Shown here: positions 1 to 64,000 of the stretch, piece after piece | Numbering within the stretch: the first letter of the stretch is position 1 | How the letters are laid out: each line of letters begins with the position of its first letter | DNA from: Escherichia phage Sa157lw | Reading direction: 5' to 3' (one strand) | Length of the DNA stretch: 64,000 nt | Sequence record: OK322699.1 | The notes under the pieces: model-generated | What the model saw: the letters and a program-made list of their open reading frames with translations, nothing else | Told to the model about the DNA's origin: nothing | Database searches by the model: none | Program-made: the position numbers and the translations under genes

Positions 1-842
1 TTAATAATGGTCACAATGGGGTTAAGTATGAAACCCCGTTGTTTTACCAAAACGATTTTCCTCTGTTCATCGAGTTCATGGACACGTTCTTTAATTGGCT
101 GTATCGGCAGCAGGGCTTCACTCAAGAAGAAATTTTGGCATATCTGGCAGACACTTCGAGTTGGATGAATCCTGAGAGTGAAGATTCACCTGTTAAACAA
201 CTCATAGATTTAAAGGCCGACAAAACGCCAGGTTCTGAAGCCAAAGATTATTTGTCAGATAAATTTTTGGTCAGAACATTTGAGAACATGATGGCTCTTG
301 ATGCCGAGATGCTGCTAGACGCTGATGGAAGGCCGTTGCTTTCTATTGAAGACAAGAACAAGCAGATAGACGACTGGTATAATGATTTTGGGTTTCAACG
401 AACTGTCGATAAATCATTTCAAGAATTTGGACATTTTATTCCAGTCGGTTCGGATTCTTTATTGACGGCCACGGGCGATACGTTCTCTGTTTATATTGAA
501 GGAACTAAACGAAGAACTCTGGATCATCCGCGTTGGCTGAAATTGTTGAAACACATCTATAAAATACGTGGAACAAAGAAAGCGATTGAATTGTTCTTTT
601 GGATATATTTCGGTTGTCCAGTCAGCGTCTATTTTACGAAAGAAGACATAGGCGGACTGGACGGAAATTTTGAATGTGACGGCACGACAGGGATGCGTGA
701 TGATTACTATTATGATGAATACACTTATGTTATAGGAGTCCCAGGCGACGTATCTGATTTTGAAGGTGTGTTTGAGCGCGTCTTCCGTCAGCATTTCCAT
801 CCTGCTGGATTTACTGTATTCCTAGAAAGCACAAGGAGCTAA
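1..842 (+). CDS. virion structural protein, 3' portion (gene begins upstream of window)
   Basis: Reading frame is open from the window edge; the listed start at 39 is an internal TTG. Sits immediately upstream of the fiber/tailspike cluster. No recognisable motif. Confidence 0.4.
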   Translation, partial: NNGHNGVKYETPLFYQNDFPLFIEFMDTFFNWLYRQQGFTQEEILAYLADTSSWMNPESEDSPVKQLIDLKADKTPGSEAKDYLSDKFLVRTFENMMALDAEMLLDADGRPLLSIEDKNKQIDDWYNDFGFQRTVDKSFQEFGHFIPVGSDSLLTATGDTFSVYIEGTKRRTLDHPRWLKLLKHIYKIRGTKKAIELFFWIYFGCPVSVYFTKEDIGGLDGNFECDGTTGMRDDYYYDEYTYVIGVPGDVSDFEGVFERVFRQHFHPAGFTVFLESTRS

Positions 843-844
843 AA

Positions 845-2035
845 ATGGCCGATTTCCTGAGTCAATATACAGGTCAGCAGATAGATCAGATATTGGGTTC
901 TGTTGACGACAAAGTAAGTAAAAACGACGTCATTGATGATTTTGAAGTCAGTGACCCATTGTTTCCGCCTTCTGCTCGCCTGACTTATGAGTTGAAAAGG
1001 TCTGTGGATACGATTAATGATACCCTGACCAACAAAGTTATAAGAACGGATAGTGGCGAACAGACAATCAACGGTAAGAAGACATTTAATGCGCTGTTGG
1101 TTACTAACGGGGGAATCCAAGTCCCCACTGGGAAATCTGTTTCAATCGCGGACGAACCAACCAACTCAACAGACGGTGTCAACCTGAGTATGTTGAGGAA
1201 ACATGGTGTCAGTGAAGACACCGCGCCAGATGGGTCTGGTTTGGCTGGGGAATTATTGACTTCCGGATATTACAAATTCAAACTGGATTTTAACAGATTG
1301 GCTGCGTATACGGAATTAACTCTCCCAACATCAGTTCCCGTGCAAACAGATTCTGGAGTTCGCACATGGTCAATGACTGCATTTTTTAATGCGTTATTTG
1401 CCGACAACCGTTTTAACGGTTATGTAACGACGACCACGTATGATGCCGACATGTTGAGTCTGGAGTCTCAGCTTAACAATATCAACACGACGTTGAACGG
1501 CAAAGTCAACACGTCAACTTACAACACAAAAATGGCTTCGTTGGATTTGAGTATATCCAACATTAACACATCTTTGAGCAACAAGGTTGAGGTCAGCACA
1601 TATAATACGAAGATGACTTCCTTGGACGGCAGTATCAGTTCTCTTACGACTGGTAAGGTCGATGTATCAACGTATAATGCCAAAATGGCCACAATTGATA
1701 ACAGTTTGGGGAACGCTGTTTATCGCACCAAAACAAACTTGTCATCACTGACGGTATCGGCTTCTGGAACAACAGCTCTGCCAGACTTTGATTTGGTGAA
1801 ACTTTGCCAGATATTGGTAACAGCACAATGGGGTACAGGAGATGTCGTAGACACATATCGAGTCACCATAACTCGAGATGGGACGATTAAGTCTGAGCTG
1901 CTGATCCAGAAAAGTACGAGCGGAACTGTGACGTTTACGGGTTCTGTAGTTGGTGGGAAACTGAGGATTTCTGTTGTCAATGCCAATACGACAACACCTT
2001 GCTCAGTCGATTATTCTATTACAGCATCTTTCTAA
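845..2035 (+). CDS. tail fiber-like protein with tandem repeats
   Basis: ATG at 845 with AAGGAG SD. Ser/Thr/Asn-rich with four ~25-aa repeats (VNTSTYNTKMASLDLSISNINTSLSNK and variants); position directly upstream of tailspikes. Confidence 0.55.
   Translation: MADFLSQYTGQQIDQILGSVDDKVSKNDVIDDFEVSDPLFPPSARLTYELKRSVDTINDTLTNKVIRTDSGEQTINGKKTFNALLVTNGGIQVPTGKSVSIADEPTNSTDGVNLSMLRKHGVSEDTAPDGSGLAGELLTSGYYKFKLDFNRLAAYTELTLPTSVPVQTDSGVRTWSMTAFFNALFADNRFNGYVTTTTYDADMLSLESQLNNINTTLNGKVNTSTYNTKMASLDLSISNINTSLSNKVEVSTYNTKMTSLDGSISSLTTGKVDVSTYNAKMATIDNSLGNAVYRTKTNLSSLTVSASGTTALPDFDLVKLCQILVTAQWGTGDVVDTYRVTITRDGTIKSELLIQKSTSGTVTFTGSVVGGKLRISVVNANTTTPCSVDYSITASF
1427..1745 (+). repeat. in-frame tandem repeats (about 4 x 24-27 codons) inside the fiber gene
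   Basis: Repeated protein motif xSTYNxKMxSLDxSIS visible in translation; boundaries approximate. Confidence 0.5.
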
Positions 2036-2037
2036 AA

Positions 2038-2077
2038 CTAAATACCCCTAGATGACATGAATACATTTAGGGGTATT
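2038..2077 (+). promoter_or_regulatory. late-promoter motif CTAAATACCCC (2038-2048) within a 10-bp perfect inverted repeat (2041-2050 / 2068-2077)
   Basis: AATACCCCTA and TAGGGGTATT are exact reverse complements; motif recurs upstream of other structural genes; ATG at 2082. Confidence 0.6.
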
Positions 2078-2081
2078 ACAA

Positions 2082-5000
2082 ATGGCCAACAAACCAACAC
2101 AGCCTCTTTTCCCTTTGGGTTTAGAAACTTCGGAGTCTTCGAACATAAAAGGCTTCAACAACTCCGGCACCATAGAGCATTCCCCTGGTGCAATATTGAC
2201 GTTCCCTGAAGATACTGATGTTGCGGGTCTCCCATCTTCTGTGCGTTACAATCCTGATAGTGATGAATTCGAAGGTTATTACGAAAATGGCGGGTGGTTG
2301 TCTTTGGGTGGTGGCGGAATACGCTGGGAAACGCTCCCATACGCTCCCTCCAGCAATCTGTTAGAAGGGCGCGGCTATCTCATTAATAACTCCACTGGGA
2401 CTTCTACGGTGGTTCTTCCTTCCCCTACGCGCGTTGGTGACTCGGTTACAATTTGTGATGCCTATGGTAAATTCGCGACGTATCCATTGACCGTATCTCC
2501 AGCGGGAAATAACCTGTACGGCTCCACCGAAGATATGACGATATCCACCGATAACGTGTCGGCGACTTTCACTTGGTCTGGTGCTGAGCAGGGTTGGGTT
2601 GTTACATCTGGTGTTGGCCTCGGTCAAGGTCGTGTGTACAGTCGAGAGATTTTCACTCAAATTTTAGCATCTGATACAAATGAAGTGACTCTCAACATCC
2701 CTCCGACAATTGTGGACGTGTACACTGATGGGAAACGCCTTACAGAATCCAAATATTCTTTAAATGGAAACGTAATCACTTTCGACCCTTCTTTACCTGC
2801 TGGCACTGAATTGCAGGTAATAGAATATACTCCGATTCAGTTAGGTACTGGCGGCGGGGGTTCGGGCGCTTCTGCAATCACCTGGATTTACAATGGCGGA
2901 TCCGCTATCGGCGGCGAAACCGAAATAACGCTAGACATCGTTGTAGATGATGTTCCGGCTATTGATATAAACGGGTCTCGTCAGTACAAAAATCTTGGAT
3001 TCACGTTCGACCCATTGACGAGTAAAATCACTCTGACGCAAGAACTGGAACCAGAAGATGAAGTTGTTGTGGTTATAAATGGGACACCAAACATTTATAA
3101 CCAGATCGATCGTTCTTTACAGGAAGTTGCTCGCGCCTACAATTTTACAAATGCTCAAGTTATTTTGAGCAACGATTATACTTCTGCACTGGATAATAAA
3201 GTCGTTATTTATGATACGACATCCCAACGTTCTTGGGGGATTCCATCTGGAATTCCAGCAGGTTCTACAGTGGTTTCCGTCAATGGGGATCAACTGAAAT
3301 ACAAAAATGGATCAACTGAAACCACTGTTACATTGGTGAGCGTACCAGGTAGTGCAGAGAAGTTGAAGAACGATCTGGCGTCGAACTCTGGCGCGGGCAT
3401 GTTGAAAACTTCTAGAGGTGATACCGTAGAAGAAGAATTGACTTTTATTAATCAGAATATGGTCGTTCAAATTTCAGATTTCGCGAGCCTTAGAACTTTA
3501 GTGCCAGCCACAGCGGGCATCCGAGTCAAATTGAAAGGTTATTATTCTGGTTCTGAAATCGGTGGCGGAGAATTCATTTCCGTCGCTGGTGATGCTGTTG
3601 ATGATGCTGGGATGATTGCTCGAGTGTCAAGCAGCTTTTATTGGAAGAGAATTATCGACAAACATATTACTCCTGGTATGTATGGCATCAAAGGGAATCT
3701 TCCAGAAGATCCGGCAGTGAAACTGAACGCTATGTTTACGGCTGCGGCTGCGGCTAACGCTTATGTCTTACTGAACGATGTTGATACTCTGGTCTGTAAA
3801 AGCCCTGTCGTGATCCCAGCACATTCATTAGTGTACGGCAACAAACGGACCATATTGAAACGTGATGCATCGTTGTCATATGCTAATGATTTCTTGACAA
3901 TTATGAATGATTCATATGTCAAGGGGATCTATGTTGATGGTAGCCGTTTAGATTCTCAGACTCCTCTAGAAGCAGTTTTGGTGCGCATCGCTGGGAATGT
4001 GACTATCCATAAGAGCGAGATCCGAAACAATGCTGGCTATGGCGTTGTTGGTAACGCAGTCCCTGGCATTCGTATCACCAAGAACATTTTTTCCAACTTC
4101 GCCAAAGGTTGTGTGGCTATGTTTGGCGACGGAACGGCGACGAGTGATGATCTGCAAATTAATGATAACAGATTCTTTAACCTGGGCGCGGGAACCATTT
4201 ATGTTGGCGGTTACTCAAACTTCCTTGTCGACAAAAACGTCGGAAGAGGCACTTACGTGGGTTCTCCAGGAAACCGTCTGTATGTTGTGACCAATACCAA
4301 CGGGACTATCACCCAAAGCGCTGGGCCAGATTTTGGGGCGCTGAAAACGGGTATGTTCTTTGTATTGCCTGGTGGTTCTGAACATATGATAACTGCTGTC
4401 AACAGCCTTACAAGTGTGACAGTAACCCCACCACCGCCGTCGAACGCCACAGTTCGTGCAATCGCAGGGACAGGGGATCTTCTGGGCATCCAATCATGCT
4501 CCTACGGCACCATCAGCCGTAACAACCTGACCGATTGTGTGACTTACGGAACTGGTGGAGGCACGATGGAGGGGAGCACTCTGGGTTGCAATTATGTCAC
4601 TTGGGAAGACAACTTCATCCGCAACACAGGTAAGAACGGAATCAACGTCGGGCAATCAGGTGCTGGGGTCGCCACGTGTTCTATCCTGAGGAACACTCTG
4701 ATACAGGTTGGTAACGGCGGTCAGGGTGTTGGCCCAGCGTATCTTCTGCCTTGGTTCGATACGGTAGGTATCGCTCTGTATCAGGGAAACCCAGGTTATA
4801 TGGCGAATATGGACGTCAGTGATAACAACGTCTCTACATGGTCTGGCGATCTGAATGACGGCGCTGCTTGGTTTGGTATGAGCGGTTGTACGGAAGCCAC
4901 TGTGACTTGTACAGGCAACAAATCTTCTGGTTATTCCGACGGCTATGTTCGTGGAGATATATTAGAAGTCACGTTGACAGGTTATGGTACAGGGGCGGCT

Positions 5001-5255
5001 GCGACTTCATTCGTTAGTGATGGTGAGTCTATACAGATAACCGTTCAAACAGGTACTTCACCAACAGCTTCTCCTTATTTTTCAGTGCGGAAGGCGATCC
5101 GCACCCGCCATCAACCGATGATAACGGCGCAGATCGTCACCACAACTGGGAACATGTCTCATTGTTGGGGTATGCAATCTAGTACAGCAGGAAACTGGAT
5201 GGTGGGTCAGAATACAACTCCTTCAGGGGTCACGACGTATTACGCAAAAGGGTAA
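2082..5255 (+). CDS. tailspike protein (1057 aa), T4 gp10-like N-terminal domains plus parallel beta-helix
   Basis: Shares an internal module with the 926-aa tailspike (DRSLQEVARAYNF...VVIYDTTSQ vs DRSIQEIARSANV...VVYDSAAQ); C-terminal NxGxG beta-helix-type repeats. Confidence 0.7.
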   Translation: MANKPTQPLFPLGLETSESSNIKGFNNSGTIEHSPGAILTFPEDTDVAGLPSSVRYNPDSDEFEGYYENGGWLSLGGGGIRWETLPYAPSSNLLEGRGYLINNSTGTSTVVLPSPTRVGDSVTICDAYGKFATYPLTVSPAGNNLYGSTEDMTISTDNVSATFTWSGAEQGWVVTSGVGLGQGRVYSREIFTQILASDTNEVTLNIPPTIVDVYTDGKRLTESKYSLNGNVITFDPSLPAGTELQVIEYTPIQLGTGGGGSGASAITWIYNGGSAIGGETEITLDIVVDDVPAIDINGSRQYKNLGFTFDPLTSKITLTQELEPEDEVVVVINGTPNIYNQIDRSLQEVARAYNFTNAQVILSNDYTSALDNKVVIYDTTSQRSWGIPSGIPAGSTVVSVNGDQLKYKNGSTETTVTLVSVPGSAEKLKNDLASNSGAGMLKTSRGDTVEEELTFINQNMVVQISDFASLRTLVPATAGIRVKLKGYYSGSEIGGGEFISVAGDAVDDAGMIARVSSSFYWKRIIDKHITPGMYGIKGNLPEDPAVKLNAMFTAAAAANAYVLLNDVDTLVCKSPVVIPAHSLVYGNKRTILKRDASLSYANDFLTIMNDSYVKGIYVDGSRLDSQTPLEAVLVRIAGNVTIHKSEIRNNAGYGVVGNAVPGIRITKNIFSNFAKGCVAMFGDGTATSDDLQINDNRFFNLGAGTIYVGGYSNFLVDKNVGRGTYVGSPGNRLYVVTNTNGTITQSAGPDFGALKTGMFFVLPGGSEHMITAVNSLTSVTVTPPPPSNATVRAIAGTGDLLGIQSCSYGTISRNNLTDCVTYGTGGGTMEGSTLGCNYVTWEDNFIRNTGKNGINVGQSGAGVATCSILRNTLIQVGNGGQGVGPAYLLPWFDTVGIALYQGNPGYMANMDVSDNNVSTWSGDLNDGAAWFGMSGCTEATVTCTGNKSSGYSDGYVRGDILEVTLTGYGTGAAATSFVSDGESIQITVQTGTSPTASPYFSVRKAIRTRHQPMITAQIVTTTGNMSHCWGMQSSTAGNWMVGQNTTPSGVTTYYAKG

Positions 5256-5265
5256 TATTGAATGC

Positions 5266-5302
5266 CTAAATACCCCATATTGGACATCCTTTATGGGGTA
5301 TT
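5266..5302 (+). promoter_or_regulatory. late-promoter motif CTAAATACCCC (5266-5276) within an 11-bp inverted repeat (5269-5279 / 5292-5302)
   Basis: AATACCCCATA / TATGGGGTATT exact reverse complements; right arm contains the GGGG SD of the ATG at 5306. Confidence 0.6.
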
Positions 5303-5305
5303 ATC

Positions 5306-7402
5306 ATGATTTCTCAATTCAATCAGCCACACGGCTCCACTTCAATATTTGTTAACAAACAATCTATCGCTCGAAATTTCGGTGTCAAAGAAGACGAAGT
5401 CGTTTATTTCACTGCTGGTATTGATCTCAGTGGATTTAAAGTAATTTATGATGAGTCTACCCAACGGGCTTATTCTCTTCCTTCGGGTATTGTTTCAGGA
5501 ACGACTGCGATAAGTCTGAACGAACAAGCCATCCTCACTCATTCCGCTGGCTCTGTTGACCTTGGGGAATTAGCAGTAAGCCGCGAAGAATATGTGACTT
5601 TACCTGGTTCTTTTAATTTCGGCCATACCATTAATGTGAAAAATGAACTTCTTGTTCACGATGATAAAAAATATCGATGGGATGGTTCACTTCCTAAAAC
5701 TGTCGATGCTGGCTCAACACCTGAAACATCTGGTGGCGTTGGTATTGGTACATGGCTGAGTGTTGGTGACGCAGCATTTAGACAGGAAGCCAACAAAAAA
5801 TTCAAATATTCAGTAAAGTTATCTGATTATTCTACATTACAGGATGCAGCGACAGCAGCCGTAGATGGATTGCTTATTGATGTTGACTACACTTTTACTG
5901 CAGATGAGAGTGTAGATTTTAGCGGTAAAGTTTTAATCATTGAATGCAAGGGAAAATTCATTGGCGATGGTATGTTGGTTTGGAATGGTTTGGGTGCGGG
6001 TTCAGTAATTAAGAAACCGCACATGCATACTAAAACTACGCCGTATACTGTTTACCGATTCGATGCAAACGGTAATTGGGTTACAGACCCAACACAAGTT
6101 CTGGCATCTGTTCAGCAGCGTTTGGATGTTGGATATAAGCCAAATATTAACGATTTAGATATTTGGGACGACCTTCCTGATAATGTAAAAAATCAGGTTG
6201 CTGGTGCTACTTTGCGAATAATGAGCGGCGATAATATCATCGTAGAGAACCCAGAAGCTACATTTGGTGGTTATCTATTTACTTTATGTAATAGGATTCT
6301 TGTTAAGAATCCACGCAATTTTATTGCTTTGGAATCGGGCATTACATTTGAGAACCATCATACAACTGCATGGGGTACTGGCAACTGGGTTGTTGGGGGT
6401 GAGATTAAATATGGCTCTGGTTCCGCTGTACTGTTCATTCGCAATGATGGTGGTACAGACCATGATGGTGGAGTAAGGGATTTAATATCCTATCGCGTTG
6501 GAGAATCTGGTGTTAAAACCTATCAAAATGAAATAGGTGGTCGTTCAGCCAGGAACTACCGTTTAGTGTTCGACAATATAACTACAATCCAGTGTTACTA
6601 TGATGGTATTGATGTTAATGCTGACACAGGGTCGCCAACTGAACGTGTGGATGACTACTCACTCGCAGAGTATCCATGGTTCCACCTACCTACTCAACAT
6701 ATCATCCGTAATATTATTACTCGTGATTGTATGGGGATTGGTGCTTGGTGGGATGGTCAGAAAAATATTATTGATAATGTTGTTACTTATGAGGCCCATA
6801 AGGAAGGCGTCTTCGATAGGGGTACTAACAATGATATTACTAACATTACTGTAGTAGGTGCGAATAAGGATTTAACTAACCTAAATCAGATTACCTGTGA
6901 GGGAGGTAGTAGACTTCGTGGTATTAACATCCATGCATATACTACACAAGGTTACGCTATATACGCTCCGTCTTCAGAAGTAAGTAATGTTTCCTGTGCT
7001 GGTTCCGGTACTAAGAAATTACTATGTACCTATATAAGCGATATTCAGGGAGGTAATATCAATGTTCAGCATAGTGCCAACCAAATGACACTTGCAATGC
7101 AACCTGCTATGGGTGGTACTACAAACCCATCTTTGCTTATGACGGCAGATTGCCAGGTTGCTACACCAGGGGGTGAGGCAAGTATTGTCAAGCTTTCGGC
7201 AATTCAGGAGGGTGTACGTGTAGGTGAGTTTCAGCTTAACCGCTTAGGCTTTAAGCATATGAGTATACCTGCTGCCCCTTTACAATTACCAGAGAGCGCT
7301 CTGGAACATAATTCATCTATAGGATTCTTCTTCGGAAGTGACGGAGCATTGAGGTTGCTTGCTAAAAAACCAGATGGAAGTTATGTAACATACACACTTT
7401 AA
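5306..7402 (+). CDS. tailspike protein (698 aa) with N-terminal anchor domain shared with the 596-aa tailspike
   Basis: First ~140 aa align with the 10338 gene (GSTS...IARNFGVKEDEVVYFTAG...QRAYSLPS vs GSTS...IARKFGCKKSEVVYAKAG...QRAYSLPS); divergent C-terminus. Confidence 0.65.
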   Translation: MISQFNQPHGSTSIFVNKQSIARNFGVKEDEVVYFTAGIDLSGFKVIYDESTQRAYSLPSGIVSGTTAISLNEQAILTHSAGSVDLGELAVSREEYVTLPGSFNFGHTINVKNELLVHDDKKYRWDGSLPKTVDAGSTPETSGGVGIGTWLSVGDAAFRQEANKKFKYSVKLSDYSTLQDAATAAVDGLLIDVDYTFTADESVDFSGKVLIIECKGKFIGDGMLVWNGLGAGSVIKKPHMHTKTTPYTVYRFDANGNWVTDPTQVLASVQQRLDVGYKPNINDLDIWDDLPDNVKNQVAGATLRIMSGDNIIVENPEATFGGYLFTLCNRILVKNPRNFIALESGITFENHHTTAWGTGNWVVGGEIKYGSGSAVLFIRNDGGTDHDGGVRDLISYRVGESGVKTYQNEIGGRSARNYRLVFDNITTIQCYYDGIDVNADTGSPTERVDDYSLAEYPWFHLPTQHIIRNIITRDCMGIGAWWDGQKNIIDNVVTYEAHKEGVFDRGTNNDITNITVVGANKDLTNLNQITCEGGSRLRGINIHAYTTQGYAIYAPSSEVSNVSCAGSGTKKLLCTYISDIQGGNINVQHSANQMTLAMQPAMGGTTNPSLLMTADCQVATPGGEASIVKLSAIQEGVRVGEFQLNRLGFKHMSIPAAPLQLPESALEHNSSIGFFFGSDGALRLLAKKPDGSYVTYTL

Positions 7403-7417
7403 TTTATCTTGAGCAAA

Positions 7418-7445
7418 AACCCCGCTTTGGCGGGGTTCTTATTAT
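7418..7445 (+). terminator. rho-independent terminator (AACCCCGC-TTTG-GCGGGGTT plus T-rich tail)
   Basis: Perfect 8-bp GC-rich stem directly after the stop at 7402. Confidence 0.6.
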
Positions 7446-7475
7446 ACCTTTGTTCATAAATTTTATTAGTTCAGA

Positions 7476-7513
7476 CTAAATACCCCATATTGGCAAATCC
7501 TTATGGGGTATTT
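7476..7513 (+). promoter_or_regulatory. late-promoter motif CTAAATACCCC (7476-7486) within a 12-bp inverted repeat (7478-7489 / 7502-7513)
   Basis: AAATACCCCATA / TATGGGGTATTT exact reverse complements; right arm contains the SD for the ATG at 7518. Confidence 0.6.
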
Positions 7514-7517
7514 TCAA

Positions 7518-10283
7518 ATGACCAGAAATGTAGAAGAATTATTCGGCGGCGTAATCACAGCTCCCCACCAGATTCCTTTCACGTATAAATCAAATGTCGG
7601 TGGAGAAACTTTCATTTCTCTACCTTTCTATCCTGTCGCTGGTGTTGTCACAATTAACGGCGGGGTGCAAGTTCCGTTAGACAACTTCGAAATAGACGGG
7701 AATACGTTAAACCTCGGGCGCGCATTGTCTAAAGATGACGTGGTTTATTGCCTGTTCGACAAAATCCTTTCACCAGAAGATACTTCTAAAGGTATTCGAA
7801 TATACAAATTTCAAGCCGTGGGTGGAGAAACTGAATTCACGCCTGACTTTACTTCTTATGGTGTCCAGTCTCTTTATATCGGTGGTGAGTACAAAACTCC
7901 TGATATAGAATATTCATACAACAGTACGACTGGGAAAGTTTCCTTACAAACTGCGCTGACTGCAGGGGTGTGGGTTGTTGCGGAGATGTCTGTTAAACAA
8001 CCGAATATCAGTCCGGCGTTCGATCGCAGTATCCAAGAAATTGCCCGTTCGGCTAACGTAAAAGACTCTGAAGTCATTGTCAGCACTGATACCATATCTT
8101 TACTCGACGACAAGAAAGTTGTTTATGATTCAGCGGCGCAGATTATTTATGGTTTACCAACTATCCCTGATGGTTCAGTGATTTCTTCTGTTAGTAATGG
8201 GCAACTTACTTATAATCCAGGTAATGTTGTAGTGGATTTGTTGCCTTTAGAAGATTCATTTATTAATGTGATAAACACTCTGGGGCGCAATGATGGTGCC
8301 AAGTATATCGGAGAATGCCATTCTGTTGCTGATCTCAGGAATACTGAACCCACTATGGATGGACAACGCATTATTCTTAAGCAACACACTGCGGGTACTC
8401 TTCTTGGTGGAGGGGTATTCCGTGCGTTAATTGATGGTACAGGAAAGACTGATGATAACGGCACTGTGATCAAAACTGTTGGAGGCGCAGCCTGGTTACG
8501 TGTTAATGCTGATAGAGTTAACCCATTCATGTTTGGTGCTTTGGGCGGTTCTAATGATGATACTATTCCAGTACAATCTTGTGTGGACAGTGGTAAGGCC
8601 ACACAATTAACTGGTGTACATTACGTTAGCAATATCCGGTTAAAATATAATACGTCGTCTATTTATGGGTCTGGATTACATTACTCCAGGTTGCATCAGT
8701 TGCCTTCTGCTACTGGGAATTGTATTACCATAAAAGATACATGCTCCCTTATTGTATTAGACTCCTTTGGGGTATATGGCACAGGTGCACAACAAGGCAC
8801 ATCATTTACTGCGGGTACAACAGGTATCTATATAGAAACTCCTTCAGGTCTCTCAGCTGATTATCCGTTCCACACTACCGCAGACCCAAGACGCGACTTG
8901 TGTATTTCTAAGGTCCATATAGCAGGTTTTGATGAATATGGGTTAAATATTGATAGTGGTAACTTTAGTGTTACTACAGATTCTCTTTTAGTCAACCACA
9001 TCAATCAGGTGGGCGTCCGTTGTGCTACTACTGATTGGACTTGGACAAATATCCAGGTTAATACCTGCGGTAAACAATGTCTGGTTCTTGATGGTTGTGG
9101 TAATGGTCGTATTATTGGTGGTAAATTCATTTGGGCTAACTGGCAACCTTATGGTACAGTAGGACAGTTCCCAGGCATTACTATTAATAATAGCCAGAAT
9201 ATGGTTATTAATGGTATTGAGGTACAAGATTGTGGCGGGAATGGCATTGAGATTAGCGATTCATATTCAATTTCCATGAACGGATTGAACACCAATCGTA
9301 ACGGCATCAACGCTAACAACACTTTCTACAACATCGTATTTAACAAAAGTGATGCAGTTATCAACGGATTCGTAGGACTCAATTATGCCGCGAATAGTGG
9401 TTCAGGTGCTAACTCTAGTGCGGGCAATTTTCAGTTCCTGTCTAATGATTGCAGCGTCACCATTAATGGTGTGGTTGAGACTGGTTATATGGGCATTAAC
9501 TTTATTGGTGATAACAATATTATCAACCCCACAAATTCCGACCTGAGCATTAACGGATTGGTTAATTATTCCAAGACTGGTTTGCAAACCATGAACGAGA
9601 CCCCTACATTTGATGGTGTTAGCACTACACCTGTTTATGTAAGTGTCCCATCTTCTGTAGGGCAAGTAAATGGTCTGAGACTATCACAAGCCAACAAAGA
9701 TAAATTACTGTACTCAAGAACAGCAGGTCCAGAAGGTATTACCATGGCTGCTGTTGTAGTACCTACCATATCTGGAGCTGAAGTATTTAACTTCATGGCC
9801 ATTGGTTCAGGGTTTAGTGATACATCCAACAGTCTTCATCTTCAATTAGTTATAGACGCTTCCGGAAAACAAACAATTGCTTTGCTATTGGGGGGCGATG
9901 GTACAACCCAAATTTTATCTGGGGATTTACCTAACGACCTTAAACTACAAAGTGGTGTGCCATATCATATAGCTATTGGTGCTAAACCTGGATATTTCTG
10001 GTGGAGTATTCTTAATATTCAGACGGGTAAGAGAATCAGACGGTCATTCCGAGGCGCTTATTTAGCTGTACCATTTAATTCTATATTCGGATTAACTTCT
10101 TCATTAACATTCTTCTCGGATAGCAATGCTGGTGGGGATGCCTGTTCTGGTGTAGGTGCTAAAGTGTATGTTGGTATGTTCTCTTCTGAGAATGATTATG
10201 TAGCTTCACGGTACTACAACCTGATTAATCCTGTAGACCCTAATAAGTTAATTAGTTACCGTATATTGGATTCTTCTATTTAA
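7518..10283 (+). CDS. tailspike protein (921 aa from ATG 7518), gp10-like domains plus parallel beta-helix
   Basis: ORF-track start 7503 lies inside the palindrome; ATG 7518 preferred. Beta-helix repeats (VINGIEVQDCGGNGIEISDS...). Shares module with the 1057-aa tailspike. Confidence 0.7.
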   Translation: MTRNVEELFGGVITAPHQIPFTYKSNVGGETFISLPFYPVAGVVTINGGVQVPLDNFEIDGNTLNLGRALSKDDVVYCLFDKILSPEDTSKGIRIYKFQAVGGETEFTPDFTSYGVQSLYIGGEYKTPDIEYSYNSTTGKVSLQTALTAGVWVVAEMSVKQPNISPAFDRSIQEIARSANVKDSEVIVSTDTISLLDDKKVVYDSAAQIIYGLPTIPDGSVISSVSNGQLTYNPGNVVVDLLPLEDSFINVINTLGRNDGAKYIGECHSVADLRNTEPTMDGQRIILKQHTAGTLLGGGVFRALIDGTGKTDDNGTVIKTVGGAAWLRVNADRVNPFMFGALGGSNDDTIPVQSCVDSGKATQLTGVHYVSNIRLKYNTSSIYGSGLHYSRLHQLPSATGNCITIKDTCSLIVLDSFGVYGTGAQQGTSFTAGTTGIYIETPSGLSADYPFHTTADPRRDLCISKVHIAGFDEYGLNIDSGNFSVTTDSLLVNHINQVGVRCATTDWTWTNIQVNTCGKQCLVLDGCGNGRIIGGKFIWANWQPYGTVGQFPGITINNSQNMVINGIEVQDCGGNGIEISDSYSISMNGLNTNRNGINANNTFYNIVFNKSDAVINGFVGLNYAANSGSGANSSAGNFQFLSNDCSVTINGVVETGYMGINFIGDNNIINPTNSDLSINGLVNYSKTGLQTMNETPTFDGVSTTPVYVSVPSSVGQVNGLRLSQANKDKLLYSRTAGPEGITMAAVVVPTISGAEVFNFMAIGSGFSDTSNSLHLQLVIDASGKQTIALLLGGDGTTQILSGDLPNDLKLQSGVPYHIAIGAKPGYFWWSILNIQTGKRIRRSFRGAYLAVPFNSIFGLTSSLTFFSDSNAGGDACSGVGAKVYVGMFSSENDYVASRYYNLINPVDPNKLISYRILDSSI

Positions 10284-10337
10284 AAATATACCCCTCTTCG
10301 GAGGGTATTTACTAGAGAAAAACAGGAGATTCTTATT

Positions 10338-12128
10338 ATGAATCCGCAATTTGCTCAACCGAAAGGTTCTACTTCAAAAGAAACGAACAAAGATAGCATT
10401 GCCCGTAAATTTGGGTGTAAAAAGTCGGAAGTCGTTTATGCCAAAGCAGGACAGTCCTTGTCTGGTTATAAAGTGATCTATGATAAGGTGTCTCAACGTG
10501 CCTATTCTCTTCCTTCTAACATTGATGCTGTAACGGTCACCAGTTTAGTTGACGGCATCCTTACGCACTCTGGAGGCACCGTAGATTTAAATGAATTGGC
10601 AATGACACGCCGCGAGTTTATTACTTTGCAAGGAGACTTTGTTTCCGGTGTTACCGTCAATGCTAAGCATGAAGTGATCGCATACGGAAATAGCCGATTC
10701 CGTTGGGACGGGGATCTGCCGAAAGTTGTTCCCCCTAATTCAGAACCTGTCATACCAGATTGGGTTAACGTTGATGCCAACCCAGCACTGTCTGAATTAG
10801 CGAAATCTGTTGGCTCGTCTCTGGTGGGATATAAACCAACGGGGACAACCACTACGACTGGTACGGTCAAAGGAAAATTGGATAGTTTTATTGATTTTGC
10901 AAATGACTATTGCGGTGGCCCAATTACAGGACAACCTGATCTCACTTCTCAATTACAACAAGCAATTATTGATGCTTTTAATTCTGGTATTGCCGACATT
11001 AAGATTGTTGGGGATTTTTATATATCTGGCATGATATTATGGTATCCAGGTGTTCGATTGATTGGTGGACGTTATGACTCTACATTGATACGCGTTTCCA
11101 ATACTTTCCCAGTGGGTGGGACAATGTTTCGTTCTTACCGTCCTCCACTGTGGGCGGCGGGTTGTCATGGTCTATCTCTTGAAAATGTGTATTTGGTAGG
11201 CCGCGCCGCCAAGGACGTTTATGGCATAGATATCAATGATGCATCTTATTTTAATCTTGAAGGTGTGCGTCTGGATCTGTTTGATAAAGCAATTTCTTTT
11301 AATAGATGGATTGATGAAACTCGTGTAGACACGAGCGGTACAATTACCTATCCCAACGCGCATAGTGCCGAAATGGGTGGCCAATCATATTTTGGTACAA
11401 TAACTCGTTGCTACGCAGGCAATTGCGTCACGTGCGTTGATTTTAATGGTGTGGTAAACCGTTGTACATTTATTAGCAACACATGGACAACTAGTGATCT
11501 GGCATATAATTTCAGCAACCCGCGTGGAGTTTATGAAACTAACACATTCATCACTTGTAATATTGAAGGTGTGAAGAGTGCATTTGAATGGTTCTTTTCT
11601 ATAAATTCACCATATCACAATGTGTGGATTAATACGAGCATCGATAACGGGAACCCAGATATCACGAGTTTAGCGAAAGATGGTGGTCGACAGACATTTA
11701 TTGGTTTAGCGATTTTCCCTTATGGAAACCCATCGTTGGTTAATTGGTATGGAATTAACCCCAATGGTCATCGGAGTACTGTCTTGGGTACTGATCTTGG
11801 GGAAAATTTACCAGAAGATCAGTTAAAAACTCAGGTTCGGGAAGAATTACACACTTTAACAGGTATTGCCAACAAGCAATGGGCTGGACAACAAGTAACT
11901 GAGACAATTCCCGCCAATGGTTACAAAGCATTGAATATTAGCGTGCCAGGATTAAAAGGTAACTCAGCAGTTATTGCTTCATTATCTGCCATATATCATG
12001 GTATTACAGTTGATGCCGCCAGCAACAACACTGGTACAGTTTCAGTAATAATAAGCAATTACACAGGTTCTCCAATTGATGTAAATGCTTACCTGAGTGT
12101 CACAGGCATAGCCAAAAGTTTCTTGTGA
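10338..12128 (+). CDS. tailspike protein (596 aa) with N-terminal anchor domain shared with the 698-aa tailspike
   Basis: ATG with CAGGAG SD; N-terminal homology to the 5306 gene; C-terminal region differs. Confidence 0.65.
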   Translation: MNPQFAQPKGSTSKETNKDSIARKFGCKKSEVVYAKAGQSLSGYKVIYDKVSQRAYSLPSNIDAVTVTSLVDGILTHSGGTVDLNELAMTRREFITLQGDFVSGVTVNAKHEVIAYGNSRFRWDGDLPKVVPPNSEPVIPDWVNVDANPALSELAKSVGSSLVGYKPTGTTTTTGTVKGKLDSFIDFANDYCGGPITGQPDLTSQLQQAIIDAFNSGIADIKIVGDFYISGMILWYPGVRLIGGRYDSTLIRVSNTFPVGGTMFRSYRPPLWAAGCHGLSLENVYLVGRAAKDVYGIDINDASYFNLEGVRLDLFDKAISFNRWIDETRVDTSGTITYPNAHSAEMGGQSYFGTITRCYAGNCVTCVDFNGVVNRCTFISNTWTTSDLAYNFSNPRGVYETNTFITCNIEGVKSAFEWFFSINSPYHNVWINTSIDNGNPDITSLAKDGGRQTFIGLAIFPYGNPSLVNWYGINPNGHRSTVLGTDLGENLPEDQLKTQVREELHTLTGIANKQWAGQQVTETIPANGYKALNISVPGLKGNSAVIASLSAIYHGITVDAASNNTGTVSVIISNYTGSPIDVNAYLSVTGIAKSFL

Positions 12129-12134
12129 TCAAAC

Positions 12135-12162
12135 AACCCCGCTTCGGCGGGGTTTTTATTTC
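12135..12162 (+). terminator. rho-independent terminator (AACCCCGC-TTCG-GCGGGGTT plus T-run)
   Basis: Perfect stem and T-tract after stop at 12128. Confidence 0.65.
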
Positions 12163-12183
12163 TATCTGTCTGTTGGCTGTATA

Positions 12184-12203
12184 CTAAATATCTCTATAAA
12201 TGG
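12184..12203 (+). promoter_or_regulatory. variant late-promoter-like element (CTAAATATCTC followed by TATAAATGG)
   Basis: Resembles both CTAAATA and T4 TATAAATA boxes; 20-40 nt upstream of ATG 12223. Confidence 0.35.
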
Positions 12204-12222
12204 CACTCGATGGAGCATCAAA

Positions 12223-15200
12223 ATGCAATCTACAAATCTAAACCGTCGCCCGTATTGGGACGACTGGAATCCTGGAAAACGGTTTTCACGGATTCTTTTT
12301 CGCCCGATGCCTATTAAGGTTCAGACACGTGAACTGAACCAGATGCAGACTATTCTACAAGACCAGATTGAAAAGCTGGGAAACCATCTGTTCAAAGATG
12401 GATCTATGGTTATTCCTGGCGGTCTGACGATTACTAACGCCGCTGTGTCTATGAAATTCACCCTGGCTGGTGGCACTGAGTTCACTGATCTGGAAGGGAT
12501 TACTGAACTTTATGTTCTGGGAAAAGACAATAACGCCAAAGCGCGTGTGCTATCTCTTGAACGTGATCTGTCTGCTCCGGATACGATGTTGGCCATCCTT
12601 GAAATGACAGAAGTGGGTAATGCAGATGGCTTCCACGTCAACGACAATCTGTATTTCCAAACTTATGACGTCAATGACAACTTCATTCGTATTGGTTATG
12701 GTATCGCAGCTGCGGTGACTGGTTCTATCGTCGCTCGTATGACGAAGGGCGTTTACTTCATTCGTGGGATGTTCCTTGATGTTGATGACGCGACTCTCAT
12801 CGTCGATAAAACTTCAAACACTTCTTCCCATCGCGTCGGGTTTAAAGTCACCGAAACCATCGTGACTGAATCTGAAGACGAATCCCTTTATTCAAACGCT
12901 CAGGGAACGATTAACTCCAAAGCCCCAGGCGCTCATCGTCTTCGAATAGATCTGGTCTTATCTCGATTTGATTATGATGCTGTGGTTGAAGACTTTGTTG
13001 AACTGGCCAAAGTTCGTGATGGTAAAATCCAGTCTATGGTGACTCAGTCCACCTATAATATTCTGGAAGACACGTTGGCTCAACGGACGTATGAAACCAA
13101 CGGCGATTACAACGTTTCAACGCATCAGATCGACATCCGCGAACACCTGAAAGTCAATAACAATGGTGGTGTATTCAATGCTGCTGATGGCGGCGACGAA
13201 AGTAAATTCGTGTCTGTAATGAAACCAGGTATTTCCTATGTTCGCGGTCGTCGTATCGAAAACGTCGGGGAAGAGTTGGTGATCGTTGACAAGGCACGGG
13301 ATACCGATGTCCTGAATAACACGCCTGTCGCAGTTGCTACAGGGAATTATCTGGTCACCAAGAACTCCAAAGGTGTTCCAGTAATATCTCGCACAGTGCG
13401 ATACAAGTTATTGAACGCATCTGGCGCTGCTCAAGCCACGGCGTTGTGTATATCCGCTGAACGCAATTCAACTGAATTCCGTCTGTACATGCGTGATTTG
13501 GTTGTGACTGGGGACGCGTCCACTATCACCAAAGTGTCTTATGAAGAAAGTGGGATCACCATGTTCTCTGCCGAACTGGAATCCAACCAGTTTAACCAGA
13601 GTTCTATGGTAGACCTGATCTTCTCTCTTCCGGTCTTCGGTGTTAAAACATTAGCGCCAACAGGTTCCGTGGATATCAACTACACAGTCCTCAGAACTTA
13701 TAAGGTGACGCTAGACAGCAGCGGTTCTGGTTCTATTTCAGCCCCGCTGGGATATAGTTTCTCTCCTGAATTTTCGTTGTATTCTTCTGCGAAATCCGAT
13801 GGTTCAGAAGCGCAATTTGATATCTCTGGCTCTTTGTCACTGACTGGTTCTCCGGTGGGTTCGGCTTTGCAGATTTCCCTGGGTAGCGGTAATGCTAACC
13901 AGTCAATCAATTTGCTGGCACTGATGATCCGCACTACGGCCACGATCAAAACGAAGACGATAACTGAAACCACAGAGTCTGTGACTTTTACTTCCCAAAC
14001 CAGTAGACCTCTGGCAAATCACGACGGCTGGAAATTGGTATCTGTCAAAAATGATACTGGCGCGGACGTGACTTCGAGCTTCACCCTCGACGGTGGTCAA
14101 CGCGATGCGGGATATTACAAGGCTAATCTGTTATCCACCGCCGGAGCCATTTCAGGGACGTATACGGTGGTGTATCAATACTTCGCGCATAGTTCGGGGG
14201 ATTTCTTCTCAGCGGATTCGTATACTTCAATGGATTACAAAGATATCCCGAATTATACATCCTCCACATCAGGGGCGGTGTATGGTTTGGCCGATAGCCT
14301 TGATTTCCGTCCGAAAATTACCAACGGGACATCCGACACTGATATGGTTCGCCCGAATACGGCTGTCATCCTGGACACAGAGTATTATTTGCCTCGTATC
14401 GACGCGATTTATCTGGCAGATAATGGCGTGTTTGGTGTAGCCCGTGGCATCAGTTCCAACAACCTGGCGTCCCCAGCAATACCTGCAAACTCCATGCGTT
14501 TGTATGAACTGTTGATTCCCCCATACACGCCGAATATCGATGATATACAAATTCGCACCATCGATAACCGTCGTTATACGATGCGTGATATCGGTAAACT
14601 GGAAACGCGTATTTCCAACGTTGAATACTACACCTCTCTGTCGCAGCTGGAATCTTCGGCGATGACACAACAGGTATTTGATCCAATCACGGGTAATCCG
14701 CGATTCAAAAACGGTATCGCCGCCGATCCATTCAAAGACTTCCGTCTTATTGATGATCTGTCTGAAGATTGGATGGGATCTATCGATACGGAAAATGGAC
14801 GTTTGCGTCCGTTTGTTCAACAGAACGCCGTTGACATGACTCCAGTAGGCTGGAACAAAGTGATGGATGGTATGGTGGTTTGTAACTACACGCCTGAAAT
14901 CTCCGTAAACCAAGAATACGCGACGACGACGATCAACGTTAACCCGTATGCTGTATTCAACTGGGAAGGTTTCTTGAAGATTAACCCGACCACGGATTAC
15001 TGGTTTGAAAACTACTATGTCGCCCCGCGTGTTATCAATGAAACGATCAACACTCGTGGTACTGTACAAGAAGGTTCGGTGTACGGGACGTGGCGTACTG
15101 TTTCTGTTTCTGATCGTGTTTGGGAGCCGCATGGCGCTGGTGGTGTGTGGTGGGGATACCGCTATCGCACGACTGTTTCTGCCCGTGATGTCACCACATA

Positions 15201-17061
15201 CACATACACGGACAAAACAACCACGACCATGACTGGCGAACAGATTGTGGAAACGCAGGTTATCCCATACATGCGCGAAATTGATATTTCTTTCGACGCT
15301 TCTGGGTTGCGACCTTTCACTCGCATGTATGCATTCTTCTCAGGTCGTGATGTGAATCTGTATTGCAAGCCGAATGGCGGTAATTTTGGTGACCCAATCA
15401 CCACTGATGCCAATGGCGCAGTCAAAGGCGTGTTCCGCGTTCCTCAGAACGATACGATCAAGTTCAACACAGGTGACAACGTGTTCCGCTTAACGGATAG
15501 CCCTGTTGACAGTAAATCTGCAGATGATACGCTGACCAATGCTGAAATTGTTCACAAGTCTTTCGGTAAGAAACAAGGGATTCAAAAGACCTTTGTCAAC
15601 ACTCGAGTTCTGGGTTATACCGCAAGCACCAGCACCGAAACCAGCACTTCTGAAGTTGTGGTCGATCAATGGCGTGATCCAATTGCCCAATCGTTTATGG
15701 TGGCAACTAAGATCGGTGGTGAATATATCGAAGGCGTGGAAGTATTCTTCTCCACCAAGTCACGTGATGTTCCGATCACCCTGGAAATTCGCGAGATGGA
15801 GAATGGATTACCGTCCCATACCGTCATAACTCGTAAAACTTTGAACCCGTCTGAAGTGACGATCTCTACAGACTCTTCCGGCGGAACGAAGTTCACCTTC
15901 GATTATCCGGTGTACTTGCAAGCATCGACTGAGTTTGCTATTGTTTTGTTGGCGAATACTCAGGATTACAACGCGTATATCGCGGAAATGGGCAAGAAAA
16001 ACCTTTTGTCCAACGAATATATCGCCAAGCAGCCGTATACAGGGGTGTTCTTCACTTCTTCAAACGGTTCAACATGGTCTCCCAACCAGATGGCAGATAT
16101 GAAGTTCCGTGTTTATCGTTGTAACTTTGCTGCTGGACAGAACGTTGTAACATTTGATCCGAAACTTGGACCGAAACAACGTCCGCTGGGATTGAACACT
16201 CTCAACTGTGTGAGCGGGTCTTCTGTCGTGACCGTGTTTGCGCCTGGTCATGGTTTGGTTGCTGGGAACAATGTTACTCTGTCTGAATTGACAGGTGGCT
16301 GTGGATTTACTCCTGAACAACTTAACAAAACATTTACCGTGACAGATGCGAGCTATACTTCATTCAAGATCGATGTCGGTTCAGCGGCAGACAGCAACGG
16401 GCAAATCGGCGGGGATAATGCTTCATTCTTGGGCAATTATCTGGTTGACATGTTCTATGCCAGTGTCACCAATTCAGCTCTGGAAGGTTCAATTCTGAAA
16501 TTGGAATATCGCTATCGCGATGCTACTTCCAATTCTATGTCTGATTGGGCTGAATTTGAAACTGACACTGACGTGGCGTTGCCGACTGAAGGGATCTATC
16601 GTCAGGTTGGGGATTTCCAGATCCGAGCCACCATGACGCGCAGTGAAAACAACGTGTACACCGCTCCAATGATTGATGGCGATGACCTGAGCGTAATCTT
16701 CAACTCATACGGCGTGGATCCATTTGAAGATGTCTTCAAATATGTGACAAAAGACATCGGATTTGATAACCCATGTTCGACTGTGAAGTTGTTCTTTGGT
16801 GCAATGCTCCCATCTCAGTCTTCTATGAAGGTGCAGGTGAAACTTCTTAGAGCAGGTCAGGAGATGGATAGTGTGGCTTGGGAAGATGTTACTCCAACGT
16901 CGCCTCTGGTCAACGACGGTTCTACATTCTTTGAATATGAATACGACAAGACTGTGGCGAGCAATAACCCGTTTGTTGGCCTGAAAGTCCGAGCGCTTGT
17001 ACGGGGGAACCGCGTTGCTCCTCCATCATTCAAAGACTTCCGTCTTATTGCTCTGGCATAA
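12223..17061 (+). CDS. large virion structural protein (1612 aa), function unassigned
   Basis: Long ORF between the tailspike genes and the neck genes; internal repeat of motif FKDFRLI (mid-protein and C-terminus). No firm homology recalled. Confidence 0.5.
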   Translation: MQSTNLNRRPYWDDWNPGKRFSRILFRPMPIKVQTRELNQMQTILQDQIEKLGNHLFKDGSMVIPGGLTITNAAVSMKFTLAGGTEFTDLEGITELYVLGKDNNAKARVLSLERDLSAPDTMLAILEMTEVGNADGFHVNDNLYFQTYDVNDNFIRIGYGIAAAVTGSIVARMTKGVYFIRGMFLDVDDATLIVDKTSNTSSHRVGFKVTETIVTESEDESLYSNAQGTINSKAPGAHRLRIDLVLSRFDYDAVVEDFVELAKVRDGKIQSMVTQSTYNILEDTLAQRTYETNGDYNVSTHQIDIREHLKVNNNGGVFNAADGGDESKFVSVMKPGISYVRGRRIENVGEELVIVDKARDTDVLNNTPVAVATGNYLVTKNSKGVPVISRTVRYKLLNASGAAQATALCISAERNSTEFRLYMRDLVVTGDASTITKVSYEESGITMFSAELESNQFNQSSMVDLIFSLPVFGVKTLAPTGSVDINYTVLRTYKVTLDSSGSGSISAPLGYSFSPEFSLYSSAKSDGSEAQFDISGSLSLTGSPVGSALQISLGSGNANQSINLLALMIRTTATIKTKTITETTESVTFTSQTSRPLANHDGWKLVSVKNDTGADVTSSFTLDGGQRDAGYYKANLLSTAGAISGTYTVVYQYFAHSSGDFFSADSYTSMDYKDIPNYTSSTSGAVYGLADSLDFRPKITNGTSDTDMVRPNTAVILDTEYYLPRIDAIYLADNGVFGVARGISSNNLASPAIPANSMRLYELLIPPYTPNIDDIQIRTIDNRRYTMRDIGKLETRISNVEYYTSLSQLESSAMTQQVFDPITGNPRFKNGIAADPFKDFRLIDDLSEDWMGSIDTENGRLRPFVQQNAVDMTPVGWNKVMDGMVVCNYTPEISVNQEYATTTINVNPYAVFNWEGFLKINPTTDYWFENYYVAPRVINETINTRGTVQEGSVYGTWRTVSVSDRVWEPHGAGGVWWGYRYRTTVSARDVTTYTYTDKTTTTMTGEQIVETQVIPYMREIDISFDASGLRPFTRMYAFFSGRDVNLYCKPNGGNFGDPITTDANGAVKGVFRVPQNDTIKFNTGDNVFRLTDSPVDSKSADDTLTNAEIVHKSFGKKQGIQKTFVNTRVLGYTASTSTETSTSEVVVDQWRDPIAQSFMVATKIGGEYIEGVEVFFSTKSRDVPITLEIREMENGLPSHTVITRKTLNPSEVTISTDSSGGTKFTFDYPVYLQASTEFAIVLLANTQDYNAYIAEMGKKNLLSNEYIAKQPYTGVFFTSSNGSTWSPNQMADMKFRVYRCNFAAGQNVVTFDPKLGPKQRPLGLNTLNCVSGSSVVTVFAPGHGLVAGNNVTLSELTGGCGFTPEQLNKTFTVTDASYTSFKIDVGSAADSNGQIGGDNASFLGNYLVDMFYASVTNSALEGSILKLEYRYRDATSNSMSDWAEFETDTDVALPTEGIYRQVGDFQIRATMTRSENNVYTAPMIDGDDLSVIFNSYGVDPFEDVFKYVTKDIGFDNPCSTVKLFFGAMLPSQSSMKVQVKLLRAGQEMDSVAWEDVTPTSPLVNDGSTFFEYEYDKTVASNNPFVGLKVRALVRGNRVAPPSFKDFRLIALA

Positions 17062-17113
17062 ATAATGTTGAAAGGTGGGCGTAAAGCCCACCAAACCAAT
17101 AGAGGATAAAGAT

Positions 17114-17362
17114 ATGCGTGGAATGAAAGTACAGGGGCACGCATCCATGTTGAGAAGCAGTTCTTGTCCAGGCGCGATCATTTGTACTGATCATGCTGCA
17201 GGTATGGCTGCATTGCAAGCCCGTCAACGCAACGAAACCCGTGAAGCCACCATTGTTGAACAATCAAACCAGATATCGAATCTGGAGGCGACGATCAAAA
17301 TGATGGCCGAAAAGTTGGGGATAGAAATCCCCGAAGGAGGTCAGAATGGCGACGCAAGCTGA
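17114..17362 (+). CDS. hypothetical small protein
   Basis: ATG with AGGA SD inside the ORF-track frame 17075-17362. Confidence 0.3.
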   Translation: MRGMKVQGHASMLRSSSCPGAIICTDHAAGMAALQARQRNETREATIVEQSNQISNLEATIKMMAEKLGIEIPEGGQNGDAS

Positions 17363-17687
17363 AAGATCTGGGCTTGATATCCGTGGTATCTTGACTGCTG
17401 TCGTGGCTTCTGCATTGGTCTCGGCGGCGTCGTTCCTTTGGTTTATGGGTGGGATGGAAACACGCGTGAATGTATTGGAGCGAGATTCTAATAAAATGGA
17501 TCAGGTCCTTCAAAAGGTGAATGACATGAGTGAGCGCATGGCGATCATGAATACAGACCTCGCATATGTCAAACAAAATATGGCTGAGTTAAAACTCAAT
17601 AGCAGCAGCCTATCAGACGATGTCCGCACATTGCGGATTACTGTATCTGATTTGCAGCAACGAGGGAATAACAATGGCCGTCAATAA
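17346..17687 (+). CDS. membrane-anchored coiled-coil protein (possible i-spanin-like)
   Basis: GAAGGAGG SD; N-terminal TM helix (ILTAVVASALVSAASFLWFMGG) followed by a coiled-coil-like region. Confidence 0.35.
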   Translation: MATQAERSGLDIRGILTAVVASALVSAASFLWFMGGMETRVNVLERDSNKMDQVLQKVNDMSERMAIMNTDLAYVKQNMAELKLNSSSLSDDVRTLRITVSDLQQRGNNNGRQ

Positions 17688-18426
17688 AATTCGCGACAAG
17701 AAATCTTTTATGAACTATGTCTTGCGTAAATTGGGCGCTCCGGTCATCCAAATTAACCTTGACAGTTCACAAGTAGAAGATGCTGTTGATGATGCTCTAC
17801 AGAAGTTTTGGGAATATCATCGCGACGGTAGCCAAGATGCGTTCTTCCTGTACCAAGTTAAGCAAGAAGATATCGACAAGGGTTATATTGAATTCCCAGA
17901 AGATATTGACGATGTGATTGAAGTTATCCCTGGACCTCCTATTGAGTCAATTGGAAACTGGGCAACTCCTCAATGGCAAATGGCCCAAGCCATGCTTGTA
18001 CCAAAAGCGGCGCTTGTGTCTATTCGTCTCATTGATTACGTTTCCATGCAACAGCGCCTGTCTGATATCACAAGCGTCTTGAATGTTCGTCGTAATTTTG
18101 TGTACAAGAAGTTCCAGCGACGCCTTTACCCGCAATTTGCTGCCACCATTGATGAAACTCTGGCTTTCCGTTGTTATCAGAATATCGACCCCGAATCGGA
18201 AGAAAACGCTGAAGCATGGAATGACATGTGGTTGAAAGCGTATGCGACTGCATTGGTTAAGCGCCGTTGGGCTGAGGTGCTTAAGAAGGCAAGAGGCATC
18301 CGTCTCCCAGGTGGTATCGAACTGGATGGTGATAGTATGTTCAGTGAGGCCGAGACCGAGATAGAGCGGTTGGAGGAAGAATTGCGTACTGGTCAGCAAT
18401 ACCCTATCGATTTTATGATGGGATAA
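17674..18426 (+). CDS. gp13: neck protein gp13
   Basis: Alignment to T4 gp13: VLRKLGAPVIQINLDSSQVEDAVDDALQKFWEYHRDG vs [37 protein letters not shown]; C-terminal LPGGIELDG vs LPGGVTIDG. Confidence 0.85.
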   Translation: MAVNKIRDKKSFMNYVLRKLGAPVIQINLDSSQVEDAVDDALQKFWEYHRDGSQDAFFLYQVKQEDIDKGYIEFPEDIDDVIEVIPGPPIESIGNWATPQWQMAQAMLVPKAALVSIRLIDYVSMQQRLSDITSVLNVRRNFVYKKFQRRLYPQFAATIDETLAFRCYQNIDPESEENAEAWNDMWLKAYATALVKRRWAEVLKKARGIRLPGGIELDGDSMFSEAETEIERLEEELRTGQQYPIDFMMG

Positions 18427-18429
18427 GAG

Positions 18430-18457
18430 AAGGCGGGATAACCCGCCTTTCTTTTTA
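18430..18457. terminator. terminator hairpin (AAGGCGGG-ATAA-CCCGCCTT) between convergent genes
   Basis: Perfect 8-bp stem with T-rich 3' flank; lies between gp13 stop and the stop of the minus-strand ORF. Confidence 0.55.
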
Positions 18458-18667
18458 TAACTTGATGTCGCGTTCGGAAGGATTTGAATTTGCTAGAATA
18501 TAACCATCAACCACGTTCTTTTCATCCCACCATTCAATAAAATCATTCCCATCTTTGCCTTTAATAAGACCCACAATGTTATAAGAATTATTTGCGACTT
18601 TAGCGTCCACACAGATAATTCTCACACGCCTTCCGTCACGAGTTTCTTTAATATCTTCAACCTTCAT
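18455..18667 (-). CDS. hypothetical protein (70 aa), opposite strand
   Basis: Minus-strand ORF with GAGGAA SD upstream of its ATG; no + strand ORF in this gap. Confidence 0.45.
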   Translation of the reverse strand: MKVEDIKETRDGRRVRIICVDAKVANNSYNIVGLIKGKDGNDFIEWWDEKNVVDGYILANSNPSERDIKL

Positions 18668-18698
18668 TTATCAATTCCTCAAAAGAATTAATGATTGA

Positions 18699-18709
18699 CT
18701 AAATACCTT
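18699..18709 (+). promoter_or_regulatory. late-promoter motif variant CTAAATACCTT
   Basis: 20 nt upstream of gp14 ATG; matches CTAAATAcC core. Confidence 0.45.
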
Positions 18710-18728
18710 CAAAATTGAGGGTAAAGTC

Positions 18729-19370
18729 ATGGCTACTTCAAAATATTTCAACTATACAGCACACCAAGGTACTCAGAAATTAATTGACGACTTGGTGGTC
18801 GAGATGATACAACTACGTGGGATTGACGTCAAGTATATCCCACGTTCCATCGTTGAAAAATACCCAATTTTAAACGAGGCTGAACATAAATTCGACCAGG
18901 CGTTCGATATCGAAGTATACATGCAAGATTACCAAGGCTTTAACACCCAAATGTGGGAGAAGTTTGGCGGTATTCAATTACAAGATGAAGTGACGTTCAC
19001 CATTGCTCGTCGCCGTTTTTCGGAAGTGATTGGTAATGGGCCAGGACTTGAGCAGATGCCTCAAGAAGGTGATTTGATATACCTCCCAATGGCGAACAAG
19101 ATATTCAAAGTGAATAACCCGAATAACGACGAAGAATTTATGCAATTCGGTAAATGGTACACATATTCCTTACCGTGCACGTTGTTCCAATATGGTAATG
19201 AAGATTTTGATACTGGTGTATCTGAAATTGACGACATCGATAAACGTTTACAAGATCTAGACGGCGATGGTGTCTATAAAGATGCCAGTCTACAGACAGA
19301 TAACCAATTTGCGGACGAAATAGAGAAAGATCTTTCGCCCAATAAAATGAAGATAGACTTCGGGGAATAA
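18729..19370 (+). CDS. gp14: neck protein gp14
   Basis: Synteny (13-14-15) and loose similarity to T4 gp14; strong SD. Confidence 0.65.
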   Translation: MATSKYFNYTAHQGTQKLIDDLVVEMIQLRGIDVKYIPRSIVEKYPILNEAEHKFDQAFDIEVYMQDYQGFNTQMWEKFGGIQLQDEVTFTIARRRFSEVIGNGPGLEQMPQEGDLIYLPMANKIFKVNNPNNDEEFMQFGKWYTYSLPCTLFQYGNEDFDTGVSEIDDIDKRLQDLDGDGVYKDASLQTDNQFADEIEKDLSPNKMKIDFGE

Positions 19371-19372
19371 TC

Positions 19373-20071
19373 ATGGCCAGACCATTTGAAAAATATTTCT
19401 ACCATGAATCGTTGTTGAAATACATTCATGTCTTCAACGCTATCATGTCAGATTTAAAAGTCAAAACCGAACGTGGCTTGATGGAAATCCCGCTGCATAT
19501 GGCTATTGGCCGTCGCAATGACCTCAACAGGAACGTGCCAGCCAATATGCTGCCATTTGCGACTATGTCCTTCGGTCAATTCGAAATTAATAAACAAGTG
19601 ACCAAGTCGTATCATAATCAGATATCGACTGCAACTGCGCGGTCCAAACAACGAATTCCGATCATTATAGATTTTGAATATAACATCAGAACGAAGAAAC
19701 TGGTCGAAATGCTACAGGTGTTGGAACAAATTTATTCTGTGTTCACTCCTTCTATTGATTGTCAGATAAAAGACAACGATACGTTATCTCAAGATCAAAA
19801 CGTGAAGATTATGTTGACATCCCATACCATTTCCGATAACTGGGAAGGGGATGCCGCTGAATCACCCCATATAGATTGCACCTTTAATTTTCAATTACAT
19901 GGGCACATTTATGGCGAAGATTATTGGGTCGATGACGGCTCTGGCGGTGGTGATCCGAACGTTATCAAAGAGATAATTATTGAAATGTCTAATGATTTGA
20001 ACACGCCATGGTCGGAACTGCCTGAGTGGTTCCGAGTTGACAAAGATGGCATACATCATCCGGAGGATTGA
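19373..20071 (+). CDS. gp15: tail sheath stabiliser / tail completion protein gp15
   Basis: Synteny and N-terminal pattern similar to T4 gp15. Confidence 0.7.
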   Translation: MARPFEKYFYHESLLKYIHVFNAIMSDLKVKTERGLMEIPLHMAIGRRNDLNRNVPANMLPFATMSFGQFEINKQVTKSYHNQISTATARSKQRIPIIIDFEYNIRTKKLVEMLQVLEQIYSVFTPSIDCQIKDNDTLSQDQNVKIMLTSHTISDNWEGDAAESPHIDCTFNFQLHGHIYGEDYWVDDGSGGGDPNVIKEIIIEMSNDLNTPWSELPEWFRVDKDGIHHPED

Positions 20072-20073
20072 TC

Positions 20074-20754
20074 ATGAGCAATATGTCAGAAAGGTTACTT
20101 GCGACGCTAGACGCGGTGACTGCCAGAGATGAAGTTGGTAAGGAGGCGATGGAAGCCGTCTCTCCACGTCCAGGTATTGACTTCGATGAAAAAACGGGCG
20201 AGTGGTTTGGTGAACGCCCAGAAGGTTATCAGCCGATTCCAGAACCTCCATCATTGGAAGATATCGCGTCCAAAGAATCCAAGGTTCCGGAGTTTGCGGA
20301 TACTGATGCCACAACAGATTACAAGCGGATACGCGATACAACATACGCCATGCAGGAAGCCACGATGTTCATGATGGGGCAAGCTGCTAAATTAGCTGCA
20401 TCTACCGAAGCCCCAAGAGCGTTTTCCGTGTTTCGTGAATTGGGCGAACTCATGCGCGGCCTGAACAAAGACCTGATGGAAAACCAAAAAACCATCAAAG
20501 CTGTGACAGGGGATAAAGAACCGCCGACTGATGACACAACCGTGGATGTTACCACTTCACCCGACGGGACCACAACAGTATCTGTTGGGAAGAAAGCGAG
20601 ATCTTCGCGCGATTTATTGAAAACGATCGAAGATGCACGCCGCCGCGCTGAAGAACGCGCCCAGGCAAAAGCCACCCAACAAACCGAAGATGAAATTATC
20701 GACGGTGAAACGGTTGACGTGAAGGAAGAAGACGATGGCGTATCAGAAGCGTGA
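20074..20754 (+). CDS. terS: terminase small subunit gp16
   Basis: ATG 20074 with GGAGG SD (ORF-track start 20068 is TTG). Central segment YAMQEATMFMMGQAAKLAASTEAPRAF resembles T4 gp16; acidic C-terminus. Confidence 0.7.
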   Translation: MSNMSERLLATLDAVTARDEVGKEAMEAVSPRPGIDFDEKTGEWFGERPEGYQPIPEPPSLEDIASKESKVPEFADTDATTDYKRIRDTTYAMQEATMFMMGQAAKLAASTEAPRAFSVFRELGELMRGLNKDLMENQKTIKAVTGDKEPPTDDTTVDVTTSPDGTTTVSVGKKARSSRDLLKTIEDARRRAEERAQAKATQQTEDEIIDGETVDVKEEDDGVSEA

Positions 20755-22945
20755 TATAGAATATGCTCCGATAAAAACGGGGTTTAAAATCGACGACGTG
20801 AAATTGCGTATGGACCAGACGTTCATGCGCAAGCCTTCTGTGCGCGCTCCACGAGTCGAGTTGATGCTAACAGATGAACAAGAAGACGAATTTGTTGAAT
20901 GTTCAATGGACGCGCATTACTTCGCTGCCAATTACTACAAGATAACGACAATCGATAAAGGCTTCATCCTTTTCGATATGCATGATTATCAGAAACAATT
21001 ATTTCACGATTTTCAAGATTATCGTTTCAATGCCGTTGTCCAGGCGCGTCAGTCCGGTAAATGCGTCCGTGGTGATACTCTTGTTTATGTCTATGATACA
21101 GTCAGTCAACAAGAGTTGCATCTCACCATAGAAGAGCTTCACAAGCGCTTCGAAGGACCGAACCATGCTGTGCCACTGAATACCATTGGCAACCACAATA
21201 AGTTTGTAGACAGCCGTTTCGGGAAACGATATTTTGTTGAGTCCGACACTGGCTGGGTTCCGGTTATTGCCGCTCATAAAACGAAAGAATACGCTGAATA
21301 CGTGGTCAGGACTGAAACCGGACGCACAATTCATGTCGCAGATGAGCACATGTTCTTCAATGAATATGGGCGCGAAGTATTTGCTAAAGACATGGAGGCC
21401 GGAGATGCCATAATGACCCAGGAGGGAATAGAATTCATCTCTGAGATCTGGGAGACTGGTGAGTACCACCACATGTATGACTTGCAAGTCAAGTCCAGCG
21501 ATCAACGTTATTACACGAATGGGTTCCTCAGCCATAATACCACGGTCGTGGCTGCGTTTCTTCTTTGGTATGCGATGTTCCACTCAGACAAAGAAATCGC
21601 GGTACTGGCAAACAAAGAGAAACAAGCGATTGAAATTCTTGACCGTATCAGGAAGGCGTATCAGGACCTCCCATTCTTCCTTCAGCAGGGTTGTGAGAAG
21701 TTTGGTTCTACACTGATAGAGTTTGAGAACGGCTCTAAGATATATGCTTATGCAACGTCTTCGGACTCTATTCGTGGTCGTTCTGTATCTCTCTTGTACG
21801 TGGACGAAGTCGCATTCATCGAAAATGACTTTGAATTTTGGGAATCAACATTCCCAGCGATCGCATCTGCTGATACTTCACGTTGTATTCTGACCAGTAC
21901 TCCGAAAGGCCAGCGAGGGTTGTTCTATGATATCGTCACCAAAGCAGACCCGCGCCATCCGCAATACAACGACTTCCATCTTACCGAAGTCCCTTGGTAC
22001 AAGGTTCCGGCGTACACCAAAGACCCTGATTGGGAAACCAAACAACGCGCTCGTCTGGGGGATGCCCGTTTTGACCAGGAATTTGGAATCAAGTTCCGTG
22101 GTTCTGTAGGTTCATTGATACCAGCCAAATGCTTGGATAAAATGACATCCAAGTTATATCGAGAGCCTAATGAGTTCACCAAAATTTACAAGGAATATGA
22201 CCCGCAACGCATCTACTTCGGGATCGCAGATACGGGGAAAGGTGTTGAAGGAGATTATTCGGTTCTGACAATTCTGGATATAACGGAATACCCGCATGTC
22301 ATAGCGGCCAAGTACAGGAACAATACAATACCTCCGATGATGTATGCATACACGATAGCTGATATGTGTACTGAATACGGGGAATGCCCTGTCCTTGTCG
22401 AGACGAATAACGACGTTGGTGGACAGGTTATCACGATCTTGTATCAAGAAATTGAGTATCCAGAGATCATATTCACGTCGACGGATAACAAAGGGACAGG
22501 GAAACGGATTGGTGGTCGTAAACCAGAGCCAGGCATTAACACCAACAGGAAAGTGCGATCTATTGGTTGTGCTAACCTGAAAGCGCTTATTGAGAAAGAA
22601 ATGTTGGTGATTGAAGATCAAGACACGATAGATGAACTCAGCACATTCGTGTTCCGTGGTGCGCGTTATGAAGCAGATGATGGATGTCACGACGACTGCG
22701 TTATGCCGTTGGTATTATATTCTTGGGCAGTTAAACAAGAATGGTTCAGTGATCTGACTTCTACCAGTATTTCTCAAGACATGAGAAATAGAATGTCTTC
22801 GACTGAGTCACAACAAGTATTCCCATTTGGTGGTTTAGTCGTGGGAGACACTCCATCTGGAACTGAGCATCTCCCTGGGTTCGGTGGTGTTCAAGTCTTC
22901 GACGAACGTTCAGGGATGACAATGGACGAGTGGTTTAAGAATTGA
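20735..22945 (+). CDS. terL: terminase large subunit gp17, interrupted by an intein
   Basis: Aligns with T4 gp17 on both sides of a 159-aa insertion: Walker A appears as QSGK...TTVVAAF; downstream YAYATSSDSIRGRSVSLLYVDE matches the T4 Walker B region. Confidence 0.9.
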   Translation: MAYQKRDIEYAPIKTGFKIDDVKLRMDQTFMRKPSVRAPRVELMLTDEQEDEFVECSMDAHYFAANYYKITTIDKGFILFDMHDYQKQLFHDFQDYRFNAVVQARQSGKCVRGDTLVYVYDTVSQQELHLTIEELHKRFEGPNHAVPLNTIGNHNKFVDSRFGKRYFVESDTGWVPVIAAHKTKEYAEYVVRTETGRTIHVADEHMFFNEYGREVFAKDMEAGDAIMTQEGIEFISEIWETGEYHHMYDLQVKSSDQRYYTNGFLSHNTTVVAAFLLWYAMFHSDKEIAVLANKEKQAIEILDRIRKAYQDLPFFLQQGCEKFGSTLIEFENGSKIYAYATSSDSIRGRSVSLLYVDEVAFIENDFEFWESTFPAIASADTSRCILTSTPKGQRGLFYDIVTKADPRHPQYNDFHLTEVPWYKVPAYTKDPDWETKQRARLGDARFDQEFGIKFRGSVGSLIPAKCLDKMTSKLYREPNEFTKIYKEYDPQRIYFGIADTGKGVEGDYSVLTILDITEYPHVIAAKYRNNTIPPMMYAYTIADMCTEYGECPVLVETNNDVGGQVITILYQEIEYPEIIFTSTDNKGTGKRIGGRKPEPGINTNRKVRSIGCANLKALIEKEMLVIEDQDTIDELSTFVFRGARYEADDGCHDDCVMPLVLYSWAVKQEWFSDLTSTSISQDMRNRMSSTESQQVFPFGGLVVGDTPSGTEHLPGFGGVQVFDERSGMTMDEWFKN
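21062..21538 (+). mobile_element. mini-intein (159 aa) inserted in the terminase P-loop
   Basis: Begins CVRGDTLV, ends GFLSHN followed by +1 Thr; block B-like TGRTIHVADEH; block G-like YDLQVKS...NGFLSHN; no endonuclease domain. Confidence 0.8.
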
Positions 22946-22948
22946 TCA

Positions 22949-22959
22949 CTAAATATCTT
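22949..22959 (+). promoter_or_regulatory. late-promoter motif variant CTAAATATCTT
   Basis: About 40 nt upstream of gp18 ATG. Confidence 0.4.
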
Positions 22960-22997
22960 TCAAATTGAGCGAAACTCTACCGAGAAGGAATAACATT

Positions 22998-24893
22998 ATG
23001 GCAACTCAAAGCTTCAGCGTTGCGCCGTCCGTACAGTGGACTGAGCGTGATGCCACGCTTCAGACTTCTCCGTCCGTGGTTGTTCAGGGCGCGACAGTCG
23101 GCAAATTTCAATGGGGTGAAGTCGAACTCCCAGTGCTGGTGACTGGTGGTGAGACGGGTTTGGTGAAGAAATTCTTCAAACCTAATGACAGCACTGCGAC
23201 AGATTTCCTTGTGATTGCAGACTTTTTGTCTTACAGCTCTATGGCATGGGTCACTCGTGTTGTTGGTCCTCTGGCCAAGAACTCTGTCACCAAAGGCCAG
23301 ACAGCCATCACGATCAAAAACAAGCTGGATTTTGAAACAGCAAGTCCGTCAGCGTCTATCACTTGGGCTGGTCGTTATCCAGGATCTCTGGGGAATGACA
23401 TCGCCATCAATGTTTGTGACTCCGCTGGATTCCCGACATGGGAATTCCGTAACAACTTTGCGTACGCACCTCAGTCTGGTGAATTCCATGTTGTGGTTGT
23501 AGACAAAGTTGGGCGCATTACTGACTCTGCTGGTGCGGTTGGTCAGGTTGACCGTATCTCTGTTTCTGGCACGGCAACCGCAGCTGGCACCATCAGTGTG
23601 GCGGGTGAAGATATCGCATATCTGGATACTGATACTCCGGCCACTTTGGCGACCAAAATTGGCGCGGCGCTGACGGCGCTAACAGATGTTTATTCTTCTG
23701 TCGTTGTTAAGTCTAACACTGTCATCGTGACCCATAAAGCCATTGGTCCCCAGACAGTTACTGCTATTGTTCCAGATGATAAGGGGCTGACTGCAACCGC
23801 CGTGATTACCACTGTTGGCGCATCTGGTTCTATTATCGAAAAATACGAACTCATGCAGAACACACAGGGTTCCAAAAAGTCCGATGGCGCGAATGCGTAC
23901 TTCAAAGATGTCATCAATGATACATCAAATTGGGTGTACACCTTCGCCACCGCTCTGGCCGCAGGTGTTGTTGAATTAGAAGGCGGCGTAGACGACTACA
24001 ATATCAACCGTGTCGCGGCTATCCAAGTTCTGAACAACGCCGAAGCATATGATGCGAAGCCAGTATTTGCATACTGTGAAGAGTTGATTGAACAACAGGC
24101 ATTAATCGACTTGTCTACCGAGCGAAAAGACACCGTTTCCTTCGTGTCGCCTTTGCGTGATACTGTGGTCGGCAACCGTGGCCGTGAGATGGACGATGTG
24201 GTCGCTTGGCGTGAAAGTCTGGTGCGCGACTCCTCCTATTTCTTCATGGACGACAACTGGGCATACGTGTACGATAAATACAACGATAAGATGCGCTGGA
24301 TCCCTGCTTGCGGCGGTACAGCGGGTGTTTGGGCACGTAGTATTGAAATCGCGGGTATCTACAAATCTCCTGCGTTCCACAACCGTGGCAAATACAACAA
24401 CTACAATCGAATGGCGTGGTCTGCGTCTTCCGATGAACGTGCCGTGTTGTACCGCAACCAGATTAACAGCATCGTGACCTTCTCCAATGAAGGTATCGTG
24501 TTGTATGGTGACAAAACTGGTCTGACTCGTCCGTCTGCTTTCGATCGTATCAATGTTCGCGGTCTGTTTATTATGGCAGAACAGAACATCGCTGCAATCG
24601 CCAAATATTACCTTGGTGAGAACAATGATGCGTTCACTCGCAGTCTGTTCAGCAACGCTGTTCGTCCTTATATTCGCCAGCTGGCAAATATGGGTGCGAT
24701 CTACGATGGTAAAGTCAAGTGTGACGAAGATAACAACACTGCTGACGTTATTGCGGCAAACCAGATGGTCGCTGGTATCTGGCTGAAACCGGAATACAGC
24801 ATCAATTGGGTGTATCTTGACTTTGCTGCAGTTCGTCCGGATATGGAGTTCTCGGAAATTGAATCCGGCGGCGGCATCGTTGCTGCTTCTTAA
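22998..24893 (+). CDS. gp18: tail sheath protein gp18
   Basis: ATG 22998 with GAAGGAA SD; GKFQWGEV and DKYNDKMRWIP motifs match T4 gp18 (GKFQWGP, DKYNDVNRWVP). Confidence 0.9.
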   Translation: MATQSFSVAPSVQWTERDATLQTSPSVVVQGATVGKFQWGEVELPVLVTGGETGLVKKFFKPNDSTATDFLVIADFLSYSSMAWVTRVVGPLAKNSVTKGQTAITIKNKLDFETASPSASITWAGRYPGSLGNDIAINVCDSAGFPTWEFRNNFAYAPQSGEFHVVVVDKVGRITDSAGAVGQVDRISVSGTATAAGTISVAGEDIAYLDTDTPATLATKIGAALTALTDVYSSVVVKSNTVIVTHKAIGPQTVTAIVPDDKGLTATAVITTVGASGSIIEKYELMQNTQGSKKSDGANAYFKDVINDTSNWVYTFATALAAGVVELEGGVDDYNINRVAAIQVLNNAEAYDAKPVFAYCEELIEQQALIDLSTERKDTVSFVSPLRDTVVGNRGREMDDVVAWRESLVRDSSYFFMDDNWAYVYDKYNDKMRWIPACGGTAGVWARSIEIAGIYKSPAFHNRGKYNNYNRMAWSASSDERAVLYRNQINSIVTFSNEGIVLYGDKTGLTRPSAFDRINVRGLFIMAEQNIAAIAKYYLGENNDAFTRSLFSNAVRPYIRQLANMGAIYDGKVKCDEDNNTADVIAANQMVAGIWLKPEYSINWVYLDFAAVRPDMEFSEIESGGGIVAAS

Positions 24894-24899
24894 AAGATC

Positions 24900-24927
24900 A
24901 ACCCCGCTTCGGCGGGGTTTTCCTTTA
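24900..24927 (+). terminator. rho-independent terminator (AACCCCGC-TTCG-GCGGGGTT plus T-run)
   Basis: Same stem as terminators at 7418, 12135, 31257, 47268. Confidence 0.65.
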
Positions 24928-24949
24928 TCCCACATATTTGAGTTATTGA

Positions 24950-25408
24950 ATGATATACGCATACAAAATTGAAATGGTTTGTAATGGAAAGGTCTACATC
25001 GGTGTGACCAATGACCCACAACGAAGATATGATCAGCATTTTGCGAATGCCTTTCATCATGGCGTCCAAAGTGAATTGTATGACGCCATGCGTAAGTATG
25101 GAACATCTGGATTTACTTTCGTTGTAATTGCTCAGACCGATGAAGTCCATAAATGGGAATTAGAGAAGCAACTCATCGCTCAATATAATTCTTATGAGAT
25201 GGGTTACAACATGAATAAAGGCGGTAATGATGGAAGTCATATGCTGGGTAAAACTGCAGCAAAATTGACATCCACAGGTGAACACATTGGTCTTGTTTCT
25301 CTCATAGATCCCCGTTGGGAATTGTGTGAAATCGAACCTGTTTCAAGTAATGTTCATCATAGTTTCGATCTTTCTTCTATGAAGATTAAAAGATTGACGA
25401 CTAATTAG
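24950..25408 (+). CDS. GIY-YIG endonuclease (putative homing endonuclease)
   Basis: N-terminal IYAYKIE...GKVYIGVT...R...H...E fits the GIY-YIG catalytic motif; inserted between the sheath and tube genes. Confidence 0.65.
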   Translation: MIYAYKIEMVCNGKVYIGVTNDPQRRYDQHFANAFHHGVQSELYDAMRKYGTSGFTFVVIAQTDEVHKWELEKQLIAQYNSYEMGYNMNKGGNDGSHMLGKTAAKLTSTGEHIGLVSLIDPRWELCEIEPVSSNVHHSFDLSSMKIKRLTTN

Positions 25409-25438
25409 AATTGTGTACTCTTATTTGGAGATATAAAA

Positions 25439-25972
25439 ATGGCGACAGTCAATGAGTTTCGCGCAGCCATGTCACGAGGGGGCGGCGTACAACGCCAACA
25501 CCGCTGGCGTGTGACTGTAAACTTTCCTTCTTTTGTTGCTGGTTCCGACACAATTCGCGACGTGTCCTTGCTGGCTGTAACTACCAACACCCCGACAGGT
25601 CAGCTGGGTGAAATTCTGGTGCCCTGGGGTGGTCGTGAACTTCCATTCCCAGGCGACCGTCGTTTCGAAGCACTGCCTGTAACATTCATTAACGTTGTGA
25701 ACAACGCGCCGTACAACGCATTTGAAGTGTGGCAGCAATTCATCAATGGTAGTGAAAACAACCGTGCCAGCGCGAATCCAGATGATTATTTCCGTGATAT
25801 CATCATGGAGCTTCTGGATGCGAATGACAATGTCACCAAGACATGGACTTTGCAGGGTGGCTGGCCTCAAAACCTCGGCCAATTGGAACTCGATATGTCT
25901 GCGATGGACTCTTATACACAGTTCACCGTCGATCTGCGTTATTTCCAAGCCGTGTCAGACAAATCTTTATAA
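25439..25972 (+). CDS. gp19: tail tube protein gp19
   Basis: C-terminus GGWPQNLGQLELDMSAMDSYTQFTVDLRYFQ vs T4 GLWPTNVGELQLDWDSNNEIQTFEVTLALDYW. Confidence 0.8.
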   Translation: MATVNEFRAAMSRGGGVQRQHRWRVTVNFPSFVAGSDTIRDVSLLAVTTNTPTGQLGEILVPWGGRELPFPGDRRFEALPVTFINVVNNAPYNAFEVWQQFINGSENNRASANPDDYFRDIIMELLDANDNVTKTWTLQGGWPQNLGQLELDMSAMDSYTQFTVDLRYFQAVSDKSL

Positions 25973-26039
25973 TGTCCTCGGTGCTGGGGGAATCATATTC
26001 CCCCTCACTAATTACAAGAAAATGTTGAGGACTTAGATC

Positions 26040-27722
26040 ATGGCTGGATACGGCAGAGGGTTCTTCGGTTTGTTTGGCGGCGGCGGTTTGGTGAACGCTA
26101 AAGTCGACACCGATAAGTTAGCCCAAAAACAAGATGAACGGTTGCTAACCAAAGCGACAGTTGTTGCTCTGGACGACGCTCAAGACGGTTCTATAATCCT
26201 TCAGGGTGGTGCGAACACCTACAACTATGTTGGCGTTGAAAGTGAACTTCTCAGCGTTAAAACAGTTGTGGAAGAATATCAGTCCATGGCTCAACAGCCT
26301 GAAATTCGCAAAGCGGTGGACATTATTGTCAATGATGTTGTCACCTGTGAGGAAGATGAAACTCCAGTGACAGTAAACCTTGACAAAGTTGAAGGGATAT
26401 CTGATACTGTTAAAGAATCTATCACTGAATGCTTCAAAGAAGTTATGCACTTGATGGACTTTGACAATACGGCATATCAGAAGATCCGGAAATGGTATGT
26501 TGACGGTCGACAAGCATATCATGTCATCGTTGATCCCACGAATAAAAAAGGCGGGATCAAGAAATTAGTTATGCTTGATTCTCGTTGCATTCGTCCTGTC
26601 TATATCGTTGAGAAGGCGATGCGTGAAGGCGGTATTGAAGCAATAGAATCCGTAACATTGAAGTATTATTACAACCCGAATTATAATCGAAACCAATTCA
26701 CTGGCCAATCTGGTACTTCCCAGAACTTCCAGCCTTCACAGCAAGAACTCGTATTCGATGACGAAAGCATTGTTTACATCGATAGTGGTGAAGAGCCATT
26801 GGCCAATGGTATTGTCCCAGGCCTTTTAAATCCTGCTATCCGTCCGTTGAACAACCTGGTTACGACTGAAGATGCGACTGTAATTTATGCCATCACTCGC
26901 GCCCCTGAGAAACGCGCATTCTATCTTGACGTCGGTACTCTCGGTAAGAAATCTGCTGAAGAATACATGACCATGATGATGGGTAAATTCAAAAACCGCA
27001 ACGCATATGACCGCACCACTGGTAAGATAACAGGTAATGCCCATCTTATGGGTATTGCAGAGGATTATTGGTTGCCGCGCCGCGAAGGTCAGAATGCTAC
27101 AGAGATCGCGACTGTTGGGGGTGGGAATCAATTGGGTGAAATGGATCACGTGAACTATTTCCGTGAAAAACTCTATGATGCTCTAATGATCCCTAAGAGC
27201 CGCCTCCAAGAGGAAGGATCTATTAACATTGGGGGTTCTAACCTTGCGGAGATTACACAGGAAGAGCTGCGTTTCAGCAAGTTCTGTGCTGGGTTACGTC
27301 GTCGTTACTCCCATTTCTTTATGGAGTTTTTACGTCGCCAATTAATTTTGAAAGGCGTGACTGACGAAAAAGATTGGAATGAAAAAATCAAGCCGTTTAT
27401 TAAGTTTGAATTCACTTCTGATAGCTATATTCGTGAGCAACAAGAAAACGCCATATTAAATGATCGCCTGGCTTCTCTGAACACTGTTGAGCCTTTTGTT
27501 GGTTCTATATTCTCCATCGATTATGTCATGCGGAATGTTCTGCGTATGTCAGACGAAGAAGTTAAAGAACAACAGGCTAAGATCGCGGAAGAGAAGAAGA
27601 AAGGTCTCTATCCGAAGGTTCAAGCAGATGAAACTGGCAATTATAGTGGTTCAGATGTTAGTCCGTTGAAGTTTAAACCTGAGACTCTCCCATTCTCCGG
27701 TTCAACAGACGATAGTATTTAA
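26040..27722 (+). CDS. gp20: portal vertex protein gp20
   Basis: ITRAPEKRAFYLDVG...GIAEDYWLPRREGQNATEIATVGG matches T4 gp20 ITRAPDRRVWYVDTG...[24 protein letters not shown]. Confidence 0.85.
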   Translation: MAGYGRGFFGLFGGGGLVNAKVDTDKLAQKQDERLLTKATVVALDDAQDGSIILQGGANTYNYVGVESELLSVKTVVEEYQSMAQQPEIRKAVDIIVNDVVTCEEDETPVTVNLDKVEGISDTVKESITECFKEVMHLMDFDNTAYQKIRKWYVDGRQAYHVIVDPTNKKGGIKKLVMLDSRCIRPVYIVEKAMREGGIEAIESVTLKYYYNPNYNRNQFTGQSGTSQNFQPSQQELVFDDESIVYIDSGEEPLANGIVPGLLNPAIRPLNNLVTTEDATVIYAITRAPEKRAFYLDVGTLGKKSAEEYMTMMMGKFKNRNAYDRTTGKITGNAHLMGIAEDYWLPRREGQNATEIATVGGGNQLGEMDHVNYFREKLYDALMIPKSRLQEEGSINIGGSNLAEITQEELRFSKFCAGLRRRYSHFFMEFLRRQLILKGVTDEKDWNEKIKPFIKFEFTSDSYIREQQENAILNDRLASLNTVEPFVGSIFSIDYVMRNVLRMSDEEVKEQQAKIAEEKKKGLYPKVQADETGNYSGSDVSPLKFKPETLPFSGSTDDSI

Positions 27723-27729
27723 AGTTCAA

Positions 27730-27740
27730 CTAAATATAGA
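27730..27740 (+). promoter_or_regulatory. late-promoter motif variant CTAAATATAGA
   Basis: About 25 nt upstream of the small ORF at 27764. Confidence 0.35.
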
Positions 27741-27763
27741 AAATTAATTCGGAGATCAAAATC

Positions 27764-27934
27764 ATGAGCGCAATTGATATCGTTCGTGCAGTAATTGACG
27801 GTGACACTGAAACTGCTGTTGCAGAATGCAACATGGAACTTGATGCACGTAGTCAAGAACTATTGAACCAAGGCACAGCATATGTTCTGGATTCTATCGC
27901 AGCCGATATGAATTCAAACAACAACGGCCAGTAA
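27764..27934 (+). CDS. gp67: prohead core protein gp67-like (56 aa)
   Basis: Short ORF not in the ORF track (<60 aa); position between gp20 and gp68 as in T4; GGAG SD. Confidence 0.45.
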   Translation: MSAIDIVRAVIDGDTETAVAECNMELDARSQELLNQGTAYVLDSIAADMNSNNNGQ

Positions 27935-27942
27935 GGAGATGC

Positions 27943-28260
27943 ATGATGGAAATCACAGAGATCGCCACGTTCGCTGATTTCCTGGCCTCTCGTATGGACG
28001 AGCAGCGAGTCATCGATAAAGTGAACGCTCGTGGTAAACGCCGCCGCCGCTTGAAATGTGCCCCTGGGTTCAAATTGTCGGCTGATGGTTCACGTTGTGA
28101 AGTTATGGACGCCAGCGAACGTCGTGTTCGCAAGATCGGCAACCGCAAAGCCCTCCGCTCTAAAAAGCGTATGGGAATGGGCTATCAACGTAAAATCGAG
28201 CGCCGCAAGAAAAAGGCTATGAAGTTCCGCAAAATGATGGGACTGAGTAAGAACAAGTAA
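27943..28260 (+). CDS. gp68: prohead core protein gp68-like (highly basic)
   Basis: AAGGAG SD; Lys/Arg-rich; synteny 20-67-68-21. Confidence 0.5.
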   Translation: MMEITEIATFADFLASRMDEQRVIDKVNARGKRRRRLKCAPGFKLSADGSRCEVMDASERRVRKIGNRKALRSKKRMGMGYQRKIERRKKKAMKFRKMMGLSKNK

Positions 28261-28267
28261 GGAGTTT

Positions 28268-28936
28268 ATGATGAAACTGTTGCGTGAGATCACAGCGATA
28301 GGGAAGGATCTTCAAATCGGTGAGGCCACAACCTCAACTGGTGGGAAGGCCATGTTCATCGAAGGTCCGTTTGTGATGTGTAACCAAGTCAACCGTAACG
28401 GGCGTAACTATGATCTACAGAAAGTGGGTATTCCTGCTGTCGAAGCATACGACAAAGAGTATATCCAAGATCGTCGCGCAATCGGTGAAGTCACACATCC
28501 TGACTATCCTTTCCCTAATTTAGTGGAAGCTGCGCTCAAAACCGAATCCCTTCGATGGGAAGGCACTAATGCCATCGGTCGGGCGAGAATTTTAAACACA
28601 CCAAAAGGCCAAATCATTCGTGCATTGGCCGAAGCAGACTTCAATCTGGCCGTATCTACTCGTGGCCTGGGTGAGACTAAGTCGGTAAGCGGTTATGATG
28701 ATGTTCAGCCTGGCTTTATGCTTACCGCCGTTGACGCAGTTGACCGTCCTTCTGGACAAGTTTGTTATGTTAAGGCTGTGAGTGAATCTGTTGAATGGCA
28801 GCTGGACGAGGCTTCGGGTATTTGGATGCCTCGTGATGTTAAAGGGAAAGTTGTAGACCAGTTGGTGAAAGCCAATATCCAGGTTGAAGACGATTTCCTG
28901 CGCCGCCTTGATGCAGCATTGAATCATCTGGGCTGA
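28268..28936 (+). CDS. gp21: prohead core protease gp21
   Basis: NRNGRNYDLQKV...GEVTHPDYP...GRARI...STRGLG pattern matches T4 gp21. Confidence 0.85.
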   Translation: MMKLLREITAIGKDLQIGEATTSTGGKAMFIEGPFVMCNQVNRNGRNYDLQKVGIPAVEAYDKEYIQDRRAIGEVTHPDYPFPNLVEAALKTESLRWEGTNAIGRARILNTPKGQIIRALAEADFNLAVSTRGLGETKSVSGYDDVQPGFMLTAVDAVDRPSGQVCYVKAVSESVEWQLDEASGIWMPRDVKGKVVDQLVKANIQVEDDFLRRLDAALNHLG

Positions 28937-28947
28937 ATTTCAGCTCA

Positions 28948-28958
28948 CTAAATACTGA
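28948..28958 (+). promoter_or_regulatory. late-promoter motif variant CTAAATACTGA
   Basis: 25 nt upstream of gp22 ATG. Confidence 0.4.
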
Positions 28959-28982
28959 AAAATCGTTCAGAAGGAAACTATC

Positions 28983-29822
28983 ATGAAACCTGAATTGCAA
29001 AATCTGTTTGAAGGCGTTAACGGCATCAGCCCAGATTTCCTGGATAAAGTATCCAATTTGCTGGAATCGAAAGTTGAAGCGGCTCGTCTGAAAGCTATCC
29101 AAGAAACCGAAGCAGCTGGCAACGTCGAGCGCCTGAATCTGGTAGAATCTCACCAGAAAGAAATCGCCGACCTGAAAGAAAATTTCATTCTGCAATTGGC
29201 TGGGAAAGTTGACTCATTCCTCAACGCGGTGGTTGAAGAATGGGCTAACAAAAATGCCCCAGCTATTGACGCTCAGATCAAAACTGAAGCTGCTGAACGC
29301 TTCCTCACTGGTTTCTCCAACGTGCTGAAAGAAGCAGGTGTGAGTTTCGCTACTGACCCAGACGGTCAGATTGCCGCCCTCACCAGTCGCCTTGCTGAAG
29401 CAGAACAACGCGCCAACATGGCTAATACAGAGTTGAGCCAACTCAAAGAAAGCGAGACTAAACGCCAGCGCACCGACGTAATTGATCGCATTTGTGAAGG
29501 TATGGTTGACACCAAGAAAGACACTGTTGTCAACCTGCTGGAAGGTATTGAATTCCAGACCGAGTCTGAATTCGAATCGCGTGTTCGCACCTTCCGTAAT
29601 CTGGTAGAAGGTAAAGATGACTTCTCTGACAAAGTCGGTAAAGACAATGAAAAGGGTAAGCCAGATGGCGACAAGGCTGAAAAAGACATCAAAGAAGGTA
29701 AGAAACAGAAAAAAGAAGGTGATGATGTTGACGACGATAAAGACGACGACGACAAAGACGAAGTTGGCAAAGAAGTCAACGAAGCCGTCCGTCGCCAGAT
29801 CAGCGCCATTCTGAACGGCTAA
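28983..29822 (+). CDS. gp22: prohead scaffold protein gp22
   Basis: Coiled-coil-rich, acidic Lys/Asp C-terminus (KKEGDDVDDDKDDDDKDE); synteny. Confidence 0.75.
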   Translation: MKPELQNLFEGVNGISPDFLDKVSNLLESKVEAARLKAIQETEAAGNVERLNLVESHQKEIADLKENFILQLAGKVDSFLNAVVEEWANKNAPAIDAQIKTEAAERFLTGFSNVLKEAGVSFATDPDGQIAALTSRLAEAEQRANMANTELSQLKESETKRQRTDVIDRICEGMVDTKKDTVVNLLEGIEFQTESEFESRVRTFRNLVEGKDDFSDKVGKDNEKGKPDGDKAEKDIKEGKKQKKEGDDVDDDKDDDDKDEVGKEVNEAVRRQISAILNG

Positions 29823-29913
29823 TTTTAGCAGCCACAGCCCTCGAAAGGGGGCTTGATTTTGAACTACTAAGTAATTTCAACTTAACTGAATATCAATGTA
29901 AGGAACGAGCATC

Positions 29914-31236
29914 ATGACTAAGAAACTTGTAACCGAAGAAATGCGCAAACAGTGGCTGCCAGTTCTCCAAAAAGAATCTGAAGCCATCCAACCTCTGTCT
30001 GCCGAAAACGTAACCATCCGTCTGATGCAAAACCAGGCCGAGTGGAACGCTAAAAACCTGGGCGAATCCGACGCTCCTGGTTCTGTAAACAGCACTGTCG
30101 GTAAATGGCAGCCAGTCCTGATCGACATGGCAAAACGTCTAGCGCCGATCAACATCGCAATGGACTTCTTCGGCGTTCAGCCGCTGTCTGGTCCTGATGG
30201 TCAGATCTTCGCACTGCGTGCTCGCCAAGGTGTTGGTGACGGTTCTACTACCGCTCAGGCGCGTAAAGAACTGTTCATGAACGAAGCCGATTCCGGCTAC
30301 TCTGGTGATGGCACTGTACAGGCTGGTGACCCGTCAGGCTTCAGTCAGGCTGAGATCGAAGGTTCCGGCTCTGTCGTGACCACTATCGGTAAAGGTATGC
30401 CGTCAACCGACGCGGAACTGCTGGGTACTACCACCAATCCGTGGGCGCGTGTTGGTATTACCGTTCAGAAAGCGACCGTTACTGCCAAGTCTCGCGGCCT
30501 GTATGCTGATTACAGCCATGAACTGCGTCAGGATATGATGGCAATTCACGGCGAAGACGTGGACAATATCCTGTCTGACGTGATGGTAACTGAAATTCAG
30601 GCGGAAATGAACCGTGAATTCATCCGCACCATGAACTTCAGTGCTGTTCGTTTCAAAAAATTCGGCACCAACGGTGTTGTTGATATCGCACAGGACATCT
30701 CCGGTCGTTGGGCGCTGGAAAAATGGAAATTCCTGACTTTCATGCTGGAAGTCGAAGCGAATGGTATCGGCGTTGACACCCGTCGTGGTAAAGGCAACCG
30801 TGTTCTGTGTTCTCCGAACGTGGCGTCTGCTCTGGCGATGTCCGGCATGCTGGACTATGCTCCGGTTCTGCAGGAAAACACCAAACTGGCTGTTGACCCG
30901 ACTGGTCAGACCTTCGCGGGTGTTCTGTCCAACGGCATGCGCGTCTATGTTGACCCATATGCTGTAGCAGAATATATCACCCTGGCGTATAAAGGCGCGA
31001 CCGCGCTGGATGCTGGTATCTTCTTCGCACCGTATGTGCCGCTGGAAATGTACCGTACTCAGGGTGAAACCACCTTCGCTCCGCGTATGGCGTTCAAAAC
31101 CCGTTACGGCATCTGTGCTAACCCGTTCGTTCAGATTCCGGCTAACCAAGACCCGCAGGTTTACGTGACTGCTGACGGTATTGCTCAAGACAGCAACCCA
31201 TACTTCCGTAAAGGTCTCATCAAATCTCTGTTCTAA
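29914..31236 (+). CDS. gp23: major capsid protein gp23
   Basis: IAMDFFGVQPLSGPDGQIFALRAR vs T4 IAFDICGVQPMNSPTGQVFALRAV; C-terminal MAFKTRYGICANPF vs MGFKTRYGIGINPF. Confidence 0.95.
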   Translation: MTKKLVTEEMRKQWLPVLQKESEAIQPLSAENVTIRLMQNQAEWNAKNLGESDAPGSVNSTVGKWQPVLIDMAKRLAPINIAMDFFGVQPLSGPDGQIFALRARQGVGDGSTTAQARKELFMNEADSGYSGDGTVQAGDPSGFSQAEIEGSGSVVTTIGKGMPSTDAELLGTTTNPWARVGITVQKATVTAKSRGLYADYSHELRQDMMAIHGEDVDNILSDVMVTEIQAEMNREFIRTMNFSAVRFKKFGTNGVVDIAQDISGRWALEKWKFLTFMLEVEANGIGVDTRRGKGNRVLCSPNVASALAMSGMLDYAPVLQENTKLAVDPTGQTFAGVLSNGMRVYVDPYAVAEYITLAYKGATALDAGIFFAPYVPLEMYRTQGETTFAPRMAFKTRYGICANPFVQIPANQDPQVYVTADGIAQDSNPYFRKGLIKSLF

Positions 31237-31256
31237 TCAACAGGTTTTGATAAACA

Positions 31257-31285
31257 AACCCCGCCATGTGCGGGGTTTTTCTTTA
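31257..31285 (+). terminator. rho-independent terminator (AACCCCGC-CATGT-GCGGGGTT plus T-run)
   Basis: Directly after the major capsid gene stop. Confidence 0.7.
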
Positions 31286-31330
31286 TAGGGATTCACTATA
31301 AGACCGCTAATAGTTTTCAATAAGTGGGCA

Positions 31331-31567
31331 ATGAACGATCATTACCTAACTTTCACAACTGGAACGCTACTCATGGCTAAAGAAACTCTGACTAAAGAAA
31401 ACTCTAACTTCGCAGAATGGCATGCAGAATTAGAGCGTGTCGCTCGTTCTCAACATGGCTCTGCCGCCGATGCTATGGCGTGGCATGAAGATTATGAGTC
31501 TGGCAAAACCCCGCGTCAGGCTTGGGAAGATGAATGGGGGTGGAATGATGCAGACTCTAATTCGTAA
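31331..31567 (+). CDS. hypothetical protein
   Basis: ORF with ATG; weak SD; no homology recognised. Confidence 0.35.
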   Translation: MNDHYLTFTTGTLLMAKETLTKENSNFAEWHAELERVARSQHGSAADAMAWHEDYESGKTPRQAWEDEWGWNDADSNS

Positions 31568-31778
31568 GATATATCTGGATAAGAACTATTTGGAATCCAA
31601 AATCGAAGTTTTCTCGGCTCAAAAAATAATTGAAGACGGTGAAACGAGATATTATCTGAAACCTGACCTTTATCTTCCAGGAAGTAGTTTGAATCGCGAT
31701 ATAATTCAGTCGGACGGTATTACTGTTCGTTGGGAAATGGCGTCACAGGAAGACAACTGTCATAGCATAACACTTTGA
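31545..31778 (+). CDS. hypothetical protein
   Basis: Internal ATG of ORF-track frame 31437-31778 with G-rich SD; overlaps previous gene end. Confidence 0.35.
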   Translation: MMQTLIRKIYLDKNYLESKIEVFSAQKIIEDGETRYYLKPDLYLPGSSLNRDIIQSDGITVRWEMASQEDNCHSITL

Positions 31779-31793
31779 AGAGAGATCTATATT

Positions 31794-32234
31794 ATGTCAA
31801 AAGAAAAATACATATTCATCAGCCCCGCTACGAAGGAGTTCTTCATCTCCGACGTGAAAGATCGTGTTGAGAAGTTCCGCTACATGCGCAGCTATGGTCT
31901 GGCATCCGGTGATATTGATTATCAGTCACTGGACAATGATCGCCAAGATCTGATCGACGACGGTTGGCGTTTAGTTCCGTCCCCTCAGTACATTCATATC
32001 ACGTTGTACTATATGAAGGACAGCGGGAAGTTCTATTCCGAAGGTGAACTCGTACTCAATCGAGGAGAAGCAGAAGCCGAACCTGCCAAAACCTGGATGT
32101 TGGCGATGGATCAGATCCGTGAATTGCTGGACTCCGGTAATCTGCCTGGCCTGATCAGGGGTTCAAAATTCGACGTGTTCGTTACTGGCCAGGGTCATCC
32201 TGGTGGATACCCACATCTGTTCCGTATTAACTGA
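31794..32234 (+). CDS. hypothetical protein
   Basis: ORF preceded by GAGAGATCTATATT element; no homology recognised. Confidence 0.5.
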   Translation: MSKEKYIFISPATKEFFISDVKDRVEKFRYMRSYGLASGDIDYQSLDNDRQDLIDDGWRLVPSPQYIHITLYYMKDSGKFYSEGELVLNRGEAEAEPAKTWMLAMDQIRELLDSGNLPGLIRGSKFDVFVTGQGHPGGYPHLFRIN

Positions 32235-32242
32235 GGTCAATT

Positions 32243-32617
32243 ATGAGCAATTTACCACTGCTTCAAGTCGGTGACGTATTCATTCTCACGGCAGAAATGA
32301 CCGTTGAAACTCAGGTGCCAAAGCATTTCTTGTATTCTAATTGCAAGGGTGATTGGCAAATGGACTCTGGTTATATCACCCCTGAGGGATTCTTCGGTTA
32401 CATGCAAGGACATTACGTCGTTACCAAAACAGCCCTACAAGGCGGTAGCACTGGTCATGATCCATACCCTGACGGCCATCATGTTTGGGCACAGCATACT
32501 GAAAATGAACGCATCAGAATCTGTTTCTATCAGACAGGTAGTTTCAGGAATATGCACCGGAATGTTCCAGTAGTCGGAAAGGCTAAGGCGCAAACATGGA
32601 CTTGGGAGAAATTATGA
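32243..32617 (+). CDS. hypothetical protein
   Basis: ORF with GAGG SD. Confidence 0.5.
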   Translation: MSNLPLLQVGDVFILTAEMTVETQVPKHFLYSNCKGDWQMDSGYITPEGFFGYMQGHYVVTKTALQGGSTGHDPYPDGHHVWAQHTENERIRICFYQTGSFRNMHRNVPVVGKAKAQTWTWEKL

Positions 32618-32850
32618 AAATCAAAAAGATAGGCGCAAGCCCATTGACGGGAACAATCTTCCAGGGTACTTTGAACACCAAGACCAGTATGTGGGTCGGT
32701 GAGAAGACTGATGTGACTAACGACTGTGTAGCGGCTACGGCTGAACACATGCGTCACATCAAGAAAGACTACTGCTTCCCTACTAAAGACGGCAAGTTCC
32801 TGGTGCTGAGCGCTGAGGTTCACGACACCCTTCCTGATCGCTTCAAATAA
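32614..32850 (+). CDS. hypothetical protein
   Basis: ATG 32614 with GGAGAA SD overlapping previous stop (ATGA). Confidence 0.4.
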   Translation: MKIKKIGASPLTGTIFQGTLNTKTSMWVGEKTDVTNDCVAATAEHMRHIKKDYCFPTKDGKFLVLSAEVHDTLPDRFK

Positions 32851-32953
32851 ATTTAAAATTTATTCAATAAACGGGGTTTACTTCTTCAATAAACCCCGTA
32901 TACTTCATTCCATAAGCAGCACAACACTGACTCTGAAATGAAGGAACTACACC

Positions 32954-33391
32954 ATGACCACAGCAAAAGTTACCATCTACGCTTTCGACGCTTTCTCTAA
33001 ATTTGACGCATTCGTCTCCTCCGCATTTGGTATCAAAGAAGTTGAAGCAGAGAAAACTTTCTGTGGTGGACTCGGCAAGTTTGCCAACCTGAGTTTATCC
33101 CTGACAGAGTTCATGAAATCTCTTGAAGGTCACTTTGACGCCGAAACCATTCGCACTTCCTTACTCAAGAAAGACGGCACCCCTCGCAAACTGTCTGGCA
33201 AGACTAGAATTTACGATGCTGACGGCTTTACTGTGTCTGTGCATTTTACTGAAGAACCTGTGTACGAACTTTTCAGCGGGTCTGAGGACCTCACTCACTA
33301 TGTGGTCAGGAAAGGCGATTCCCGCCCTGTGTTCGAATCTGGCGACATCCTCGCCGCTATCAAAGAACTTGCGCGTCTGAATAGCCTCTAA
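32954..33391 (+). CDS. hypothetical protein
   Basis: ORF with GAAGGAA SD. Confidence 0.5.
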   Translation: MTTAKVTIYAFDAFSKFDAFVSSAFGIKEVEAEKTFCGGLGKFANLSLSLTEFMKSLEGHFDAETIRTSLLKKDGTPRKLSGKTRIYDADGFTVSVHFTEEPVYELFSGSEDLTHYVVRKGDSRPVFESGDILAAIKELARLNSL

Positions 33392-33466
33392 CAGACGTTT
33401 GTTCTAAACCTTTGAACGGGGTATGGTTAATCCATACCCTATCCCATACAAATAGAGGACTTTATC

Positions 33467-33811
33467 ATGACTACAAGAATCCCACCGCAGTCGATTGAAA
33501 TCTCGAAGGTCGTCAATATCGAACCTCGTCGAGGAACCCGTAAACCCCGCGCGGGGCGTCATCTGACCACCAAGCTGGATCTTCTGAAACAGAAGTTCGG
33601 CGACCACAGTGTGTTTACCCGTATCCGCAACGCATTAAAGGAAGGGCGAACCGAGTTGGAGCTATATCGTCCGAACGGTTCGACTCGAGCGTATCAGACC
33701 ACCGACGGTTTGCTGGAACTGATCCGCCTATCAGGGATGAACATAGAACCCCGTTCATCAGGAACCCCGCTATGCAGCCTGTACGTCATCAGCAATCTTG
33801 GGGCGCTGTGA
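33467..33811 (+). CDS. hypothetical protein
   Basis: ORF with AGAGGA SD. Confidence 0.45.
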   Translation: MTTRIPPQSIEISKVVNIEPRRGTRKPRAGRHLTTKLDLLKQKFGDHSVFTRIRNALKEGRTELELYRPNGSTRAYQTTDGLLELIRLSGMNIEPRSSGTPLCSLYVISNLGAL

Positions 33812-33816
33812 GTTCT

Positions 33817-34239
33817 ATGAAGAAGTATATCGTTCTTATAACGGGTTCCCGTTCTATAACTGAGCGGGACAAAATATTTGCCAAATTAGATGAACTCTTA
33901 ATCCCTCACGAGATAGAGACGTTTATTGAAGGTGAAGCAGTGGGTGTGGATCTGATATCCCGTGATTGGTGTGAAATCAATTATGTGCATATCACACCAA
34001 TGCCGATTCCTCAAAATTACCATACGTTATATGGGAAAGGTGCGGGCAATCAACGTAACAAAGATATGCTGGACAAGGCTCTAACATTGGCGAAGCAAAA
34101 AGATCTTGAGGTCTTTGGAATTGCATTATGGGATGGTTCGTCTACTGGGACGCAAGACATGATCAAGCGCATGAAGAAAGCGGGAATAAATGTCAATATC
34201 ACTCTCATGGGCAAACCCAAAACCAAACGATTGTTATAA
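33817..34239 (+). CDS. SLOG/DUF2493-like Rossmann-fold protein
   Basis: VLITGSRS ... EGEAVGVD ... QRNKDML ... WDGSSTGTQDMI pattern resembles the DprA/LOG-like DUF2493 family (from memory). Confidence 0.45.
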   Translation: MKKYIVLITGSRSITERDKIFAKLDELLIPHEIETFIEGEAVGVDLISRDWCEINYVHITPMPIPQNYHTLYGKGAGNQRNKDMLDKALTLAKQKDLEVFGIALWDGSSTGTQDMIKRMKKAGINVNITLMGKPKTKRLL

Positions 34240-34269
34240 ATAAATTTGCCACCCATGAGGAGTTATACC

Positions 34270-34440
34270 ATGTTACAAATACTGTTGGTGCTTTGTGTCG
34301 CATTTACCATGTACTTCATGGCACGCATCGGTTTTATTACTTTAGATGACATGAAGGGTATCCCACGTGAACCCAAATTCATCTTTCTGAAGAAGTTTGC
34401 CAAAAAGTTCTCAGAAAACTTTATTTATCATCTACCATGA
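34270..34440 (+). CDS. small membrane protein
   Basis: ATG 34270 after GAGGAG SD; one hydrophobic helix (LQILLVLCVAFTMYFMARIGFI). Confidence 0.35.
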   Translation: MLQILLVLCVAFTMYFMARIGFITLDDMKGIPREPKFIFLKKFAKKFSENFIYHLP

Positions 34441-34468
34441 TTAAATACCCCCAAAATTGGGGGTATTT
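34441..34468 (+). promoter_or_regulatory. late-promoter motif TTAAATACCCCC within an 11-bp perfect palindrome (34443-34453 / 34458-34468, 4-nt loop)
   Basis: AAATACCCCCA / TGGGGGTATTT exact reverse complements; right arm contains the GGGGG SD of the ATG at 34471. Confidence 0.6.
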
Positions 34469-34470
34469 TT

Positions 34471-35199
34471 ATGAACGCACAAATCTATGATGTCCTTTCC
34501 TCTGGCAATGCATTTAGCAATCCGCTTCCATCCCTCTCCGGTCCTTCTCAGGATTTAATAACCAGTGGCATCACCAATATACCATTGATAACTGCCAACG
34601 CTACTCCGGAGATGCAGGCGGCTATGGCAGCTGGTGGACTAACACCAGAAAAACTCACAGCAGCCAGCACCATGTATAGCACCGCCAACACAGGGATAAC
34701 AACTCTGAACACATATGGCGACCAAAGTATCAATGACGCGTATTCTCGCATCGGTACTTCCGTGTCATACAAATCAGGTCTGAAGGGTATATCACGAGAG
34801 CCAAACAATTGTGATTTGATCAACAAGGCTTTTGGTGTTGTTCAGGATTTAGGACGCCAATGGCTGAATGCTATGGAAGGCGCTCTACAGACCGTAACAA
34901 ACAAGATATCGGAATTGTATGAGATGATCATGGAAGGTGCCTCAGAAGGAATGGCAAAGCTGCAGGAATTGGCTGCAGAAGTAACGGGACACATCAATAC
35001 TGCGATAACCGCAGTCAACGGGGTTATAAGTGATATTACAGATGGTATAGCCGCAGAACTTGCACACATTGAAAGCATGATCAAAGAGTGCTTGAATTTC
35101 TCTTTTGCTAACGTGCTCGGGGAATGGGCTAAAGATCTGTGCGCCGGAGGTGTTATTGACAAAATAGGGACTCCAGCATTAAAAGAATCCCTGAAATAA
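34471..35199 (+). CDS. hypothetical late protein (242 aa)
   Basis: Preceded by the late-promoter palindrome; Ala/Thr/Gly-rich; function unknown. Confidence 0.5.
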   Translation: MNAQIYDVLSSGNAFSNPLPSLSGPSQDLITSGITNIPLITANATPEMQAAMAAGGLTPEKLTAASTMYSTANTGITTLNTYGDQSINDAYSRIGTSVSYKSGLKGISREPNNCDLINKAFGVVQDLGRQWLNAMEGALQTVTNKISELYEMIMEGASEGMAKLQELAAEVTGHINTAITAVNGVISDITDGIAAELAHIESMIKECLNFSFANVLGEWAKDLCAGGVIDKIGTPALKESLK

Positions 35200-35200
35200 A

Positions 35201-35821
35201 TCAATGACGAGCAGGGAGGACTCCCACTGGTTCGATGCCTTCGATCATCAGGGAGTCCACTCCAACATCGCTCAGGCGAATCCAAACCTTACCCCCTGGC
35301 CTTATCTCATAGATGTTCATCTCGTTTCCAACAGCAGACCCATTCACAAAAACGCCTTGAGTAGCAATCCGAATAGGCGTTTTGGTGTTGTTGATTATCT
35401 GAAAAGATATCGTGATATCCCTTGTCAATTCCACATTTCTTGCTTTTGTATATCTCCTCAATTTTTCAAAGAAAGATGGATTGAATGTGGCTATGATGCT
35501 GTTGTTTTGTGAGTAGTAAATACTGGCAGACAGATAAGGGATTTTTCCCTCATCACCTTTCCTCAATAGAGGGATCGTGGTTTTCCAGTACGGTCTCAAC
35601 GCCTGGTTGTTATCATCAAAACAACCGACGGCTTGTATGGTTTGGAAATTCTGGAAGTCTGCCACAACTTGATCCAGTAACTTTTTATTACATTTGTCGA
35701 CATCAGCAGAAATATTGACTGGTATAGTTCTGATTTCAGGATCCCAAAGATCGGTGACAGAAATCACGGACGTGACAAAGATACGGCAGCTTGTAAGTAC
35801 AAGCACCATTATCATCGTCAT
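35201..35821 (-). CDS. hypothetical protein with lipoprotein-like N-terminus, opposite strand
   Basis: Longest ORF in the 35.2-35.9 kb gap is on the minus strand; ATG at 35821; N-terminus MTMIMVLVLTSC resembles a lipobox. Confidence 0.4.
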   Translation of the reverse strand: MTMIMVLVLTSCRIFVTSVISVTDLWDPEIRTIPVNISADVDKCNKKLLDQVVADFQNFQTIQAVGCFDDNNQALRPYWKTTIPLLRKGDEGKIPYLSASIYYSQNNSIIATFNPSFFEKLRRYTKARNVELTRDITISFQIINNTKTPIRIATQGVFVNGSAVGNEMNIYEIRPGGKVWIRLSDVGVDSLMIEGIEPVGVLPARH

Positions 35822-35884
35822 GATCCATTTTCTGAATCCGCGTATCAGGAACACTAAAAAATTCTCCACAGCAAAGGTGCTAAC

Positions 35885-36382
35885 ATGACAGGTGTACAAT
35901 TCAAAAACGAAAATCCTAATTTCGCGGCTTCCGATAAATGGCGCTTAACCATCGGAGACCTGGTGCTGCTAACCCGTTCGATACACGACTTCAGTATCCC
36001 TGGCGTGTATTCCGAAGGTATCGAAGGCCCATCCCCTGGCGATGTCCTAAACTCTATACCTTCAGAACGTCTCACGTATGACCCCATCGTATTTACGTTC
36101 GTTATCGATGAGAGTTGGTACAACTGGGAACAGATTTACAATTGGATCGCTTCGAACGCGGGTTCAGATTTAGCCGTCAGTAGAGATATTACGATTGAAC
36201 TTTTAGACAACATGAACCGTCCTGTTGGGCTTCAGTTGCTTCTAGAAGAAGGGCGACCAACAGCGCTAGACAACGTGTTGGTTGACGTGGATGCATCGGT
36301 TCCTCAGTTGGTCACAACGGTGACATTCAAATATCTGAAACTGACTCCGACCCGCGTAACCCGCGAAATTGATAAACAATAA
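35885..36382 (+). CDS. hypothetical protein
   Basis: ORF with SD; no homology recognised. Confidence 0.45.
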   Translation: MTGVQFKNENPNFAASDKWRLTIGDLVLLTRSIHDFSIPGVYSEGIEGPSPGDVLNSIPSERLTYDPIVFTFVIDESWYNWEQIYNWIASNAGSDLAVSRDITIELLDNMNRPVGLQLLLEEGRPTALDNVLVDVDASVPQLVTTVTFKYLKLTPTRVTREIDKQ

Positions 36383-36420
36383 GTTATAATACAGAGAGTT
36401 GAAACAGCAGGAAATAAATC

Positions 36421-36876
36421 ATGAGTGAAACAAAATTTGAAACAATGAAGACCGAAGATATAATCGCGGAATTAGATCCTCTTATTTCGGTGAATCCTGA
36501 AGACATGAATTTAGACCAAATATCATTGAAAATTGGTCGTTCATGGATGGCTGTCCAGCGCCATTACATTCGTGAAGGGCGTTATCTAGAATTTTTGACA
36601 GGAAAATTCCGTCAAATCGATCTTTATTTACGTCGGTATTATGCAGGGGAATTACCACCCAATATTTATGTCGAACGTCCCCTGAAAGTTCGCCCCCTGA
36701 AATCTGATATAGACGTTTGGGTAAAGGCTGATGACGATTACATTGAGTTATCGAGCATGTTGCAAGAACAAAAAGCCAAAGTAAAATTAATCGAAAGTAG
36801 TTTAGAACGTTTGAATAAACTCGGCTATGAAGTGAAAAATGCGATTGATTGGCGAAAATACTTGGACGGCATGTGA
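36421..36876 (+). CDS. uvsY: UvsY-like recombination mediator
   Basis: Loose similarity to T4 UvsY (YYAG vs YYSG region; C-terminal LNKLGYEVKNAIDWRKY vs IKSRGFAIKHIQDMRAF); sits just upstream of uvsW. Confidence 0.5.
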   Translation: MSETKFETMKTEDIIAELDPLISVNPEDMNLDQISLKIGRSWMAVQRHYIREGRYLEFLTGKFRQIDLYLRRYYAGELPPNIYVERPLKVRPLKSDIDVWVKADDDYIELSSMLQEQKAKVKLIESSLERLNKLGYEVKNAIDWRKYLDGM

Positions 36877-37622
36877 TGGTTTCCCTGCAGGCTTTGCGTA
36901 AACTCAATGATTTTGAGAACCGCCATTACACATTTCAGCAGTATGCCTTGCCCTTTAAGGAACTGACTTGTGTAACAACGGAAAACGGACGCCATTATGT
37001 GTCTCCAACAGGCGTCAAACTCACATCTGTAACAACGATGTTGGGGCGTACCGGAGATCATACATGGTTAGAAGCCTGGCGGGACAAGTTAGGACACGAA
37101 GCCGCCGATATCGAAACAGAGCGTTGCGCAGACCGTGGGGAAAAACTTCATTTGGCCTGTGAATTATATCTCAAAAACAGGCCGATGAAGGAAGTGTTAG
37201 AAGCCGCAGGGGAATACGTGTTTATGTTTAAACAGGTCTTCCCCTACCTGAACAAAATGAGCAAGATATACGCGCAGGAGATTCCGTTATATAGCGAAGT
37301 CCTTGGTCTTGCTGGTCGTGTTGATCTCATCAGCGTTTACGAGGGAATCCCTAGCATTATCGATTTCAAAACATCCAACACCCTGAAAACTCGGAGCATG
37401 ATAGAAGATTACAGCATTCAACTATGCCTGTACTCAGTCATGTTTCAACAGATGTTTAATGTTAAGATCGAACGTTTGGTCAATATTATATCTAACGAAA
37501 ATTCTCTTGTCCCGACTATAATCGAATTTAATCGAAAAGACGTTATTTCTAAAATGTTTGATCGTGTTCGCCTGTATCATAAAATGGATAAAGAACAGAA
37601 CGGGATCTGGGCGGATCGCTAA
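36876..37622 (+). CDS. PD-(D/E)xK family nuclease-like protein
   Basis: ATG overlapping previous stop (TGATG); motif GRVDLI ... IIDFKTS fits D...(D/E)xK. Confidence 0.4.
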   Translation: MVSLQALRKLNDFENRHYTFQQYALPFKELTCVTTENGRHYVSPTGVKLTSVTTMLGRTGDHTWLEAWRDKLGHEAADIETERCADRGEKLHLACELYLKNRPMKEVLEAAGEYVFMFKQVFPYLNKMSKIYAQEIPLYSEVLGLAGRVDLISVYEGIPSIIDFKTSNTLKTRSMIEDYSIQLCLYSVMFQQMFNVKIERLVNIISNENSLVPTIIEFNRKDVISKMFDRVRLYHKMDKEQNGIWADR

Positions 37623-37650
37623 ATACTCCATAATATTGGGGGAATTAGTG

Positions 37651-39156
37651 ATGTCAGAAATTCAAATAATCAAAGTTAACGAAGTGCGCATGCGAATCTT
37701 GGCGGAAGACTATATCCGCGAAGAACTCAATGATTACTTCAAATTTGAAGATCCTAATTTCCAACCGAATCCCTTCAGTAAATGGGATGGCGTGGTACGC
37801 TTGTTCACAAAGAGTTCTGGCCTTATAGACATCGGTCTGTTGTTTGAGGTGTTTAAGTTCTGTAAGATGAATGGTTACACCATCAAATTAGATCCCGCCT
37901 TAAAATATATCCAAGATATACCAGACGAAGAGATACATACATTTATCAATTCCCTGAACGCTGTTTACCGTGATGAAAACAAGCAATACCAAATCGCAAC
38001 AGTGCGCGACTATCAATTCGACTCAGTGGCCACAGCAATACGCCAATCCAGATGCGTGCTAGAAGCGGCTACGAGCGCGGGTAAATCGTTTATTTTGTAC
38101 ATCATGGCGCGTTACTACAGGCAACGCAGAGAGGCACTGGAAAGCAATCTCAAGACGTTGATCGTTGTACCTTCCATTCACTTGGTGACTCAGTTGTATG
38201 ACAACTTTGAGGAATACAGCCATGGCACAAATTGGAATACCATGATGAATGTCCAGATGATATGTGAAGGTGCAACAAAGGATATATTCAAGCCCATAGT
38301 CATTTCCACTTGGCAGGGTATTCAGAATCAGCCCAAAGAATGGTTCCATCAATTTGGGGATATTGTTGTCGACGAAGTACACACATCTAAATCTGAAAAG
38401 CTATCTTATATCCTGAACAACTGCATTAATGCTGACCAAAGATTGGGAGTAACCGGAACCCTCGCGAATACAAAGGTTGCAGGGTTGCAGGTCGTTGCCC
38501 ATTTTGGAGCATACCATAAAATTATTACAGCACGTGATTTAATAAATCTTGGTTATGCCGCAGATATCCATGTCAACATGATTGAAGTCATACATCCCAT
38601 GGCGGATTGTATAGAAATGCATGGTGCTGAGTACCAAAAGGAAATAGAATTCCTCATAGCGAATGAACGTCGAAACGAGTTAATAGCCAGAATGGCATTG
38701 TCTTTGAAAGGTAACGTGGCCGTTATGTTCGAACGCATTGACGCCCATATGATGATTGTTTATGAAATGCTTTCAGCCGTTAAGAAAAACGTATTTGTCA
38801 TTAACGGCGAAGTTAAGACAGAAGTTCGTAAACAAATTCAGGCAGCGATGGAAGAGGGCGAAGATATAACACTGCTGGCATCTTATGGGACCATGCAACA
38901 GGGAGTGTCGATCAAAAAACTTCATCATTTGATATTGGCACACCCGAGTAAATCCTATATTCGTGTCATACAGACTTTAGGGCGTCTCATGCGCCAGCAC
39001 TCTTCAAAGGATGTTGCCAAGATCTGGGATTTAGTAGACAACTTGCGTTACAAAGGATTTTCGTACAACCATGCCCTCAGACATTCGCATGAGAGATATA
39101 AATTTTATCTTATGGAGCGACACCCTGTACAAATGAAGAAAGTGTCGCTCCAGTAA
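37651..39156 (+). CDS. uvsW: UvsW helicase
   Basis: ATG 37651 with GGGGGA SD; ATSAGKS Walker A, VDEVH box, N-terminal region parallels T4 UvsW. Confidence 0.8.
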   Translation: MSEIQIIKVNEVRMRILAEDYIREELNDYFKFEDPNFQPNPFSKWDGVVRLFTKSSGLIDIGLLFEVFKFCKMNGYTIKLDPALKYIQDIPDEEIHTFINSLNAVYRDENKQYQIATVRDYQFDSVATAIRQSRCVLEAATSAGKSFILYIMARYYRQRREALESNLKTLIVVPSIHLVTQLYDNFEEYSHGTNWNTMMNVQMICEGATKDIFKPIVISTWQGIQNQPKEWFHQFGDIVVDEVHTSKSEKLSYILNNCINADQRLGVTGTLANTKVAGLQVVAHFGAYHKIITARDLINLGYAADIHVNMIEVIHPMADCIEMHGAEYQKEIEFLIANERRNELIARMALSLKGNVAVMFERIDAHMMIVYEMLSAVKKNVFVINGEVKTEVRKQIQAAMEEGEDITLLASYGTMQQGVSIKKLHHLILAHPSKSYIRVIQTLGRLMRQHSSKDVAKIWDLVDNLRYKGFSYNHALRHSHERYKFYLMERHPVQMKKVSLQ

Positions 39157-39157
39157 T

Positions 39158-39535
39158 TCATTTATCTTGATTCACATAGGCGGGGGTTGCCTCGCCGTCT
39201 TTGTTAGAACCGAACAAACAACCCATCGTGTTGATGCATTGTTGTAGAACTTCCGGCTCAAGAATCTGACTCATCAGTTCTTCATTAGATTCCATCAGCG
39301 GGATGACTTTCACTTCCCGCGCCTGTCCTTGTTGGATAATGCCGATATACAGACCTTTGGTGTCTGGCAGTAACGGGATCACCATCATTGGTGTCACAAC
39401 AAACTTAGAAGTGCGATAGAGGCTGTGTAAGTAAACACCTTTCAATGTCGGTTGTTCTTCTACCAACATTGAAGACATTGAAAGGTTGGATTCTTGAACT
39501 TCCCCCACTGCATATAAACCCACGAATTGTTTCAT
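39158..39535 (-). CDS. hypothetical protein (125 aa), opposite strand
   Basis: Only long ORF in this gap; convergent with uvsW; plausible SD. Confidence 0.45.
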   Translation of the reverse strand: MKQFVGLYAVGEVQESNLSMSSMLVEEQPTLKGVYLHSLYRTSKFVVTPMMVIPLLPDTKGLYIGIIQQGQAREVKVIPLMESNEELMSQILEPEVLQQCINTMGCLFGSNKDGEATPAYVNQDK

Positions 39536-39871
39536 ATATCACTCTCTTGTTAGTAAACATAACTACATAATAATCTCATGCTGTGTTTAGACCAAATAAA
39601 TTATTTTGCTAGTTGAATAAAAATCGCTTTCTTGTTGAACAATCCGTGCGTAATATACGAGTTGTGAGCTTTGCGAGCAACGAGTATTATCACGAGCGAA
39701 GCGAGTAGACTGATAAAGAAAGGTTTTATTAAAACAGAATATTATAAATGCCGTCAGGCATTTATTTATCGCGCGTAGGGCATTTTAACACTTGTTCTAT
39801 AACTGCAAACACGCGATACTAATTTGCGTCAAACATGACTTGAACCCCACTATATTTTGAGGATATAAACA

Positions 39872-40540
39872 ATGCAAGAGATCACTCTCTCTGAACGCAC
39901 TTTACAACTGCTGGCCAACTTTGAAACCATTTGCCCTTCTATCGTTCTGGCACCTGGTAAAAAGCTGCGCACTGTTAACGACTCCAGCACCGTCATCGCT
40001 ATCGCTGACATCGACGAAGACTTCCCGTTTGAATTCCCTATTTTGGACCTGACCAAACTTCTGGCCATTCAGCGTCTGCCTAGTTTCAAAGGCGGTAAAA
40101 TCGAAATGTCGGAAGATCATATTTTACTGAAAGGTGAAAACTCGCAGCTGCAATTCTGGCGCTCAGCAAAAGAATTGACTGTCGTTCCTGCCGACAGCAT
40201 TGATCTCCCGTCCGTTGAATTCGAAGCGACGGTCACTCCTGAAAAAATGAAAGAGCTGACCCGCGCCTGTTCTACTCTGGGACACAAAACTGTTCGTCTG
40301 GTTGCCAGCGGCGGTAAAACCCGTCTGGTCGGTACGACTACGACTATCGATAATTCCAACGATTACACCGTTGAATTGGGTGAAACTGCTCTGGCTGATT
40401 TCGCTATGCCTGTCGACGTTGTTAACCTGAAAATGATCGAGGGCAACTATGTGATCCGCGCCTGTGCTGAAATGCAGCTTGTTAACTTCCAGTCGGCAGA
40501 TGGTACCATCAACTACTACGTTGGCATGCAGCTGGATTAA
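39872..40540 (+). CDS. gp45: sliding clamp gp45
   Basis: LLANFETICPSIVL vs T4 LLKNFATINSGIML; size 222 aa vs T4 228 aa; followed by gp44 and gp62. Confidence 0.8.
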   Translation: MQEITLSERTLQLLANFETICPSIVLAPGKKLRTVNDSSTVIAIADIDEDFPFEFPILDLTKLLAIQRLPSFKGGKIEMSEDHILLKGENSQLQFWRSAKELTVVPADSIDLPSVEFEATVTPEKMKELTRACSTLGHKTVRLVASGGKTRLVGTTTTIDNSNDYTVELGETALADFAMPVDVVNLKMIEGNYVIRACAEMQLVNFQSADGTINYYVGMQLD

Positions 40541-40570
40541 TCAATATCGCTTCGGCGCTTTATTATCGGT

Positions 40571-40594
40571 GGCGGGGTTATTATCCCGCCCTTT
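40571..40594 (+). terminator. possible terminator hairpin (GGCGGG-8 nt loop-CCCGCC)
   Basis: Perfect 6-bp GC stem after gp45 stop; weak T-tract. Confidence 0.35.
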
Positions 40595-40620
40595 GAAATG
40601 TTTTATCTAAAGAGGCTGCA

Positions 40621-41610
40621 ATGTCCAACATTACTATCGTTACAGACCAATACGCGTGGGAAAACAAATATCGTCCTGATAATTTAGATGAGATCGTTCT
40701 CCCCTCAGACGTCCGTGCCAAGATCCATGGTTATGTTACCTCTGGCAACGGAAACATCCCCTCTATGCTGTTCTACTCCCCTCAGCCTGGTACGGGTAAA
40801 ACTACTTCTGCTCTGGCCGTGTGCAATGAAATCGGTTGTGTGAAACCTCTGATGATCAACGCATCGCTTGACAACAGCATTGATGTGATTCGCGATCGTG
40901 TCATTCAATATGCTACTGGCGTCAGCGTTTTCGGTGGTCGGAAAGTCGTCATCCTCGACGAAGTTGAGCGTCTTTCTATGGCGGCTCAGGAATCATTGAA
41001 AGGTATCGTGGAAAAGGTTTCCAAGAACTGCTCGTTTATCCTGACCACCAACGCCAAACAGCGTGTCAATGAGCCTCTGCGTTCTCGTTGCCGTGAAATT
41101 GATTTCATCTGGTCCGAAAAAGAAGCCGACGAAGTTAAACTTCAATTTATGCGTCGTTGTGCCACTATCCTGACAGAAGAAGGCATTCCATACGAAGCTG
41201 GTGTTATTGCGTCGATTGTCAAGTCGTATTTCCCCGACAACCGTAAGATTATGGGCACCCTTCAGGATAATGCCACCACGTTTGGTAAAATCGATGAACG
41301 TGCTTTGGCTCAGGTGAAAGCGGGTGAATTCCAGGCGTTGGTCGATTTCTTAAAGGCCAATGATTGGGCTGGTATGAAGCAATGGGTGACTGACAACCAA
41401 AACTACATCACAGAGGACTTCTACTCTCGTTTCTTCCATTTCTGTGTTCCGCAGAACAAAGAGAAGAATCCTTTGATCCAAAACGAATCTATCCCAGATT
41501 TGGTCTGTGTTTGTGGTCAGTCACAGATTGAACATCGTTCAGTTGGAGACGTCTGGTTACACGGCGTTTACTTCCTGACCAACGTCATGCTCAACATCAA
41601 GTGGAAGTGA
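40621..41610 (+). CDS. gp44: clamp loader large subunit gp44 (AAA+)
   Basis: KYRP...SPQPGTGKTTSALAV vs T4 KYRP...SPSPGTGKTTVAKAL; RKVVILDEVER Walker B. Confidence 0.85.
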   Translation: MSNITIVTDQYAWENKYRPDNLDEIVLPSDVRAKIHGYVTSGNGNIPSMLFYSPQPGTGKTTSALAVCNEIGCVKPLMINASLDNSIDVIRDRVIQYATGVSVFGGRKVVILDEVERLSMAAQESLKGIVEKVSKNCSFILTTNAKQRVNEPLRSRCREIDFIWSEKEADEVKLQFMRRCATILTEEGIPYEAGVIASIVKSYFPDNRKIMGTLQDNATTFGKIDERALAQVKAGEFQALVDFLKANDWAGMKQWVTDNQNYITEDFYSRFFHFCVPQNKEKNPLIQNESIPDLVCVCGQSQIEHRSVGDVWLHGVYFLTNVMLNIKWK

Positions 41611-41614
41611 TATT

Positions 41615-42037
41615 ATGGCCGCTCCGTCACTGTTCGATTACCTGGGTGCTCTGAACAGCACCAAAGAGAATCTGTTGTTGACCGAAGACCCCGAAATCAG
41701 AAAGGCTTTTGATCCTTTCATGACTCGGCGCGGCCTTGCTCAGAGTAAAGACACGTTGGTGGTTGCAGAACGAATGAACCGCTTCCATGCCATTACTCCT
41801 TGGATGCAATGGAACCTTGCGTTTCATAGTATTCCAGCAAAACGCCGTTATGACAAATGGTCTAAGAAAGGAGCCATGGACCCTGATGTAAAATTGATTT
41901 CTGAGTATTACTACATCAGTCCTGAAAAGGCTTCTGAGTATGTTCGATTCCTGCCGAAAGAAGTCCTGGCTGAAATCAAGGCGAAGGTCGAACGTTCCAA
42001 CAGCAACGAAAAAGCTAAACCGCGCAAGGCTAAGTAA
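41615..42037 (+). CDS. gp62: clamp loader small subunit gp62
   Basis: PAKRRYDKWSKK vs T4 PRGKRYGKWAKL; synteny. Confidence 0.65.
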   Translation: MAAPSLFDYLGALNSTKENLLLTEDPEIRKAFDPFMTRRGLAQSKDTLVVAERMNRFHAITPWMQWNLAFHSIPAKRRYDKWSKKGAMDPDVKLISEYYYISPEKASEYVRFLPKEVLAEIKAKVERSNSNEKAKPRKAK

Positions 42038-42066
42038 TTCAAATTATTGTTAAAGGGGTACGAGTC

Positions 42067-42531
42067 ATGGCGCGTAATACGCTGGACATCTTGAAACTTT
42101 CAGCTGTTAACGATGAGGCCAGCATCGTTGATTGTATGGTTGAAGTTCAATTGAACCAAGATAAACCAGGAATTTTTCTGGGTATCAAGGAAACGCTGAG
42201 CCGCATCGGGGTGAACACTCGTCAAGAGCCGAATACCCTGTACCAAACATGTCATATTCTGCATAAATTTGGCAGATATCACATCGTGCACTTCAAGCAT
42301 CTTTTCATGCTGGATGGGCATTACAACGGCTTTACGCGTGAAGATGTCCTGCGTATGAATCGGATTATTCGGCTTTTGGAGCAGTGGAATATGGTTAAAA
42401 TACTGCATCCGGAACAGATTACCGAAGTTGCTGATATGTCTCGAATCAAAGTTGTAAAACATGACCAAGTTTCTGATTGGAAACTGGTTCCAAAATATAC
42501 CATCCGCCCGACTCGGGCGAAAAGCGAATAA
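42067..42531 (+). CDS. regA: translational repressor RegA
   Basis: LYQTCHILHKFGRYHIVHFKHLFML and DWKLVPKYTIR match T4 RegA. Alignment suggests the true start may be the internal ATG at 42136 (MVEVQLNQDKPGIFLGIKETL vs T4 MIEITLKKPEDFLKVKETL). Confidence 0.8.
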   Translation: MARNTLDILKLSAVNDEASIVDCMVEVQLNQDKPGIFLGIKETLSRIGVNTRQEPNTLYQTCHILHKFGRYHIVHFKHLFMLDGHYNGFTREDVLRMNRIIRLLEQWNMVKILHPEQITEVADMSRIKVVKHDQVSDWKLVPKYTIRPTRAKSE

Positions 42532-42547
42532 CTGGAGTCGCTATATT

Positions 42548-43411
42548 ATGACAACTACATTTAATAAAAACGTGAGACTGAATCTGGCTTTTGGTAATGC
42601 TGCAGGGGACGTGACCGACCCCGACTTTAGCAAAATTCGCAATCAGGCAAAACTCGTGCTGGAAGAGACCCGCGAACTTCTGGAAGCGGCTTATTACGAT
42701 CATCAAGTGGTTCTAACATTAGAATTGAATCCTCGAGAAAGCGAGACGCCGACCACTACCGAAGATCTGATGAAAGCCATCATGGACGCGCAGGGTGATA
42801 TCACTACTGTTAACGACGGTGTGGCCCATATCGCGGGTTTCAATGGTGATGAGTGCTTACAGCGCGTGTTTGCTTCCAACATGAGCAAGTTTATCCGCTC
42901 TGAAGATGAAGTCGGTCCGGCTCTGGACTATTACTATTCTCGCGGTTTCCCTGATGGACAATTGCGTGTGGAAGGCGAATTCCCTCAGGCATGTATTAAA
43001 GTTAATGAAACTGTCGTTTGGAATGGTAAAGAATATCCTAAAGGGAAATTCCTTAAAAACATGGCTGTTTTCCAAGAGCCTGATTTTTCTGACATGCTGA
43101 CCAAAACTCCTTCCCGTCAGATCAACGATATCGTTGCCAGCATGGCGATTGAAGAAGGTCAGGTGTTTATCGATGATCTCAATGGCGTGGCGTTGGTATC
43201 CCCGAACACATTGGGTGTAATCCTTTCCATGGCTGTTGAAAAAACTTCTCAACCTGTAGAGATCGACGGGCAAATCGAAAGTTATGTGCCAGCGTTCATC
43301 GTGGATGACACCAATATGCCTAAGCTGTGTGGGGTGTGGGGTTCTAATGTTCGTGTTTATGCGAGCACTCCAGTGCAGAACACGGTAACACACCTCTCCC
43401 GTATCGATTAA
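42548..43411 (+). CDS. hypothetical protein (287 aa), possible MazG-like N-terminal domain
   Basis: ATG 42548 with GGAG SD; EETRELLEA segment loosely MazG-like; assignment weak. Confidence 0.35.
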   Translation: MTTTFNKNVRLNLAFGNAAGDVTDPDFSKIRNQAKLVLEETRELLEAAYYDHQVVLTLELNPRESETPTTTEDLMKAIMDAQGDITTVNDGVAHIAGFNGDECLQRVFASNMSKFIRSEDEVGPALDYYYSRGFPDGQLRVEGEFPQACIKVNETVVWNGKEYPKGKFLKNMAVFQEPDFSDMLTKTPSRQINDIVASMAIEEGQVFIDDLNGVALVSPNTLGVILSMAVEKTSQPVEIDGQIESYVPAFIVDDTNMPKLCGVWGSNVRVYASTPVQNTVTHLSRID

Positions 43412-43433
43412 TATAAACCGTTATTCATTAAAC

Positions 43434-43465
43434 AACAGAGGCTATAATGGCCTCTGTTTTTGTAT
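43434..43465 (+). terminator. terminator hairpin (ACAGAGGC-TATAATG-GCCTCTGT plus T-run)
   Basis: Perfect 8-bp stem followed by TTTTTGTATT. Confidence 0.55.
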
Positions 43466-43480
43466 TCTAGAGAGGATACC

Positions 43481-44704
43481 ATGAAAGATAAACCGTGTGA
43501 CATTCCTTATTGCGGTGTTCGGGAAACCAAAATTAAATCTGCACACCCCACGTTAAGTCCATTCCATAAACAACTCGCATACGAATGGATGAGCGAGCGC
43601 TATAAGATCCACGTGAGAAAGGACGTCCAACGTCTTCCTGCTCCTTGGACGGATAATCCCATACTACGGCAGGTCAAGTTCTGTAACGTCCGGAGAGAGC
43701 ACGACAGGCAGTCTCTTAACCTGATCAACAATATCGTCAAGAACGATGCTCTGGGCATTGCCGACAAGATGTTCAACTGTGTTCTGTTCCGCATGTTCAA
43801 CCTCTGGGACCCGATCAAGGCTATCGGTGACGCTCGTACTATCAAAGAGTTCGCAAACATCGATCTTGATGCAACCCGCAAAAGTCTTCAGGAATTTGAG
43901 GCCAACGGTGGTAAGATCTTCACCAATGCCTTCAACACAGGCGGTCTAAAGCAGTGTCTGGCGTTCCCCGAACTCGTTGTCAACCACAAGGAGCAGCGCT
44001 TTGGTGGTATGATGGTTAAGGTACACCGTGTTGGCCAGGGTATCGTTGATGAATTGGATTACAAGGTCGCCAAGAAGCTGGTTGAAGAAAATCCTGGGGA
44101 GTACACGATCGAGGGCTGGGAGCCGTACATGCCGATGCGTGTTATCCGTTCCCTGAAGGCATTTGTCAACAAGTATCCTGATTATTTCAATGATCTTTTA
44201 CGTCTTGACTCTCCGCTGAAAGTTTACCAGCGCATGTATGACGACATTGAAGGGCTTGGGCCATTCCTGGCATATCAGATATGGGTGGACTTCACATACA
44301 TCCCTGAGTATCCATTCAGTGAGAATCACTTCACCATCGCTGGCCCAGGTTGCCGTGCGGGTATTGACCTGATGTTCCTGGATAAGGACGGTATGACTCA
44401 TGAAGAGTGCATCTTCTGGGTTCGAGATCACCAGTATCAATTGTTTGCCCAGTATGGTTATGTCCAAGAGCAGTTCTGGTCAGCCGAAGCGCCGGAAGAT
44501 CAGTGCATGAATGTCATGCAGCTGGAGAACATGTTCTGTGAATTGAGCAAGTACACCCGCTGTGTTGAGGCCATTGAGAGAGGGGAAAAGCCACGCGGCA
44601 AGGTCGGTTACGATGGAGGCGGAGAATACAAAAAGCGGTGCGATGAAGTTGTCCTCAAACGCGGTTCCGTCAATTTGTTAGATCGTTTGAAGAAACCTGA
44701 ATAA
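43481..44704 (+). CDS. hypothetical protein (407 aa), Cys-containing N-terminus
   Basis: ATG 43481 with GAGAGGA SD; KPCDIPYCGV N-terminus; no family recognised. Confidence 0.45.
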   Translation: MKDKPCDIPYCGVRETKIKSAHPTLSPFHKQLAYEWMSERYKIHVRKDVQRLPAPWTDNPILRQVKFCNVRREHDRQSLNLINNIVKNDALGIADKMFNCVLFRMFNLWDPIKAIGDARTIKEFANIDLDATRKSLQEFEANGGKIFTNAFNTGGLKQCLAFPELVVNHKEQRFGGMMVKVHRVGQGIVDELDYKVAKKLVEENPGEYTIEGWEPYMPMRVIRSLKAFVNKYPDYFNDLLRLDSPLKVYQRMYDDIEGLGPFLAYQIWVDFTYIPEYPFSENHFTIAGPGCRAGIDLMFLDKDGMTHEECIFWVRDHQYQLFAQYGYVQEQFWSAEAPEDQCMNVMQLENMFCELSKYTRCVEAIERGEKPRGKVGYDGGGEYKKRCDEVVLKRGSVNLLDRLKKPE

Positions 44705-44816
44705 AGAATCGCTTTACTTCATTCTTCAATAACCCCCTTTCAACGTATATTGACCTCACTTTAACGACGCGCCCATTTAGGGCGCTCAATTTGAACTGAA
44801 ACAGGAAGACTATACC

Positions 44817-46838
44817 ATGGCAGAATTCAAACCTTTCGCAACGGCTGTTAATGATAACGTGCTGGCGATGTCCGCAACTGGTCTGTTTATGACCAACGTT
44901 GATAAAGATGCTCTGTGGGATTTGTATTTGGCATCCTTCCCAGCTGGTACCAACCCGATGTACCGCGAACGCACTGAACACGACTGCACCTGCTGTAAAC
45001 AATTCATCCGTAATATCGGCGGCGTCGTGACTATCGATGCTGACCTGAACGTTATCTCGATTTGGGACAACATTGAGCTGGGTAACGAATACGACGTGGT
45101 GGCTGCGGCGCTGTCGACCTTCGTTAAACAACACGCAATCGTCGACGTGTATTTCAACGATTCTGCTAAAGTCGGCCTGTCTCATAACCACGAATCTGGT
45201 GAAGACGGCAAAATCCGCACGTATAACCATTTCCACACCGAACTGCTCGGCAGCTATGTCCTGCGTTCTGATGCTATTGCATCTAAAAAAGGTGAAATCC
45301 GACAGGCTATCGAATTATTTGAACGCGGTCTGCGTGAAATTACTCTGGAATCAGCAGAAATCGTTCTGGAATTGATTGATCAGAATTCTTTGTATCGCGG
45401 CGCTGAACATAAAGCTGCGGTGATGGGCTTCGTAGTAGCCAAGACGGCATATGAAGAAATCCCAGAATCTAACCGTTCTCTGTGGGCATGGCGCACTGGT
45501 TATCGTTCAAACAATCATGTTCCACATGGCATTCGCAACACCGTTATCGGTACTCTGTTGACTGATATCAGTGAAGGCGTGGAACTGGAAAAGGCCGTTA
45601 AGTCGTTTGAAACCAAAGTTGCCCCAGCGAACTACAAACGCCCGACGGCTCTGGTCTCCAAGTCCATGATCGAAAACGCTCAGAAAGAAGTGATTGCTCT
45701 CGGTCTGGAAGATTCGCTGGCGCGTCGTTATGCAGTTTATGACGACCTGACGATCAATAACGTTCTGTTTGCAGACCTGGCTGCTCAAAAAGCGATGGAT
45801 CCATTCGCTCAACTGGCCGCCGAAGTGAAAACGCCGACCAAGTCGCTGGATAAAGTTGAAGAGATTGGCATTGACGACTTCCTGAGCAATATCCTGCCGA
45901 AAGCGCATTCAATGGAAGTGCTGGTTGAAAACTCGCATACTGGCAACCTTATGTCTCTGGTCGCTCCGGCTATTGCAGGTGCTCCTAACCTTTTCAAATG
46001 GGGCAACGGTTTCTCATGGTCATACAACGGCGAAGTGGCCGACTCCATCAAAGAGCGTGTGAAAGCGGCTGGCGGTAAAGTCGACGGGTTCCTCCGTGTA
46101 TCCCTGGCTTGGCACAACAACGATGACCTCGATCTGCATATGTTCTTTAACAATATGGAACATGTGTACTTCCGCGATCGTCGTTCAATGACTGGTGCTC
46201 ATCTCGATATCGACATGAACGGTATGGACGGCATCGACCCGAACCGCTCTCCGGTAGAAAACATCATCTTCACTGATGAAAGAAAGCTGCGTGACGGTGA
46301 ATATCGTTTTGAGATTCACAACTACAACCAACGTGAAAAGATCGACGAAGGGTTTGAAATTGAAGTTGAATACAAAGGCGCTACGCAACGTTTTAGCCAC
46401 AATGGGTTAAAAGACCAGGGGCGCATCACTGCCGTCGTTCTGACTGTTAAAGACAAACAAGTCGTTAGCATCAAGTCTGAGCTGGCGAATGTTGATAAAT
46501 CCAAAGAAATTTGGGGCATTAAGACAGCGACCTTCCAGAAGGTACAGCTGGTCCTGAACTCACCAAACCATTGGGATGGTGAACAAACTGGCAACAAGCA
46601 CGTCTTCTTCATCTTGGAAGGTTGTGCGAATCCTGAAGGTACTCGTGGTTTCTACAATGAATATCTGAAGCCGGAACTGGATAAACATCGTAAGGTTTTT
46701 GAAATGTTGGGTAGTAAAATGAAAGTACAACCCAACGAAAACCAACTGTCTGGTTTGGGGTTCTCGACAACGCAACGCAACCATGTGTTCGTCAAAGTGT
46801 CCGGCGCGTTTAACCGTACTGTAAAAGTCATTTTCTAA
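44817..46838 (+). CDS. hypothetical protein (673 aa)
   Basis: Long ORF with AGGAAG SD; no P-loop or other motif recognised. Confidence 0.5.
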   Translation: MAEFKPFATAVNDNVLAMSATGLFMTNVDKDALWDLYLASFPAGTNPMYRERTEHDCTCCKQFIRNIGGVVTIDADLNVISIWDNIELGNEYDVVAAALSTFVKQHAIVDVYFNDSAKVGLSHNHESGEDGKIRTYNHFHTELLGSYVLRSDAIASKKGEIRQAIELFERGLREITLESAEIVLELIDQNSLYRGAEHKAAVMGFVVAKTAYEEIPESNRSLWAWRTGYRSNNHVPHGIRNTVIGTLLTDISEGVELEKAVKSFETKVAPANYKRPTALVSKSMIENAQKEVIALGLEDSLARRYAVYDDLTINNVLFADLAAQKAMDPFAQLAAEVKTPTKSLDKVEEIGIDDFLSNILPKAHSMEVLVENSHTGNLMSLVAPAIAGAPNLFKWGNGFSWSYNGEVADSIKERVKAAGGKVDGFLRVSLAWHNNDDLDLHMFFNNMEHVYFRDRRSMTGAHLDIDMNGMDGIDPNRSPVENIIFTDERKLRDGEYRFEIHNYNQREKIDEGFEIEVEYKGATQRFSHNGLKDQGRITAVVLTVKDKQVVSIKSELANVDKSKEIWGIKTATFQKVQLVLNSPNHWDGEQTGNKHVFFILEGCANPEGTRGFYNEYLKPELDKHRKVFEMLGSKMKVQPNENQLSGLGFSTTQRNHVFVKVSGAFNRTVKVIF

Positions 46839-46875
46839 TTGATTTGACAACAACTTCGTAATAAGGAACAAAGAA

Positions 46876-47247
46876 ATGTTTGATCAAGCAACCCGTTTAA
46901 AACTGCGTTTTAACTCTAACAAAGGTCTGCTGTCTGTTGAGCAGGTTTGGGATCTGAATCTGAACGCACTGAACGAGCTGGCGAAAGATCTGAGCCGTCA
47001 GGTGAAAGAAGCAGCCAGCGATGAAGAAGACTTCATCGGTGTGAAAAGCGCGGTCGATTCTCAGTTACAACTGCGGTTCGATATCGTGAAAGCGATCATC
47101 GGTGTTAAACTGAAAGAACGCGATGAAAGCGCGACCGCAGCAGAGCGTAAAGCGAACAACCAGGCGATCATGGAACTGATCCAGCGTAAGAAACAACAGG
47201 AACTGGAAGGTCTGTCTGTTGAAGAACTGGAAAAACTCCTGAAATAA
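46876..47247 (+). CDS. hypothetical protein
   Basis: AAGGAA SD; charged, helical-looking. Confidence 0.5.
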   Translation: MFDQATRLKLRFNSNKGLLSVEQVWDLNLNALNELAKDLSRQVKEAASDEEDFIGVKSAVDSQLQLRFDIVKAIIGVKLKERDESATAAERKANNQAIMELIQRKKQQELEGLSVEELEKLLK

Positions 47248-47267
47248 TCTGACGGCTCCGGCCTGAG

Positions 47268-47296
47268 AAACCCCGCCGTGTGCGGGGTTTCTTTTG
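47268..47296 (+). terminator. rho-independent terminator (AAACCCCGC-loop-GCGGGGTTT plus T-run)
   Basis: Perfect stem after stop at 47247. Confidence 0.65.
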
Positions 47297-47306
47297 GACA
47301 AAAATC

Positions 47307-47717
47307 ATGAAATCTATTACGTGTGATTACTGCGGTCAACCTGCCCAATACGTCGGGTGTGATGTTGTATACCCCCACCGCCCCGACCTCCGCAATCTGA
47401 AGTTCTGGGTATGCTCGCCATGCGACGCTCGTGTGGGTTGCCATACCCATGGGGATGGTAGACAACCTCTGGGAAGGATGGCGAATGCCGCTCTCCGTGC
47501 TGCTAAGCAGGAAGCTCATAGATCGTTTGACCCTATCTGGAAAGGTGGGCAGAGGAGCAGGAGTGATGCTTACAGCTGGCTGGCTCATAATCTGGGGATC
47601 AAGAAGCGCGATTGCCATATCGGCTTGTTCGATATCGATATGTGCCGTAAAGTAGTCGCTGTGTGTAATCAACTAAAGGCACAAGATAATGTCAAAGGAA
47701 ATACAAGAAGCATTTGA
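47307..47717 (+). CDS. zinc-ribbon protein (CxxC...CxxC)
   Basis: ATG 47307; CDYCGQ ... CSPCDARVGCH cysteine pairs. Confidence 0.45.
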   Translation: MKSITCDYCGQPAQYVGCDVVYPHRPDLRNLKFWVCSPCDARVGCHTHGDGRQPLGRMANAALRAAKQEAHRSFDPIWKGGQRSRSDAYSWLAHNLGIKKRDCHIGLFDIDMCRKVVAVCNQLKAQDNVKGNTRSI

Positions 47718-47940
47718 AAAATTATCTCAGGTAATGACCGACTGCAACCGCCGGAATTATTGTGATGAAGCGTATACCAAATTGAAAACTGCTGTTGAAA
47801 CCGAGCTGGCAGGTCTTTCCGTTTTCAAAGATATTCAGACCGAAGTGCTATATCTGTCGGATGAAGATTTAAGGCGTTGCCCCCGCAAGATTTACCAATT
47901 ACTGGATCGTTTGGTGAAAGTGGGGGTGAATAATGGGTAA
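47689..47940 (+). CDS. hypothetical protein
   Basis: ORF overlapping neighbours at both ends. Confidence 0.4.
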   Translation: MSKEIQEAFEKLSQVMTDCNRRNYCDEAYTKLKTAVETELAGLSVFKDIQTEVLYLSDEDLRRCPRKIYQLLDRLVKVGVNNG

Positions 47941-48658
47941 TCGTGAAGGGATTAAACTCACACCAGAACTTCTGAAGTCACATATTGCTGAAGTGATTTA
48001 TGAAGACCGTGAAGTTGGTGGTCACCGCGTCATTACATGCCATTTCAAGATGGACAATGGGTTCGTTGTGTGGGGTAAGAATAGTTCCACATCGGTAGAC
48101 CCTGCCAACTTCGATGAAGAAATAGGCAAGCAGCTGGCCTATGAAAAGACCTTTTCTCAACTGTGGGAACTGGAAGCATATCGCGCGATGGTAGAAAAGC
48201 AGATCATCGATGTGTCTGCCGAAGATGCTAAGATCAACATTGATGAATATGTGTCAGAAAGGGAAGCGATACATGAGATGGGTGGTTCTGAATTTCTTAA
48301 GGGTAAAGGACAATCCATCGTGTTTCGTCATCCCAAAGATCCAAGTCGGGGATTTCGCGTTGAATTTGTTCGCACCGATAATGAACGTTATAACGAACGA
48401 CGCAATGGTGAGGCACGATCTTTGGTGGAAGCGTATCTTCGCTCGTTCATGACTTCTGAAGAACTAAATTCTGAACTTGTCTTGCGTTTGGCGAAAACGT
48501 GTAATGCTGCTTCAGGGGATTATCCGTGGTGTGACCTGTCAGAAGACAAACGCCAAGCAGCCTGTGATCGTGTTAAGAAATTCTTGTTAGATCCGAAAGC
48601 CCAACCTGGTGATTCCGTAGGGGCACTGTATAGAGCCATTGTGGTGTCCTACTTGTAA
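47933..48658 (+). CDS. hypothetical protein (241 aa)
   Basis: GGGGGTG SD; N-terminal domain pattern (ITCHFKMDNGFVVWGKNS...NFDEEIGKQLAYEK) recalled as similar to a small phage protein family; uncertain. Confidence 0.45.
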   Translation: MGNREGIKLTPELLKSHIAEVIYEDREVGGHRVITCHFKMDNGFVVWGKNSSTSVDPANFDEEIGKQLAYEKTFSQLWELEAYRAMVEKQIIDVSAEDAKINIDEYVSEREAIHEMGGSEFLKGKGQSIVFRHPKDPSRGFRVEFVRTDNERYNERRNGEARSLVEAYLRSFMTSEELNSELVLRLAKTCNAASGDYPWCDLSEDKRQAACDRVKKFLLDPKAQPGDSVGALYRAIVVSYL

Positions 48659-48925
48659 TTCTTCAAAAGTCTTTCAAAATCAATAACGTCCGGCAAAATG
48701 CTGGGCGTTTCAATTAATAAGCCAAGGTATAATGGCCCAACTGAAAACGCGGGGGAATTTCTTTGTCCAAGCCATTCATTCGTTCCGGAGTTGATTCTCT
48801 AGACTCCCAATTTAAGCCGAGCGAAGTTTTAATCCAACAAATTGAAACCAATCGTGAATTCATAGAACACATGTTGGCAAAGCCGGAAGGCGAAGCCGCT
48901 CAAACCACCAAAGAAGGTAATAACG

Positions 48926-51142
48926 ATGATTGAATCATTAACATTTAAAAATGCGGTAGCAACCGTCGCGCCGTCTAACCATGTAATCGTTGTGGATATC
49001 TCCGGTTCCATGTACCGTTCACTTCCTGAAGTTCGCAAGCATCTGAAGGAAAATCTCCCGTCTCTGGTTAAACCAGAAGATACCGTCAGCATTCTTTACT
49101 TTTCATCCCGTGGTGATTTCGGTACGGTATTCGCTGGCCGTCAGATCAATAGCGCGACCGATCTCAGTGAAATCAATAAACTGATTGACCGCTTCCTGCA
49201 ACCGTCCGGTTGTACGGGATTTGTAGAACCTCTGAAGTTGGCTGCTGAAACCGCGTTGAGCCTGAACAAACCTGGTTATGTCAATAACCTGGCGTTCATG
49301 ACCGACGGCTATGACAACTGCTGGCGCTCTAATGAAATTCTGGCAGCAGCTGAAGTACTGCCCAAGGCGTTCGATAATATTACATTCATCGAATATGGCT
49401 GGTATTGTAACCGCGAACTTCTGGCTCTGATGTCCGAGCGTTCTGGCGCGACTCACGTGTTTGCCGAAGGTCAGACTGAATATCAGACCGAACTGGAAAA
49501 CGTACTGAAATCATCTACGCCGAAAGTGGTTGTTGATGTTCCCCTGGTTTACACTCATGCCATCTACGTTGAAAACGGCGTGGCAACTGTGCTAGCCGTA
49601 CAACCCGATGAAGAACACCCGATTGGCCACGTCAGCATCCCTGAAAGCGTTTCTCAGCTGTGGGTTGTAAACCCTAACATGATCGACCAGCTGGATAATC
49701 TGGCAGACACCCAGGCGGCATACGTGCTGGCATTCTATGGCGTGTACACCATGGACGCCGATCTGGTCTGGGCCGCGCTGAAGAAGACGGGTGACGTCCG
49801 CTTCATCAAACAATACAGCAACTGTTTCACCAAGCAGGACTATTCCAACATCAAAGTCGATCTGACCCAGGCTATCGTGGATGAAACTCTACGCGGCGTA
49901 GATGGCATCGATTACAATATGGTTCCAGCTGAAGATGCAACGACCATTGTTGATGTCTTGACCTACCTGGCCGAAGCCGATGTCTCTGTTGTCACTAAGC
50001 ATCCATTGTTCTCTTACAACAGCATCGGTCGCGGCACTGTGCAGAAAGTTGATGACACTGAAGACAAGCTGGCTGAACAAATCGCCGAAGCCAAAACCAA
50101 AGCAGAGCGTAAAGCGCTGGCTCTCAAACTGGCTGAGCACGAAGATTGGACACCGGAATTTACTCCGGTTGATGACAAAGGGATTGTCCCAATTAGCAAT
50201 CTGGTCTACAATTCAGAGCGCCCTAACATCAGCATTCAGACCGTTCAGCATGGGACGGTTGTTGTGCCGGAGTTCGTACAGAAGAAATATGAACTCCCTG
50301 AAGAACTGGGAACCTGGCGTTATCGTAATTACACCATCGTCAAAGATGGAATCATCAACCTGAAGACGATGCCGATTACTGCCGAATCTCCGATTGTCCG
50401 AGCTAAGGTTGTCCAAGATTTGATCGCCATGGGCGTTAATGTATTTGGTGGACCGGAAATCTTCATCGTTAATTTAGAAAGCGTTCCGATGGTCAACCGC
50501 GCCATGACCAAGAACATCAGTGCTGCCGAATTCTTCGCTGACAACGTTCGTCGCGAAGCGCTGAAGGCAAAACAGAAAGTTCTGAAATTCTATCGTGATG
50601 AACTGGTTGGCAAAGGCAATGCAACTGGTCTGGCTTCTAAATATGGTAAAGAAGCCGCCGATTTCTTGTCGGCAAATGGCATTCGCGACTACGGGTTCTC
50701 GCCGAAAACTACTTCTGTGGAATCAACCGATGTCTACATGAGCCGTGAGCTGAATGTGAAAATCAAAGGTGCTTCGTCGCTGCCGAGCATTGCGTCAGTT
50801 ATCAAAAAGCAAGCAGATGGTAAAAAACTGAATGTCGCTGATCAGTTGATTGCCAATGCTTTGGCCGAATACGACGCTTTTGTTAAATCGCCAATGATCA
50901 CCAGCGTACCTGAAGAGACTCAGAAAAAGCTGATTGAAAGCTGGATCGGAGACGCAGCAAAAGCGGCCATTAACGAAGTCCGCGCCCTGAACAAAACTCT
51001 GTCTAAAGTAGTTTACGGCATCGTCGCTGGTCATGGTTGGTTCACTGATTTGGATCTGGAAGAGTCTACGATGGATGTAGAAGTTGATGGGGTGAAATAC
51101 ACCGTCACTGCCGAACTGGCCGAAAAAGAAATCAAAATCTAA
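48926..51142 (+). CDS. von Willebrand factor A (VWA) domain protein (738 aa)
   Basis: N-terminal VVVDISGSM (MIDAS DxSxS) followed by VWA-like topology; long C-terminal region of unknown function. Confidence 0.6.
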   Translation: MIESLTFKNAVATVAPSNHVIVVDISGSMYRSLPEVRKHLKENLPSLVKPEDTVSILYFSSRGDFGTVFAGRQINSATDLSEINKLIDRFLQPSGCTGFVEPLKLAAETALSLNKPGYVNNLAFMTDGYDNCWRSNEILAAAEVLPKAFDNITFIEYGWYCNRELLALMSERSGATHVFAEGQTEYQTELENVLKSSTPKVVVDVPLVYTHAIYVENGVATVLAVQPDEEHPIGHVSIPESVSQLWVVNPNMIDQLDNLADTQAAYVLAFYGVYTMDADLVWAALKKTGDVRFIKQYSNCFTKQDYSNIKVDLTQAIVDETLRGVDGIDYNMVPAEDATTIVDVLTYLAEADVSVVTKHPLFSYNSIGRGTVQKVDDTEDKLAEQIAEAKTKAERKALALKLAEHEDWTPEFTPVDDKGIVPISNLVYNSERPNISIQTVQHGTVVVPEFVQKKYELPEELGTWRYRNYTIVKDGIINLKTMPITAESPIVRAKVVQDLIAMGVNVFGGPEIFIVNLESVPMVNRAMTKNISAAEFFADNVRREALKAKQKVLKFYRDELVGKGNATGLASKYGKEAADFLSANGIRDYGFSPKTTSVESTDVYMSRELNVKIKGASSLPSIASVIKKQADGKKLNVADQLIANALAEYDAFVKSPMITSVPEETQKKLIESWIGDAAKAAINEVRALNKTLSKVVYGIVAGHGWFTDLDLEESTMDVEVDGVKYTVTAELAEKEIKI

Positions 51143-51150
51143 ATCTAATT

Positions 51151-51175
51151 GGCGGGGAAACCCGCCTTTACTTTC
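51151..51175 (+). terminator. terminator hairpin (GGCGGG-GAAA-CCCGCC plus T-rich tail)
   Basis: Perfect stem with GAAA tetraloop after VWA gene stop. Confidence 0.5.
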
Positions 51176-51186
51176 AGGAAATGAAT

Positions 51187-51498
51187 ATGAGCAACAAACC
51201 GACTTATGTTGATGTCATGCGCGATTTGGCCCAATACGCATGTGACAACCTGAACATGGAAACTTGGCGCGACGGCGATCATAAAGAAAAGTTCGATAAT
51301 ATCGACGACAACATCGATGCGTTGGCTCCTCTTCGGGCCAAGAGCGATCTCGGCGGTGATGATCTTGACATGATTGAACTCATCATGGAAGTTGAAGAAC
51401 AATATGATGTTGAAATCAGTGATGACTGGGTAGGCAAACATGGTGATGATCCCACGCTCGGCGAATTAGCTGAATTGGTAGTTGCCCTCAGCAAGTAA
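51187..51498 (+). CDS. acyl carrier protein-like protein with Ser-to-Asp at the phosphopantetheine site
   Basis: DLGGDDLDMIELIMEVEEQYDVEI aligns with E. coli ACP [24 protein letters not shown]; the conserved Ser is Asp (codon 51361-51363). Confidence 0.6.
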   Translation: MSNKPTYVDVMRDLAQYACDNLNMETWRDGDHKEKFDNIDDNIDALAPLRAKSDLGGDDLDMIELIMEVEEQYDVEISDDWVGKHGDDPTLGELAELVVALSK

Positions 51499-51506
51499 AC
51501 CAAAAG

Positions 51507-51538
51507 AATCCCCAATATTTATTGGGGATTTTTACTTT
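51507..51538 (+). terminator. rho-independent terminator (AATCCCCAAT-ATTT-ATTGGGGATT plus T-run)
   Basis: Perfect 10-bp stem after the ACP-like gene stop. Confidence 0.6.
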
Positions 51539-51618
51539 TAGGGGTTTACTTCTTCTAAAGAATATCCTATTATTCAATAACTGGCTAACGTGGGGTTGGC
51601 TAGAAAAGGAGATACAAA

Positions 51619-51858
51619 ATGAAACTACCAGGTCATATTGAAGTTTATATGCGGTTATACAAAGAAGGTAACGCCGCTGCTAAAGAACTACACGAACTGA
51701 TTTTGTCATACGGCGTTAAGTCTGTTACAGAAGTAAAGAACAACAAAATAGACGGCGAATATGTGTCAATCAATGGGCGTGGTCTGAAAACCAACCCAAC
51801 ATATTTTGTGGGTGTCCATTTAGACACAGGGAAAGAAGTCGTGGAGATCGTGGCATAA
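51619..51858 (+). CDS. hypothetical protein
   Basis: AAGGAG SD. Confidence 0.5.
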   Translation: MKLPGHIEVYMRLYKEGNAAAKELHELILSYGVKSVTEVKNNKIDGEYVSINGRGLKTNPTYFVGVHLDTGKEVVEIVA

Positions 51859-52097
51859 TGTCTAATAAGAAAGTTGAAACGACGGTAGAAATTGATCGTA
51901 ATTGGGGATTACTCCGCGCTAAAGGTTTTCGTCGTGTTTATATGACCAAGGAAGTTTATGTTCAGCGTCGCGACGTTATTATCAGCAAGAAAGGTAAAGA
52001 GTGGGTTGCTGAAGAAGTTGACATTGAAACAGGTGTCGTGGGCAAAGTAAAAGCGAAGGCGGCTATTTTGTTTTCTCTTCTGAAGCATATCAATTAA
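51858..52097 (+). CDS. hypothetical protein
   Basis: ATG overlapping previous stop (TAATG). Confidence 0.45.
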   Translation: MSNKKVETTVEIDRNWGLLRAKGFRRVYMTKEVYVQRRDVIISKKGKEWVAEEVDIETGVVGKVKAKAAILFSLLKHIN

Positions 52098-52181
52098 TTC
52101 TATAAACTCCGGCGGGGTATGATTACCCCGCCTATTTGAAATTGCAGGAACTTATATCATGATCTCTGTCGAGGGTATAAT

Positions 52182-52469
52182 ATGACAAAGGAACAAGAAC
52201 TCGCTTTGTTCTCTATGGTTCGCAGTAATGTTAAATTGAGTTTTAGACAAGTGGACTCCATTATTGATCTTATGAAAATTAAGAATTCCATAGATAACGA
52301 TCATTTGCGCACCGCTCTTTTGGGATTGTTGGAATTCGTTTTGCGCGGATCTGATCTTGGACCAGTGAATGATATTGACGACCTGACCAAATTGTTAAAC
52401 ACTGGCGGTGATGGTTTCGATACCGCTCGTATTCTGATTAACTGTGGTCCTAACAAAGAAGAGGTATGA
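52182..52469 (+). CDS. hypothetical protein
   Basis: GAGGG SD. Confidence 0.45.
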   Translation: MTKEQELALFSMVRSNVKLSFRQVDSIIDLMKIKNSIDNDHLRTALLGLLEFVLRGSDLGPVNDIDDLTKLLNTGGDGFDTARILINCGPNKEEV

Positions 52470-52661
52470 TGTGGACAAAGATTTGGTTTGGGAAATCGTG
52501 AAAGGTATCCTGGTAATAATTGCTGTGGTCTTTATCCTAGGAGGAAACTTCTTCTATTGGTTATTGCGGTATGAAGAGAAGCGTCGAGAGCGGAAAGAAC
52601 AGAAGAGAAAAGATCGATGGATGAACTAACTAAGGGATAACCCTATATCCCGAGGTGTGTC

Positions 52662-53111
52662 ATGTTCCTTACATCCTTTATTGACTGGATGAATATCATA
52701 AATGGCCTGAGGATCCCTGTTGGGAACCTCGGGCTTTCTCGTTCTTCTATGCCGCAAATCGATGCCGACAAACAAGAAGATTTTCACAAATATCTTGAAG
52801 ACAACGGCGTGTCTATAGATGCTGCGCAAGTGCCCATCAAAATGCTTCGTCTTACCCAGAACGAAATCAACAAGATGAAGGTCTGGAAGATTATGAAGCA
52901 AATCCGAAATAAGAAACCTATGGGTCGAGTTTGGGTGTCTTCTGACAATTACGTTGTTGACGGATCTCACCGATTTGTCGCTGCGTTGAACATGGACGGC
53001 AAACAGCGCATGAAGGTCTACAAAGTTGATTTGCCAGCGATGGAATTTGTTAAACTCGCTAAACAGTTTCAAGGGGTGCGATACAGAACGGTCAGCGATA
53101 CCCGTTTCTGA
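52662..53111 (+). CDS. hypothetical protein, possible ParB/Srx-like fold
   Basis: GAGGTG SD; segment VWVSSDNYVVDGSHRFVAA loosely ParB-like; weak. Confidence 0.4.
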   Translation: MFLTSFIDWMNIINGLRIPVGNLGLSRSSMPQIDADKQEDFHKYLEDNGVSIDAAQVPIKMLRLTQNEINKMKVWKIMKQIRNKKPMGRVWVSSDNYVVDGSHRFVAALNMDGKQRMKVYKVDLPAMEFVKLAKQFQGVRYRTVSDTRF

Positions 53112-53190
53112 ATACGATAGTTTATTGAAACCCTTTACTCAACATGGTGACAGCCCTATCATTTTATCCAATGAAATAAGGAGAATCACC

Positions 53191-53880
53191 ATGAAACGTT
53201 TAATCCTCGGGGTTGTGCTGGCAGGTCTGGCATTACCCGCCGCCGCCAAGCTGAACTCCACAGGTGACAAACTGTGGTCTGATCTTTCCTACTGTGCTGG
53301 GTTCTCCCAGGCCGTGGCTATAGACAAGTCCGGTTCCATAGAGAATTTCGCTGAACTTTGGAACACGGGTAACGTCTCCACTGCTGTTGTTAATGCTGGG
53401 ATTGAGTTCAACCGTTACAAACAGGGAGCCTACAACTTGAAAGGCTACCTGAATGACGATGAATTTAACCGAGGAGGCATGGAGGCTGGCGATCTCATCA
53501 TGACTGGCCGTATGGGCACACAAGGCCGTATGACTGTAAGGCAATGCCGTTCTCTCCCCTCTCCGGCATTACAGAAGGGTGTGCAAATCGGGCGTCGACA
53601 TTTGGATCTGATCAATGATGGCAACCAATGCATCAAGGTGTTTGAATATAGTGCCGACCAAGAATCAGATCGACGTTTGAAAAAGGAATGGCGGACACGT
53701 GCCCTTGGATTGAGAGCATGGCTCGTAGAAAACGATTATTACTACGAGGATCGTGTTCAGAACGGATTGAAAGATCTTTCCACTAATTTGTCTGTCAATC
53801 TAGACGACCCAAGGCTTTCGCGTGAACTCAAGCAAACACGGATTGACTGCGACAATATGATGAAGGAGAACGAAAGATGA
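53191..53880 (+). CDS. secreted/periplasmic protein (signal peptide)
   Basis: ATG 53191; N-terminus MKRLILGVVLAGLALPAAAK is a typical Sec signal peptide. Confidence 0.5.
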   Translation: MKRLILGVVLAGLALPAAAKLNSTGDKLWSDLSYCAGFSQAVAIDKSGSIENFAELWNTGNVSTAVVNAGIEFNRYKQGAYNLKGYLNDDEFNRGGMEAGDLIMTGRMGTQGRMTVRQCRSLPSPALQKGVQIGRRHLDLINDGNQCIKVFEYSADQESDRRLKKEWRTRALGLRAWLVENDYYYEDRVQNGLKDLSTNLSVNLDDPRLSRELKQTRIDCDNMMKENER

Positions 53881-54197
53881 GAAACATAATATTCTTGTTA
53901 TTCTTTTCTATGTTGGCATCATTCCAAGTTATGGCGACTCCGGCCAGCAAATTGAATATTTGCGCGGCCTGGTTGTCTACTTATCAACAATTTCACCCTG
54001 ATGATAAAGATACATCTATCCTTTTATCGGATTATGAAGGTGAGTTGAAACGCCTTGATCTCTACAGCGTGGATCAAATAGAGAATGCTTTAGATTTGCC
54101 AATGATGGAGTCCGCTGCCGACAATAGCAAACAGACGATCAAAGATCTGACTATGTGTCGGGAAATAGCCACTAATTTCGTTGGAAATCAAAGATAA
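53877..54197 (+). CDS. small secreted protein (signal peptide)
   Basis: AAGGAG SD; N-terminus MRNIIFLLFFSMLASFQVMA. Confidence 0.5.
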   Translation: MRNIIFLLFFSMLASFQVMATPASKLNICAAWLSTYQQFHPDDKDTSILLSDYEGELKRLDLYSVDQIENALDLPMMESAADNSKQTIKDLTMCREIATNFVGNQR

Positions 54198-54247
54198 TTT
54201 TCAGGTTAAAATTTAACTTCCATTGAACTGAAAGGAAATACTTCGTG

Positions 54248-55054
54248 ATGATTATTACTAAAAAGATCGCCGAATCGATCGTTGAAAAGAATAAGATGTT
54301 CGCGCCCAACAAAGCAAAGGTCATTCTGATTCACGAAGACGGGCGCGTCATCTTCGCTGAGAAGTTTGAGCAGGGTTGTGCTTTCTGGTTCGCAGATACT
54401 ATGCGCGAAAGCAAGCTGCAGGGCATCATCTATAAATTGACCCTGGTTGCCAAGCGCAATGATCAGGGTGATTGGGTTACGGTCTGCGATTTCAGCTCTA
54501 AGGTTGAAACGAAAGCCAAAACCCGCCAAGAAAGAATTTTAGAGGCTCAGGAAAAACTTCGGGTCGCTCGCACATCATCCGCGGAGAAGCCGGAAATAAA
54601 ACCAGCCGTTATGCCTGTCACCAATAATCCGCTCCCACCTGTGGGTCAAAAGGCTTTCGAACAATATGTTGAAAAGAGAAAAGAAGAATCTATGAAGACT
54701 CCGGTAGAAAATAATGATGAGTCTGAATTCATTTCAATACGACAGTTGTGCCCGCAAGAACAACGTTATTCTTCTCCAAATGATTTATTTGTGTCATTCA
54801 GATGCAACGGGAAGATCATCCTGTGTAAAACTCTGCGTGAACAACTACCATGGCCTAACATCAATATGATGGTGAGTCGCAATTTTAAACGATTTGCTAT
54901 TAGTGAAGGGAACGATTATCCCGTAAACAAGAGCGGAACGTATGCCAACAAACATATGTGTGGTAAGTTGTCTTTCCCTAACGATTCCGGAACCATCCGC
55001 GTTCGTTTAGAATGGGATGAAACCCTGAACATGTATGTTGGTGATATAAAATAA
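54248..55054 (+). CDS. hypothetical protein
   Basis: ATG 54248 after AAAGGAAA SD. Confidence 0.45.
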   Translation: MIITKKIAESIVEKNKMFAPNKAKVILIHEDGRVIFAEKFEQGCAFWFADTMRESKLQGIIYKLTLVAKRNDQGDWVTVCDFSSKVETKAKTRQERILEAQEKLRVARTSSAEKPEIKPAVMPVTNNPLPPVGQKAFEQYVEKRKEESMKTPVENNDESEFISIRQLCPQEQRYSSPNDLFVSFRCNGKIILCKTLREQLPWPNINMMVSRNFKRFAISEGNDYPVNKSGTYANKHMCGKLSFPNDSGTIRVRLEWDETLNMYVGDIK

Positions 55055-55111
55055 TTCAATAACATTAGGGCGGTTATTATTAAACCGCCTTTTATTTGAG
55101 AGATCTATATT

Positions 55112-55780
55112 ATGAATAAGAAGAGTCGTATCATCATCGGCGCGGATCAGGGAAATCTGTATTTTGATACAACTGGTGCTATTGCCCACGCCATCCTTCC
55201 AACAGGTATTTCTGTTTATTGTGTCGAACACCCAGATCCAGCGATCAAACGACTTTGTTACATCCATCGTGAAAAGGGATTGATTGTATTACCGGAAGGC
55301 GCAATTATGCGCGCTCGTTCTTGGCCGATCGATTTTAATTCCATGACCGCCAGAGAGATTGACGCCCGTTTCTTCGCATACAATATGAATCGAACTTTAA
55401 GGAACGAAACTCAAAGAGTTGCCCATTTCGATAATGAAACATATACCGTGACATTAGAATTTCGCGTTCTTGGTGAAGCTCTTCAGGTAAAGAAAACGAG
55501 TTGGGCAACCGAAGGGACGTTTACCAATGATTATGCTCTTATCGATAGATTGTGTAATCGGTTCCGAATTAGCCTGACTGCGAATGAAGATTTGGGAGAA
55601 TATGTATCATGGACAGCTCGTTCTCCACATATGAATGGGATCATGATGGAGAGCGGGACTCGTAATCGTGCTGTTCTTCAGCTGCTGTTGTTAGATGCGT
55701 ATTCTCGCAATCCTCTGGAATATTTGTCTCGAGAGCAAATCGACAACGCTCTTTCCCATTGCAATCATCTGGAGGTGTGA
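55112..55780 (+). CDS. hypothetical protein
   Basis: Preceded by the GAGAGATCTATATT element shared with the gene at 31794. Confidence 0.5.
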   Translation: MNKKSRIIIGADQGNLYFDTTGAIAHAILPTGISVYCVEHPDPAIKRLCYIHREKGLIVLPEGAIMRARSWPIDFNSMTAREIDARFFAYNMNRTLRNETQRVAHFDNETYTVTLEFRVLGEALQVKKTSWATEGTFTNDYALIDRLCNRFRISLTANEDLGEYVSWTARSPHMNGIMMESGTRNRAVLQLLLLDAYSRNPLEYLSREQIDNALSHCNHLEV

Positions 55781-55781
55781 T

Positions 55782-56069
55782 ATGTCCGGCGTATGGTGTG
55801 ATGTATTATTAGTGAGATTTTCAAACGGGATGGATAACCAGATTATTTCATTCTTTTATCCTGTTCCCTTTTCTTCTATGGGTCTGACTGTCAAGCGCGT
55901 TCTTGACATAGAAGAAAAACTCAACGCTATGCCGTATATGGCGCGACCACACGTGCTGGGTTGTGAACTGTTAAACGAAATGATGATCGATGAGAATCTT
56001 GTTGAAACAATTATCACGCGTGAACAGATGAAAACTATACTGGCTCAGGGAGAACCCCATGTCGAATAA
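55782..56069 (+). CDS. hypothetical protein
   Basis: ATG 55782 with GGAGG SD overlapping previous stop. Confidence 0.4.
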   Translation: MSGVWCDVLLVRFSNGMDNQIISFFYPVPFSSMGLTVKRVLDIEEKLNAMPYMARPHVLGCELLNEMMIDENLVETIITREQMKTILAQGEPHVE

Positions 56070-56379
56070 ACCGTTTGAACTTAAATTTCGCGTTTGGCAT
56101 ATTCCCCAGGTTCCTGGGATCGCTTTTCATGTTGAGGTTCCAACATTTGAAGAAGCGCAGCGCCTGAAGAATGCTCTGGGTGATTATGATTTGTTCCAGT
56201 TCAACAACAATATCAAGCCGGATTATTGCAATGCTTCGGGCATTCAGATTTATCAACATGATCTGACCGATGATGATCTTAATGATATGGGTCTGGATGA
56301 TCGTTGGGTTGATATGGAAGATGTTGACGAACTCAACGATTATTTCGAGCATCTGCGCAGTACAGGGTGGGAAATATGA
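56059..56379 (+). CDS. hypothetical acidic protein
   Basis: ORF with GGGAGAA SD. Confidence 0.45.
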   Translation: MSNKPFELKFRVWHIPQVPGIAFHVEVPTFEEAQRLKNALGDYDLFQFNNNIKPDYCNASGIQIYQHDLTDDDLNDMGLDDRWVDMEDVDELNDYFEHLRSTGWEI

Positions 56380-56684
56380 TTTCAAAATATATTGTAAAGC
56401 CTGGGGATACTCTGTCCAGCATCGCTCTAAAATTATATGGTGATGCCCAACAGTATATCAAATTAGCCAGATTCAACAATATCCAAAACCCAGGCCATAT
56501 CACGGTTGGTCAGGTTATTTGTTTACCCACACCTGTCGAAGACAAAGAACACATTATGATTCCGGTTCAACCGACTCAGAAGTGTTTGGATGCGATAGCT
56601 GGTTTATTTCGGCCAGGTTTTTGTGATGGAACTATTGAACGTCACATTTATCAAGCGATTGTGGAAAACGCAGGTGTAAAATGA
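56376..56684 (+). CDS. LysM domain protein
   Basis: YIVKPGDTLSSIALKLYGD...YIKLARFNNIQNPGHITVGQVICLP fits the LysM motif. Confidence 0.6.
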   Translation: MISKYIVKPGDTLSSIALKLYGDAQQYIKLARFNNIQNPGHITVGQVICLPTPVEDKEHIMIPVQPTQKCLDAIAGLFRPGFCDGTIERHIYQAIVENAGVK

Positions 56685-56890
56685 TCGGATTAATTCGTTA
56701 CCTGTTCATATTCGTAATTTCAACATTCATTTTATTTTTCTTTTTCAAATACTTGAAAGAGACTAAAATCTACCGAAGTAAACGTTGGCGCAAACGGGTG
56801 AGGGTAACTTTCCTGCTGCTGATTTCTTCGGTTACAATAACCGCACTCACATTGGGTGCATATATCTACATTTTTGAAGGGGTACATTGA
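56681..56890 (+). CDS. small membrane protein
   Basis: Two hydrophobic helices (FIFVISTFILFFFF; VTFLLLISSVTITALTLGAYIYIF); start overlaps LysM stop. Confidence 0.45.
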   Translation: MIGLIRYLFIFVISTFILFFFFKYLKETKIYRSKRWRKRVRVTFLLLISSVTITALTLGAYIYIFEGVH

Positions 56891-57681
56891 TGTTCAAGAA
56901 ATTGGTGTTCGGTGCAATTATGGTTCTGGCTGCAAGTCTACTTTCTGGTTGTGGTGGCGTTATCGATGAAGGTAATGTCGGCGTTCGCACCCAATGGGGT
57001 GAAGTAGACATGAACCCTGTAACAGCGGGGATCTACACCAGCTTTGTTTCAAGCGTGGATGTTTACACGACCAAAGAAGCCGTTGTGAGTCTGACTAAAA
57101 TGACGCCAAAGGCCAAAGACAACCTGACTCTGGAAGACTTGGATGTGGATGTTTATTACACACCCAATGTCGCAAAGGTTCCGTGGTTCCATACCAAATT
57201 TGCTGGCCAGAGCGCTGAACTCGATGATGGCACGATAGCGGTGGGTTTCAATCTAGTTAAAACTGCTGCAGCATCTTCTTCGATGGACGCCGTTTCTTCT
57301 CTTGATTCTATGACAATTCACACCCAACGTGCTGAATTAGAGAAGATGATTAAAGACCGCACTCAGCAACAATTAGAGACTGCTGCGCCTGGCATGTTCA
57401 CAATCACACGCGTGTTGGTCAAAAAGGCGCTGACGGATCCTTCTATTGAGCAGTCTATCCGTGATAATGTTATGGCGGACAAACGATTGGATACGGCAAG
57501 AAAGAACGTTGAAATTCGCGAGCAAGAAGCCCAAGCGAACCAGAAACTGACCACTTCGCTGACGCCTGAATATCTTCAACATGAATATAACATGGTATTA
57601 CAATCATGTGCCAATAGTGGAAAATGTACTCTGATCGTTGACGGATCCGGCTCAGGTAAAATGCTGAACGTCGGCAAATAA
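56890..57681 (+). CDS. lipoprotein with SPFH (band-7/prohibitin-like) domain
   Basis: Signal peptide with lipobox LLSGC; SPFH-like N-terminal segment (GNVGVRTQWGEV...TKEAVV...DVDVYY) and coiled-coil C-terminus. Confidence 0.5.
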   Translation: MFKKLVFGAIMVLAASLLSGCGGVIDEGNVGVRTQWGEVDMNPVTAGIYTSFVSSVDVYTTKEAVVSLTKMTPKAKDNLTLEDLDVDVYYTPNVAKVPWFHTKFAGQSAELDDGTIAVGFNLVKTAAASSSMDAVSSLDSMTIHTQRAELEKMIKDRTQQQLETAAPGMFTITRVLVKKALTDPSIEQSIRDNVMADKRLDTARKNVEIREQEAQANQKLTTSLTPEYLQHEYNMVLQSCANSGKCTLIVDGSGSGKMLNVGK

Positions 57682-57764
57682 ACGCTTTATTCAATAATAT
57701 TTGTTAGGTAAGCTGTAGTCCTCTTGTAGTGAAACATTGTAAACAACTAACTGGAGTAATCCGA

Positions 57765-58043
57765 ATGAACCGTACTGATTTTATCGCTCACATCGCCCAG
57801 ACTCAGGGTATGACCAAAGGCGAAGCAGAGAAGATCGTGGCATCCTTTATCAATGGCGTAAAAACTGCAGTCGCAGCTGGCCAATCTGTCCAATTCGTCG
57901 GCTTCGGCGCGTTTGAAGTTAAACATCAGGAAGCGCGCACTGGTCGCAACCCGCTGAACGGGCAAGCGATTCAGATCGAAGCGAAAAATGTTGTTAAATT
58001 CAAAGTCGGCGAAGGTCTGAAAGCTGCTGCCAACGGCCAGTAA
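57765..58043 (+). CDS. HU/IHF-family DNA-binding protein
   Basis: MNRTDFIAHIAQ...GFGAFEVKHQEARTGRNPLNGQAIQIEAKNVVKFKVG matches the bacterial HU consensus. Confidence 0.8.
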   Translation: MNRTDFIAHIAQTQGMTKGEAEKIVASFINGVKTAVAAGQSVQFVGFGAFEVKHQEARTGRNPLNGQAIQIEAKNVVKFKVGEGLKAAANGQ

Positions 58044-58091
58044 TCACATCCAGAGCGGTCGTGCCTAGCACAGCGTGTTAGGCTAAAAGAG

Positions 58092-58120
58092 AAAGCCGAG
58101 GTTAATGCCTCGGCTTTTTC
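58092..58120 (+). terminator. rho-independent terminator (AAAGCCGAGG-loop-CCTCGGCTTT plus T-run)
   Basis: Perfect 10-bp stem after HU gene stop. Confidence 0.65.
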
Positions 58121-58168
58121 GTTGTTGGAATTCGGGTAAACTATAACAGAACCCAAAGGAGGAACAAC

Positions 58169-59890
58169 GTGACAGCATTTAATCAATACCGAAAGGCGAT
58201 TGACGCCATAGGCCGTAAGGTTCCTATAGAAGAAATACAAAGCCTTGCCAAAAACGAATTTCCATATGACAAGGCGAACCAAGGCCAGATGGAATGTATC
58301 GTCGAAGCCGTTGATGCCTTGGTCAACAAAAAGGTCAAACACGTGATCATTGAAGCCCCAACTGGCGTGGGGAAATCTTTGATTGGGACAACAATTCATA
58401 AAGTGATTCGCCATTTGGTTTTACAGGCCGATCCTTATGGGCAATTCCGCACGTCTATCAGTACGCCCACCAAAGGTCTACAAGATCAGTATGCTGCTGA
58501 AAAGGCGGTGGCGATAGACATCCTGAAAGGCAAGAAGAACTATCGTTGCCACGTACACCCAGATGTGTATTACAACGCCGTGCAATGCCGTATAGCATGC
58601 CGCGACGGGCATTGTAGCAAACGCCGTTGTCCTTATGTACAGGCGCGCAATTTATGGACTGATATTTCGTCATTGCGTTGCACTAATGCAGCTATGATGA
58701 TTGAGATGTGCACCACCATCTGTATGAAGCCTGAAAACCGTTCCGATATGCTGATCTTAGACGAGTGCCATAAGATGCCCTCTACGCTCCTAGAGCACAC
58801 GATAATGGAATACAATACAAAGGCTGTGGATGGGCTGCGAACTATCCCCGAAGGGAAGGAGATAGTCTCTATCATTGCCGATATCGTAGAACGCACCAAG
58901 GACTATGTCTTGGGCAAGTTGTATTCCTTGTCCGGTGAAATGCATTCGATGTTTGAAGACCTCCATCTTAAAGTGGAGTCTTTGTTGGAAGTTCTTGAAG
59001 AATTGGTTGAAGATGACCGCCTGAGTGAAAGCCAGGTGATGAAACTCGCCGACATTATCGATGTACTACACAATCTGAGTGATTATTGTGGTATTATGTC
59101 TCAGACAAAGGCCAGCACCTTTATCGTACAGGAAAAGGGAGATGACTTTATTCGGTTTAAACCCGTCATGCCTTCTGATGTAAGTGAATTTGGATTGTTC
59201 AGGAAAGCCGATTACCATGTTCATATGTCGGCAACAATCTGCGGAATCGATTCATATGCCCGTTCCTTGGGTATCCGCCAGGGGGATTATCATTCAATAC
59301 AGATTGGAAATCCAATCCCAATTGAAAATCGGAAAGTCAACTATATGCCCATCGTTAAGATGACCAACAACATGGGCGATTATGAAATGAAAAGGCTGAC
59401 GGAATACATTGATGAAATAATCGCATTCCATCCAGGGCAATCTGGCATCATACATACGGTGAGCTATGATCGCGCATTAGCAATACAAAAATTCAGCAAA
59501 TACCAGAACTTTATCCATGTGCCACGCACTCGAAAGGCGTTGATGGATATTATGGAAAATGCCTTCAGGACAAAAACACCTTGTGTTATTGCCAGTCCGG
59601 CCATGGAAGAAGGATATGACTTCAAAGGTGATTACAGCCGATTCCAAATACTGATCAAAGTTCCTTACGATTATTTGGGTGATCCATTGATCGCACATAT
59701 TAATTCAGTGGATCCGTCTGCGTACTTCCGCAACGCAGTATTGCGCATTGTTCAGATGTGCGGACGTTCGGTCAGGGGTGTGGATGACTGGGCTGCAACA
59801 TACATAATCGATTCTTCCTTTGAATCTCTTATGATGCGCAACCCAGAGTTCTTCCCAACCTGGTTCACCGATGCAGTATTTGAAGTTTAA
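58169..59890 (+). CDS. DinG/XPD-like Fe-S helicase
   Basis: GTG start after AAGGAGG SD; Walker A EAPTGVGKS; four-Cys cluster (CHVHP...CRIACRDGHCSKRRCPY); DECH box. Confidence 0.7.
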   Translation: MTAFNQYRKAIDAIGRKVPIEEIQSLAKNEFPYDKANQGQMECIVEAVDALVNKKVKHVIIEAPTGVGKSLIGTTIHKVIRHLVLQADPYGQFRTSISTPTKGLQDQYAAEKAVAIDILKGKKNYRCHVHPDVYYNAVQCRIACRDGHCSKRRCPYVQARNLWTDISSLRCTNAAMMIEMCTTICMKPENRSDMLILDECHKMPSTLLEHTIMEYNTKAVDGLRTIPEGKEIVSIIADIVERTKDYVLGKLYSLSGEMHSMFEDLHLKVESLLEVLEELVEDDRLSESQVMKLADIIDVLHNLSDYCGIMSQTKASTFIVQEKGDDFIRFKPVMPSDVSEFGLFRKADYHVHMSATICGIDSYARSLGIRQGDYHSIQIGNPIPIENRKVNYMPIVKMTNNMGDYEMKRLTEYIDEIIAFHPGQSGIIHTVSYDRALAIQKFSKYQNFIHVPRTRKALMDIMENAFRTKTPCVIASPAMEEGYDFKGDYSRFQILIKVPYDYLGDPLIAHINSVDPSAYFRNAVLRIVQMCGRSVRGVDDWAATYIIDSSFESLMMRNPEFFPTWFTDAVFEV

Positions 59891-60654
59891 TAACCTGCAA
59901 TAAACGATAAATGGCACTTGATATTTGGTTCAAGTGTCGTTATCGTGATGATCATATTATCCACATCTTGACTAAAAGATATATTTGCTATTGGTTTAGT
60001 CTGAACGTGGTTGTACAGGCTGTATATCAAATCTTCACCACGGTATCCGACTTTACCATCAGTATCCTGCCAATGGCCTAACGTGGATTCATGAGCATGT
60101 ACTCGGAATTCTATCATATGGAACAATGCTTTTGGGATTGTTTTCAGTATGCTGGTTCCGACAACAGGGATATCAATAGCAGAGTCGTTGGAATTGCCCT
60201 CATATACTGAAGCCCAACCAAATGTTGGATCTCCTCCCGCCACGGGAGTTCTCTTCCAGTATTGGAATTCTGGATTACCCGAAGCGTTCTTTTGCAGAAG
60301 GATTACTTCACCGCCTTCAAAATTAGAAGTGTCTATATCATCACGTGCTAATAAATCAGCTGGAGAACCAATAAATTTCCAGGTTTCGCGATCTAAAATA
60401 GACTTATAATAATCGGTGAATACGTTGCTGTCGTTAGCTGCATTGATTGCGTCTTTAAGACCTTCACCTGTGACCATCTCATTGAGTTTTAGCCACATGT
60501 TTTTGACAGCTGACGCAGCTGCGACTTGACCTTCAGTCCCACCCGCCGTGTAGTCATAAACGATGTCCAGCTTTTGTATGGAATCATTTATAGACAAGAG
60601 CAAACGCTCAATTTCTGGGGCGGTCAGACTGAAACGATATGCGCGTTCTGACAT
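59887..60654 (-). CDS. hypothetical protein (255 aa), opposite strand
   Basis: Minus-strand ORF with GAGGAA SD; no homology recognised. Confidence 0.45.
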   Translation of the reverse strand: MSERAYRFSLTAPEIERLLLSINDSIQKLDIVYDYTAGGTEGQVAAASAVKNMWLKLNEMVTGEGLKDAINAANDSNVFTDYYKSILDRETWKFIGSPADLLARDDIDTSNFEGGEVILLQKNASGNPEFQYWKRTPVAGGDPTFGWASVYEGNSNDSAIDIPVVGTSILKTIPKALFHMIEFRVHAHESTLGHWQDTDGKVGYRGEDLIYSLYNHVQTKPIANISFSQDVDNMIITITTLEPNIKCHLSFIAGY

Positions 60655-60696
60655 GATTCGTTCCTCATCGATAAAACCAGTTTGGGATACTTATAC

Positions 60697-61224
60697 ATGA
60701 TTGAAATATACACTGACGGGGCATCTTCCCCGCAGAAGACACAAGCCGCAGGTTGGGCATTTGCTATCGGTCCAATCACTGGAGAGCAATGGAAAGTGTT
60801 TTATGGGTATTTACCCCCACCGTCAACGAATAATATCGCTGAGTTGCTTGGGGTTATAAACGCCTTGAAGATTCTATGGAAATTCTCTAATTGTGGGGAA
60901 CGCTGTATTCCCTCAGCCAGTATTATATCCGACAGCCAATATGTTATCAATAGTGTTTTGGAGTGGCGTAGAAAATGGGAATATGAAGGAATGCCGCCTA
61001 AGAACACAGAACTTCTGCTCGAGTTGTTCGATTATTATGACAAAGTTTGTTCAATTTGTGAACTTGAATTAAAATGGGTGAAAGGTCATGCGGGGAATAT
61101 CGGCAACGAAATCGCAGATCAGTGGAGCGTCAGAGCCAAAGAAAATAGCTCGATGGTTCTTGAAAATAATCGTTTCCTGGTCAGAAAGGTTGTTGGTTCT
61201 TTCAATGAATTCATTGGTATTTGA
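60697..61224 (+). CDS. ribonuclease H (RnhA-type)
   Basis: IEIYTDGAS...NNIAELLGVINALK...IISDSQYVINSVLEWRRKWEY...WVKGHAGNIGNEIADQ matches bacterial RNase HI active-site segments. Confidence 0.8.
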   Translation: MIEIYTDGASSPQKTQAAGWAFAIGPITGEQWKVFYGYLPPPSTNNIAELLGVINALKILWKFSNCGERCIPSASIISDSQYVINSVLEWRRKWEYEGMPPKNTELLLELFDYYDKVCSICELELKWVKGHAGNIGNEIADQWSVRAKENSSMVLENNRFLVRKVVGSFNEFIGI

Positions 61225-61235
61225 GGATTATCACG

Positions 61236-62006
61236 ATGGGTATGAATTTTGTAGACAGGGGTGATAACGTCACCAAATATTTCACTGACGAAGATAACGA
61301 TCGAGTTGTGGGGATATTGCGTGATTGGATCCCTGCTCGTAAAAAGGCATTAGCCGAAGGAACACCCCTACCAAGAATCCCCAATTATGTGGCCATGAAT
61401 GTTCAGATGATAATCAAGAATATGAGTATGCGTTACAACTACCGTGATTATCCATATCGTGAAGACATGGTGAGTGAAGCGGTTGTGAACATCCTTCGTT
61501 ACCTTCACACCTTTGATGTTAGCCATATCGGCAAGAAAGGAAAGATCAACTTCTTCTCTTGGGTGACTATGTGTGCCGATCGCTCATTCGCCAAGAAACT
61601 CACGAGTGAAGAAGAACACAACTACATTAAATTGCGTTCCTTTGAAGAAGCAGGTGGGTTCGCAGCTTTATCGGATGACCCAGACTTCCAACAACAAACC
61701 TTCGTTGATAGCACTGGGATAACGATGGACTTTCGTGAACGCATCGGTAATTTCGAAAATAAGAAAGAAGCCCAGCGTGAAAAGGAACGCCAAAAGCAAA
61801 CGGCTATCAAAGAAGAGGAAAAGAATAAGAAAATCCCTCGCGGTATACTTCGATGTCTTACGAAGAGTGTAAATACCATTACCGCTGACGCCGAAGACAA
61901 TTCAGATAATGACTTCGGCTCTACTCAATTTAGTCTTGAAGATATAATGGACAGCCCCACATTGTTAGCCGAATCAGTTGGAGAAAAGAATAATGGCGAT
62001 TGCTAA
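61236..62006 (+). CDS. gp55: late sigma factor gp55-like
   Basis: ATG 61236 with GAGGA SD; central region EDMVSEAVVNILRYLHTFD...FFSWVTMCADRSFAKK parallels T4 gp55 QEMIADGIEASIKGLHNFD...YITQACFNAFVQRIKK. Confidence 0.6.
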   Translation: MGMNFVDRGDNVTKYFTDEDNDRVVGILRDWIPARKKALAEGTPLPRIPNYVAMNVQMIIKNMSMRYNYRDYPYREDMVSEAVVNILRYLHTFDVSHIGKKGKINFFSWVTMCADRSFAKKLTSEEEHNYIKLRSFEEAGGFAALSDDPDFQQQTFVDSTGITMDFRERIGNFENKKEAQREKERQKQTAIKEEEKNKKIPRGILRCLTKSVNTITADAEDNSDNDFGSTQFSLEDIMDSPTLLAESVGEKNNGDC

Positions 62007-63108
62007 AATTGGCGATTTACACATCGGGAGCCGCAATGGTTCCCGTTACGTTCGTGAATTCATAAAGAATTATCTCATCAACTATTTTATTCCCGAATTG
62101 GTAGATGCAGACATTAAAGAAGTTTGGCAATTCGGCGACACATTTGATGTTCGTAAATTTATGTACGGGCGCGACAAAGATTGGTTGAAAGATGAACTGA
62201 CTCCAGCCCTGAGAAAGGCGGGTATCAAATGGAATGGCATCGTTGGAAACCATGATATCACCTTAGAAGAATCTAACCGTATCAACTGGCCATCCTATCT
62301 GAATGAATTAGCGCCAGACGTCTATCATTATTACAGTGAACCCACTGAAGTTTCGATTGAAGGCGAAAAGGTATTGCTTCTCCCATGGATCAATAAAGAG
62401 AATTATGATGCATCTGTTAAAGCGATACAAGATACAGACGCCAAGTACTGTTTTGCGCATCTGGAGTTGGCAGGGTTCAAAATGTACCAGTCCTCTGTAT
62501 GTGATAAAGGTCAGATCGACGTGGCGCTCCTTTCCAAGTTCGAACGCGTGGATACCGGACATTTCCATACCCGTTCGATGGAAGGTAACATTCAGTATAT
62601 TGGGACTCCTTATCACCTTACCTGGGAAGACCATAAAGACGGAACGAACCGAGGATTCTATGTAGACGACATGAAAGGCGGGGAATTGTTTATTCCCAAC
62701 AACGAGCAACAAACGTTGTTCCGATTCATCGAATACGACTACACCCAAATGTCTTCCGACACCGAAGGAAACTGGATTGACCCAGATTGGCTAAACAATG
62801 GTTTGGGTATTGAAGGGCAAATCGTTAAAGTGATTGTACAGAACCGCGATAATGCCAAGCATTATGAAAAGTTCTGCGACGCGCTGAAGCGCTGTAAATG
62901 CATCGATTACAACTTTATAGATCGGACTATCACAGTCTCGTCTGAGAAGGTAGAAGTCACTGAAGAGATGGTGGCGACTGATGCTGTGGAAGTCCTAAAG
63001 AAAGATATCCGCGCCGCCAATAATATCCAGCGCCCTGAAAATGTTTGCAAATTAGCAGAACAATTCTATAATGCTGCCCAACAACGCCTGAACACATTGG
63101 ATGCATAA
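61993..63108 (+). CDS. gp47: recombination nuclease gp47 (Mre11/SbcD-like)
   Basis: N-terminus MAIAKIGDLHIG vs T4 MKILNLGDWHLG; GNHD metallophosphatase motif. Confidence 0.75.
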   Translation: MAIAKIGDLHIGSRNGSRYVREFIKNYLINYFIPELVDADIKEVWQFGDTFDVRKFMYGRDKDWLKDELTPALRKAGIKWNGIVGNHDITLEESNRINWPSYLNELAPDVYHYYSEPTEVSIEGEKVLLLPWINKENYDASVKAIQDTDAKYCFAHLELAGFKMYQSSVCDKGQIDVALLSKFERVDTGHFHTRSMEGNIQYIGTPYHLTWEDHKDGTNRGFYVDDMKGGELFIPNNEQQTLFRFIEYDYTQMSSDTEGNWIDPDWLNNGLGIEGQIVKVIVQNRDNAKHYEKFCDALKRCKCIDYNFIDRTITVSSEKVEVTEEMVATDAVEVLKKDIRAANNIQRPENVCKLAEQFYNAAQQRLNTLDA

Positions 63109-63110
63109 TA

Positions 63111-64000
63111 ATGAGCAACGTAGATCTATTATCAAAATTTGGTTCGCTGTTGAAAGAAGCGGACGCTCCTGTTATTGTTGAAGCACCATTTGAAATCCGT
63201 GGGGAAATTACTCACAAACTGACTTTCCATCGTGGTCGCGCTAAGAACTTTCGTTCTATCGGTAATGAATTCATGGAAATTGATTACCAACGCAATTCGG
63301 CAACCTTGGTTACATCCGATGACAATGGCGCTGGTAAATCCACCATGCTTGTCTGGCTGCTGTTCTTCGTTCTGTACAACGACACGTACAGCAAGAAAGA
63401 GAAGAAAGCCGGATTGGTTAACTCTCAAAACAAAAAGGAATGCGTGGGTGAAGTTGAGTTCTCAACTCGCGGTAGTGAATGGAAAGTCCGTCGGGGTATC
63501 AAACCAGATTTTGTAGAAGTTTATCAGATGGTGGAAGGAGAGTGGAAGCAAGTCGTGAACGATGCGGCCAAAGCTGATATGAACAAGTACATCGTGAATC
63601 TCATCGGCGTGGACCAGAAGATGTTCGAGAACTCTTTGGTTCTGGGCAAGGAGAAGTTTATTCCTTTCACAGAGATGTATACCGCTGACCGCCGCGCCAT
63701 GGTTGAAACAATTTGGGACTTGGGTTTCTTCAGCCTGATGAATGAGGATGTTAAAGCATCTATCAAGGCGGTAACGAACGAACTCACGACGGTCACCAAT
63801 GATTACGCCTTTCATGATGTGAATCTAAAAGGCCAGCAAGCGCAGTTGGAACAGATCAATAATTCCAATGCGATGGTTCAGCAACAATCTGCGGATATCC
63901 TTGTCCAAGAGAAGGAACGTCTGAATAGCCTGAATTCAGATATCGGCGCAGTGCAGGAACAACTGACCGAGTCCCGTGCTCAAGACTCTAAATTGGAATC
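63111..64000 (+). CDS. gp46: recombination ATPase gp46 (Rad50/SbcC-like), 5' portion; continues beyond window
   Basis: ATG 63111 right after gp47 stop; Walker A DDNGAGKST; coiled-coil beginning; no stop in window. Confidence 0.7.
   Translation, partial: MSNVDLLSKFGSLLKEADAPVIVEAPFEIRGEITHKLTFHRGRAKNFRSIGNEFMEIDYQRNSATLVTSDDNGAGKSTMLVWLLFFVLYNDTYSKKEKKAGLVNSQNKKECVGEVEFSTRGSEWKVRRGIKPDFVEVYQMVEGEWKQVVNDAAKADMNKYIVNLIGVDQKMFENSLVLGKEKFIPFTEMYTADRRAMVETIWDLGFFSLMNEDVKASIKAVTNELTTVTNDYAFHDVNLKGQQAQLEQINNSNAMVQQQSADILVQEKERLNSLNSDIGAVQEQLTESRAQDSKLE

Follow-up and report, generated by a model that had tools for sequence, protein, structure and literature searches.

A ViI gp160 ortholog and a DUF8224 protein as neighbours beside the replication module of Escherichia phage Sa157lw

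What is encoded by the two large genes that lie beside the replication module of Escherichia phage Sa157lw, and do their products modify DNA? The original prediction, made from the letters of a 64,000-nucleotide stretch of this genome (OK322699.1; hereafter the window), described the two proteins, of 407 and 673 aa, as unassigned and, on account of their position after RegA, proposed both as candidates for DNA-modification enzymes. The window belongs to a Kuttervirus, that is, to the ViI-like Ackermannviridae. We refer to the two genes as ORF A and ORF B; both lie on the plus strand, with the same coordinates as originally given. The features of the locus are:

42067-42531: RegA
42548-43411, plus strand: MazG-like nucleoside-triphosphate pyrophosphohydrolase (PHROG 2144, E = 4e-132)
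43434-43458, plus strand: terminator-like hairpin, an 11-bp stem followed by a T run, from a pattern scan and the sequence
43481-44704, plus strand: ORF A, 407 aa, ortholog of ViI gp160, PF18723
44817-46838, plus strand: ORF B, 673 aa, long-form PF26675 (DUF8224)
46876-47247, plus strand: 123-aa acidic partner protein (PHROG 2018, without a Pfam family)

We read ORF A as the gp160 component of the thymidine-hypermodification pathway and ORF B as part of an unrelated DUF8224 unit, and consider this reading as a whole to be fairly probable; the two genes would then be neighbours without a functional relation. Only the sampled enterobacterial Ackermannviridae have the two genes side by side. Both do lie downstream of RegA, as had been noted, but they do not follow it directly, since the MazG-like gene at 42548-43411 intervenes. 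This gene is 864 nt long as annotated in the Vi01, Guerrero and sal1 records, and the PHROG 2144 alignment starts at residue 30 of a longer, mechanically called ORF (42461-43411). Its N-terminal 184 aa share 41% identity with the gene after RegA-GroES in Vibrio phage 207E48.1, and its product possibly clears dTTP/dUTP pools for the thymidine-modification pathway. We rejected MazG and gp160 as a conserved pair, because the genes adjoining the gp160 homolog of the Vibrio phage are not MazG-like; the MazG homolog of that phage, after RegA-GroES, is far from its gp160 homolog. Vibrio phage 207E48.1 is itself a member of the Ackermannviridae.

Identity and relatives of ORF A

The mechanically called ORF A extends from a TTG to the stop (43460-44704), while the ATG at 43481 yields a protein of 407 aa that begins with MKDKPCDIPYCGV.... 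The 407-aa reading is the right one, because the ATG has a ribosome-binding site (GAGAGG) upstream and lies downstream of the hairpin at 43434-43458, which overlaps the TTG. It is also the form annotated in related records. Other GenBank records annotate terminators in the stretch occupied by this hairpin.

ORF A is 100% identical at the protein level to Vi01_130c (YP_004327501) of Salmonella phage ViI, whose record bears the note orf00160 and hence corresponds to gp160; the rule that gpN equals orf000N was verified on gp226, gp243 and gp247 via the accessions in Table 1 of PMC8989533. In ViI the identical protein occupies the same place, downstream of the genes for the clamp loader and RegA and of the MazG-like gene. 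The description of this protein as unassigned does not stand, as ORF A matches Pfam PF18723 (HMUDK_hel) end to end, over positions 5-280 of the 281 in the profile, with E = 4e-83 and a score of 279.5 bits where the cut-off is 25. In some GenBank records this family already goes by the name 'aGPT-Pplase clade 1'. The proposed comparison with the aGPT-Pplase families has therefore returned a match, to clade 1. The absence of a P-loop or polymerase motif from both proteins was correctly noted: the Walker A expression [AG]x4GK[ST] occurs in neither ORF A nor ORF B, and the Pfam scan gave no polymerase or kinase match for either. ORF A thus differs from the 5-hmdU DNA kinases, having neither a Walker A motif nor a match to a kinase family.

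The predicted model of ORF A has a helix-hairpin-helix (HhH) DNA-glycosylase fold and resembles the 5-PmdU glycinyltransferase 8Z2M. The motif E349-N350-x-x-C353-E354-x-x-K357-Y358 is invariant in 30 sequences, down to 41% identity, and offers a direct target for mutagenesis of gp160.

Comparison with known hypermodification clusters, which had also been proposed, placed a gp160 homolog inside such a cluster. In Vibrio phage 207E48.1 the HMUD2 kinase and ADDT genes are followed by two small genes and then by the gp160 homolog; after four further genes comes a thymidylate-synthase-like gene. In Bacillus phage SBSphiC a 636-aa protein consists of a P-loop kinase fused to a gp160-type domain, and its gene adjoins a thymidylate-synthase-like gene that was identified by eye. 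The C-terminal half of this SP10 gp186-type fusion shares the motifs WTD-P, N-V-[DR]-R-x(2)-D-R, GPGC and FCExxKY with gp160. The SP10 gp186-type proteins combine a kinase with a C-terminal helical domain, whereas ORF A is free-standing and without a P-loop; in its phage lineage the kinases have genes of their own, which lie outside the window. In ViI the pathway partner genes are likewise in the same genome as gp160 but 60 kb away. Across the phage collection, gp160 and ADDT homologs occur in near-equal numbers by host genus. Taken together, orthology to gp160, membership in PF18723, the glycosylase-like fold and the clustering or fusion with kinases in other phages uphold ORF A as a DNA-modification candidate. 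As a candidate for thymidine hypermodification it is a rediscovery, published since 2018 (PMC5889632). The 407-aa gene should accordingly be annotated as a ViI gp160-type (PF18723) component of the 5-NeOmdU pathway, and neither as hypothetical nor as a kinase.

Possible roles of gp160 in thymidine hypermodification

The pathway acts on the 5-hydroxymethyl-dU of replicated phage DNA and yields 5-NeOmdU, 5-(2-aminoethoxy)methyl-dU. PMC5889632 counts gp160 among the aG/PT-PPlase paralogs and includes it in a five-lysate mix that produced 5-NeOmdU; purified kinase, gp247 and gp226 were later found to suffice (PMC8989533). Neither paper gives an activity for gp160 alone. Since gp160 is dispensable when purified enzymes are used, its step would lie beside or after the main route. 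ORF A, as the Kuttervirus copy of gp160, is one of two glycosylase-fold proteins in the pathway from 5-hydroxymethyl-dU to 5-NeOmdU.

The other glycosylase-fold protein belongs to PF18724 (ADDT, formerly aGPT-Pplase clade 2), which contains ViI gp247, M6 gp51 and PaMx11 gp46 (PDB 8Z2M/8Z2N) and is a Pfam family separate from the PF18723 of ORF A. ORF A had no match to the Pfam ADDT profile at E <= 10, and BLASTP, profile-sequence and profile-profile (hhalign) comparisons of gp160 with gp247/ADDT were all null, the ADDT alignment being shallow (eight Ackermannviridae sequences). ORF A carries E-N-x-x-C-E where PaMx11 gp46 has the catalytic E-T-x-x-C (E243/T244/C247 in 8Z2M); we tentatively equate the two motifs, going by the fold, by the shape of the motif and by its place close to the domain's end, and not by an alignment or superposition. 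Serine transfer by gp247 proceeds without ORF A. We infer that gp160 may be a catalytic paralog of the serine:DNA transferase gp247 that uses another co-substrate or sequence context. The modified uracil would be flipped out of the duplex, as in HhH glycosylases and AADT enzymes, and the invariant Cys353, together with Glu349/Glu354, would act on 5-phosphomethyl-dU.

One specific form of such catalysis, which we think quite unlikely, is that gp160 and its clade 1 relatives turn unhypermodified 5-phosphomethyl-dU into plain thymidine and thereby set the partial (~16-40%) modification. Cys353 would then lead to an exocyclic-methylene intermediate as in the transferases, which would be passed to a hydride donor or water; the conversion would take place in DNA after replication, with no amino acid acceptor. 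In the older literature on PhiW-14, putrescinylthymine and thymine are both reportedly derived from hydroxymethyluracil at the DNA level. Thymidine formation by gp160 would be consistent with that literature, with the only partial substitution by 5-NeOmdU in Ackermannviridae DNA (PMC11721090; bioRxiv 10.64898/2026.05.19.726188) and with the conversion of 5-PmdU DNA to thymidine by M6 gp51 plus borohydride (PMC8989533).

A non-catalytic role is conceivable too, though we hold it to be rather doubtful. Here gp160 would be a free-standing SP10-type helical domain, a DNA-binding and base-flipping accessory acting in trans with the 5-hmdU DNA kinases gp67 and gp243 and raising the extent or specificity of phosphorylation. 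The current Pfam name of PF18723, '5-hmdU DNA kinase, helical domain', suggests just such an accessory role, and both SBSphiC and SP10 gp186 (PMC5889632) have the domain joined to a P-loop kinase. In vitro, no more than about 23% of 5-hmdU was phosphorylated by the M6 kinase on its own, and the transferase and decarboxylase steps run without gp160 (PMC8989533). However, the kinase domain of SP10 is active alone (PMC8989533), and an invariant Cys flanked by invariant Glu is hard to explain in a pure binding domain. In addition, a clade-2 transferase was not detected in SP10, which leaves the fused clade-1 domain as the only candidate for glutamate transfer in that phage (PMC5889632, Table 3).

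ORF B, the DUF8224 family and its partner gene

ORF B belongs to PF26675 (DUF8224), according to the precomputed Pfam assignment on the exact ORF B protein and on all listed homologs. The homolog search gave 6028 matches, and those with E < 1e-30 form 1219 clusters at 50% identity, nearly all of them 650-690 aa long. ORF B was compared with a local Pfam copy, with NCBIfam and, at E <= 0.01, with PADLOC without a match; the empty local Pfam scans are explained by the absence of PF26675 from the copy that was scanned. Our literature search found no paper mentioning DUF8224. The present analysis adds to the description of the family a partner gene, a TerD-like segment and a distinction between long and short forms. 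The AlphaFold2 model of ORF B has a pLDDT of 83, and the protein has three parts on the plus strand:

44817-46061, residues 1-415: conserved core, common to the short form of ~540 aa
46074-46502, residues ~420-562: all-beta domain with a TerD-like sandwich fold, boundaries probable
46503-46838, residues 563-673: basic C-terminal alpha/beta domain, pI 9.5

The core consists of two alpha/beta domains, the first of them with an HDCxCC motif, and of a helical domain. The middle segment appears to be an insertion missing from the short form, and it carries the invariant acidic residues D437, D439, D464, D466 and E481. The motifs NSPNHWDG, GNKH, LEGC and RGFYNE are conserved in the C-terminal domain, and a similar C-terminal segment can be recognized by eye in the short form of PA_LZ02. 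The protein as a whole is acidic (pI 5.7), so that general DNA binding is not favoured.

The likeness of the middle segment to the TerD family (PDB 2KXT and 2QZ7; PF02342) is one of fold only, namely a shared beta-sandwich. There was no PF02342 match at E <= 10, and hhalign comparison of the DUF8224 alignment with TerD, TerE, TerZ-like and TerF-N sequences from a Klebsiella plasmid gave no signal (probability 0.1%). The TerD-like domain of ORF B also differs from the family in its setting, being embedded in a 673-aa multidomain protein with no ter operon genes nearby. Comparison with PDB sequences, by single protein and by profile, gave chance-level matches only, and Foldseek against the PDB returned none at E <= 0.001, the best being antibody-like beta-sandwich chains. 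Outside the TerD-like segment, ORF B matches no solved structure, so that DUF8224 merits structural and genetic study.

The 123-aa protein encoded downstream of ORF B is a near-obligate partner of long-form DUF8224 from phages to actinobacteria. By profile search the partner gene was found at 160 of 161 long-form loci (18/18 close viral, 63/63 distant viral and 79/80 bacterial) and at none of five short-form loci. The partner, of ~125 aa, is mostly encoded directly downstream on the same strand, and phage and actinobacterial copies share 33-47% identity. We propose that ORF B acts as a unit with this gene. The pair is among the larger conserved uncharacterised gene pairs common to unrelated phages and bacteria. 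A link to the downstream vWA protein, suggested by the idea of a TerY-like arrangement, was rejected, as only one of 62 distant loci had a vWA homolog within 10 kb.

DUF8224, DNA modification and other possible functions

The family is found in phages of Caulobacter, Xanthomonas, Bacillus, Microcystis and Cellulophaga, and in Micromonosporaceae, myxobacterial and Bradyrhizobium genomes. Its genus distribution differs from those of gp160 and ADDT, and its phage genera include ones missing from the gp160/ADDT tallies. ORF B adjoins gp160 and the MazG-like gene in 18/18 close Ackermannviridae loci, but no gp160 homolog lies within 10 kb on either side of DUF8224 at any of 62 distant viral loci. 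Vibrio phage 207E48.1, which carries homologs of gp160, ADDT, HMUD2 and the PLP enzyme, has no DUF8224 in its whole 162.8-kb genome (tblastn, E <= 0.01; profile HMM, E <= 1).

These data bear on the proposal that ORF B, like ORF A, is a DNA-modification enzyme, whether of the thymidine pathway or of another, undiscovered one. Its place beside gp160 and the MazG-like gene in all the close loci speaks for it, as does a strong conservation such as enzymes show; short-form relatives occur, moreover, in Pamexvirus phages, a thymidine-hypermodifying group (PMC8989533). Yet no distant locus has gp160 nearby, the Vibrio genome with the pathway genes lacks DUF8224, and the family extends to genera outside the gp160/ADDT tallies and to bacterial chromosomes. 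Neither fold nor sequence of ORF B matches any transferase, glycosylase, kinase or methylase, and 5-NeOmdU was reconstituted in vitro without it (PMC8989533). Membership of ORF B in the thymidine-hypermodification gene set is thus not supported, nor is the proposal for this second protein, and we consider a DNA-modifying activity of either kind very unlikely. Still less, in fact next to no, credence can be given to the product name in the Guerrero, GEC_vB_N6 and BIS47 records, DNA-directed RNA polymerase; no polymerase domain or fold was found in ORF B, which contradicts this reading, and the 673-aa gene is better annotated as DUF8224.

DUF8224 and its partner might alternatively form a conflict module, serving anti-defence or host takeover in phages and as a defence or stress cassette in bacteria. 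TerD-family proteins are part of ter stress-resistance operons. This membership favours such a module. It is favoured also by the way in which the two genes stand as a unit by themselves, with neighbours that vary from one bacterial chromosome to another, and by the sharing of the family by phages and bacteria. We nevertheless judge it unlikely: neither ORF B nor the partner has a PADLOC match at E <= 0.01, the family keeps 40-50% identity between phyla and between phage families, an unusually high level among conflict genes, and phage DUF8224 sits among replication genes and not in accessory islands.

Returning to DUF8224 as a unit unrelated to gp160, we tentatively suggest that ORF B may be a soluble metal-binding factor (Ca2+ and/or Zn2+) of early phage DNA/RNA metabolism. 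It might, with equally low confidence, be tied to nucleic-acid end repair, an idea that arises because ligase genes recur nearby: an ATP-dependent ligase is encoded within 3 kb on the same strand at 11 of 63 distant viral and two of five short-form DUF8224 loci. The association with ligase, RtcB, PNK and PhoD genes is real but weak, a lead only, and could reflect a shared location in replication modules; the genes around DUF8224 in bacteria, which are not conserved, also count against this reading. RtcB is encoded directly upstream of DUF8224 at one bacterial locus, and PhoD at a second.

Gene content of the region

Salmonella phage SeF3a matches the segment 43400-46900 of the window at 100% identity; for Salmonella phage Vi01 (ViI), a Kuttervirus in the family Ackermannviridae, the figure is 99.1%. 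The segment and its flanks contain the following features (window coordinates):

42548-43411, +, MazG-like pyrophosphatase gene, between RegA and ORF A
43434-43458, +, terminator-like hairpin, just upstream of the ORF A ATG
43481-44704, +, ORF A, 407 aa, its ATG preceded by a GAGAGG ribosome-binding site
44817-46838, +, ORF B, 673 aa
46876-47247, +, 123-aa gene, next after ORF B, assigned to PHROG 2018 and to no Pfam family

The gene order is UvsY, nuclease, UvsW-like helicase, clamp, clamp loader, RegA, MazG-like, ORF A and ORF B, followed by the 123-aa gene, DUF3268, an 83-aa gene, Phage_gp49_66, a vWA protein and an ACP-like gene. Both large ORFs of the original prediction are real, and neither encodes a P-loop or polymerase motif, as it had stated: a motif search of both proteins found no Walker A, and Pfam scans found no polymerase or kinase domain. 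They do not directly follow RegA, as had been described, because the MazG-like gene sits between. Of the two proteins called unassigned, ORF A has a very strong Pfam match, and the name 'aGPT-Pplase clade 1' is already given to it in some GenBank records.

The N-terminal 184 aa of the MazG-like protein are 41% identical to the 166-aa product of a gene that comes after RegA-GroES in Vibrio phage 207E48.1 (locus L203, 42288-42782); since the match covers only this part, the window protein has about 100 extra C-terminal residues. The enzyme may serve the hmU pathway by removing dTTP/dUTP. One GenBank record labels it a PAS-domain protein.

ORF A and the gp160 family

ORF A covers the whole Pfam profile PF18723 (HMUDK_hel, '5-hmdU DNA kinase, helical domain') with E = 4e-83, and its protein is 100% identical to Vi01_130c, whose record bears the note orf00160. 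Three genes served to check the gp numbering of Lee et al. against PMC8989533, Table 1:

gp226, YP_004327553, orf00226
gp243, YP_004327565, orf00243
gp247, YP_004327568, orf00247

Since these gp numbers equal the orf numbers, ORF A is identified, on sequence identity, as ViI gp160. Lee et al. (2018) counted gp160 among two aG/PT-PPlase paralogs for which a DNA-glycosylase fold is predicted, and included it in a five-lysate mixture that turned 5-hmdU DNA into 5-NeOmdU (PMC5889632). Their follow-up study of 2021 gave the roles of 5-hmdU DNA kinase to gp67 and gp243, of serine:DNA transferase to gp247 and of PLP-dependent decarboxylase to gp226; the pathway steps were reconstituted with purified proteins, and gp160 was given no role (PMC8989533). 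For ORF A, a candidate already in the literature, the proposed link to DNA modification is right.

Among gp160 homologs down to 41% identity, G288-P-G-C291 and E349-N350-x-x-C353-E354-x-x-K357-Y358 are invariant; the E-N-x-x-C-E motif may be a new observation, as may the cluster holding a 46% identical gp160 homolog in 207E48.1, a Vibrio phage of the Ackermannviridae. This compact cluster (locus L200, 4151-8182 and 10607-11761) begins shortly after the DNA polymerase gene and runs in the order HMUD2 kinase, ADDT transferase, two small genes, gp160 homolog, four genes and a thymidylate-synthase-like gene. All four named products are 'hypothetical' in GenBank. In the phage collection, gp160 and ADDT homologs occur in near-equal counts per host genus. 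Along with the conserved motifs and the kinase fusion described below, the cluster and these counts support ORF A as a member of the hypermodification gene set. As gp243 (HMUD2 kinase) and gp247 (ADDT) of ViI likewise closely follow the DNA polymerase gene (locus L168, 20129-27312), the enterobacterial lineage may have moved its gp160 gene to the clamp-loader/RegA region.

In the solved transferases a cysteine attacks C6 of the flipped 5-PmdU while Glu and Thr bind metal, the residues in PaMx11 gp46 being C247, E243 and T244, respectively (PMC11472151; PMC13458397). The E-N-x-x-C-E of gp160, located near the end of the last long helix, may be the counterpart of E243-T244/C247, judged from fold, motif shape and location. 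Because of this likeness we infer, rather than regard as proven, that gp160 is a catalytic paralog of the transferases acting on 5-PmdU, and would use another co-substrate or another sequence context. No similarity between gp160 and gp247 was found by BLASTP or hhalign. The main rival makes gp160 a separately encoded accessory domain of the 5-hmdU kinases, in keeping with the Pfam name and the kinase fusions: the SP10-like Bacillus phage SBSphiC encodes a 636-aa protein, a P-loop kinase fused to a gp160-type domain that keeps GPGC and F-C-E-x-x-K-Y, next to a gene judged thymidylate-synthase-like by eye. However, the SP10 kinase domain is active by itself (PMC8989533) and no clade-2 transferase was detected in SP10 (PMC5889632), and we regard the accessory role as somewhat unlikely. 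That gp160 turns leftover 5-PmdU into thymidine is a long shot; if true, this activity would set the level of partial modification.

ORF B and the DUF8224 family

ORF B had no match in the local Pfam copy; the precomputed Pfam assignment of this exact protein and all listed homologs is PF26675 (DUF8224), and no paper mentioning the family was found. A word-indexed search gave 6028 matches, with 1219 clusters (50% identity) at E < 1e-30. Nearly all members have 650-690 aa and are 40-50% identical to ORF B over the full length. Far outside the Ackermannviridae they are found in phages of Caulobacter (phiCbK-like), Bacillus (Bastille-like), Vibrio, Pseudomonas, Stenotrophomonas, Microcystis and Cellulophaga, and in genomes of Micromonosporaceae, myxobacteria, Bradyrhizobium and other bacteria. 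Domain and fold searches give no support to the RNA polymerase label that some GenBank records carry. In the Vi01 reference record the gene (locus L001, 7418-9437) is split into Vi01_129c (491 aa) and Vi01_128c (183 aa), both orf00158; the window and all listed relatives have one intact 673-aa ORF, and the split is likely a frameshift or sequencing error.

The original prediction tied ORF B to DNA modification by position. This link fails on four lines of evidence. In 62 distant viral loci, the 10 kb on either side of DUF8224 hold no gp160 homolog (the vWA protein is near it in one of them). The complete 207E48.1 genome, assembled from overlapping pieces, contains gp160, ADDT, HMUD2 and PLP-enzyme homologs; neither tblastn (E <= 0.01) nor a profile HMM of the family (E <= 1) detects DUF8224 in it. 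Caulobacter (28 records) and Xanthomonas (23 records), hosts of DUF8224 phages, are missing among the genera listed in the gp160 and ADDT tallies. Finally, reconstitution of the pathway with purified enzymes works without ORF B (PMC8989533). ORF B very probably lies outside the hypermodification pathway, and its reading as a modification enzyme is unsupported.

The AlphaFold2 model of ORF B (pLDDT 83) has five parts:

Part 1, N-terminal alpha/beta domain with a conserved TEHDCxCCKQF motif
Part 2, helical domain
Part 3, second alpha/beta domain
Part 4, all-beta segment, residues ~420-562
Part 5, basic C-terminal alpha/beta domain

In this model the beta segment resembles the TerD beta-sandwich in fold, but the likeness does not extend to sequence: Pfam gives no TerD match, and hhalign of DUF8224 against four TerD-family paralogs was negative. 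A short form of ~540 aa, also PF26675, aligns to ORF B residues 4-396; judged by eye, it keeps the C-terminal domain and lacks the beta segment. Pamexvirus and Bosavirus phages carry this form with a ribonucleotide reductase gene on one side and a DNA ligase gene on the other; the Bosavirus locus also has a polynucleotide kinase/phosphatase gene.

The partner gene and its neighbourhoods

The product of the 123-aa gene is acidic, with a conserved N-terminus, MFxxATRLKLRF..G.L..E.LWDL.L. Profile searches found the gene in 18/18 close viral, 63/63 distant viral and 79/80 bacterial long-form loci (160/161 examined, from phages to actinobacteria) and in 0/5 short-form loci. Most long-form loci have it immediately after DUF8224, on the same strand. 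It is a near-obligate partner of long-form DUF8224, and we conclude that the two form an autonomous two-gene unit. The long and short forms, the TerD-like segment and the obligate partner may all be new.

In phages, DUF8224 has replication genes as neighbours (ligase, PolA, DnaB, primase, helicase); in 11 of the 63 distant viral loci an ATP-dependent ligase gene on the same strand is no more than 3 kb away. Bacterial neighbours show no conservation. Directly upstream of DUF8224 are an RtcB RNA ligase gene in one Bradyrhizobium genome (locus L100, 8604-9944) and a PhoD-like phosphatase gene in Enhygromyxa salina (locus L098, 7973-9922). Together with the DNA ligase and polynucleotide kinase/phosphatase neighbours, these may hint at nucleic-acid end processing. 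With low confidence, we place the unit in early nucleic-acid metabolism or repair, and it would include a putative metal-binding module. A conflict system is a live alternative, though a fairly unlikely one; PADLOC gave no match for DUF8224 or the partner.

Further downstream, the gene for the vWA protein (48926-51142; 738 aa, the vWA domain N-terminal; PHROG 2426, of unknown function) precedes the acyl-carrier-protein-like gene (51181-51498), a pair kept in close Ackermannviridae and absent from the 207E48.1 genome. The DUF3268 zinc-finger gene (47280-47717; Pfam E = 5.6e-37) has a differently annotated start codon in every related record, with products of 79 to 136 aa versus a 145-aa mechanical ORF in the window, and is overlapped by a spurious 203-aa antisense ORF.

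Follow-up and report, generated by a model that had tools for sequence, protein, structure and literature searches.

Organization of the locus

The locus lies within a 64-kb stretch (64,000 nucleotides, referred to below as the window) of the genome of Escherichia phage Sa157lw (OK322699.1). In this region the sequence is that of a Kuttervirus (Vi01-like Ackermannviridae) and is 100% identical to those of phages GEC_vB_GOT and SeF3a. The following features were located, all of them on the plus strand:

48685..48709, +, stable hairpin with a U-rich stretch behind it, past the N4-gp49-like gene upstream (RNA fold)
48728..48733, +, TATAAT hexamer, candidate -10 element for the small ORF/VWA unit (read from the sequence)
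48751..48756, +, Shine-Dalgarno sequence GGGGGA, 6 nt upstream of the TTG of the small ORF (sequence)
48763-48933, +, small ORF with a TTG start, encoding an acidic protein of 56 aa (pI 4.6); phrog_8656 match
48914..48917, +, AAGG within the 3'-terminal part of the small ORF, Shine-Dalgarno-like for the VWA gene (sequence)
48926-51142, +, VWA ORF, encoding 738 aa
48926..49510, +, aa 1-195, VWA domain; MIDAS complete (D24-x-S26-x-S28, T97, D127)
49511..50137, +, beta-sandwich (aa ~196-250) that packs against the VWA domain, followed by a helical part and linker (aa ~251-404)
50138..51142, +, aa 405-738, C-terminal module peculiar to the family, with a beta-rich subdomain, a long hairpin of antiparallel helices and, at the end, beta-hairpins
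51151..51166, +, hairpin GGCGGG-GAAA-CCCGCC followed by TTTACTTTC, 9 nt past the VWA stop codon (terminator scan)
51181..51498, +, ACP-like gene, 105 aa, pI 4.05 (Pfam PP-binding, E 4.7e-7)

The organization of the small ORF and the VWA gene as a compact unit between two hairpins is well supported. The stem of the upstream hairpin comprises 11 bp (fold energy -15.9 kcal/mol at z -5.2, none of 200 shuffled sequences folding as well), and the hairpin was not called by the consensus terminator scan; in phage Maynard a terminator is annotated after that phage's own upstream gene, and the hairpin is a candidate terminator shielding the unit from upstream transcription. The GC-rich downstream hairpin (-13.8 kcal/mol, z -3.9) matches in position the terminators given in the Maynard and Menlow records, and represents an intrinsic-terminator-like site. 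The TATAAT hexamer, also conserved in UTK0005 and FrontPhageNews, is accompanied by no good -35 element, and since the promoter scan made no call there, its role as a -10 element can only be put forward as a suggestion. The T4-type late promoter TATAAATA occurs once in the window, away from the locus.

In related phages the GGGGGA element serves a 119-aa gene (phrog_4254), which was lost in the Sa157lw lineage via a deletion of ~359 bp, as follows from the alignment of Sa157lw with UTK0005, FrontPhageNews and SE14, the annotation of UTK0005 and the phrog_4254 match. The deletion left the small ORF with a strong Shine-Dalgarno sequence. In the case of the VWA gene, a ribosome binding site is annotated in Maynard and Menlow at the position equivalent to AAGG.

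The 56-aa small ORF

The first-pass annotation described a small ORF missing from its ORF track, and the coordinates, the TTG start, the upstream GGGGGA and the 8-nt overlap with the VWA gene were all borne out. The product matches phrog_8656 over residues 1-56 of 56 (E 5.4e-40), tblastn detects the ORF in 208 phage records, exclusively of Ackermannviridae, and an alignment reveals a conserved core, P-x-x-V/T-L-x-x-Q/E-x-E-x-x-R/K-x-F-x-x-x-M-L, so that conservation in related genomes is evident as well. With a PHROG family of its own, many annotations and dN/dS values below 1, the ORF is a genuine gene, but not a new one: it has already been annotated in SeF3a, Det7, Maynard, Menlow, UTK0005, MK-13 and other phages, although the reference record of Vi01 lacks it. 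Its omission from the initial ORF track most likely reflects a length cut-off.

The ORF extends 8 nt into the VWA gene (...AAC GAT GAT TGA over ATG ATT GA), and this stop/start overlap is kept in 12 relatives belonging to four genera (Kuttervirus, Taipeivirus, Limestonevirus and Agtrevirus), an arrangement that would be expected for translational coupling. It could be argued that the ORF is a mere leader delivering ribosomes to the VWA start, the more so as the VWA start region dictates both the overlap and the C-terminal N-D-D, divergence of the small protein is much more rapid than that of the VWA protein (43% identity to the Det7 allele), and VWA homologues outside the Ackermannviridae have no such ORF. 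However, dN/dS is below 1 in every pair compared (0.06-0.86) and amounts to 0.06 in the best-resolved ones (Sa157lw versus SE14: dN 0.054, dS 0.876), the helical core is conserved away from the overlap, the length is kept at 47-71 aa across four genera, and in LIMEstone1 the ORF and the 119-aa gene upstream form an in-frame fusion. A function confined to ribosome delivery is therefore considered improbable.

Domain structure of the VWA protein

The N-terminal part of the 738-aa protein was recognized by Pfam as a VWA domain (PF00092, aa 20-183, E 8e-7), the 29.9-bit match exceeding the 23.8-bit cut-off of this family, and the Rossmann-like alpha/beta fold of the VWA superfamily is present. The residues D24, S26, S28, T97 and D127 of the MIDAS are invariant across 59 homologues sharing 34-88% identity with the Sa157lw protein. 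The profile search, the invariant MIDAS and the fold similarity uphold the initial VWA/MIDAS assignment, even though the motif had been quoted with one wrong letter (VVVDISGSM): it reads ...HVIVVDISGSMY..., with D24, S26 and S28 forming the DxSxS. That the domain is metal-site-competent appears well supported by these sequence data.

The remaining ~500 aa had been left without assignment, which holds true for aa 405-738 only, as ~85 aa following the VWA domain form a beta-sandwich. The C-terminal module was predicted with confidence to be a compact, autonomous fold of 334 residues. Its most conserved motifs are NSERPNIS, RNYTIVKDGIINLK, NGIRDYGFSP and NVKIKGASSLPS. When domains were sought in this part, Pfam (on 59 members) and NCBIfam found VWA alone in the protein, PHROGs returned only the protein's own family, and the match of the PDB sequence profile was confined to the VWA part; the C-terminal third is without a match to any solved structure. 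The polar residues R432, N434, D474, K551, D602, Y604 and S617 are invariant in this module and, counter to the adaptor model discussed below, could just as well belong to an unrecognised catalytic site.

Compared with its Det7 counterpart, the VWA protein shows 95.8% amino acid identity at 86.5% nucleotide identity, the products of the flanking genes showing 43% and 63%, which points to strong purifying selection. As a whole the protein is acidic (pI 5.0), and it lacks a strongly basic domain; both speak against binding of DNA.

Similarity to known VWA systems

Structural comparison aligned 266-298 residues of the VWA domain and beta-sandwich with 4fx5, ITIH1, ArnB and Sec24. In ArnB of Sulfolobus, the Sec23-Sec24 trunk, ITIH and 4fx5, a beta-sandwich is packed directly after the VWA domain, as it is here. 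Nevertheless, the sequence identity to these proteins reaches only 12-15%, none of them possesses a counterpart of the 334-aa C-terminal module, the zinc-finger and gelsolin domains of Sec23/24 and the VIT domain of ITIH were not seen by Pfam in the 59 members, and, although ArnB has an FHA/zinc-ribbon partner in ArnA, no FHA protein is annotated near the VWA gene. The domain order (VWA, beta-rich, helical) is superficially similar to that of Ku70/Ku80 and INTS13/INTS14. A Ku- or INTS-like DNA-end binder was rejected, since the protein is acidic and structural support was lacking: the Ku-like beta-barrel ring with bridge and pillars and the basic DNA channel were not found.

The MoxR-associated VWA cofactors (BchD/ChlD, NorD, CbbO, ViaA) share the VWA fold and the MIDAS with the Sa157lw protein but differ in domain order, and here an AAA+ gene is neither found next to the VWA gene nor annotated in the remaining part of the genome covered. 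MoxR-VWA proteins have been proposed to act in chaperoning or assembly, and those found in jumbo phages and in Acidianus two-tailed virus have been implicated in virion assembly (PMC7824862). As many prokaryotic VWA proteins are paired with MoxR ATPases (PMC7824862) and the SeF3a protein (SeF3a_044) is labelled "magnesium chelatase", the Sa157lw protein might be the cofactor of a MoxR/chelatase-type AAA+ machine, borrowing a host ATPase such as RavA. This we regard as very improbable. The ATPase partner had seemed absent from the outset, and the examination of annotations and precomputed Pfam hits agrees: no AAA+ MoxR/BchI/ChlI-like ATPase is annotated within 1-150 kb of the 157-kb SeF3a genome, nor is any MoxR/chelatase-type ATPase in the neighbourhoods of seven diverse VWA homologues. 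Neither Pfam, NCBIfam nor the fold model indicates an AAA domain in the 738-aa protein itself. The BchD/ChlD architecture (N-terminal AAA-like region, acidic/proline linker, C-terminal VWA) was rejected, since the VWA domain occupies residues 1-195 and neither a BchD-like AAA nor an acidic-linker region is present. In addition, BchD and NorD match no better than other VWA domains, the MoxR-vWA pair of AR9 (g028/g029) is separate from its VWA homologue g068, and the hosts of the family are as different as Bacillus and Rhizobium. In view of the lack of an annotated ATPase of this type, the label of SeF3a_044 is an over-annotation.

Distribution and genomic context of the VWA family

The VWA protein is a full-length member of phrog_2426 (E = 0, residues 1-738), and does not differ from an ordinary member of this family, also known as "VWFA domain-containing protein". 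The family was detected by tblastn in 502 phage records and comprises proteins of Ackermannviridae, some Straboviridae, PBS1/AR9 (Takahashivirus) and Rhizobium phages, including Vi01_123c, LIMEstone1 ORF108, Lw1 gp114 and AR9 g068. It forms ~1000 clusters at 50% identity (997 representatives). When the module was sought in other architectures, nearly all of the best 150 of the 997 matches proved to be 680-815 aa long and to carry it C-terminally, and those of lesser length appear to be fragments. Nine of the ten distant members tested have an N-terminal VWA match. The protein is among those conserved across the Vi01-like subclusters (PMC10892097). The literature consulted yielded no functional study of the family, and the VWA gene is not included in the papers on thymidine hypermodification.

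The ACP-like gene noted at first as a neighbour is a constant one, being located directly downstream in all eight Ackermannviridae regions examined; the gene occurs in 270 phage records, all of Ackermannviridae-type hosts except for one weak partial match. The encoded protein retains the helical PP-binding fold signature (Pfam), whereas the serine that serves for phosphopantetheine attachment is replaced by Asp or Glu in nine of nine Ackermannviridae sequences from at least three genera (DLGGD[D/E]LD aligned with DLGADSLD of E. coli AcpP). In the VWA homologues of Straboviridae, PBS1/AR9 and Rhizobium phages, neither the small ORF nor the ACP-like gene is found alongside, and a search by hhalign for a counterpart of the small ORF outside the Ackermannviridae, among the genes upstream of VWA in Lw1 and two metagenomic phages, gave probabilities below 1%. 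The links to both genes are specific to Ackermannviridae.

The VWA gene is located outside the structural modules. Clamp loader and regA genes are found near it here, the homologue of Thanatos-1 lies beside a DNA ligase gene, that of a marine contig beside an RNR gene, and that of Lw1 inside a block of small genes with nrdC.11 and a DNA methyltransferase. No gene neighbourhood common to the different phage families emerged when those of the VWA homologues were compared. The presence of replication and nucleotide-metabolism genes nearby in several families suggests an early or middle intracellular role. The VWA protein might accordingly be an early/middle host-takeover or counter-defence factor whose MIDAS sequesters a host protein, with the small protein and the serine-less ACP mimic acting together with it. 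Gene blocks of early/middle type beside replication genes indeed house the VWA gene in several phage families, TATAAT lies upstream, the region is mosaic (the 119-aa gene being present or absent), and the high divergence of the small ORF and ACP-like alleles (43% and 63%, against 96% for VWA) would suit accessories engaged in an arms race. Unlike typical anti-defence genes, however, the VWA gene is strongly conserved in all Vi01-like subclusters, and hardly any transcription of the AR9 homologue is seen at 5 min. PADLOC gave no matches, for which reason a defence or anti-defence family of known kind was rejected. Taken together, such a function seems unlikely.

Virion content and timing of expression

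The protein has been encountered in phage particles, though not consistently. In purified virions of LIMEstone1, ORF108 was identified by 6 peptides with 11.4% coverage, comparable to the baseplate protein gp6 with its 7 peptides and above the four proteins regarded by the authors as passengers, for which the entries compared give 1 peptide each, with coverage below 5% in all cases (PMC3296691). The GenBank note on ORF108 reads "confirmed structural protein". As to timing, transcripts of AR9 g068 reach FPKM values of 0.96, 105.6 and 431.5 at 5, 20 and 40 min (PMC5312081, Table S4), a profile resembling those of the portal and other late genes, although this timing may not transfer to Sa157lw, the AR9 homologue being only 25% identical.

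These observations, along with the pilus-tip adhesins PitA, SpaC and RrgA among the structural neighbours of the VWA domain, would be in keeping with a low-copy virion component, either a tail/baseplate adhesin or an internal, ejected protein, that binds a target in the host envelope or cytoplasm at infection. On the other hand, gp185 of Sajous1 yielded a single spectrum in CsCl-purified virions, where most structural proteins gave 6-924 (PMC10892097), g068 bears no virion-protein label in AR9 (PMC5312081), gp143 is absent among the 23 structural proteins of BpSp, and the location of the gene outside the structural modules speaks against a virion component too. No particle-associated flag is placed on the VWA protein in the Vi01 record. 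We give a dedicated virion function only a minor chance.

Proposed role

Virion mass spectrometry and AR9 transcription weakly favour a stand-alone MIDAS-dependent adaptor that would act late, possibly in morphogenesis. According to this adaptor model, the MIDAS metal ion would bind a partner protein by capturing one of its acidic side chains, while the C-terminal module may provide a second, family-specific surface for interaction or oligomerisation. The two together would make the protein a stand-alone, divalent-cation-dependent adaptor/chaperone that does without an AAA+ ATPase as partner. To judge from the sparse data on expression and on the proteome, it would act in the middle to late phase, probably during virion morphogenesis or a step close to it, and a few copies may stay in, or co-purify with, the particles. 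The small protein would be an Ackermannviridae-specific accessory rather than an obligate partner. As an account of the whole, this combination of two-gene anatomy, adaptor/chaperone mechanism and accessory small protein is tentative, and we would put it at somewhat less than an even chance.

A bolder version has little probability: the VWA protein would found a class of AAA+-independent MIDAS adaptors with a new C-terminal fold, quasi-core in myoviruses of the T4 superfamily (Ackermannviridae, several Straboviridae genera, PBS1/AR9 and Rhizobium phages), and in Ackermannviridae would be part of a three-part module controlling a step in late infection or in particle maturation, with the small protein and the ACP mimic as regulators or MIDAS ligands. 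The Asp/Glu that replaces the phosphopantetheine serine of the ACP-like protein would then possibly dock onto the MIDAS metal.

The two-gene unit is real, but already catalogued in public records, and because these annotate the locus correctly (a VWA-domain protein and a hypothetical small protein), what is gained for now is modest: a tidier domain map, the removal of the misleading "magnesium chelatase" label, and support for the reality of a small gene absent from the Vi01 reference annotation. Should the adaptor model be true, a widespread, strongly conserved phage protein would make use of a metal-ion adhesion site of eukaryotic style while lacking the ATPase that usually accompanies it, its VWA domain being joined to a domain without structural precedent. 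Among the phages encoding this family are candidates for therapy directed at Salmonella, Klebsiella, E. coli O157 and Dickeya, and the identity of the ligand would clear one of the larger conserved blocks of "dark matter" in Vi01-like phages.

Genomic context of the locus

The 2.7-kb region shares 100% identity with Salmonella phages GEC_vB_GOT, GEC_vB_N6 and SeF3a and 99.2% with the type phage Vi01, and the source genome was therefore assigned to Kuttervirus (Ackermannviridae). The features discussed below are as follows:

43460-44704, + strand: 414-aa protein (Vi01_130c) matching the 5-hmdU DNA kinase helical domain (PF18723, E 4e-83)
44817-46838, + strand: 673-aa protein (phrog_1735), two CDSs in the Vi01 record
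47933-48658, + strand: upstream neighbour, 241 aa, N-terminal 85 aa matching the N4 gp49 / Sf6 gp66 family (PF13876)
48685-48709: hairpin on the 5' side of the small-ORF/VWA pair (-15.9 kcal/mol, z -5.2)
48763-48933, + strand: small ORF, 56 aa, TTG start, GGGGGA 6 nt 5' of the start, 8-nt overlap with the VWA gene
48926-51142, + strand: VWA ORF, 738 aa, Pfam VWA at residues 20-183 (above curated threshold)
51151-51166: hairpin on the 3' side of the pair (-13.8 kcal/mol, z -3.9)
51181-51498, + strand: very acidic ACP-like protein, pI 4.05

The locus is preceded by clamp loader, regA, MazG and HMUDK-helical-domain genes and followed by spanin and helicase genes, while the small-ORF/VWA pair itself is bracketed by the two stable hairpins. 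The proximity of the VWA gene to an ACP-like gene, pointed out in the first-pass annotation, proved to be stable within Ackermannviridae: the order small ORF, VWA, ACP-like was constant in all eight regions examined. Upstream of the small ORF, a nicotinamide phosphoribosyltransferase gene replaces the N4-gp49-like gene in KE31, LIMEstone1, MK-13, Menlow and LHE287, again pointing to variability on the left side of the VWA gene.

Vi01_130c is distinct from the ViI kinases gp67 and gp243 characterised in the thymidine-hypermodification papers; no obvious P-loop was seen on inspection by eye, and the protein may be a kinase-less paralogue. The 673-aa protein gave no match in Pfam, NCBIfam or PADLOC. 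The Vi01 reference record divides it into Vi01_129c and Vi01_128c, suggesting that a frameshift or an error of sequencing is present there.

A total of 270 phage records carry the ACP-like gene; bar one weak partial exception, their hosts are of the Ackermannviridae type. The corresponding motif of E. coli AcpP is DLGADSLD; here it reads DLGGD[D/E]LD, and the phosphopantetheine-attachment serine is absent from all nine Ackermannviridae sequences checked (Kuttervirus, Taipeivirus, Limestonevirus and a Yersinia phage). The genome has no annotated phosphopantetheinyl transferase. Instead of a carrier, the protein may be a mimic of apo-ACP.

Domain organization of the VWA protein

The 738-aa product belongs among VWA proteins, as had been read from its N-terminal motif: MIDAS residues D24, S26, S28, T97 and D127 were invariant in an alignment of 59 sequences, and an AlphaFold2 model built on this alignment reached a pLDDT of 88 and a pTM of 0.71. 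The remaining ~500 residues had been described as unassigned, which holds in part. The N-terminal ~280 residues fall within the "VWA trunk + beta-sandwich" group, and it is the C-terminal module (aa 405-738) that is left without a domain match. Beyond VWA and phrog_2426, no domain was detected in PDB sequence profiles, Pfam (59 members), NCBIfam, PADLOC or PHROGs, and no solved structural relative of aa 405-738 was found.

A word-index search returned 240 homologues, the best 120 of which, reaching down to 34% identity, are almost without exception full length. With the C-terminal module as query, a phmmer search of 1.84 billion representatives gave 997 proteins (E<=1e-3), which amounts to about 1000 clusters (50% identity) in which the module is fixed. 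Among the best 150 of these 997 matches, almost all are 680-815 aa long and carry the module at the C-terminus; since an N-terminal VWA match was also present in nine of ten distant members tested, the architecture is fixed. The family occurs in 502 isolated-phage records, from Ackermannviridae, Straboviridae (Lw1, PMBT1 and GAP161 among them, ~48% identity), PBS1/AR9 (25%) and, at 23%, Rhizobium phages. With its acidic pI of 5.0 and no basic domain, the protein is unlikely to bind DNA. The invariant polar residues of the C-terminal module (R432, N434, D474, K551, D602, Y604 and S617 in the 59-sequence alignment) leave room for an unrecognised enzyme.

The suspected absence of an ATPase or chelatase partner was borne out by annotation: no ATPase of the MoxR, BchI or ChlI type is listed over 150 kb of the 157 kb of SeF3a, or beside VWA homologues in seven diverse phages/contigs, whose neighbourhoods have no conserved gene in common. 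The "magnesium chelatase" name of SeF3a_044 (7291-9543 of the SeF3a region L001) thus looks like an annotation artefact, over-transferred from the VWA domain of BchD. The start of this gene is set 36 nt upstream of the one used here. Other records name homologues "tail protein" or "minor tail protein" and show no evidence for doing so.

The small ORF and its deletion history

The TTG start after GGGGGA and the 8-nt overlap were as first described. Unlisted in the ORF track used first, the ORF is also omitted from the Vi01 reference annotation, where the underlying sequence is intact; it is already known as phrog_8656 (E 5e-40, full length) and annotated in SeF3a, Det7, Maynard, Menlow, UTK0005, MK-13, fGh-Ecl02, KE31, SE14 and FrontPhageNews. 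Using tblastn, it was detected in 208 records of Salmonella, Escherichia, Dickeya, Shigella, Klebsiella and Enterobacter phages, and all those with taxonomy inspected are Ackermannviridae. The stop/VWA-start overlap (...AAY GAT GAT TGA) is common to Kuttervirus, Taipeivirus, Limestonevirus, Agtrevirus and one unclassified coliphage. The final N-D-D of the protein, dictated by the region around the VWA start codon, is uninformative alone; away from the overlap, the core P-x-x-V/T-L-x-x-Q/E-x-E-x-x-R/K-x-F-x-x-x-M-L is kept down to 25-45% identity. Nei-Gojobori dN/dS values were 0.06-0.86, below 1 in all informative pairs (window versus SE14: dN 0.054, dS 0.876), indicating purifying selection at the protein level. 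That the small ORF is a real gene, its stop overlapping the VWA start, is well supported. Genes 5' of the VWA gene in one Straboviridae phage and two metagenomic phages bear no relation to the small protein, a lineage-specific accessory.

Alignment of the window with relatives revealed a ~359-bp indel (window 48757-48765; 1661-2020 of L006, a relative's region). In UTK0005, MK-13 and fGh-Ecl02, a 119-aa gene (phrog_4254) follows the N4-gp49-like gene and lies directly upstream of the small ORF; it is deleted from the window, Vi01 and FrontPhageNews. ECML-4, STML-13-1 and others carry inserted DNA of equal length at this site, and in LIMEstone1 both genes form one in-frame fusion, ORF109 (180 aa). 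The deletion placed the Shine-Dalgarno sequence of the phrog_4254 gene (GGGGGA) before the small ORF, which accounts for the unusual TTG start, a product of the deletion junction.

Compared with Det7, amino acid identity is 43% for the small ORF, 95.8% for the VWA protein (86.5% at the DNA level) and 63% for the ACP-like protein. These contrasting values depict the VWA gene as strongly constrained between mosaic, fast-diverging accessories. Its product is among the proteins conserved across Vi01-like subclusters (PMC10892097). Mosaicism across 48763-51498 is sharp, and megablast matches to Det7-type phages start at ~48901, the small-ORF/VWA junction.

Possible function

No functional study of the VWA family was found in the literature searched. 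Well supported is a VWA/MIDAS protein-binding module that stands alone, sits on a beta-sandwich trunk and is followed by a conserved C-terminal module without a solved structural relative. We tentatively propose, as a possible rather than probable account, that the MIDAS site would capture a protein ligand through an acidic residue of that ligand, that the C-terminal module would add a second binding or oligomerisation surface, and that the protein would act mid-to-late, plausibly around morphogenesis, some copies being kept in particles.

Evidence bearing on function is indirect and comes from three data sets. In purified LIMEstone1 virions, the orthologue ORF108 was represented by 6 peptides (11.4% coverage) and counted as structural by the authors; in their view rIIB, ligase, PhoH and gp44, with <5% coverage, were passengers (PMC3296691). 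In CsCl-purified Sajous1 (Kuttervirus), the VWA protein gp185 and the ACP-like gp186 yielded 1 spectrum each, most structural proteins 6-924 (PMC10892097); the homologue BpSp gp143 is missing from the list of 23 structural proteins. The AR9 homologue g068 shows a late-type, portal-like profile (FPKM 0.96, 105.6 and 431.5 at 5, 20 and 40 min) and carries no virion-protein label (PMC5312081 Table S4). The main rival readings are a true low-copy virion protein and an intracellular host-takeover factor, both rather unlikely and each less probable than the account proposed above.

With the sequences, the small ORF and the VWA label all present in public databases beforehand, the initial finding was correct but largely ordinary. 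What is new is the absence of any annotated ATPase partner, the domain map of a VWA protein whose aa 405-738 lack a solved relative yet are fixed in so many clusters, and the evidence from evolution that a protein is encoded by the small ORF, together with the deletion history behind its TTG start.

Follow-up and report, generated by a model that had tools for sequence, protein, structure and literature searches.

Acyl carrier protein (ACP) contacts SpoT and FAS enzymes through its helix II (PMC3340395). Host AcpP makes up 0.25% of soluble protein and is among the most abundant proteins of the cell, and apo-ACP inhibits the growth of Escherichia coli via glycerol-3-phosphate acyltransferase (reviewed in PMC3896788). 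Acidic replacement of the attachment serine has been used experimentally, the S99D and S99E forms of Drosophila mtACP serving as a "phosphomimetic" that imitates the charge of holo-mtACP (PMC6895606).

Phages also carry acpP genes, which the literature treats as lipid-metabolism auxiliary genes. The serine is kept in the ACPs of ICP1, P-HM1, Harreka_1, phiRSL1, Bajun, phiXF1, R6L, PhiXhv-12, and ctuI7215. "Acyl carrier protein" is also the label given to a gene of the ViI-like phages in hundreds of records and in the papers on that family. In the literature on ViI-family and phage acpP genes, we found no mention that the serine is missing and no functional study; nor did we find a function, an interaction or a phenotype, a study of D/E-substituted phage ACPs, or a Kuttervirus transcriptome. 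Here we analyze this gene in Escherichia phage Sa157lw, within a stretch of 64,000 nucleotides of record OK322699.1 (the window).

RESULTS

An ACP-like gene with a predicted carrier-protein fold

The features of the gene and its surroundings are collected in Table 1. A second candidate ATG lies at 51181, six bases upstream of the ATG at 51187, and only 1 nt separates it from the Shine-Dalgarno-like AGGA. In the alignment, the N termini of the relatives read MSK or MSN and fall at the Met equivalent to 51187. The spacing of AGGA and the starts of the relatives therefore favor 51187 as the start codon.

Table 1. Features of the ACP-like gene and its surroundings in the window, with segment conservation
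Feature	Position	Strand	Residues	Mean pairwise identity	Remarks
VWA gene	48926..51142	+			Upstream neighbor; 738 aa; N-terminal VWA domain, MIDAS intact (D-I-S-G-S ... T ... D)
GC-rich hairpin	51151..51166	+			GGCGGG-GAAA-CCCGCC; between VWA stop and ribosome-binding site of the ACP-like gene
Shine-Dalgarno-like AGGA	51176..51179	+			7 nt 5' of ATG 51187
ACP-like CDS	51187..51498	+	1-103		103 aa + stop; pI 4.05; 27 Asp/Glu versus 9 Lys/Arg
Helix I position	51205..51249	+	7-21	0.37	Predicted helix
Loop I insertion	51250..51324	+	22-46	0.20	Family specific; most variable; short helices 25-28, 33-37, 39-46
Stretch 5' of helix II				0.41	
Helix II ("recognition helix")	51358..51408	+	58-74	0.60	DDLDMIELIMEVEEQYD; best-conserved segment
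Asp59 codon	51361..51363	+	59		GAT; position of the phosphopantetheinylated Ser of ACPs; within GGDDLD
Loop II + helix III	51409..51456	+	75-90	0.59	With W81-x-G83...G-D-D-P-T motif
Helix IV				0.43	
Hairpin + T-run	51507..51540	+			Terminator-like; just past the stop codon; kept in distant relatives

In Pfam, the protein matched PF00550 (PP-binding, clan CL0314) over residues 53 to 98 with 30.5 bits (E = 4.5e-7), above the gathering cutoff of 20.8 bits, and its residues 1 to 103 aligned with positions 1 to 108 of the 108-position profile phrog_4154, "acyl carrier protein" (E = 4e-55). A search of PDB sequences with the family profile gave 89 matches, the best with an E value of about 5e-8; among the matches listed, 60 of 60 were acyl carrier proteins or complex I ACP subunits (ACPM/SDAP/NDUFAB1), and the alignments shown pair GGDeLD of the family with GxDSLD of the ACPs. 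BLASTP against E. coli AcpP aligned residues 54 to 84 with AcpP residues 32 to 62, and 16 of the 31 positions were identical. The sequence-only reading of this DNA had likened the C-terminal part to ACP helices II and III and had proposed a check against PP-binding and ACP profiles; the AcpP alignment and the two profile matches uphold the resemblance. Scores against the NCBIfam ACP equivalogs, TIGR00517 and PRK00982 among them, were below the cutoff (best 33.4 bits, cutoff 70.45), as were those of the remaining NCBIfam ACP models (13 to 32 bits, cutoffs 66 to 146). By prediction, the protein adopts the four-helix right-turn fold of carrier proteins, and on this model the product of 51187-51498 belongs to the ACP fold.

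An acidic residue at the serine position

The serine that PF00550 proteins carry in a (D/H)S(L/I) motif at the N terminus of helix II is Asp59 here. Such a replacement had been proposed from the sequence alone, and the GAT codon does specify Asp59 of GGDDLD, in alignment with GxDSLD. Predicted helix II (DSSP helix 59 to 73) begins with Asp59, just as helix II of AcpP begins with Ser36.

Whether orthologs keep Asp or Ser had been posed as a check, and among 50 long-form relatives the residue is Glu in 42, Asp in 8, and Ser in none. In the aligned Ackermannviridae proteins it is D or E without exception (20/20), and the two interchange among near kin, P0024 (D) and P0178 (E) being 93% identical. 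No alternative conserved serine was found across the aligned family, Ser53 of the window protein being E, K, or H elsewhere. The idea that Asp59 is a sequencing variant with the functional serine elsewhere thus fails: with D or E in 50/50 relatives and toggling between proteins 93% identical, neither a sequencing error nor a strain variant can explain the residue.

Given the chemistry of AcpS/Sfp-type transferases, the absence of the acceptor serine makes 4'-phosphopantetheine or acyl thioesters on this protein very unlikely in vivo. The substitution, acidic throughout the family, agrees with the earlier view that the protein is not pantetheinylatable; it is predicted to be incapable of receiving 4'-phosphopantetheine and hence to carry no acyl or aminoacyl group. 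Because D and E are the sole residues found family-wide, the acidic replacement is under selection rather than a mere loss, the carboxylate itself being what is selected for.

Conservation of the predicted partner-docking face

An N-terminal extension of ~45 aa had been claimed for the protein. On the predicted structure, this apparent extension is more likely to be helix I (residues 7 to 21) followed by an internal loop I insertion, a variable segment of ~25 aa before helix II. We took the mean pairwise identity among 14 long-form proteins as a measure of segment conservation (Table 1), and it was highest on helices II and III, the partner-docking face of ACPs. Like the acidic replacement, the docking helix is under selection. 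Residues D58, L60, D61, E64, M67, E70, and E71 are invariant across the Ackermannviridae homologues. The acidic docking residues of AcpP are all kept, D35, D38, E41, E47, E48, and D56 corresponding to D58, D61, E64, E70, E71, and D79, so that the docking surface to be expected of a decoy or mimic of AcpP is present (acidic residues kept, 16/31 identity).

The protein as a whole diverges rapidly. It is 36, 49, and 60% identical to those of three distant relatives, whose VWA proteins are 76 to 79% identical to that of the window and whose product of the downstream 149-aa gene is 77 to 85% identical. This divergence (36 to 60%) is well above that of the flanking genes (76 to 85%), and the comparison suggests that the ACP-like gene has a fast-evolving accessory character.

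Genomic setting and noncoding elements

The 3 kb around the gene are 99.6% identical to Salmonella phages GEC_vB_GOT, N6, SeF3a, and others, of the genus Kuttervirus (Ackermannviridae, ViI-like). On the 5' side lie genes for a sliding clamp, a clamp loader, RegA, a 5-hmdU DNA kinase (PF18723), several unknowns, and the VWA protein, and on the 3' side small unknowns, spanin/endolysin, helicase, RNase H, a late sigma factor, and SbcCD. The association with fab or PPTase genes that is typical of AcpP is lacking, the gene being surrounded by that of the VWA protein and by small genes annotated as hypothetical. The PHROG-based annotation of the 99.6%-identical SeF3a genome, which could miss divergent enzymes, comprises 240 features and lists no PPTase, Fab enzyme, acyltransferase, or ligase. 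PADLOC matched no defense or antidefense family.

The kinase gene, at 43460-44704, encodes a homologue of the 5-hydroxymethyl-dU DNA kinase gp67 of ViI (PF18723, 4e-83), and its presence is consistent with phage DNA modified with 5-(2-aminoethoxy)methyl-dU. A link between the ACP-like gene and thymidine hypermodification, suggested by the nearby kinase, was considered and rejected, the ViI pathway having been reconstituted without a carrier protein.

The ~550 residues of the VWA protein outside its VWA domain matched no Pfam family, and a phmmer search of PDB sequences with the protein returned nothing. It is 76 to 79% conserved over divergent Ackermann-like phages, and homologues with 48% identity occur in Straboviridae of about 175 kb (Pseudotevenvirus Lw1 gp114, Klebsiella phage PMBT1, and others); its labels in the records vary, "magnesium chelatase" and "minor tail protein" among them. 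No AAA+ partner for it is annotated in the SeF3a genome. In the window and in relatives L005, L006, and L009, the VWA gene (~740 aa) lies 40 to 44 nt 5' of the ACP-like gene, and each of these VWA proteins retains the complete MIDAS motif, DxSxS...T...D.

At the place of the GC-rich hairpin between the two genes, the same relatives have a hairpin of different sequence (L005 1852-1891, L006 5157-5197, L009 5960-6000). The terminator-like hairpin past the stop codon would close the transcription unit. On its 3' side (to 51610) follow a promoter-like TTTAC-N17-TATTAT with a conserved TATTCAATAAC(T)GG and then another hairpin before the next gene. This noncoding layout is kept in phages whose ACP-like proteins share 36 to 60% identity. 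No Rfam family scored above threshold in a scan of the hairpins on either side of the gene.

Distribution in phages and linkage to the VWA gene

By tblastn, the gene was present in 269 phage records, all Ackermannviridae and from several genera, with an intact ORF of constant length and relatives down to about 36% identity. The Serratia phage KNP4 (Miltonvirus, also Ackermannviridae; L021 5570-5842) encodes a different, short ACP-like protein of 90 aa, which lacks both the loop insertion and the W/GDDPT motif and has Glu at the serine site (NFDELD); three small ORFs separate its gene from the VWA gene, a displacement of about 880 bp. In Pseudotevenvirus Lw1, the 48%-identical VWA homologue is followed by an unrelated 205-aa gene, and no Pseudotevenvirus appeared among the tblastn matches listed or in the genus counts for either query, the window protein or the KNP4 short form.

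Glu forms of canonical length were also found in unrelated phage contigs, near ThyX/HNH, near YqaJ/RdgC, and near a T4-type portal and SbcC; none had a VWA gene within flanks of roughly 10 to 14 kb. When P0027, P0030, and P0040 were each used to scan viral contigs, the matches were only weak or partial. In two unrelated phage contigs, the gene that follows a short Glu form overlaps its stop codon by 4 nt (L007 6294-6890, L013 5390-6184), which suggests translational coupling. The downstream protein has 198 aa and a Cys/His-rich C terminus in L007 and 264 aa in L013, and by eye the two have no obvious similarity to each other. Vibrio phage 277E43-1 (L028, CDS P0098) has Asn at the serine position (LGFDNLD) of an ACP-like N-terminal domain, in a protein annotated with about 177 aa of which the first 115 residues were read; judged by these residues, it would be a third kind of nonloadable phage ACP-like protein.

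Acidic ACP-like forms beyond the family

When 1.84 billion representatives were searched with the profile, 637 matched at E <= 0.001. Of the 104 single-domain proteins in the best 150 matches, 74 have S at the site, 19 have E, and 11 have D, a tally skewed toward D/E by the query profile, which has E in that column. With the site column masked, the nearest relative of many acidic forms is a Ser form. A neighbor-joining tree with Fitch counting required 23 changes, versus 58 with shuffled labels; the count rests on about 80 aligned columns, certainly overcounts origins, and supports "polyphyletic" only. Together with single cases such as P0262, which is 74% identical to E. coli AcpP versus 52% to its nearest acidic form, it indicates that the acidic forms are polyphyletic. 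The form with 74% identity to AcpP, which has Glu, is encoded in the Streptomyces bacillaris chromosome by a solitary gene with an EF-Tu-like gene on one side and an ECF sigma factor gene on the other.

GxD(E/D)LD proteins of bacteria are P0230, P0195, P0097, P0130, P0147, P0172, P0068, P0127, P0152, P0166, P0200, and P0262. Many of the cellular acidic forms have signal peptides, and many a lipobox Cys; by these signals, such bacterial proteins appear to be cofactor-free ACP folds that are exported or anchored as lipoproteins. Exported forms could never meet CoA or AcpS. They cannot be decoys of cytoplasmic enzymes, so that the acidic residue may simply serve to stabilize an ACP fold that has no cofactor. 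We know of no description of exported bacterial acidic ACP-like proteins. The recurrent change from Ser to Asp or Glu, seen in phages as well as in exported proteins of bacteria, may represent a general, apparently undescribed route to a stable cofactor-free ACP fold.

DISCUSSION

The explanation that we favor, tentatively, is that the ACP-like protein is a pantetheine-free protein-binding module that competes, as a dead end, for the site at which AcpP docks on one host client or a few. The sequence-only reading had speculated about an apo-ACP or acyl-ACP mimic that binds or titrates host ACP partners; the retained docking residues and the lack of annotated carrier enzymes are consistent with such a mimic but do not prove it. 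ACPs dock on basic patches of their partner enzymes with the acidic face of helices II and III, which the phage protein retains, and its Asp/Glu carboxylate would sit where holo-ACP has the phosphodiester. We infer that during infection the protein would bind host AcpP clients and occupy the docking site of one or a few of them, candidates being PlsB, AcpS/AcpH, Lpx and Fab enzymes, SpoT, and MukB, and that host lipid/envelope synthesis or AcpP-dependent regulation would as a consequence be dampened or rewired. The loop I insertion and the W81/GDDPT loop could add affinity or target specificity. This competitor role is favored by the host-like, canonical, conserved surface, by the lack of phage enzymes for an ACP, and by the fast-evolving accessory behavior of the gene, as well as by the growth inhibition exerted by apo-ACP and by the holo-like charge of Asp/Glu. 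We also count in its favor the selection for a carboxylate, the recurrent origin of acidic forms among Ser-containing ACPs, and the acidic forms in unrelated phage contigs that have no VWA neighbor. On the other side, the abundance of AcpP means that simple competition would demand either very strong expression or a much greater affinity, and the tight linkage to the VWA gene in most relatives counts against a competitor. The exported bacterial forms, moreover, show that a carboxylate at this site need not signify mimicry; it may only stabilize the N terminus of helix II or bind metal in a fold without cofactor. Since many phage ACPs keep the serine, a decoy role cannot be assumed for phage ACP-like genes at large.

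It is more doubtful whether the finding extends to a class, with phages having repeatedly turned captured acpP genes into nonloadable, carboxylate-bearing "holo-ACP look-alikes" that inhibit or hijack a specific host AcpP client. If so, the look-alikes might hit PlsB/Lpx (envelope synthesis), SpoT (the stringent response), or MukB (chromosome condensation), and they would form a convergently evolved, previously unrecognized class of host-takeover proteins, misannotated as auxiliary metabolic "acyl carrier proteins."

Two other explanations are the main rivals of the competitor role. One of them makes the protein a cofactor-free ACP scaffold for a role without ACP clients, such as a divalent-cation-binding protein or a chaperone or adaptor subunit, in which Asp/Glu would only stabilize the first turn of helix II, through the helix dipole, capping, or ACP metal site A. 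The recurrence of the same substitution in exported bacterial ACP-like lipoproteins, where ACP clients do not exist, points this way, as does the family's own conserved W81/GDDPT surface, which is not in AcpP. An unrelated interface would, however, have no need of the features that are most conserved, namely the canonical docking helix and all of the AcpP-type acidic contacts, and no candidate partner is indicated; we consider the scaffold a serious contender, if on the unlikely side. The other main rival, which we regard as unlikely, makes the protein a partner or ligand of the phage VWA protein, with the carboxylate of Asp59 or Glu completing the metal coordination of the MIDAS and the pair acting on some other target. 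Acidic ligand residues complete the metal coordination of integrin-type VWA domains, and an acidic side chain is precisely the feature that has been invariably selected here. The placement of the gene 40 to 44 nt past that of the ~740-aa VWA protein in the window and in three relatives with only 36 to 60% identity, with the MIDAS intact in all four, would fit such a pair. Adjacency is nevertheless weak evidence where synteny is conserved over the whole region, and a hairpin separates the two genes. The arrangement is also not universal: in KNP4 the Glu form is about 880 bp downstream, beyond three small ORFs; in Lw1 the VWA homologue precedes the unrelated 205-aa gene, and no Pseudotevenvirus is among the tblastn matches listed; and the Glu forms of other phage contigs have no VWA gene within roughly 10 to 14 kb. 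The contrast in conservation (VWA protein, 76 to 79%; ACP-like protein, 36 to 60%) is likewise unlike that of a tightly coevolving pair.

Two further readings have little to commend them. The protein would be a genuine carrier by noncanonical chemistry if cargo were attached to the carboxylate of Asp/Glu, in the manner of LysW-type amino-group carriers, or to another residue, and it might then feed thymidine hypermodification; ViI DNA does contain 5-(2-aminoethoxy)methyl-dU made from serine (PMC8989533), but the pathway was reconstituted from the kinase, a serine:DNA transferase, a PLP decarboxylase, and free serine, with no carrier protein mentioned. In the SeF3a genome, moreover, no ligase, transferase, or PPTase is annotated. 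To our knowledge, there is no precedent for cargo at this position of an ACP fold, and we hold this chemistry to be highly improbable. Least probable of all is a functionless remnant of a captured acpP in decay, or an annotation artifact. The score of 33 bits, far under the NCBIfam equivalog cutoffs, and an evolution faster than that of the neighbors could be read in this way, but the ORF is intact and constant in length in 269 phage records with relatives to about 36% identity, residues are invariant, the fold is confidently predicted, and the gene keeps its own ribosome-binding site and terminator. One peptide retrieved in the virion proteome of phage Sajous1 indicates that the protein is made (PMC10892097). 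The conservation data effectively refute a pseudogene.

The gene is labeled "acyl carrier protein" in over 260 sequenced phages of the Ackermannviridae, many of which have been put forward for biocontrol or therapy; its annotation should read "ACP-like, lacks phosphopantetheine attachment Ser." An auxiliary-metabolic, lipid-boosting role cannot hold for a family in which the defining residue is missing from every member. If the competitor role is correct, the protein would be a natural, evolution-optimized inhibitor of an essential, druggable bacterial hub and would point to the AcpP interaction that it pays a phage to attack.

The closest counterparts of this ACP-fold pseudocarrier differ from it in distinct ways. 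AcpP of E. coli and Salmonella has Ser36 where the window protein has Asp59 and its relatives Glu; the phage protein adds the ~25-aa insertion between helices I and II, its loop with W81 and GDDPT before helix IV is longer by 3 to 4 residues, and it comes from a lytic phage, without the context of fab or PPTase genes. The Ser-type phage ACPs (ICP1, P-HM1, phiRSL1, Harreka_1, R6L, Bajun, phiXF1, and PhiXhv-12) are likewise products of small orphan phage genes annotated "acyl carrier protein," but they keep GxDSLD and are loadable in principle by a host PPTase, whereas the Ackermannviridae family never has Ser. With mt-SAF32, ATPTT11, and NDUEG11, which are listed as ACP-fold accessory subunits of large eukaryotic organellar complexes, the likeness is one of fold alone, with no further sequence relationship. 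The DNA mimics Ocr and gp5.9 are also small, very acidic phage proteins, and the ACP-like protein would, as they do, occupy a site made for a host macromolecule; they mimic DNA, however, whereas it would mimic a host protein cofactor of which it is a true homologue. Apo-ACP and engineered S-to-D/E ACPs are likewise without the prosthetic group, but they are transient species or laboratory constructs, whereas in the phage family the replacement by an acidic residue occurs naturally and has become fixed.

Follow-up and report, generated by a model that had tools for sequence, protein, structure and literature searches.

Predicted Periplasmic Proteins p4 and p5 of Vi01-like Ackermannviridae: a Translationally Coupled Gene Pair Annotated as Spanins

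Introduction

Are two small, apparently exported phage proteins that the databases call spanins really spanins? The question is raised by a gene cluster of Escherichia phage Sa157lw (sequence record OK322699.1), of which we analyzed a 64,000-nt stretch, here called the window. This window is a Kuttervirus genome (Vi01-like Ackermannviridae). Two of its genes, p4 and p5, are named i-spanin and Rz-like o-spanin in GenBank, RefSeq and PHROGs, and these names now stand on hundreds of Ackermannviridae records, many of them from phages that have been proposed for therapy or biocontrol. A sequence-only reading of the same DNA had instead noted a cluster of small early-type genes in which two products carry Sec signal peptides, and had pointed to lysis and exclusion functions.

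Results

Organization of the Gene Cluster

The features of the locus are collected in Table 1. The open reading frames of p4 and p5 are as previously described, and each start codon is preceded at 7-8 nt by a strong Shine-Dalgarno sequence, AAGGAG. The p5 start overlaps the p4 stop in the tetranucleotide ATGA. The small-gene cluster proposed from the sequence is real, with the 95-, 52- and 149-aa products all matching phage families; the 95-aa protein has no match in Pfam or NCBIfam. In the 52-aa protein, the transmembrane segment comprises residues 5-23 (mean hydropathy 2.67), and a longer form starting from GTG 52444 is possible. The ParB-N/Srx-like gene always adjoins the predicted exported pair on the 5' side, an arrangement shared by the distant relatives L007, L008 and L009, and both the stop/start overlap and the order ParB-like, p4, p5 are common to three divergent lineages. 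The p4-p5 pair is a core, always adjacent and translationally coupled module of the Vi01-like Ackermannviridae family. In a rough gene call covering the whole window (~78 genes), p4 and p5 are the only products with SPase-I-type N termini; apart from them, a single lipoprotein and a handful of small membrane proteins are all that is directed to the envelope. Genes near the pair encode further envelope-directed products, among them an SPFH lipoprotein, a protein with 2 TMDs and a LysM protein.

Table 1. Coordinates of genes, signal peptides and candidate transcription signals at the p4-p5 locus (window positions)
Position	Strand	Feature	Basis
52111..52132	+	Intrinsic terminator, closes upstream unit; 5' edge of cluster	Stem-loop, then TATTT
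52136..52163	+	Sigma-70-like promoter candidate for cluster, TTGAAA-16-CATGAT	Consensus scan 9/12, weak match
52182..52469	+	95-aa protein without export signal	ORF; phrog_4458, E = 2e-30
52471..52629	+	52-aa single-pass membrane protein, C-terminal tail very basic	phrog_14464 'membrane protein', E = 4e-18
52662..53111	+	149-aa ParB-N/Srx-like protein, DGSHR motif	phrog_2859, E = 3e-45; weak ParB-like match
53134..53162	+	Sigma-70-type promoter candidate TTTACT-17-TATCAT, directly 5' of p4	Consensus match
53191..53880	+	p4, 229 aa	ORF
53191-53247	+	Predicted p4 signal peptide	Codons 1-19
53877..54197	+	p5, 106 aa	ORF
53877-53936	+	Predicted p5 signal peptide	Codons 1-20
54245..55054	+	269-aa cytoplasmic-type protein	phrog_3828
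55067..55091	+	Intrinsic terminator, closes p4-p5 unit	9-bp stem, then T-run

Transcription Signals

We next consider the transcription signals of the locus. The upstream terminator is a hairpin whose G+C-rich stem of 9 bp closes a 4-nt loop (-19.5 kcal/mol; z = -5.7 relative to shuffled sequences), and the downstream one folds with -12.7 kcal/mol (z = -3.6). No stable hairpin was found in the gap between p5 and the 269-aa gene (fold against shuffles, z = +0.65), and this gene is probably co-transcribed with p4-p5. The pattern TTTACT-N16-18-TATNAT, to which the promoter candidate 5' of p4 conforms, occurs twice in the window, where 0.15 occurrences are expected, and both copies are intergenic. 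Its hexamers are identical in phages Guerrero and PS5 while the spacer carries five substitutions, and PS5 retains the candidate despite an extra gene inserted upstream. A late-type motif, CTAAATA, is located 5' of eight structural genes, and none is present in the 51-58 kb region. The T4-type late promoter TATAAATA was considered as the phage's own late motif and rejected, as it is found once in 64 kb, below chance; CTAAATA is the better fit. In a related genome, the p4-p5 unit sits amid replication and recombination genes, ~21 kb from the endolysin. No transcriptome for the Vi01-like family was found in the literature searched. The two flanking terminators, the sigma-70-like promoter candidates and the absence of CTAAATA together lend indirect support to the description of the cluster as early-type.

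Signal Peptides of p4 and p5

We compared both N termini with the pattern expected for Sec export and signal peptidase I cleavage: a basic n-region, an h-region of 7-15 residues and small, uncharged residues at -3 and -1. The p4 protein starts with MKRLILGVVLAGLALPAAA/K (slashes mark cleavage sites), with predicted cleavage at A19/K20, and divides into an MKR n-region, the h-region LILGVVLAGLAL, which runs over 12 residues from L4 to L15, and the c-region PAAA/K with a proline at -4. The N terminus of p5, MRNIIFLLFFSMLASFQVMA/TP (predicted cleavage A20/T21), is built from MR, NIIFLLFFSMLASF and QVMA/T. Both proteins hence display a basic n-region, a hydrophobic core of 12-13 residues and small residues at -3/-1. 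Among the 22 members of the p4 family, A17 and A19 (-3/-1) are invariant, with A, P, T, S or H at -2, and remote homologues at 31-39% identity present the sites TSA/W, ASA/A and ANA/G. The p5 N terminus is hypervariable in sequence, but its charge and hydrophobic core are kept in 43/43 orthologues; an A/x-P site is found in all 43, including those at 30-46% identity, except for the most divergent one, L008 (ARA/DE). Because it is the grammar and not the sequence that is conserved, the signals stand out from chance. The best 19-residue window of p4 reaches a mean hydropathy of 1.68 with the c-region included, and the p4 N terminus fits a predicted cleavable signal rather than a membrane anchor. 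For either protein, sequence alone cannot decide between cleavage and a signal anchor. The proposal that both proteins carry Sec signal peptides is nevertheless borne out at the level of prediction, as the sequences themselves and the family-wide -3/-1 conservation agree.

Protein Families, Cysteines and Fold

The mature part of p4 comprises ~210 aa in two domains and contains four invariant cysteines (Cys-35, Cys-119, Cys-147 and Cys-220), whereas mature p5 is an acidic polypeptide of 86 aa (pI 4.5) with conserved Cys-29 and Cys-94. Cysteine counts are even, and the residues fully conserved, in both proteins. SPase-I signals and the conserved cysteines are likewise found in remote homologues of p4 (P0068, P0069 and P0075), and in phage 3M the N-domain of p4, with its own cysteine pair, stands alone without the C-domain. 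The p5 protein of the window is 100% identical to that of Vi01. A profile search with p4 against 1.8 billion representatives returned 10 matches, all Ackermannviridae-like, and the p5 search five further matches of the same kind. In PHROGs, p4 belongs to phrog_4260 ('unknown function') and p5 to phrog_3843 ('Rz-like spanin'). Searches of Pfam, NCBIfam, PADLOC and PDB sequences were empty for both proteins, which at the sequence level are without homology to any characterized protein. An AlphaFold2 model of p5 (pLDDT 85.9) shows a compact helical bundle with five helices in the mature part. Foldseek found nothing below E = 4 for this model in the PDB, and a single match in BFVD, an uncharacterized orthologue from an Erwinia phage. 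The corresponding p4 model, computed from a 22-sequence alignment, is unreliable (pLDDT 41.8). A paralogy between p5 and the p4 N-domain was considered and rejected: hhalign aligned only the signal peptide and the first cysteine motif, with a probability of 14% and then 44%. The literature searched yielded no experiments on proteins of the two families, be it knock-outs or export assays.

Origin of the Spanin Label

The spanin label goes back to a single SpaninDB entry, a student's annotation of phage Marshall that the database's own curators marked as doubtful (PMC6139136). There, the Marshall orthologues are entered as a separated two-component spanin, forming a singleton family with the longest periplasmic length of all 528 systems, and the p4 orthologue is tabulated with 35% helix, 12% strand and 0 coiled coils (PMC6139136). 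The same paper lists as spanin-less the phages Vi01, CBA120, Maynard, SFP10, SJ2, SJ3, PhaxI, ECML-4, AG3 and RC-2014 (Kongari et al. 2018, Table 10; PMC6139136), ten phages that carry the same p4-p5 genes. The name of phrog_3843 is the only such label in PHROGs, and its members are the same Ackermannviridae proteins.

Assessment of Alternative Functions

If the database names were correct, p4 would be an i-spanin of the inner membrane and p5 an o-spanin of the outer membrane; the two would bridge the periplasm and, in the final stage of lysis, fuse or disrupt the outer membrane. The GenBank, RefSeq and PHROGs names and the SpaninDB entry speak for this assignment, as do the order of the adjacent, overlapping genes (i before o), the envelope-directed nature of both products and their cysteines, which are present in many spanins. 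In addition, no other canonical spanin pair was found in a full related genome, and the family is otherwise spanin-less. Our lipobox scan of that genome recovered just two lipoproteins, the SPFH protein and one of 114 aa, both lacking a membrane-anchored partner, and no protein with u-spanin architecture was detected. A lipobox is treated in the spanin field as a requirement for an o-spanin (PMC6139136). A canonical one, LIAG/C, is present in the p5 sub-clade that includes Marshall, and p5 may be membrane-tethered in the phages with a lipobox. However, these amount to 8/43 orthologues, confined to one shallow sub-clade and one singleton; the lipobox is missing from the other 35, all of the deepest branches among them, the nearest relative of one lipobox-bearing p5 has a serine at the cysteine position, and the window p5 has neither a lipobox nor any cysteine before residue 29. 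On the side of p4, the 12-residue h-region and the invariant A-x-A predict a cleavable signal where an i-spanin needs an anchor. A helical or coiled-coil periplasmic domain is typical of i-spanins but not universal: the Marshall p4 orthologue has no predicted coiled coil, and neither do more than 120 accepted i-spanins (PMC6139136). A crude heptad score, which did not tell lambda Rz apart from p4 and p5, was discarded. Further points against the assignment are the doubts of the catalogue curators about an entry that is the longest in the catalogue and a singleton family, with 35% helix and 0 predicted coiled coils, the classification of ten carriers of the same genes as spanin-less, and the folded helical bundle predicted for p5. 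No spanin family in Pfam or NCBIfam is matched, and p4 finds no known i-spanin family in Pfam, NCBIfam or PDB sequences. The late-promoter motif is absent, and the pair is not linked to the endolysin gene in the related genome, a weak test given that T4-like phages scatter their lysis genes. Taken together, these findings argue against p4-p5 being canonical spanins, and we regard a spanin function as improbable.

Three other assignments were weighed. A periplasmic enzyme or binding pair could remodel the host envelope (peptidoglycan, LPS/O-antigen, capsule or a receptor) for purposes unrelated to exclusion or lysis. This would account for the unusual conservation of p4, which is 77-100% identical across Salmonella, Klebsiella, Serratia and Escherichia phages and is rich in invariant positions (Gly, Asn, Asp, Arg and Trp), a pattern that contacts with a conserved target would lead one to expect, and it would suit the envelope-directed neighbors of the pair (LysM, 2-TMD and SPFH proteins). 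It is rather unlikely all the same: Pfam, NCBIfam, PADLOC and PDB sequences yielded no catalytic motif or family match, the p4 model is unreliable and nothing points to a specific substrate. Very doubtful in our view is a holin/antiholin-like system, in which p4 would be a type II inner-membrane protein held by a signal anchor, like T4 holin T, and p5 its soluble partner, like RI, the pair setting or delaying the time of lysis. Sizes and topologies do resemble those of T, which has 218 aa and a large periplasmic domain, and of RI, a helical protein of 97 aa whose signal is cleavable; the tight coupling suggests a 1:1 complex, rIIA and rIIB homologues are present in the phage, and the family annotations have no assigned holin. 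Yet p4 has just 3 residues ahead of a hydrophobic core that is too short to span the membrane and is followed by an invariant cleavage site, it does not match the Pfam holin-T family, its C-domain is dispensable in phage 3M, a PDB search with the p5 model gave no match to RI, and better holin-like candidates, small multi-TMD proteins, are encoded elsewhere in the genome. An equally long shot is that p4 and p5 are the missing lysis component of the Ackermannviridae, a soluble, disulfide-bonded pair that would control or execute the last step of lysis without a membrane anchor. If so, the occasional lipobox-bearing forms would mark evolutionary steps between a soluble and a tethered state, and the pair would offer a third way of disrupting the outer membrane or controlling lysis, beside spanins and disruptin-type peptides.

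Discussion

We favor, with a probability of roughly 0.55, the explanation that p4 and p5 are a coupled, Sec-exported pair restricted to Ackermannviridae, whose products are soluble periplasmic proteins and not spanins, and which guard or alter the envelope of the infected cell. The pair would be transcribed from its own sigma-70-type promoter, before or independently of the late genes, and p4 and p5 would be translated in roughly equal amounts because their stop and start codons overlap (ATGA). Sec would then export both proteins, with signal peptidase I cutting after the A-x-A motif at the sites predicted above. In the periplasm, oxidation would form one disulfide per domain, two in p4 and one in p5, and the two proteins would work there in soluble form, probably as a complex. 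Their task would most likely be to alter or guard the envelope of a cell that is already infected, for example by excluding superinfecting phages, by protecting the cell against lysis from without or by sensing and timing lysis. We infer export, cleavage, disulfides, complex formation and expression timing in this scheme, and most weakly the biological role. Of the options raised by the sequence-only reading, a role in exclusion or lysis control fits better than disruption of the outer membrane.

The annotation of these genes in many phage genomes thus derives from a single flagged call made on a lipobox-bearing variant, while the features that define spanins are missing in most family members. 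Should p4-p5 be no spanin, this large phage family would be left with no assigned means of breaching the outer membrane. At the same time, p4-p5 provides a strictly conserved, coupled and predicted periplasmic pair without known relatives, and it lends itself to study as a possible new superinfection-exclusion or lysis-control system of phages infecting Salmonella and E. coli.

We compared the pair to known systems. As in lambda Rz/Rz1 and T4 PseT.3/PseT.2, two genes are adjacent or overlapping with the larger one first, and as in two-component spanins generally, both products are envelope-directed and have conserved cysteines, with a true lipobox in the p5 sub-clade that includes Marshall. 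Unlike in these systems, the N terminus of p4 is predicted to be a cleavable signal and not a membrane anchor, p5 lacks a lipobox in the window and in most of its orthologues and is modeled as an 86-aa folded helical bundle instead of a short, proline-rich tether, and the pair shows neither sequence homology to spanins nor a late-promoter motif. Our genome-wide scan, with no canonical spanin pair, agrees with the spanin-less phages of Kongari et al. (2018), a negative category that is silent on what p4 and p5 do.

The T4 antiholin RI carries a signal peptide that is cleavable (Mehner-Breitfeld et al. 2021, as cited in PMC9902359). Like RI, p5 is a protein of ~100 aa for which a signal at the N terminus, a helical domain in the periplasm and a protein partner there are predicted; unlike RI, it pairs with a protein, p4, that is not holin-like, and it has no homology or fold match to RI. 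Lysis inhibition in the Vi01-like family is not documented in the literature searched.

T4 Spackle (gp61.3) is a periplasmic superinfection-exclusion factor that is made before the late genes and inhibits the tail lysozyme gp5. Spackle and RI are both soluble, helical periplasmic proteins that bear signal peptides, and they serve tasks of the kind proposed here for p4 and p5. The p5 protein shares this profile, being small, helical, predicted to be Sec-exported and soluble, a likeness that is one of functional analogy only, and it too belongs to a large virulent myovirus with a gp5-like tail lysozyme. It differs from Spackle in having no detected similarity of sequence or fold to it, and in always being paired with p4, likewise predicted to be exported. 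The best reading of p4 and p5 is that of a soluble, disulfide-bonded pair that would act before lysis, in a role like that of Spackle or RI.

Results

The window is the genome of a Vi01-like Kuttervirus (Ackermannviridae), and its region 52100-54300 is matched by 273 phage records, with Salmonella phages ST2 and Guerrero at 98% identity. Two predicted exported proteins, p4 and p5, are encoded in an interval bracketed by strong intrinsic terminators; no hairpin was found between p5 and the next gene (269 aa). An AAGGAG ribosome-binding site precedes both genes, and the start of p5 overlaps the stop of p4. The order ParB-like gene, p4, p5 with stop/start overlap is kept in relatives down to 30% identity, and members of both families occur only in Ackermannviridae-like phages.

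Features in the window
Feature	Position	Strand	Type
Strong terminator, 5' bracket of interval	52111-52132		intrinsic terminator
95-aa protein, function unknown	52182-52469	+	ORF
Single-pass membrane protein, 52 aa	52471-52629	+	ORF
ParB-N-like protein, 149 aa	52662-53111	+	ORF
p4, 229 aa	53191-53880	+	ORF
p5, 106 aa	53877-54197	+	ORF
p5 signal peptide	53877-53936		
Strong terminator, 3' bracket of interval	55067-55091		intrinsic terminator
DUF7425 protein	55782-56069	+	
P22 gp17 homologue	56059-56379	+	
LysM-domain protein	56376-56684		
69-aa protein	56681-56890	+	
SPFH/Band_7 lipoprotein, 263 aa	56890-57681	+	
113-aa protein	17346-17687	+	
CTAAATA, often CTAAATACCCC	2038, 5266, 7476, 12184, 18699, 22949, 27730, 28948	+	intergenic
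Octamer TTCAATAA, among other sites	32863, 32885, 44725, 51573, 55055, 57690	+	
Octamer TTCAATAA	53122	-	

Among 78 genes in a rough call of the whole window, only p4 (MKR-LILGVVLAGLAL-PAAA/K; slash, cleavage) and p5 (MR-NIIFLLFFSMLASF-QVMA/TP) have SPase-I-type N-termini. Ala-17 and Ala-19 of p4 (-3/-1) are invariant in 22 homologues, with A, P, T, S or H at -2, and three remote homologues (31-39% identity) have A-x-A-type sites of their own. The N-terminal 20-30 residues of 43 p5 orthologues are nearly unalignable and the mature part is highly conserved; all 43 begin with basic residues followed by a hydrophobic core, and an Ala/x-Pro junction is conserved in nearly all. Sequence varies under a constant signal grammar, the pattern that arises when selection acts on signal-peptide properties and not on sequence. 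The sequence-only reading had claimed two signal-peptide proteins here, and both the N-termini and the family-wide cleavage-site pattern bear this out. The p5 signal ranges from ~19 to 31 residues in the orthologue alignment, varies far more than the mature protein and has switched between SPase-I and lipoprotein types among very close relatives; for so conserved a cargo, the targeting signal is unusually labile.

Two domains make up p4, each with one invariant cysteine pair (C35/C119 and C147/C220), and p5 has a single such pair (C29/C94). These even counts per domain are consistent with periplasmic disulfides. The p4 N-domain and p5 were suspected to be paralogues, which a comparison of the two did not confirm. 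In Serratia phage vB_SmaA_3M (L009 6001-6683), p4 is an N-domain only (126 aa) directly followed by p5, and in Salmonella phage 38 (P0067) the p4 gene is frameshifted past about residue 129. Either the C-domain is apparently dispensable or a sequencing error affects the record of phage 38.

We examined the timing of expression. CTAAATA(CC) occurs in eight intergenic regions 5' of structural genes, just upstream of tail-spike, tail, neck, portal and prohead genes, and is probably the late-promoter motif of the phage family, equivalent to the T4 late promoter; the T4 late motif TATAAATA itself occurs once in 64 kb. No CTAAATA lies between 51 and 58 kb of the window. Directly upstream of p4 is a sigma-70-like TTTACT-17-TATCAT element (pattern found twice in the window versus 0.15 expected), with hexamers identical in Guerrero and PS5 and five substitutions in the spacer. 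Replication and recombination genes surround p4 and p5, and the endolysin gene is ~21 kb away. Together, these observations point to early or middle expression by the host polymerase, in line with the cluster having been called early-type. This evidence is weak; no transcriptome for this phage family was found in the literature searched, and lysis genes are scattered in T4-like phages. In PS5, an additional gene of 834 bp separates the ParB-like gene from p4 (L002 3961-4794), with the promoter-like element retained, and a gene for a pyrimidine-dimer glycosylase lies 5' of the cluster; the window has neither gene. The octamer TTCAATAA occurs 14 times versus 4.0 expected (0 of 100 shuffles reached 14), mostly in intergenic parts of the early/middle region and often in or beside promoter-like TTTACT-N17-TATNAT.

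Many GenBank/RefSeq records give p4 the name 'i-spanin'; for p5 they use 'o-spanin', 'Rz-like spanin' or 'lipoprotein'. PHROGs calls the p5 family 'Rz-like spanin'. The label originates from SpaninDB (Kongari et al. 2018, PMC6139136), which entered the phage Marshall orthologues as a 'separated' two-component spanin: a singleton family and the longest of 528 systems, with 300 periplasmic residues; predictions give it 35% helix and no coiled coil. The SpaninDB curators marked this entry, which goes back to a student annotation, as doubtful. Marshall p5 has a real lipobox (N-terminus MKCKILLLMVLIAG/C); p5 of the window has none. Kongari et al. also give a list of spanin-less phages (Table 10, PMC6139136), which includes Vi01, CBA120, ECML-4, PhaxI, Maynard, SFP10, SJ2, SJ3, phiSboM-AG3 and Dickeya RC-2014. 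All 10 are Ackermannviridae with the same p4 and p5 genes, and Vi01 p5 is 100% identical to that of the window. The public label of this core Ackermannviridae pair thus rests on a flagged, lineage-specific call.

By the standards of the field, a spanin needs an outer-membrane lipoprotein signal. A lipobox is present in only 8 of 43 p5 orthologues: seven group in a single shallow sub-clade that lies within the SPase-I forms, and the eighth is a singleton. Ser replaces the lipobox Cys in the nearest neighbor of a lipobox-type p5, the lipobox-type forms retain a downstream V-N-A/A-P site, and all deepest branches (L007, L008, phiMAM1/3M) have SPase-I sites. By sequence prediction p4 has no plausible membrane anchor, and the confident p5 model (pLDDT 85.9) is a compact helical bundle with five helices in its mature part, not a short tether. 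Searches of Pfam and NCBIfam matched neither protein to a spanin family. Judged by the tests that define a spanin, the label fails for the window and for most of the p4/p5 family.

A lipobox scan of the complete Guerrero genome revealed no canonical spanin, in agreement with the 'spanin-less' status; it returned only an SPFH/Band_7 lipoprotein and a 114-aa lipoprotein, both without an anchored partner and without a C-terminal TMD. The latter (Guerrero 148871-149215, outside the window; MKLNKILLVCALAFSTTA/C) is the only other small lipoprotein there; its gene closely follows that of the DNA polymerase, and the protein has six further cysteines and lacks a transmembrane partner in the vicinity. 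The 113-aa protein from the window's late structural operon ('putative capsid protein' in Guerrero) has one N-terminal transmembrane segment (~residues 14-36) preceded by basic residues, and a heptad-rich helical tail of ~75 residues. In predicted architecture it resembles an i-spanin or a holin more closely than p4 does, and its gene has no lipoprotein gene next to or inside it.

Downstream of the cluster, the gene after that for the DUF7425 protein encodes a clear P22 gp17 homologue (PF17420, E = 6e-52), annotated 'superinfection exclusion protein' in records, although P22 gp17 itself is described as aiding phage escape from exclusion by Fels-type prophages. Next comes a LysM-domain protein that lacks a signal peptide, and then a protein of 69 aa that has two transmembrane segments; the stop codon of its gene overlaps the start of the SPFH/Band_7 lipoprotein gene (signal MFKKLVFGAIMVLAASLLSG/C). 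The latter two genes directly follow p4/p5 in L007, a distant relative, and the four proteins may thus form one envelope module.

Discussion

We favor p4 and p5 as exported, soluble proteins that are not a canonical spanin (probability about 0.55), only a fraction of which falls to a role in exclusion or lysis control. No characterized homologue was found by sequence for either protein, or by fold for the p5 model, the one structure searched. An unrelated envelope-remodeling activity is an unlikely alternative. That the pair is a genuine but non-canonical spanin appears improbable, and the failure of the Guerrero scan to find another spanin is the one fact keeping this reading alive. More doubtful still is a holin/antiholin-like pair, which would accommodate a soluble p5 and require p4 to be anchored.

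The observation and the interpretation of the sequence-only reading both hold, and re-examination adds the origin of the spanin label in a flagged, lineage-specific call and its failure in the defining tests. The novelty is limited: phage-encoded exported periplasmic proteins are known, and p4/p5 are a new family among them. As exported, soluble proteins, p4 and p5 would be cut by SPase-I, reside disulfide-bonded in the periplasm, where they probably form a complex, and be made before the late genes. They may then act on the infected cell's envelope, in the manner of T4 Spackle and RI.
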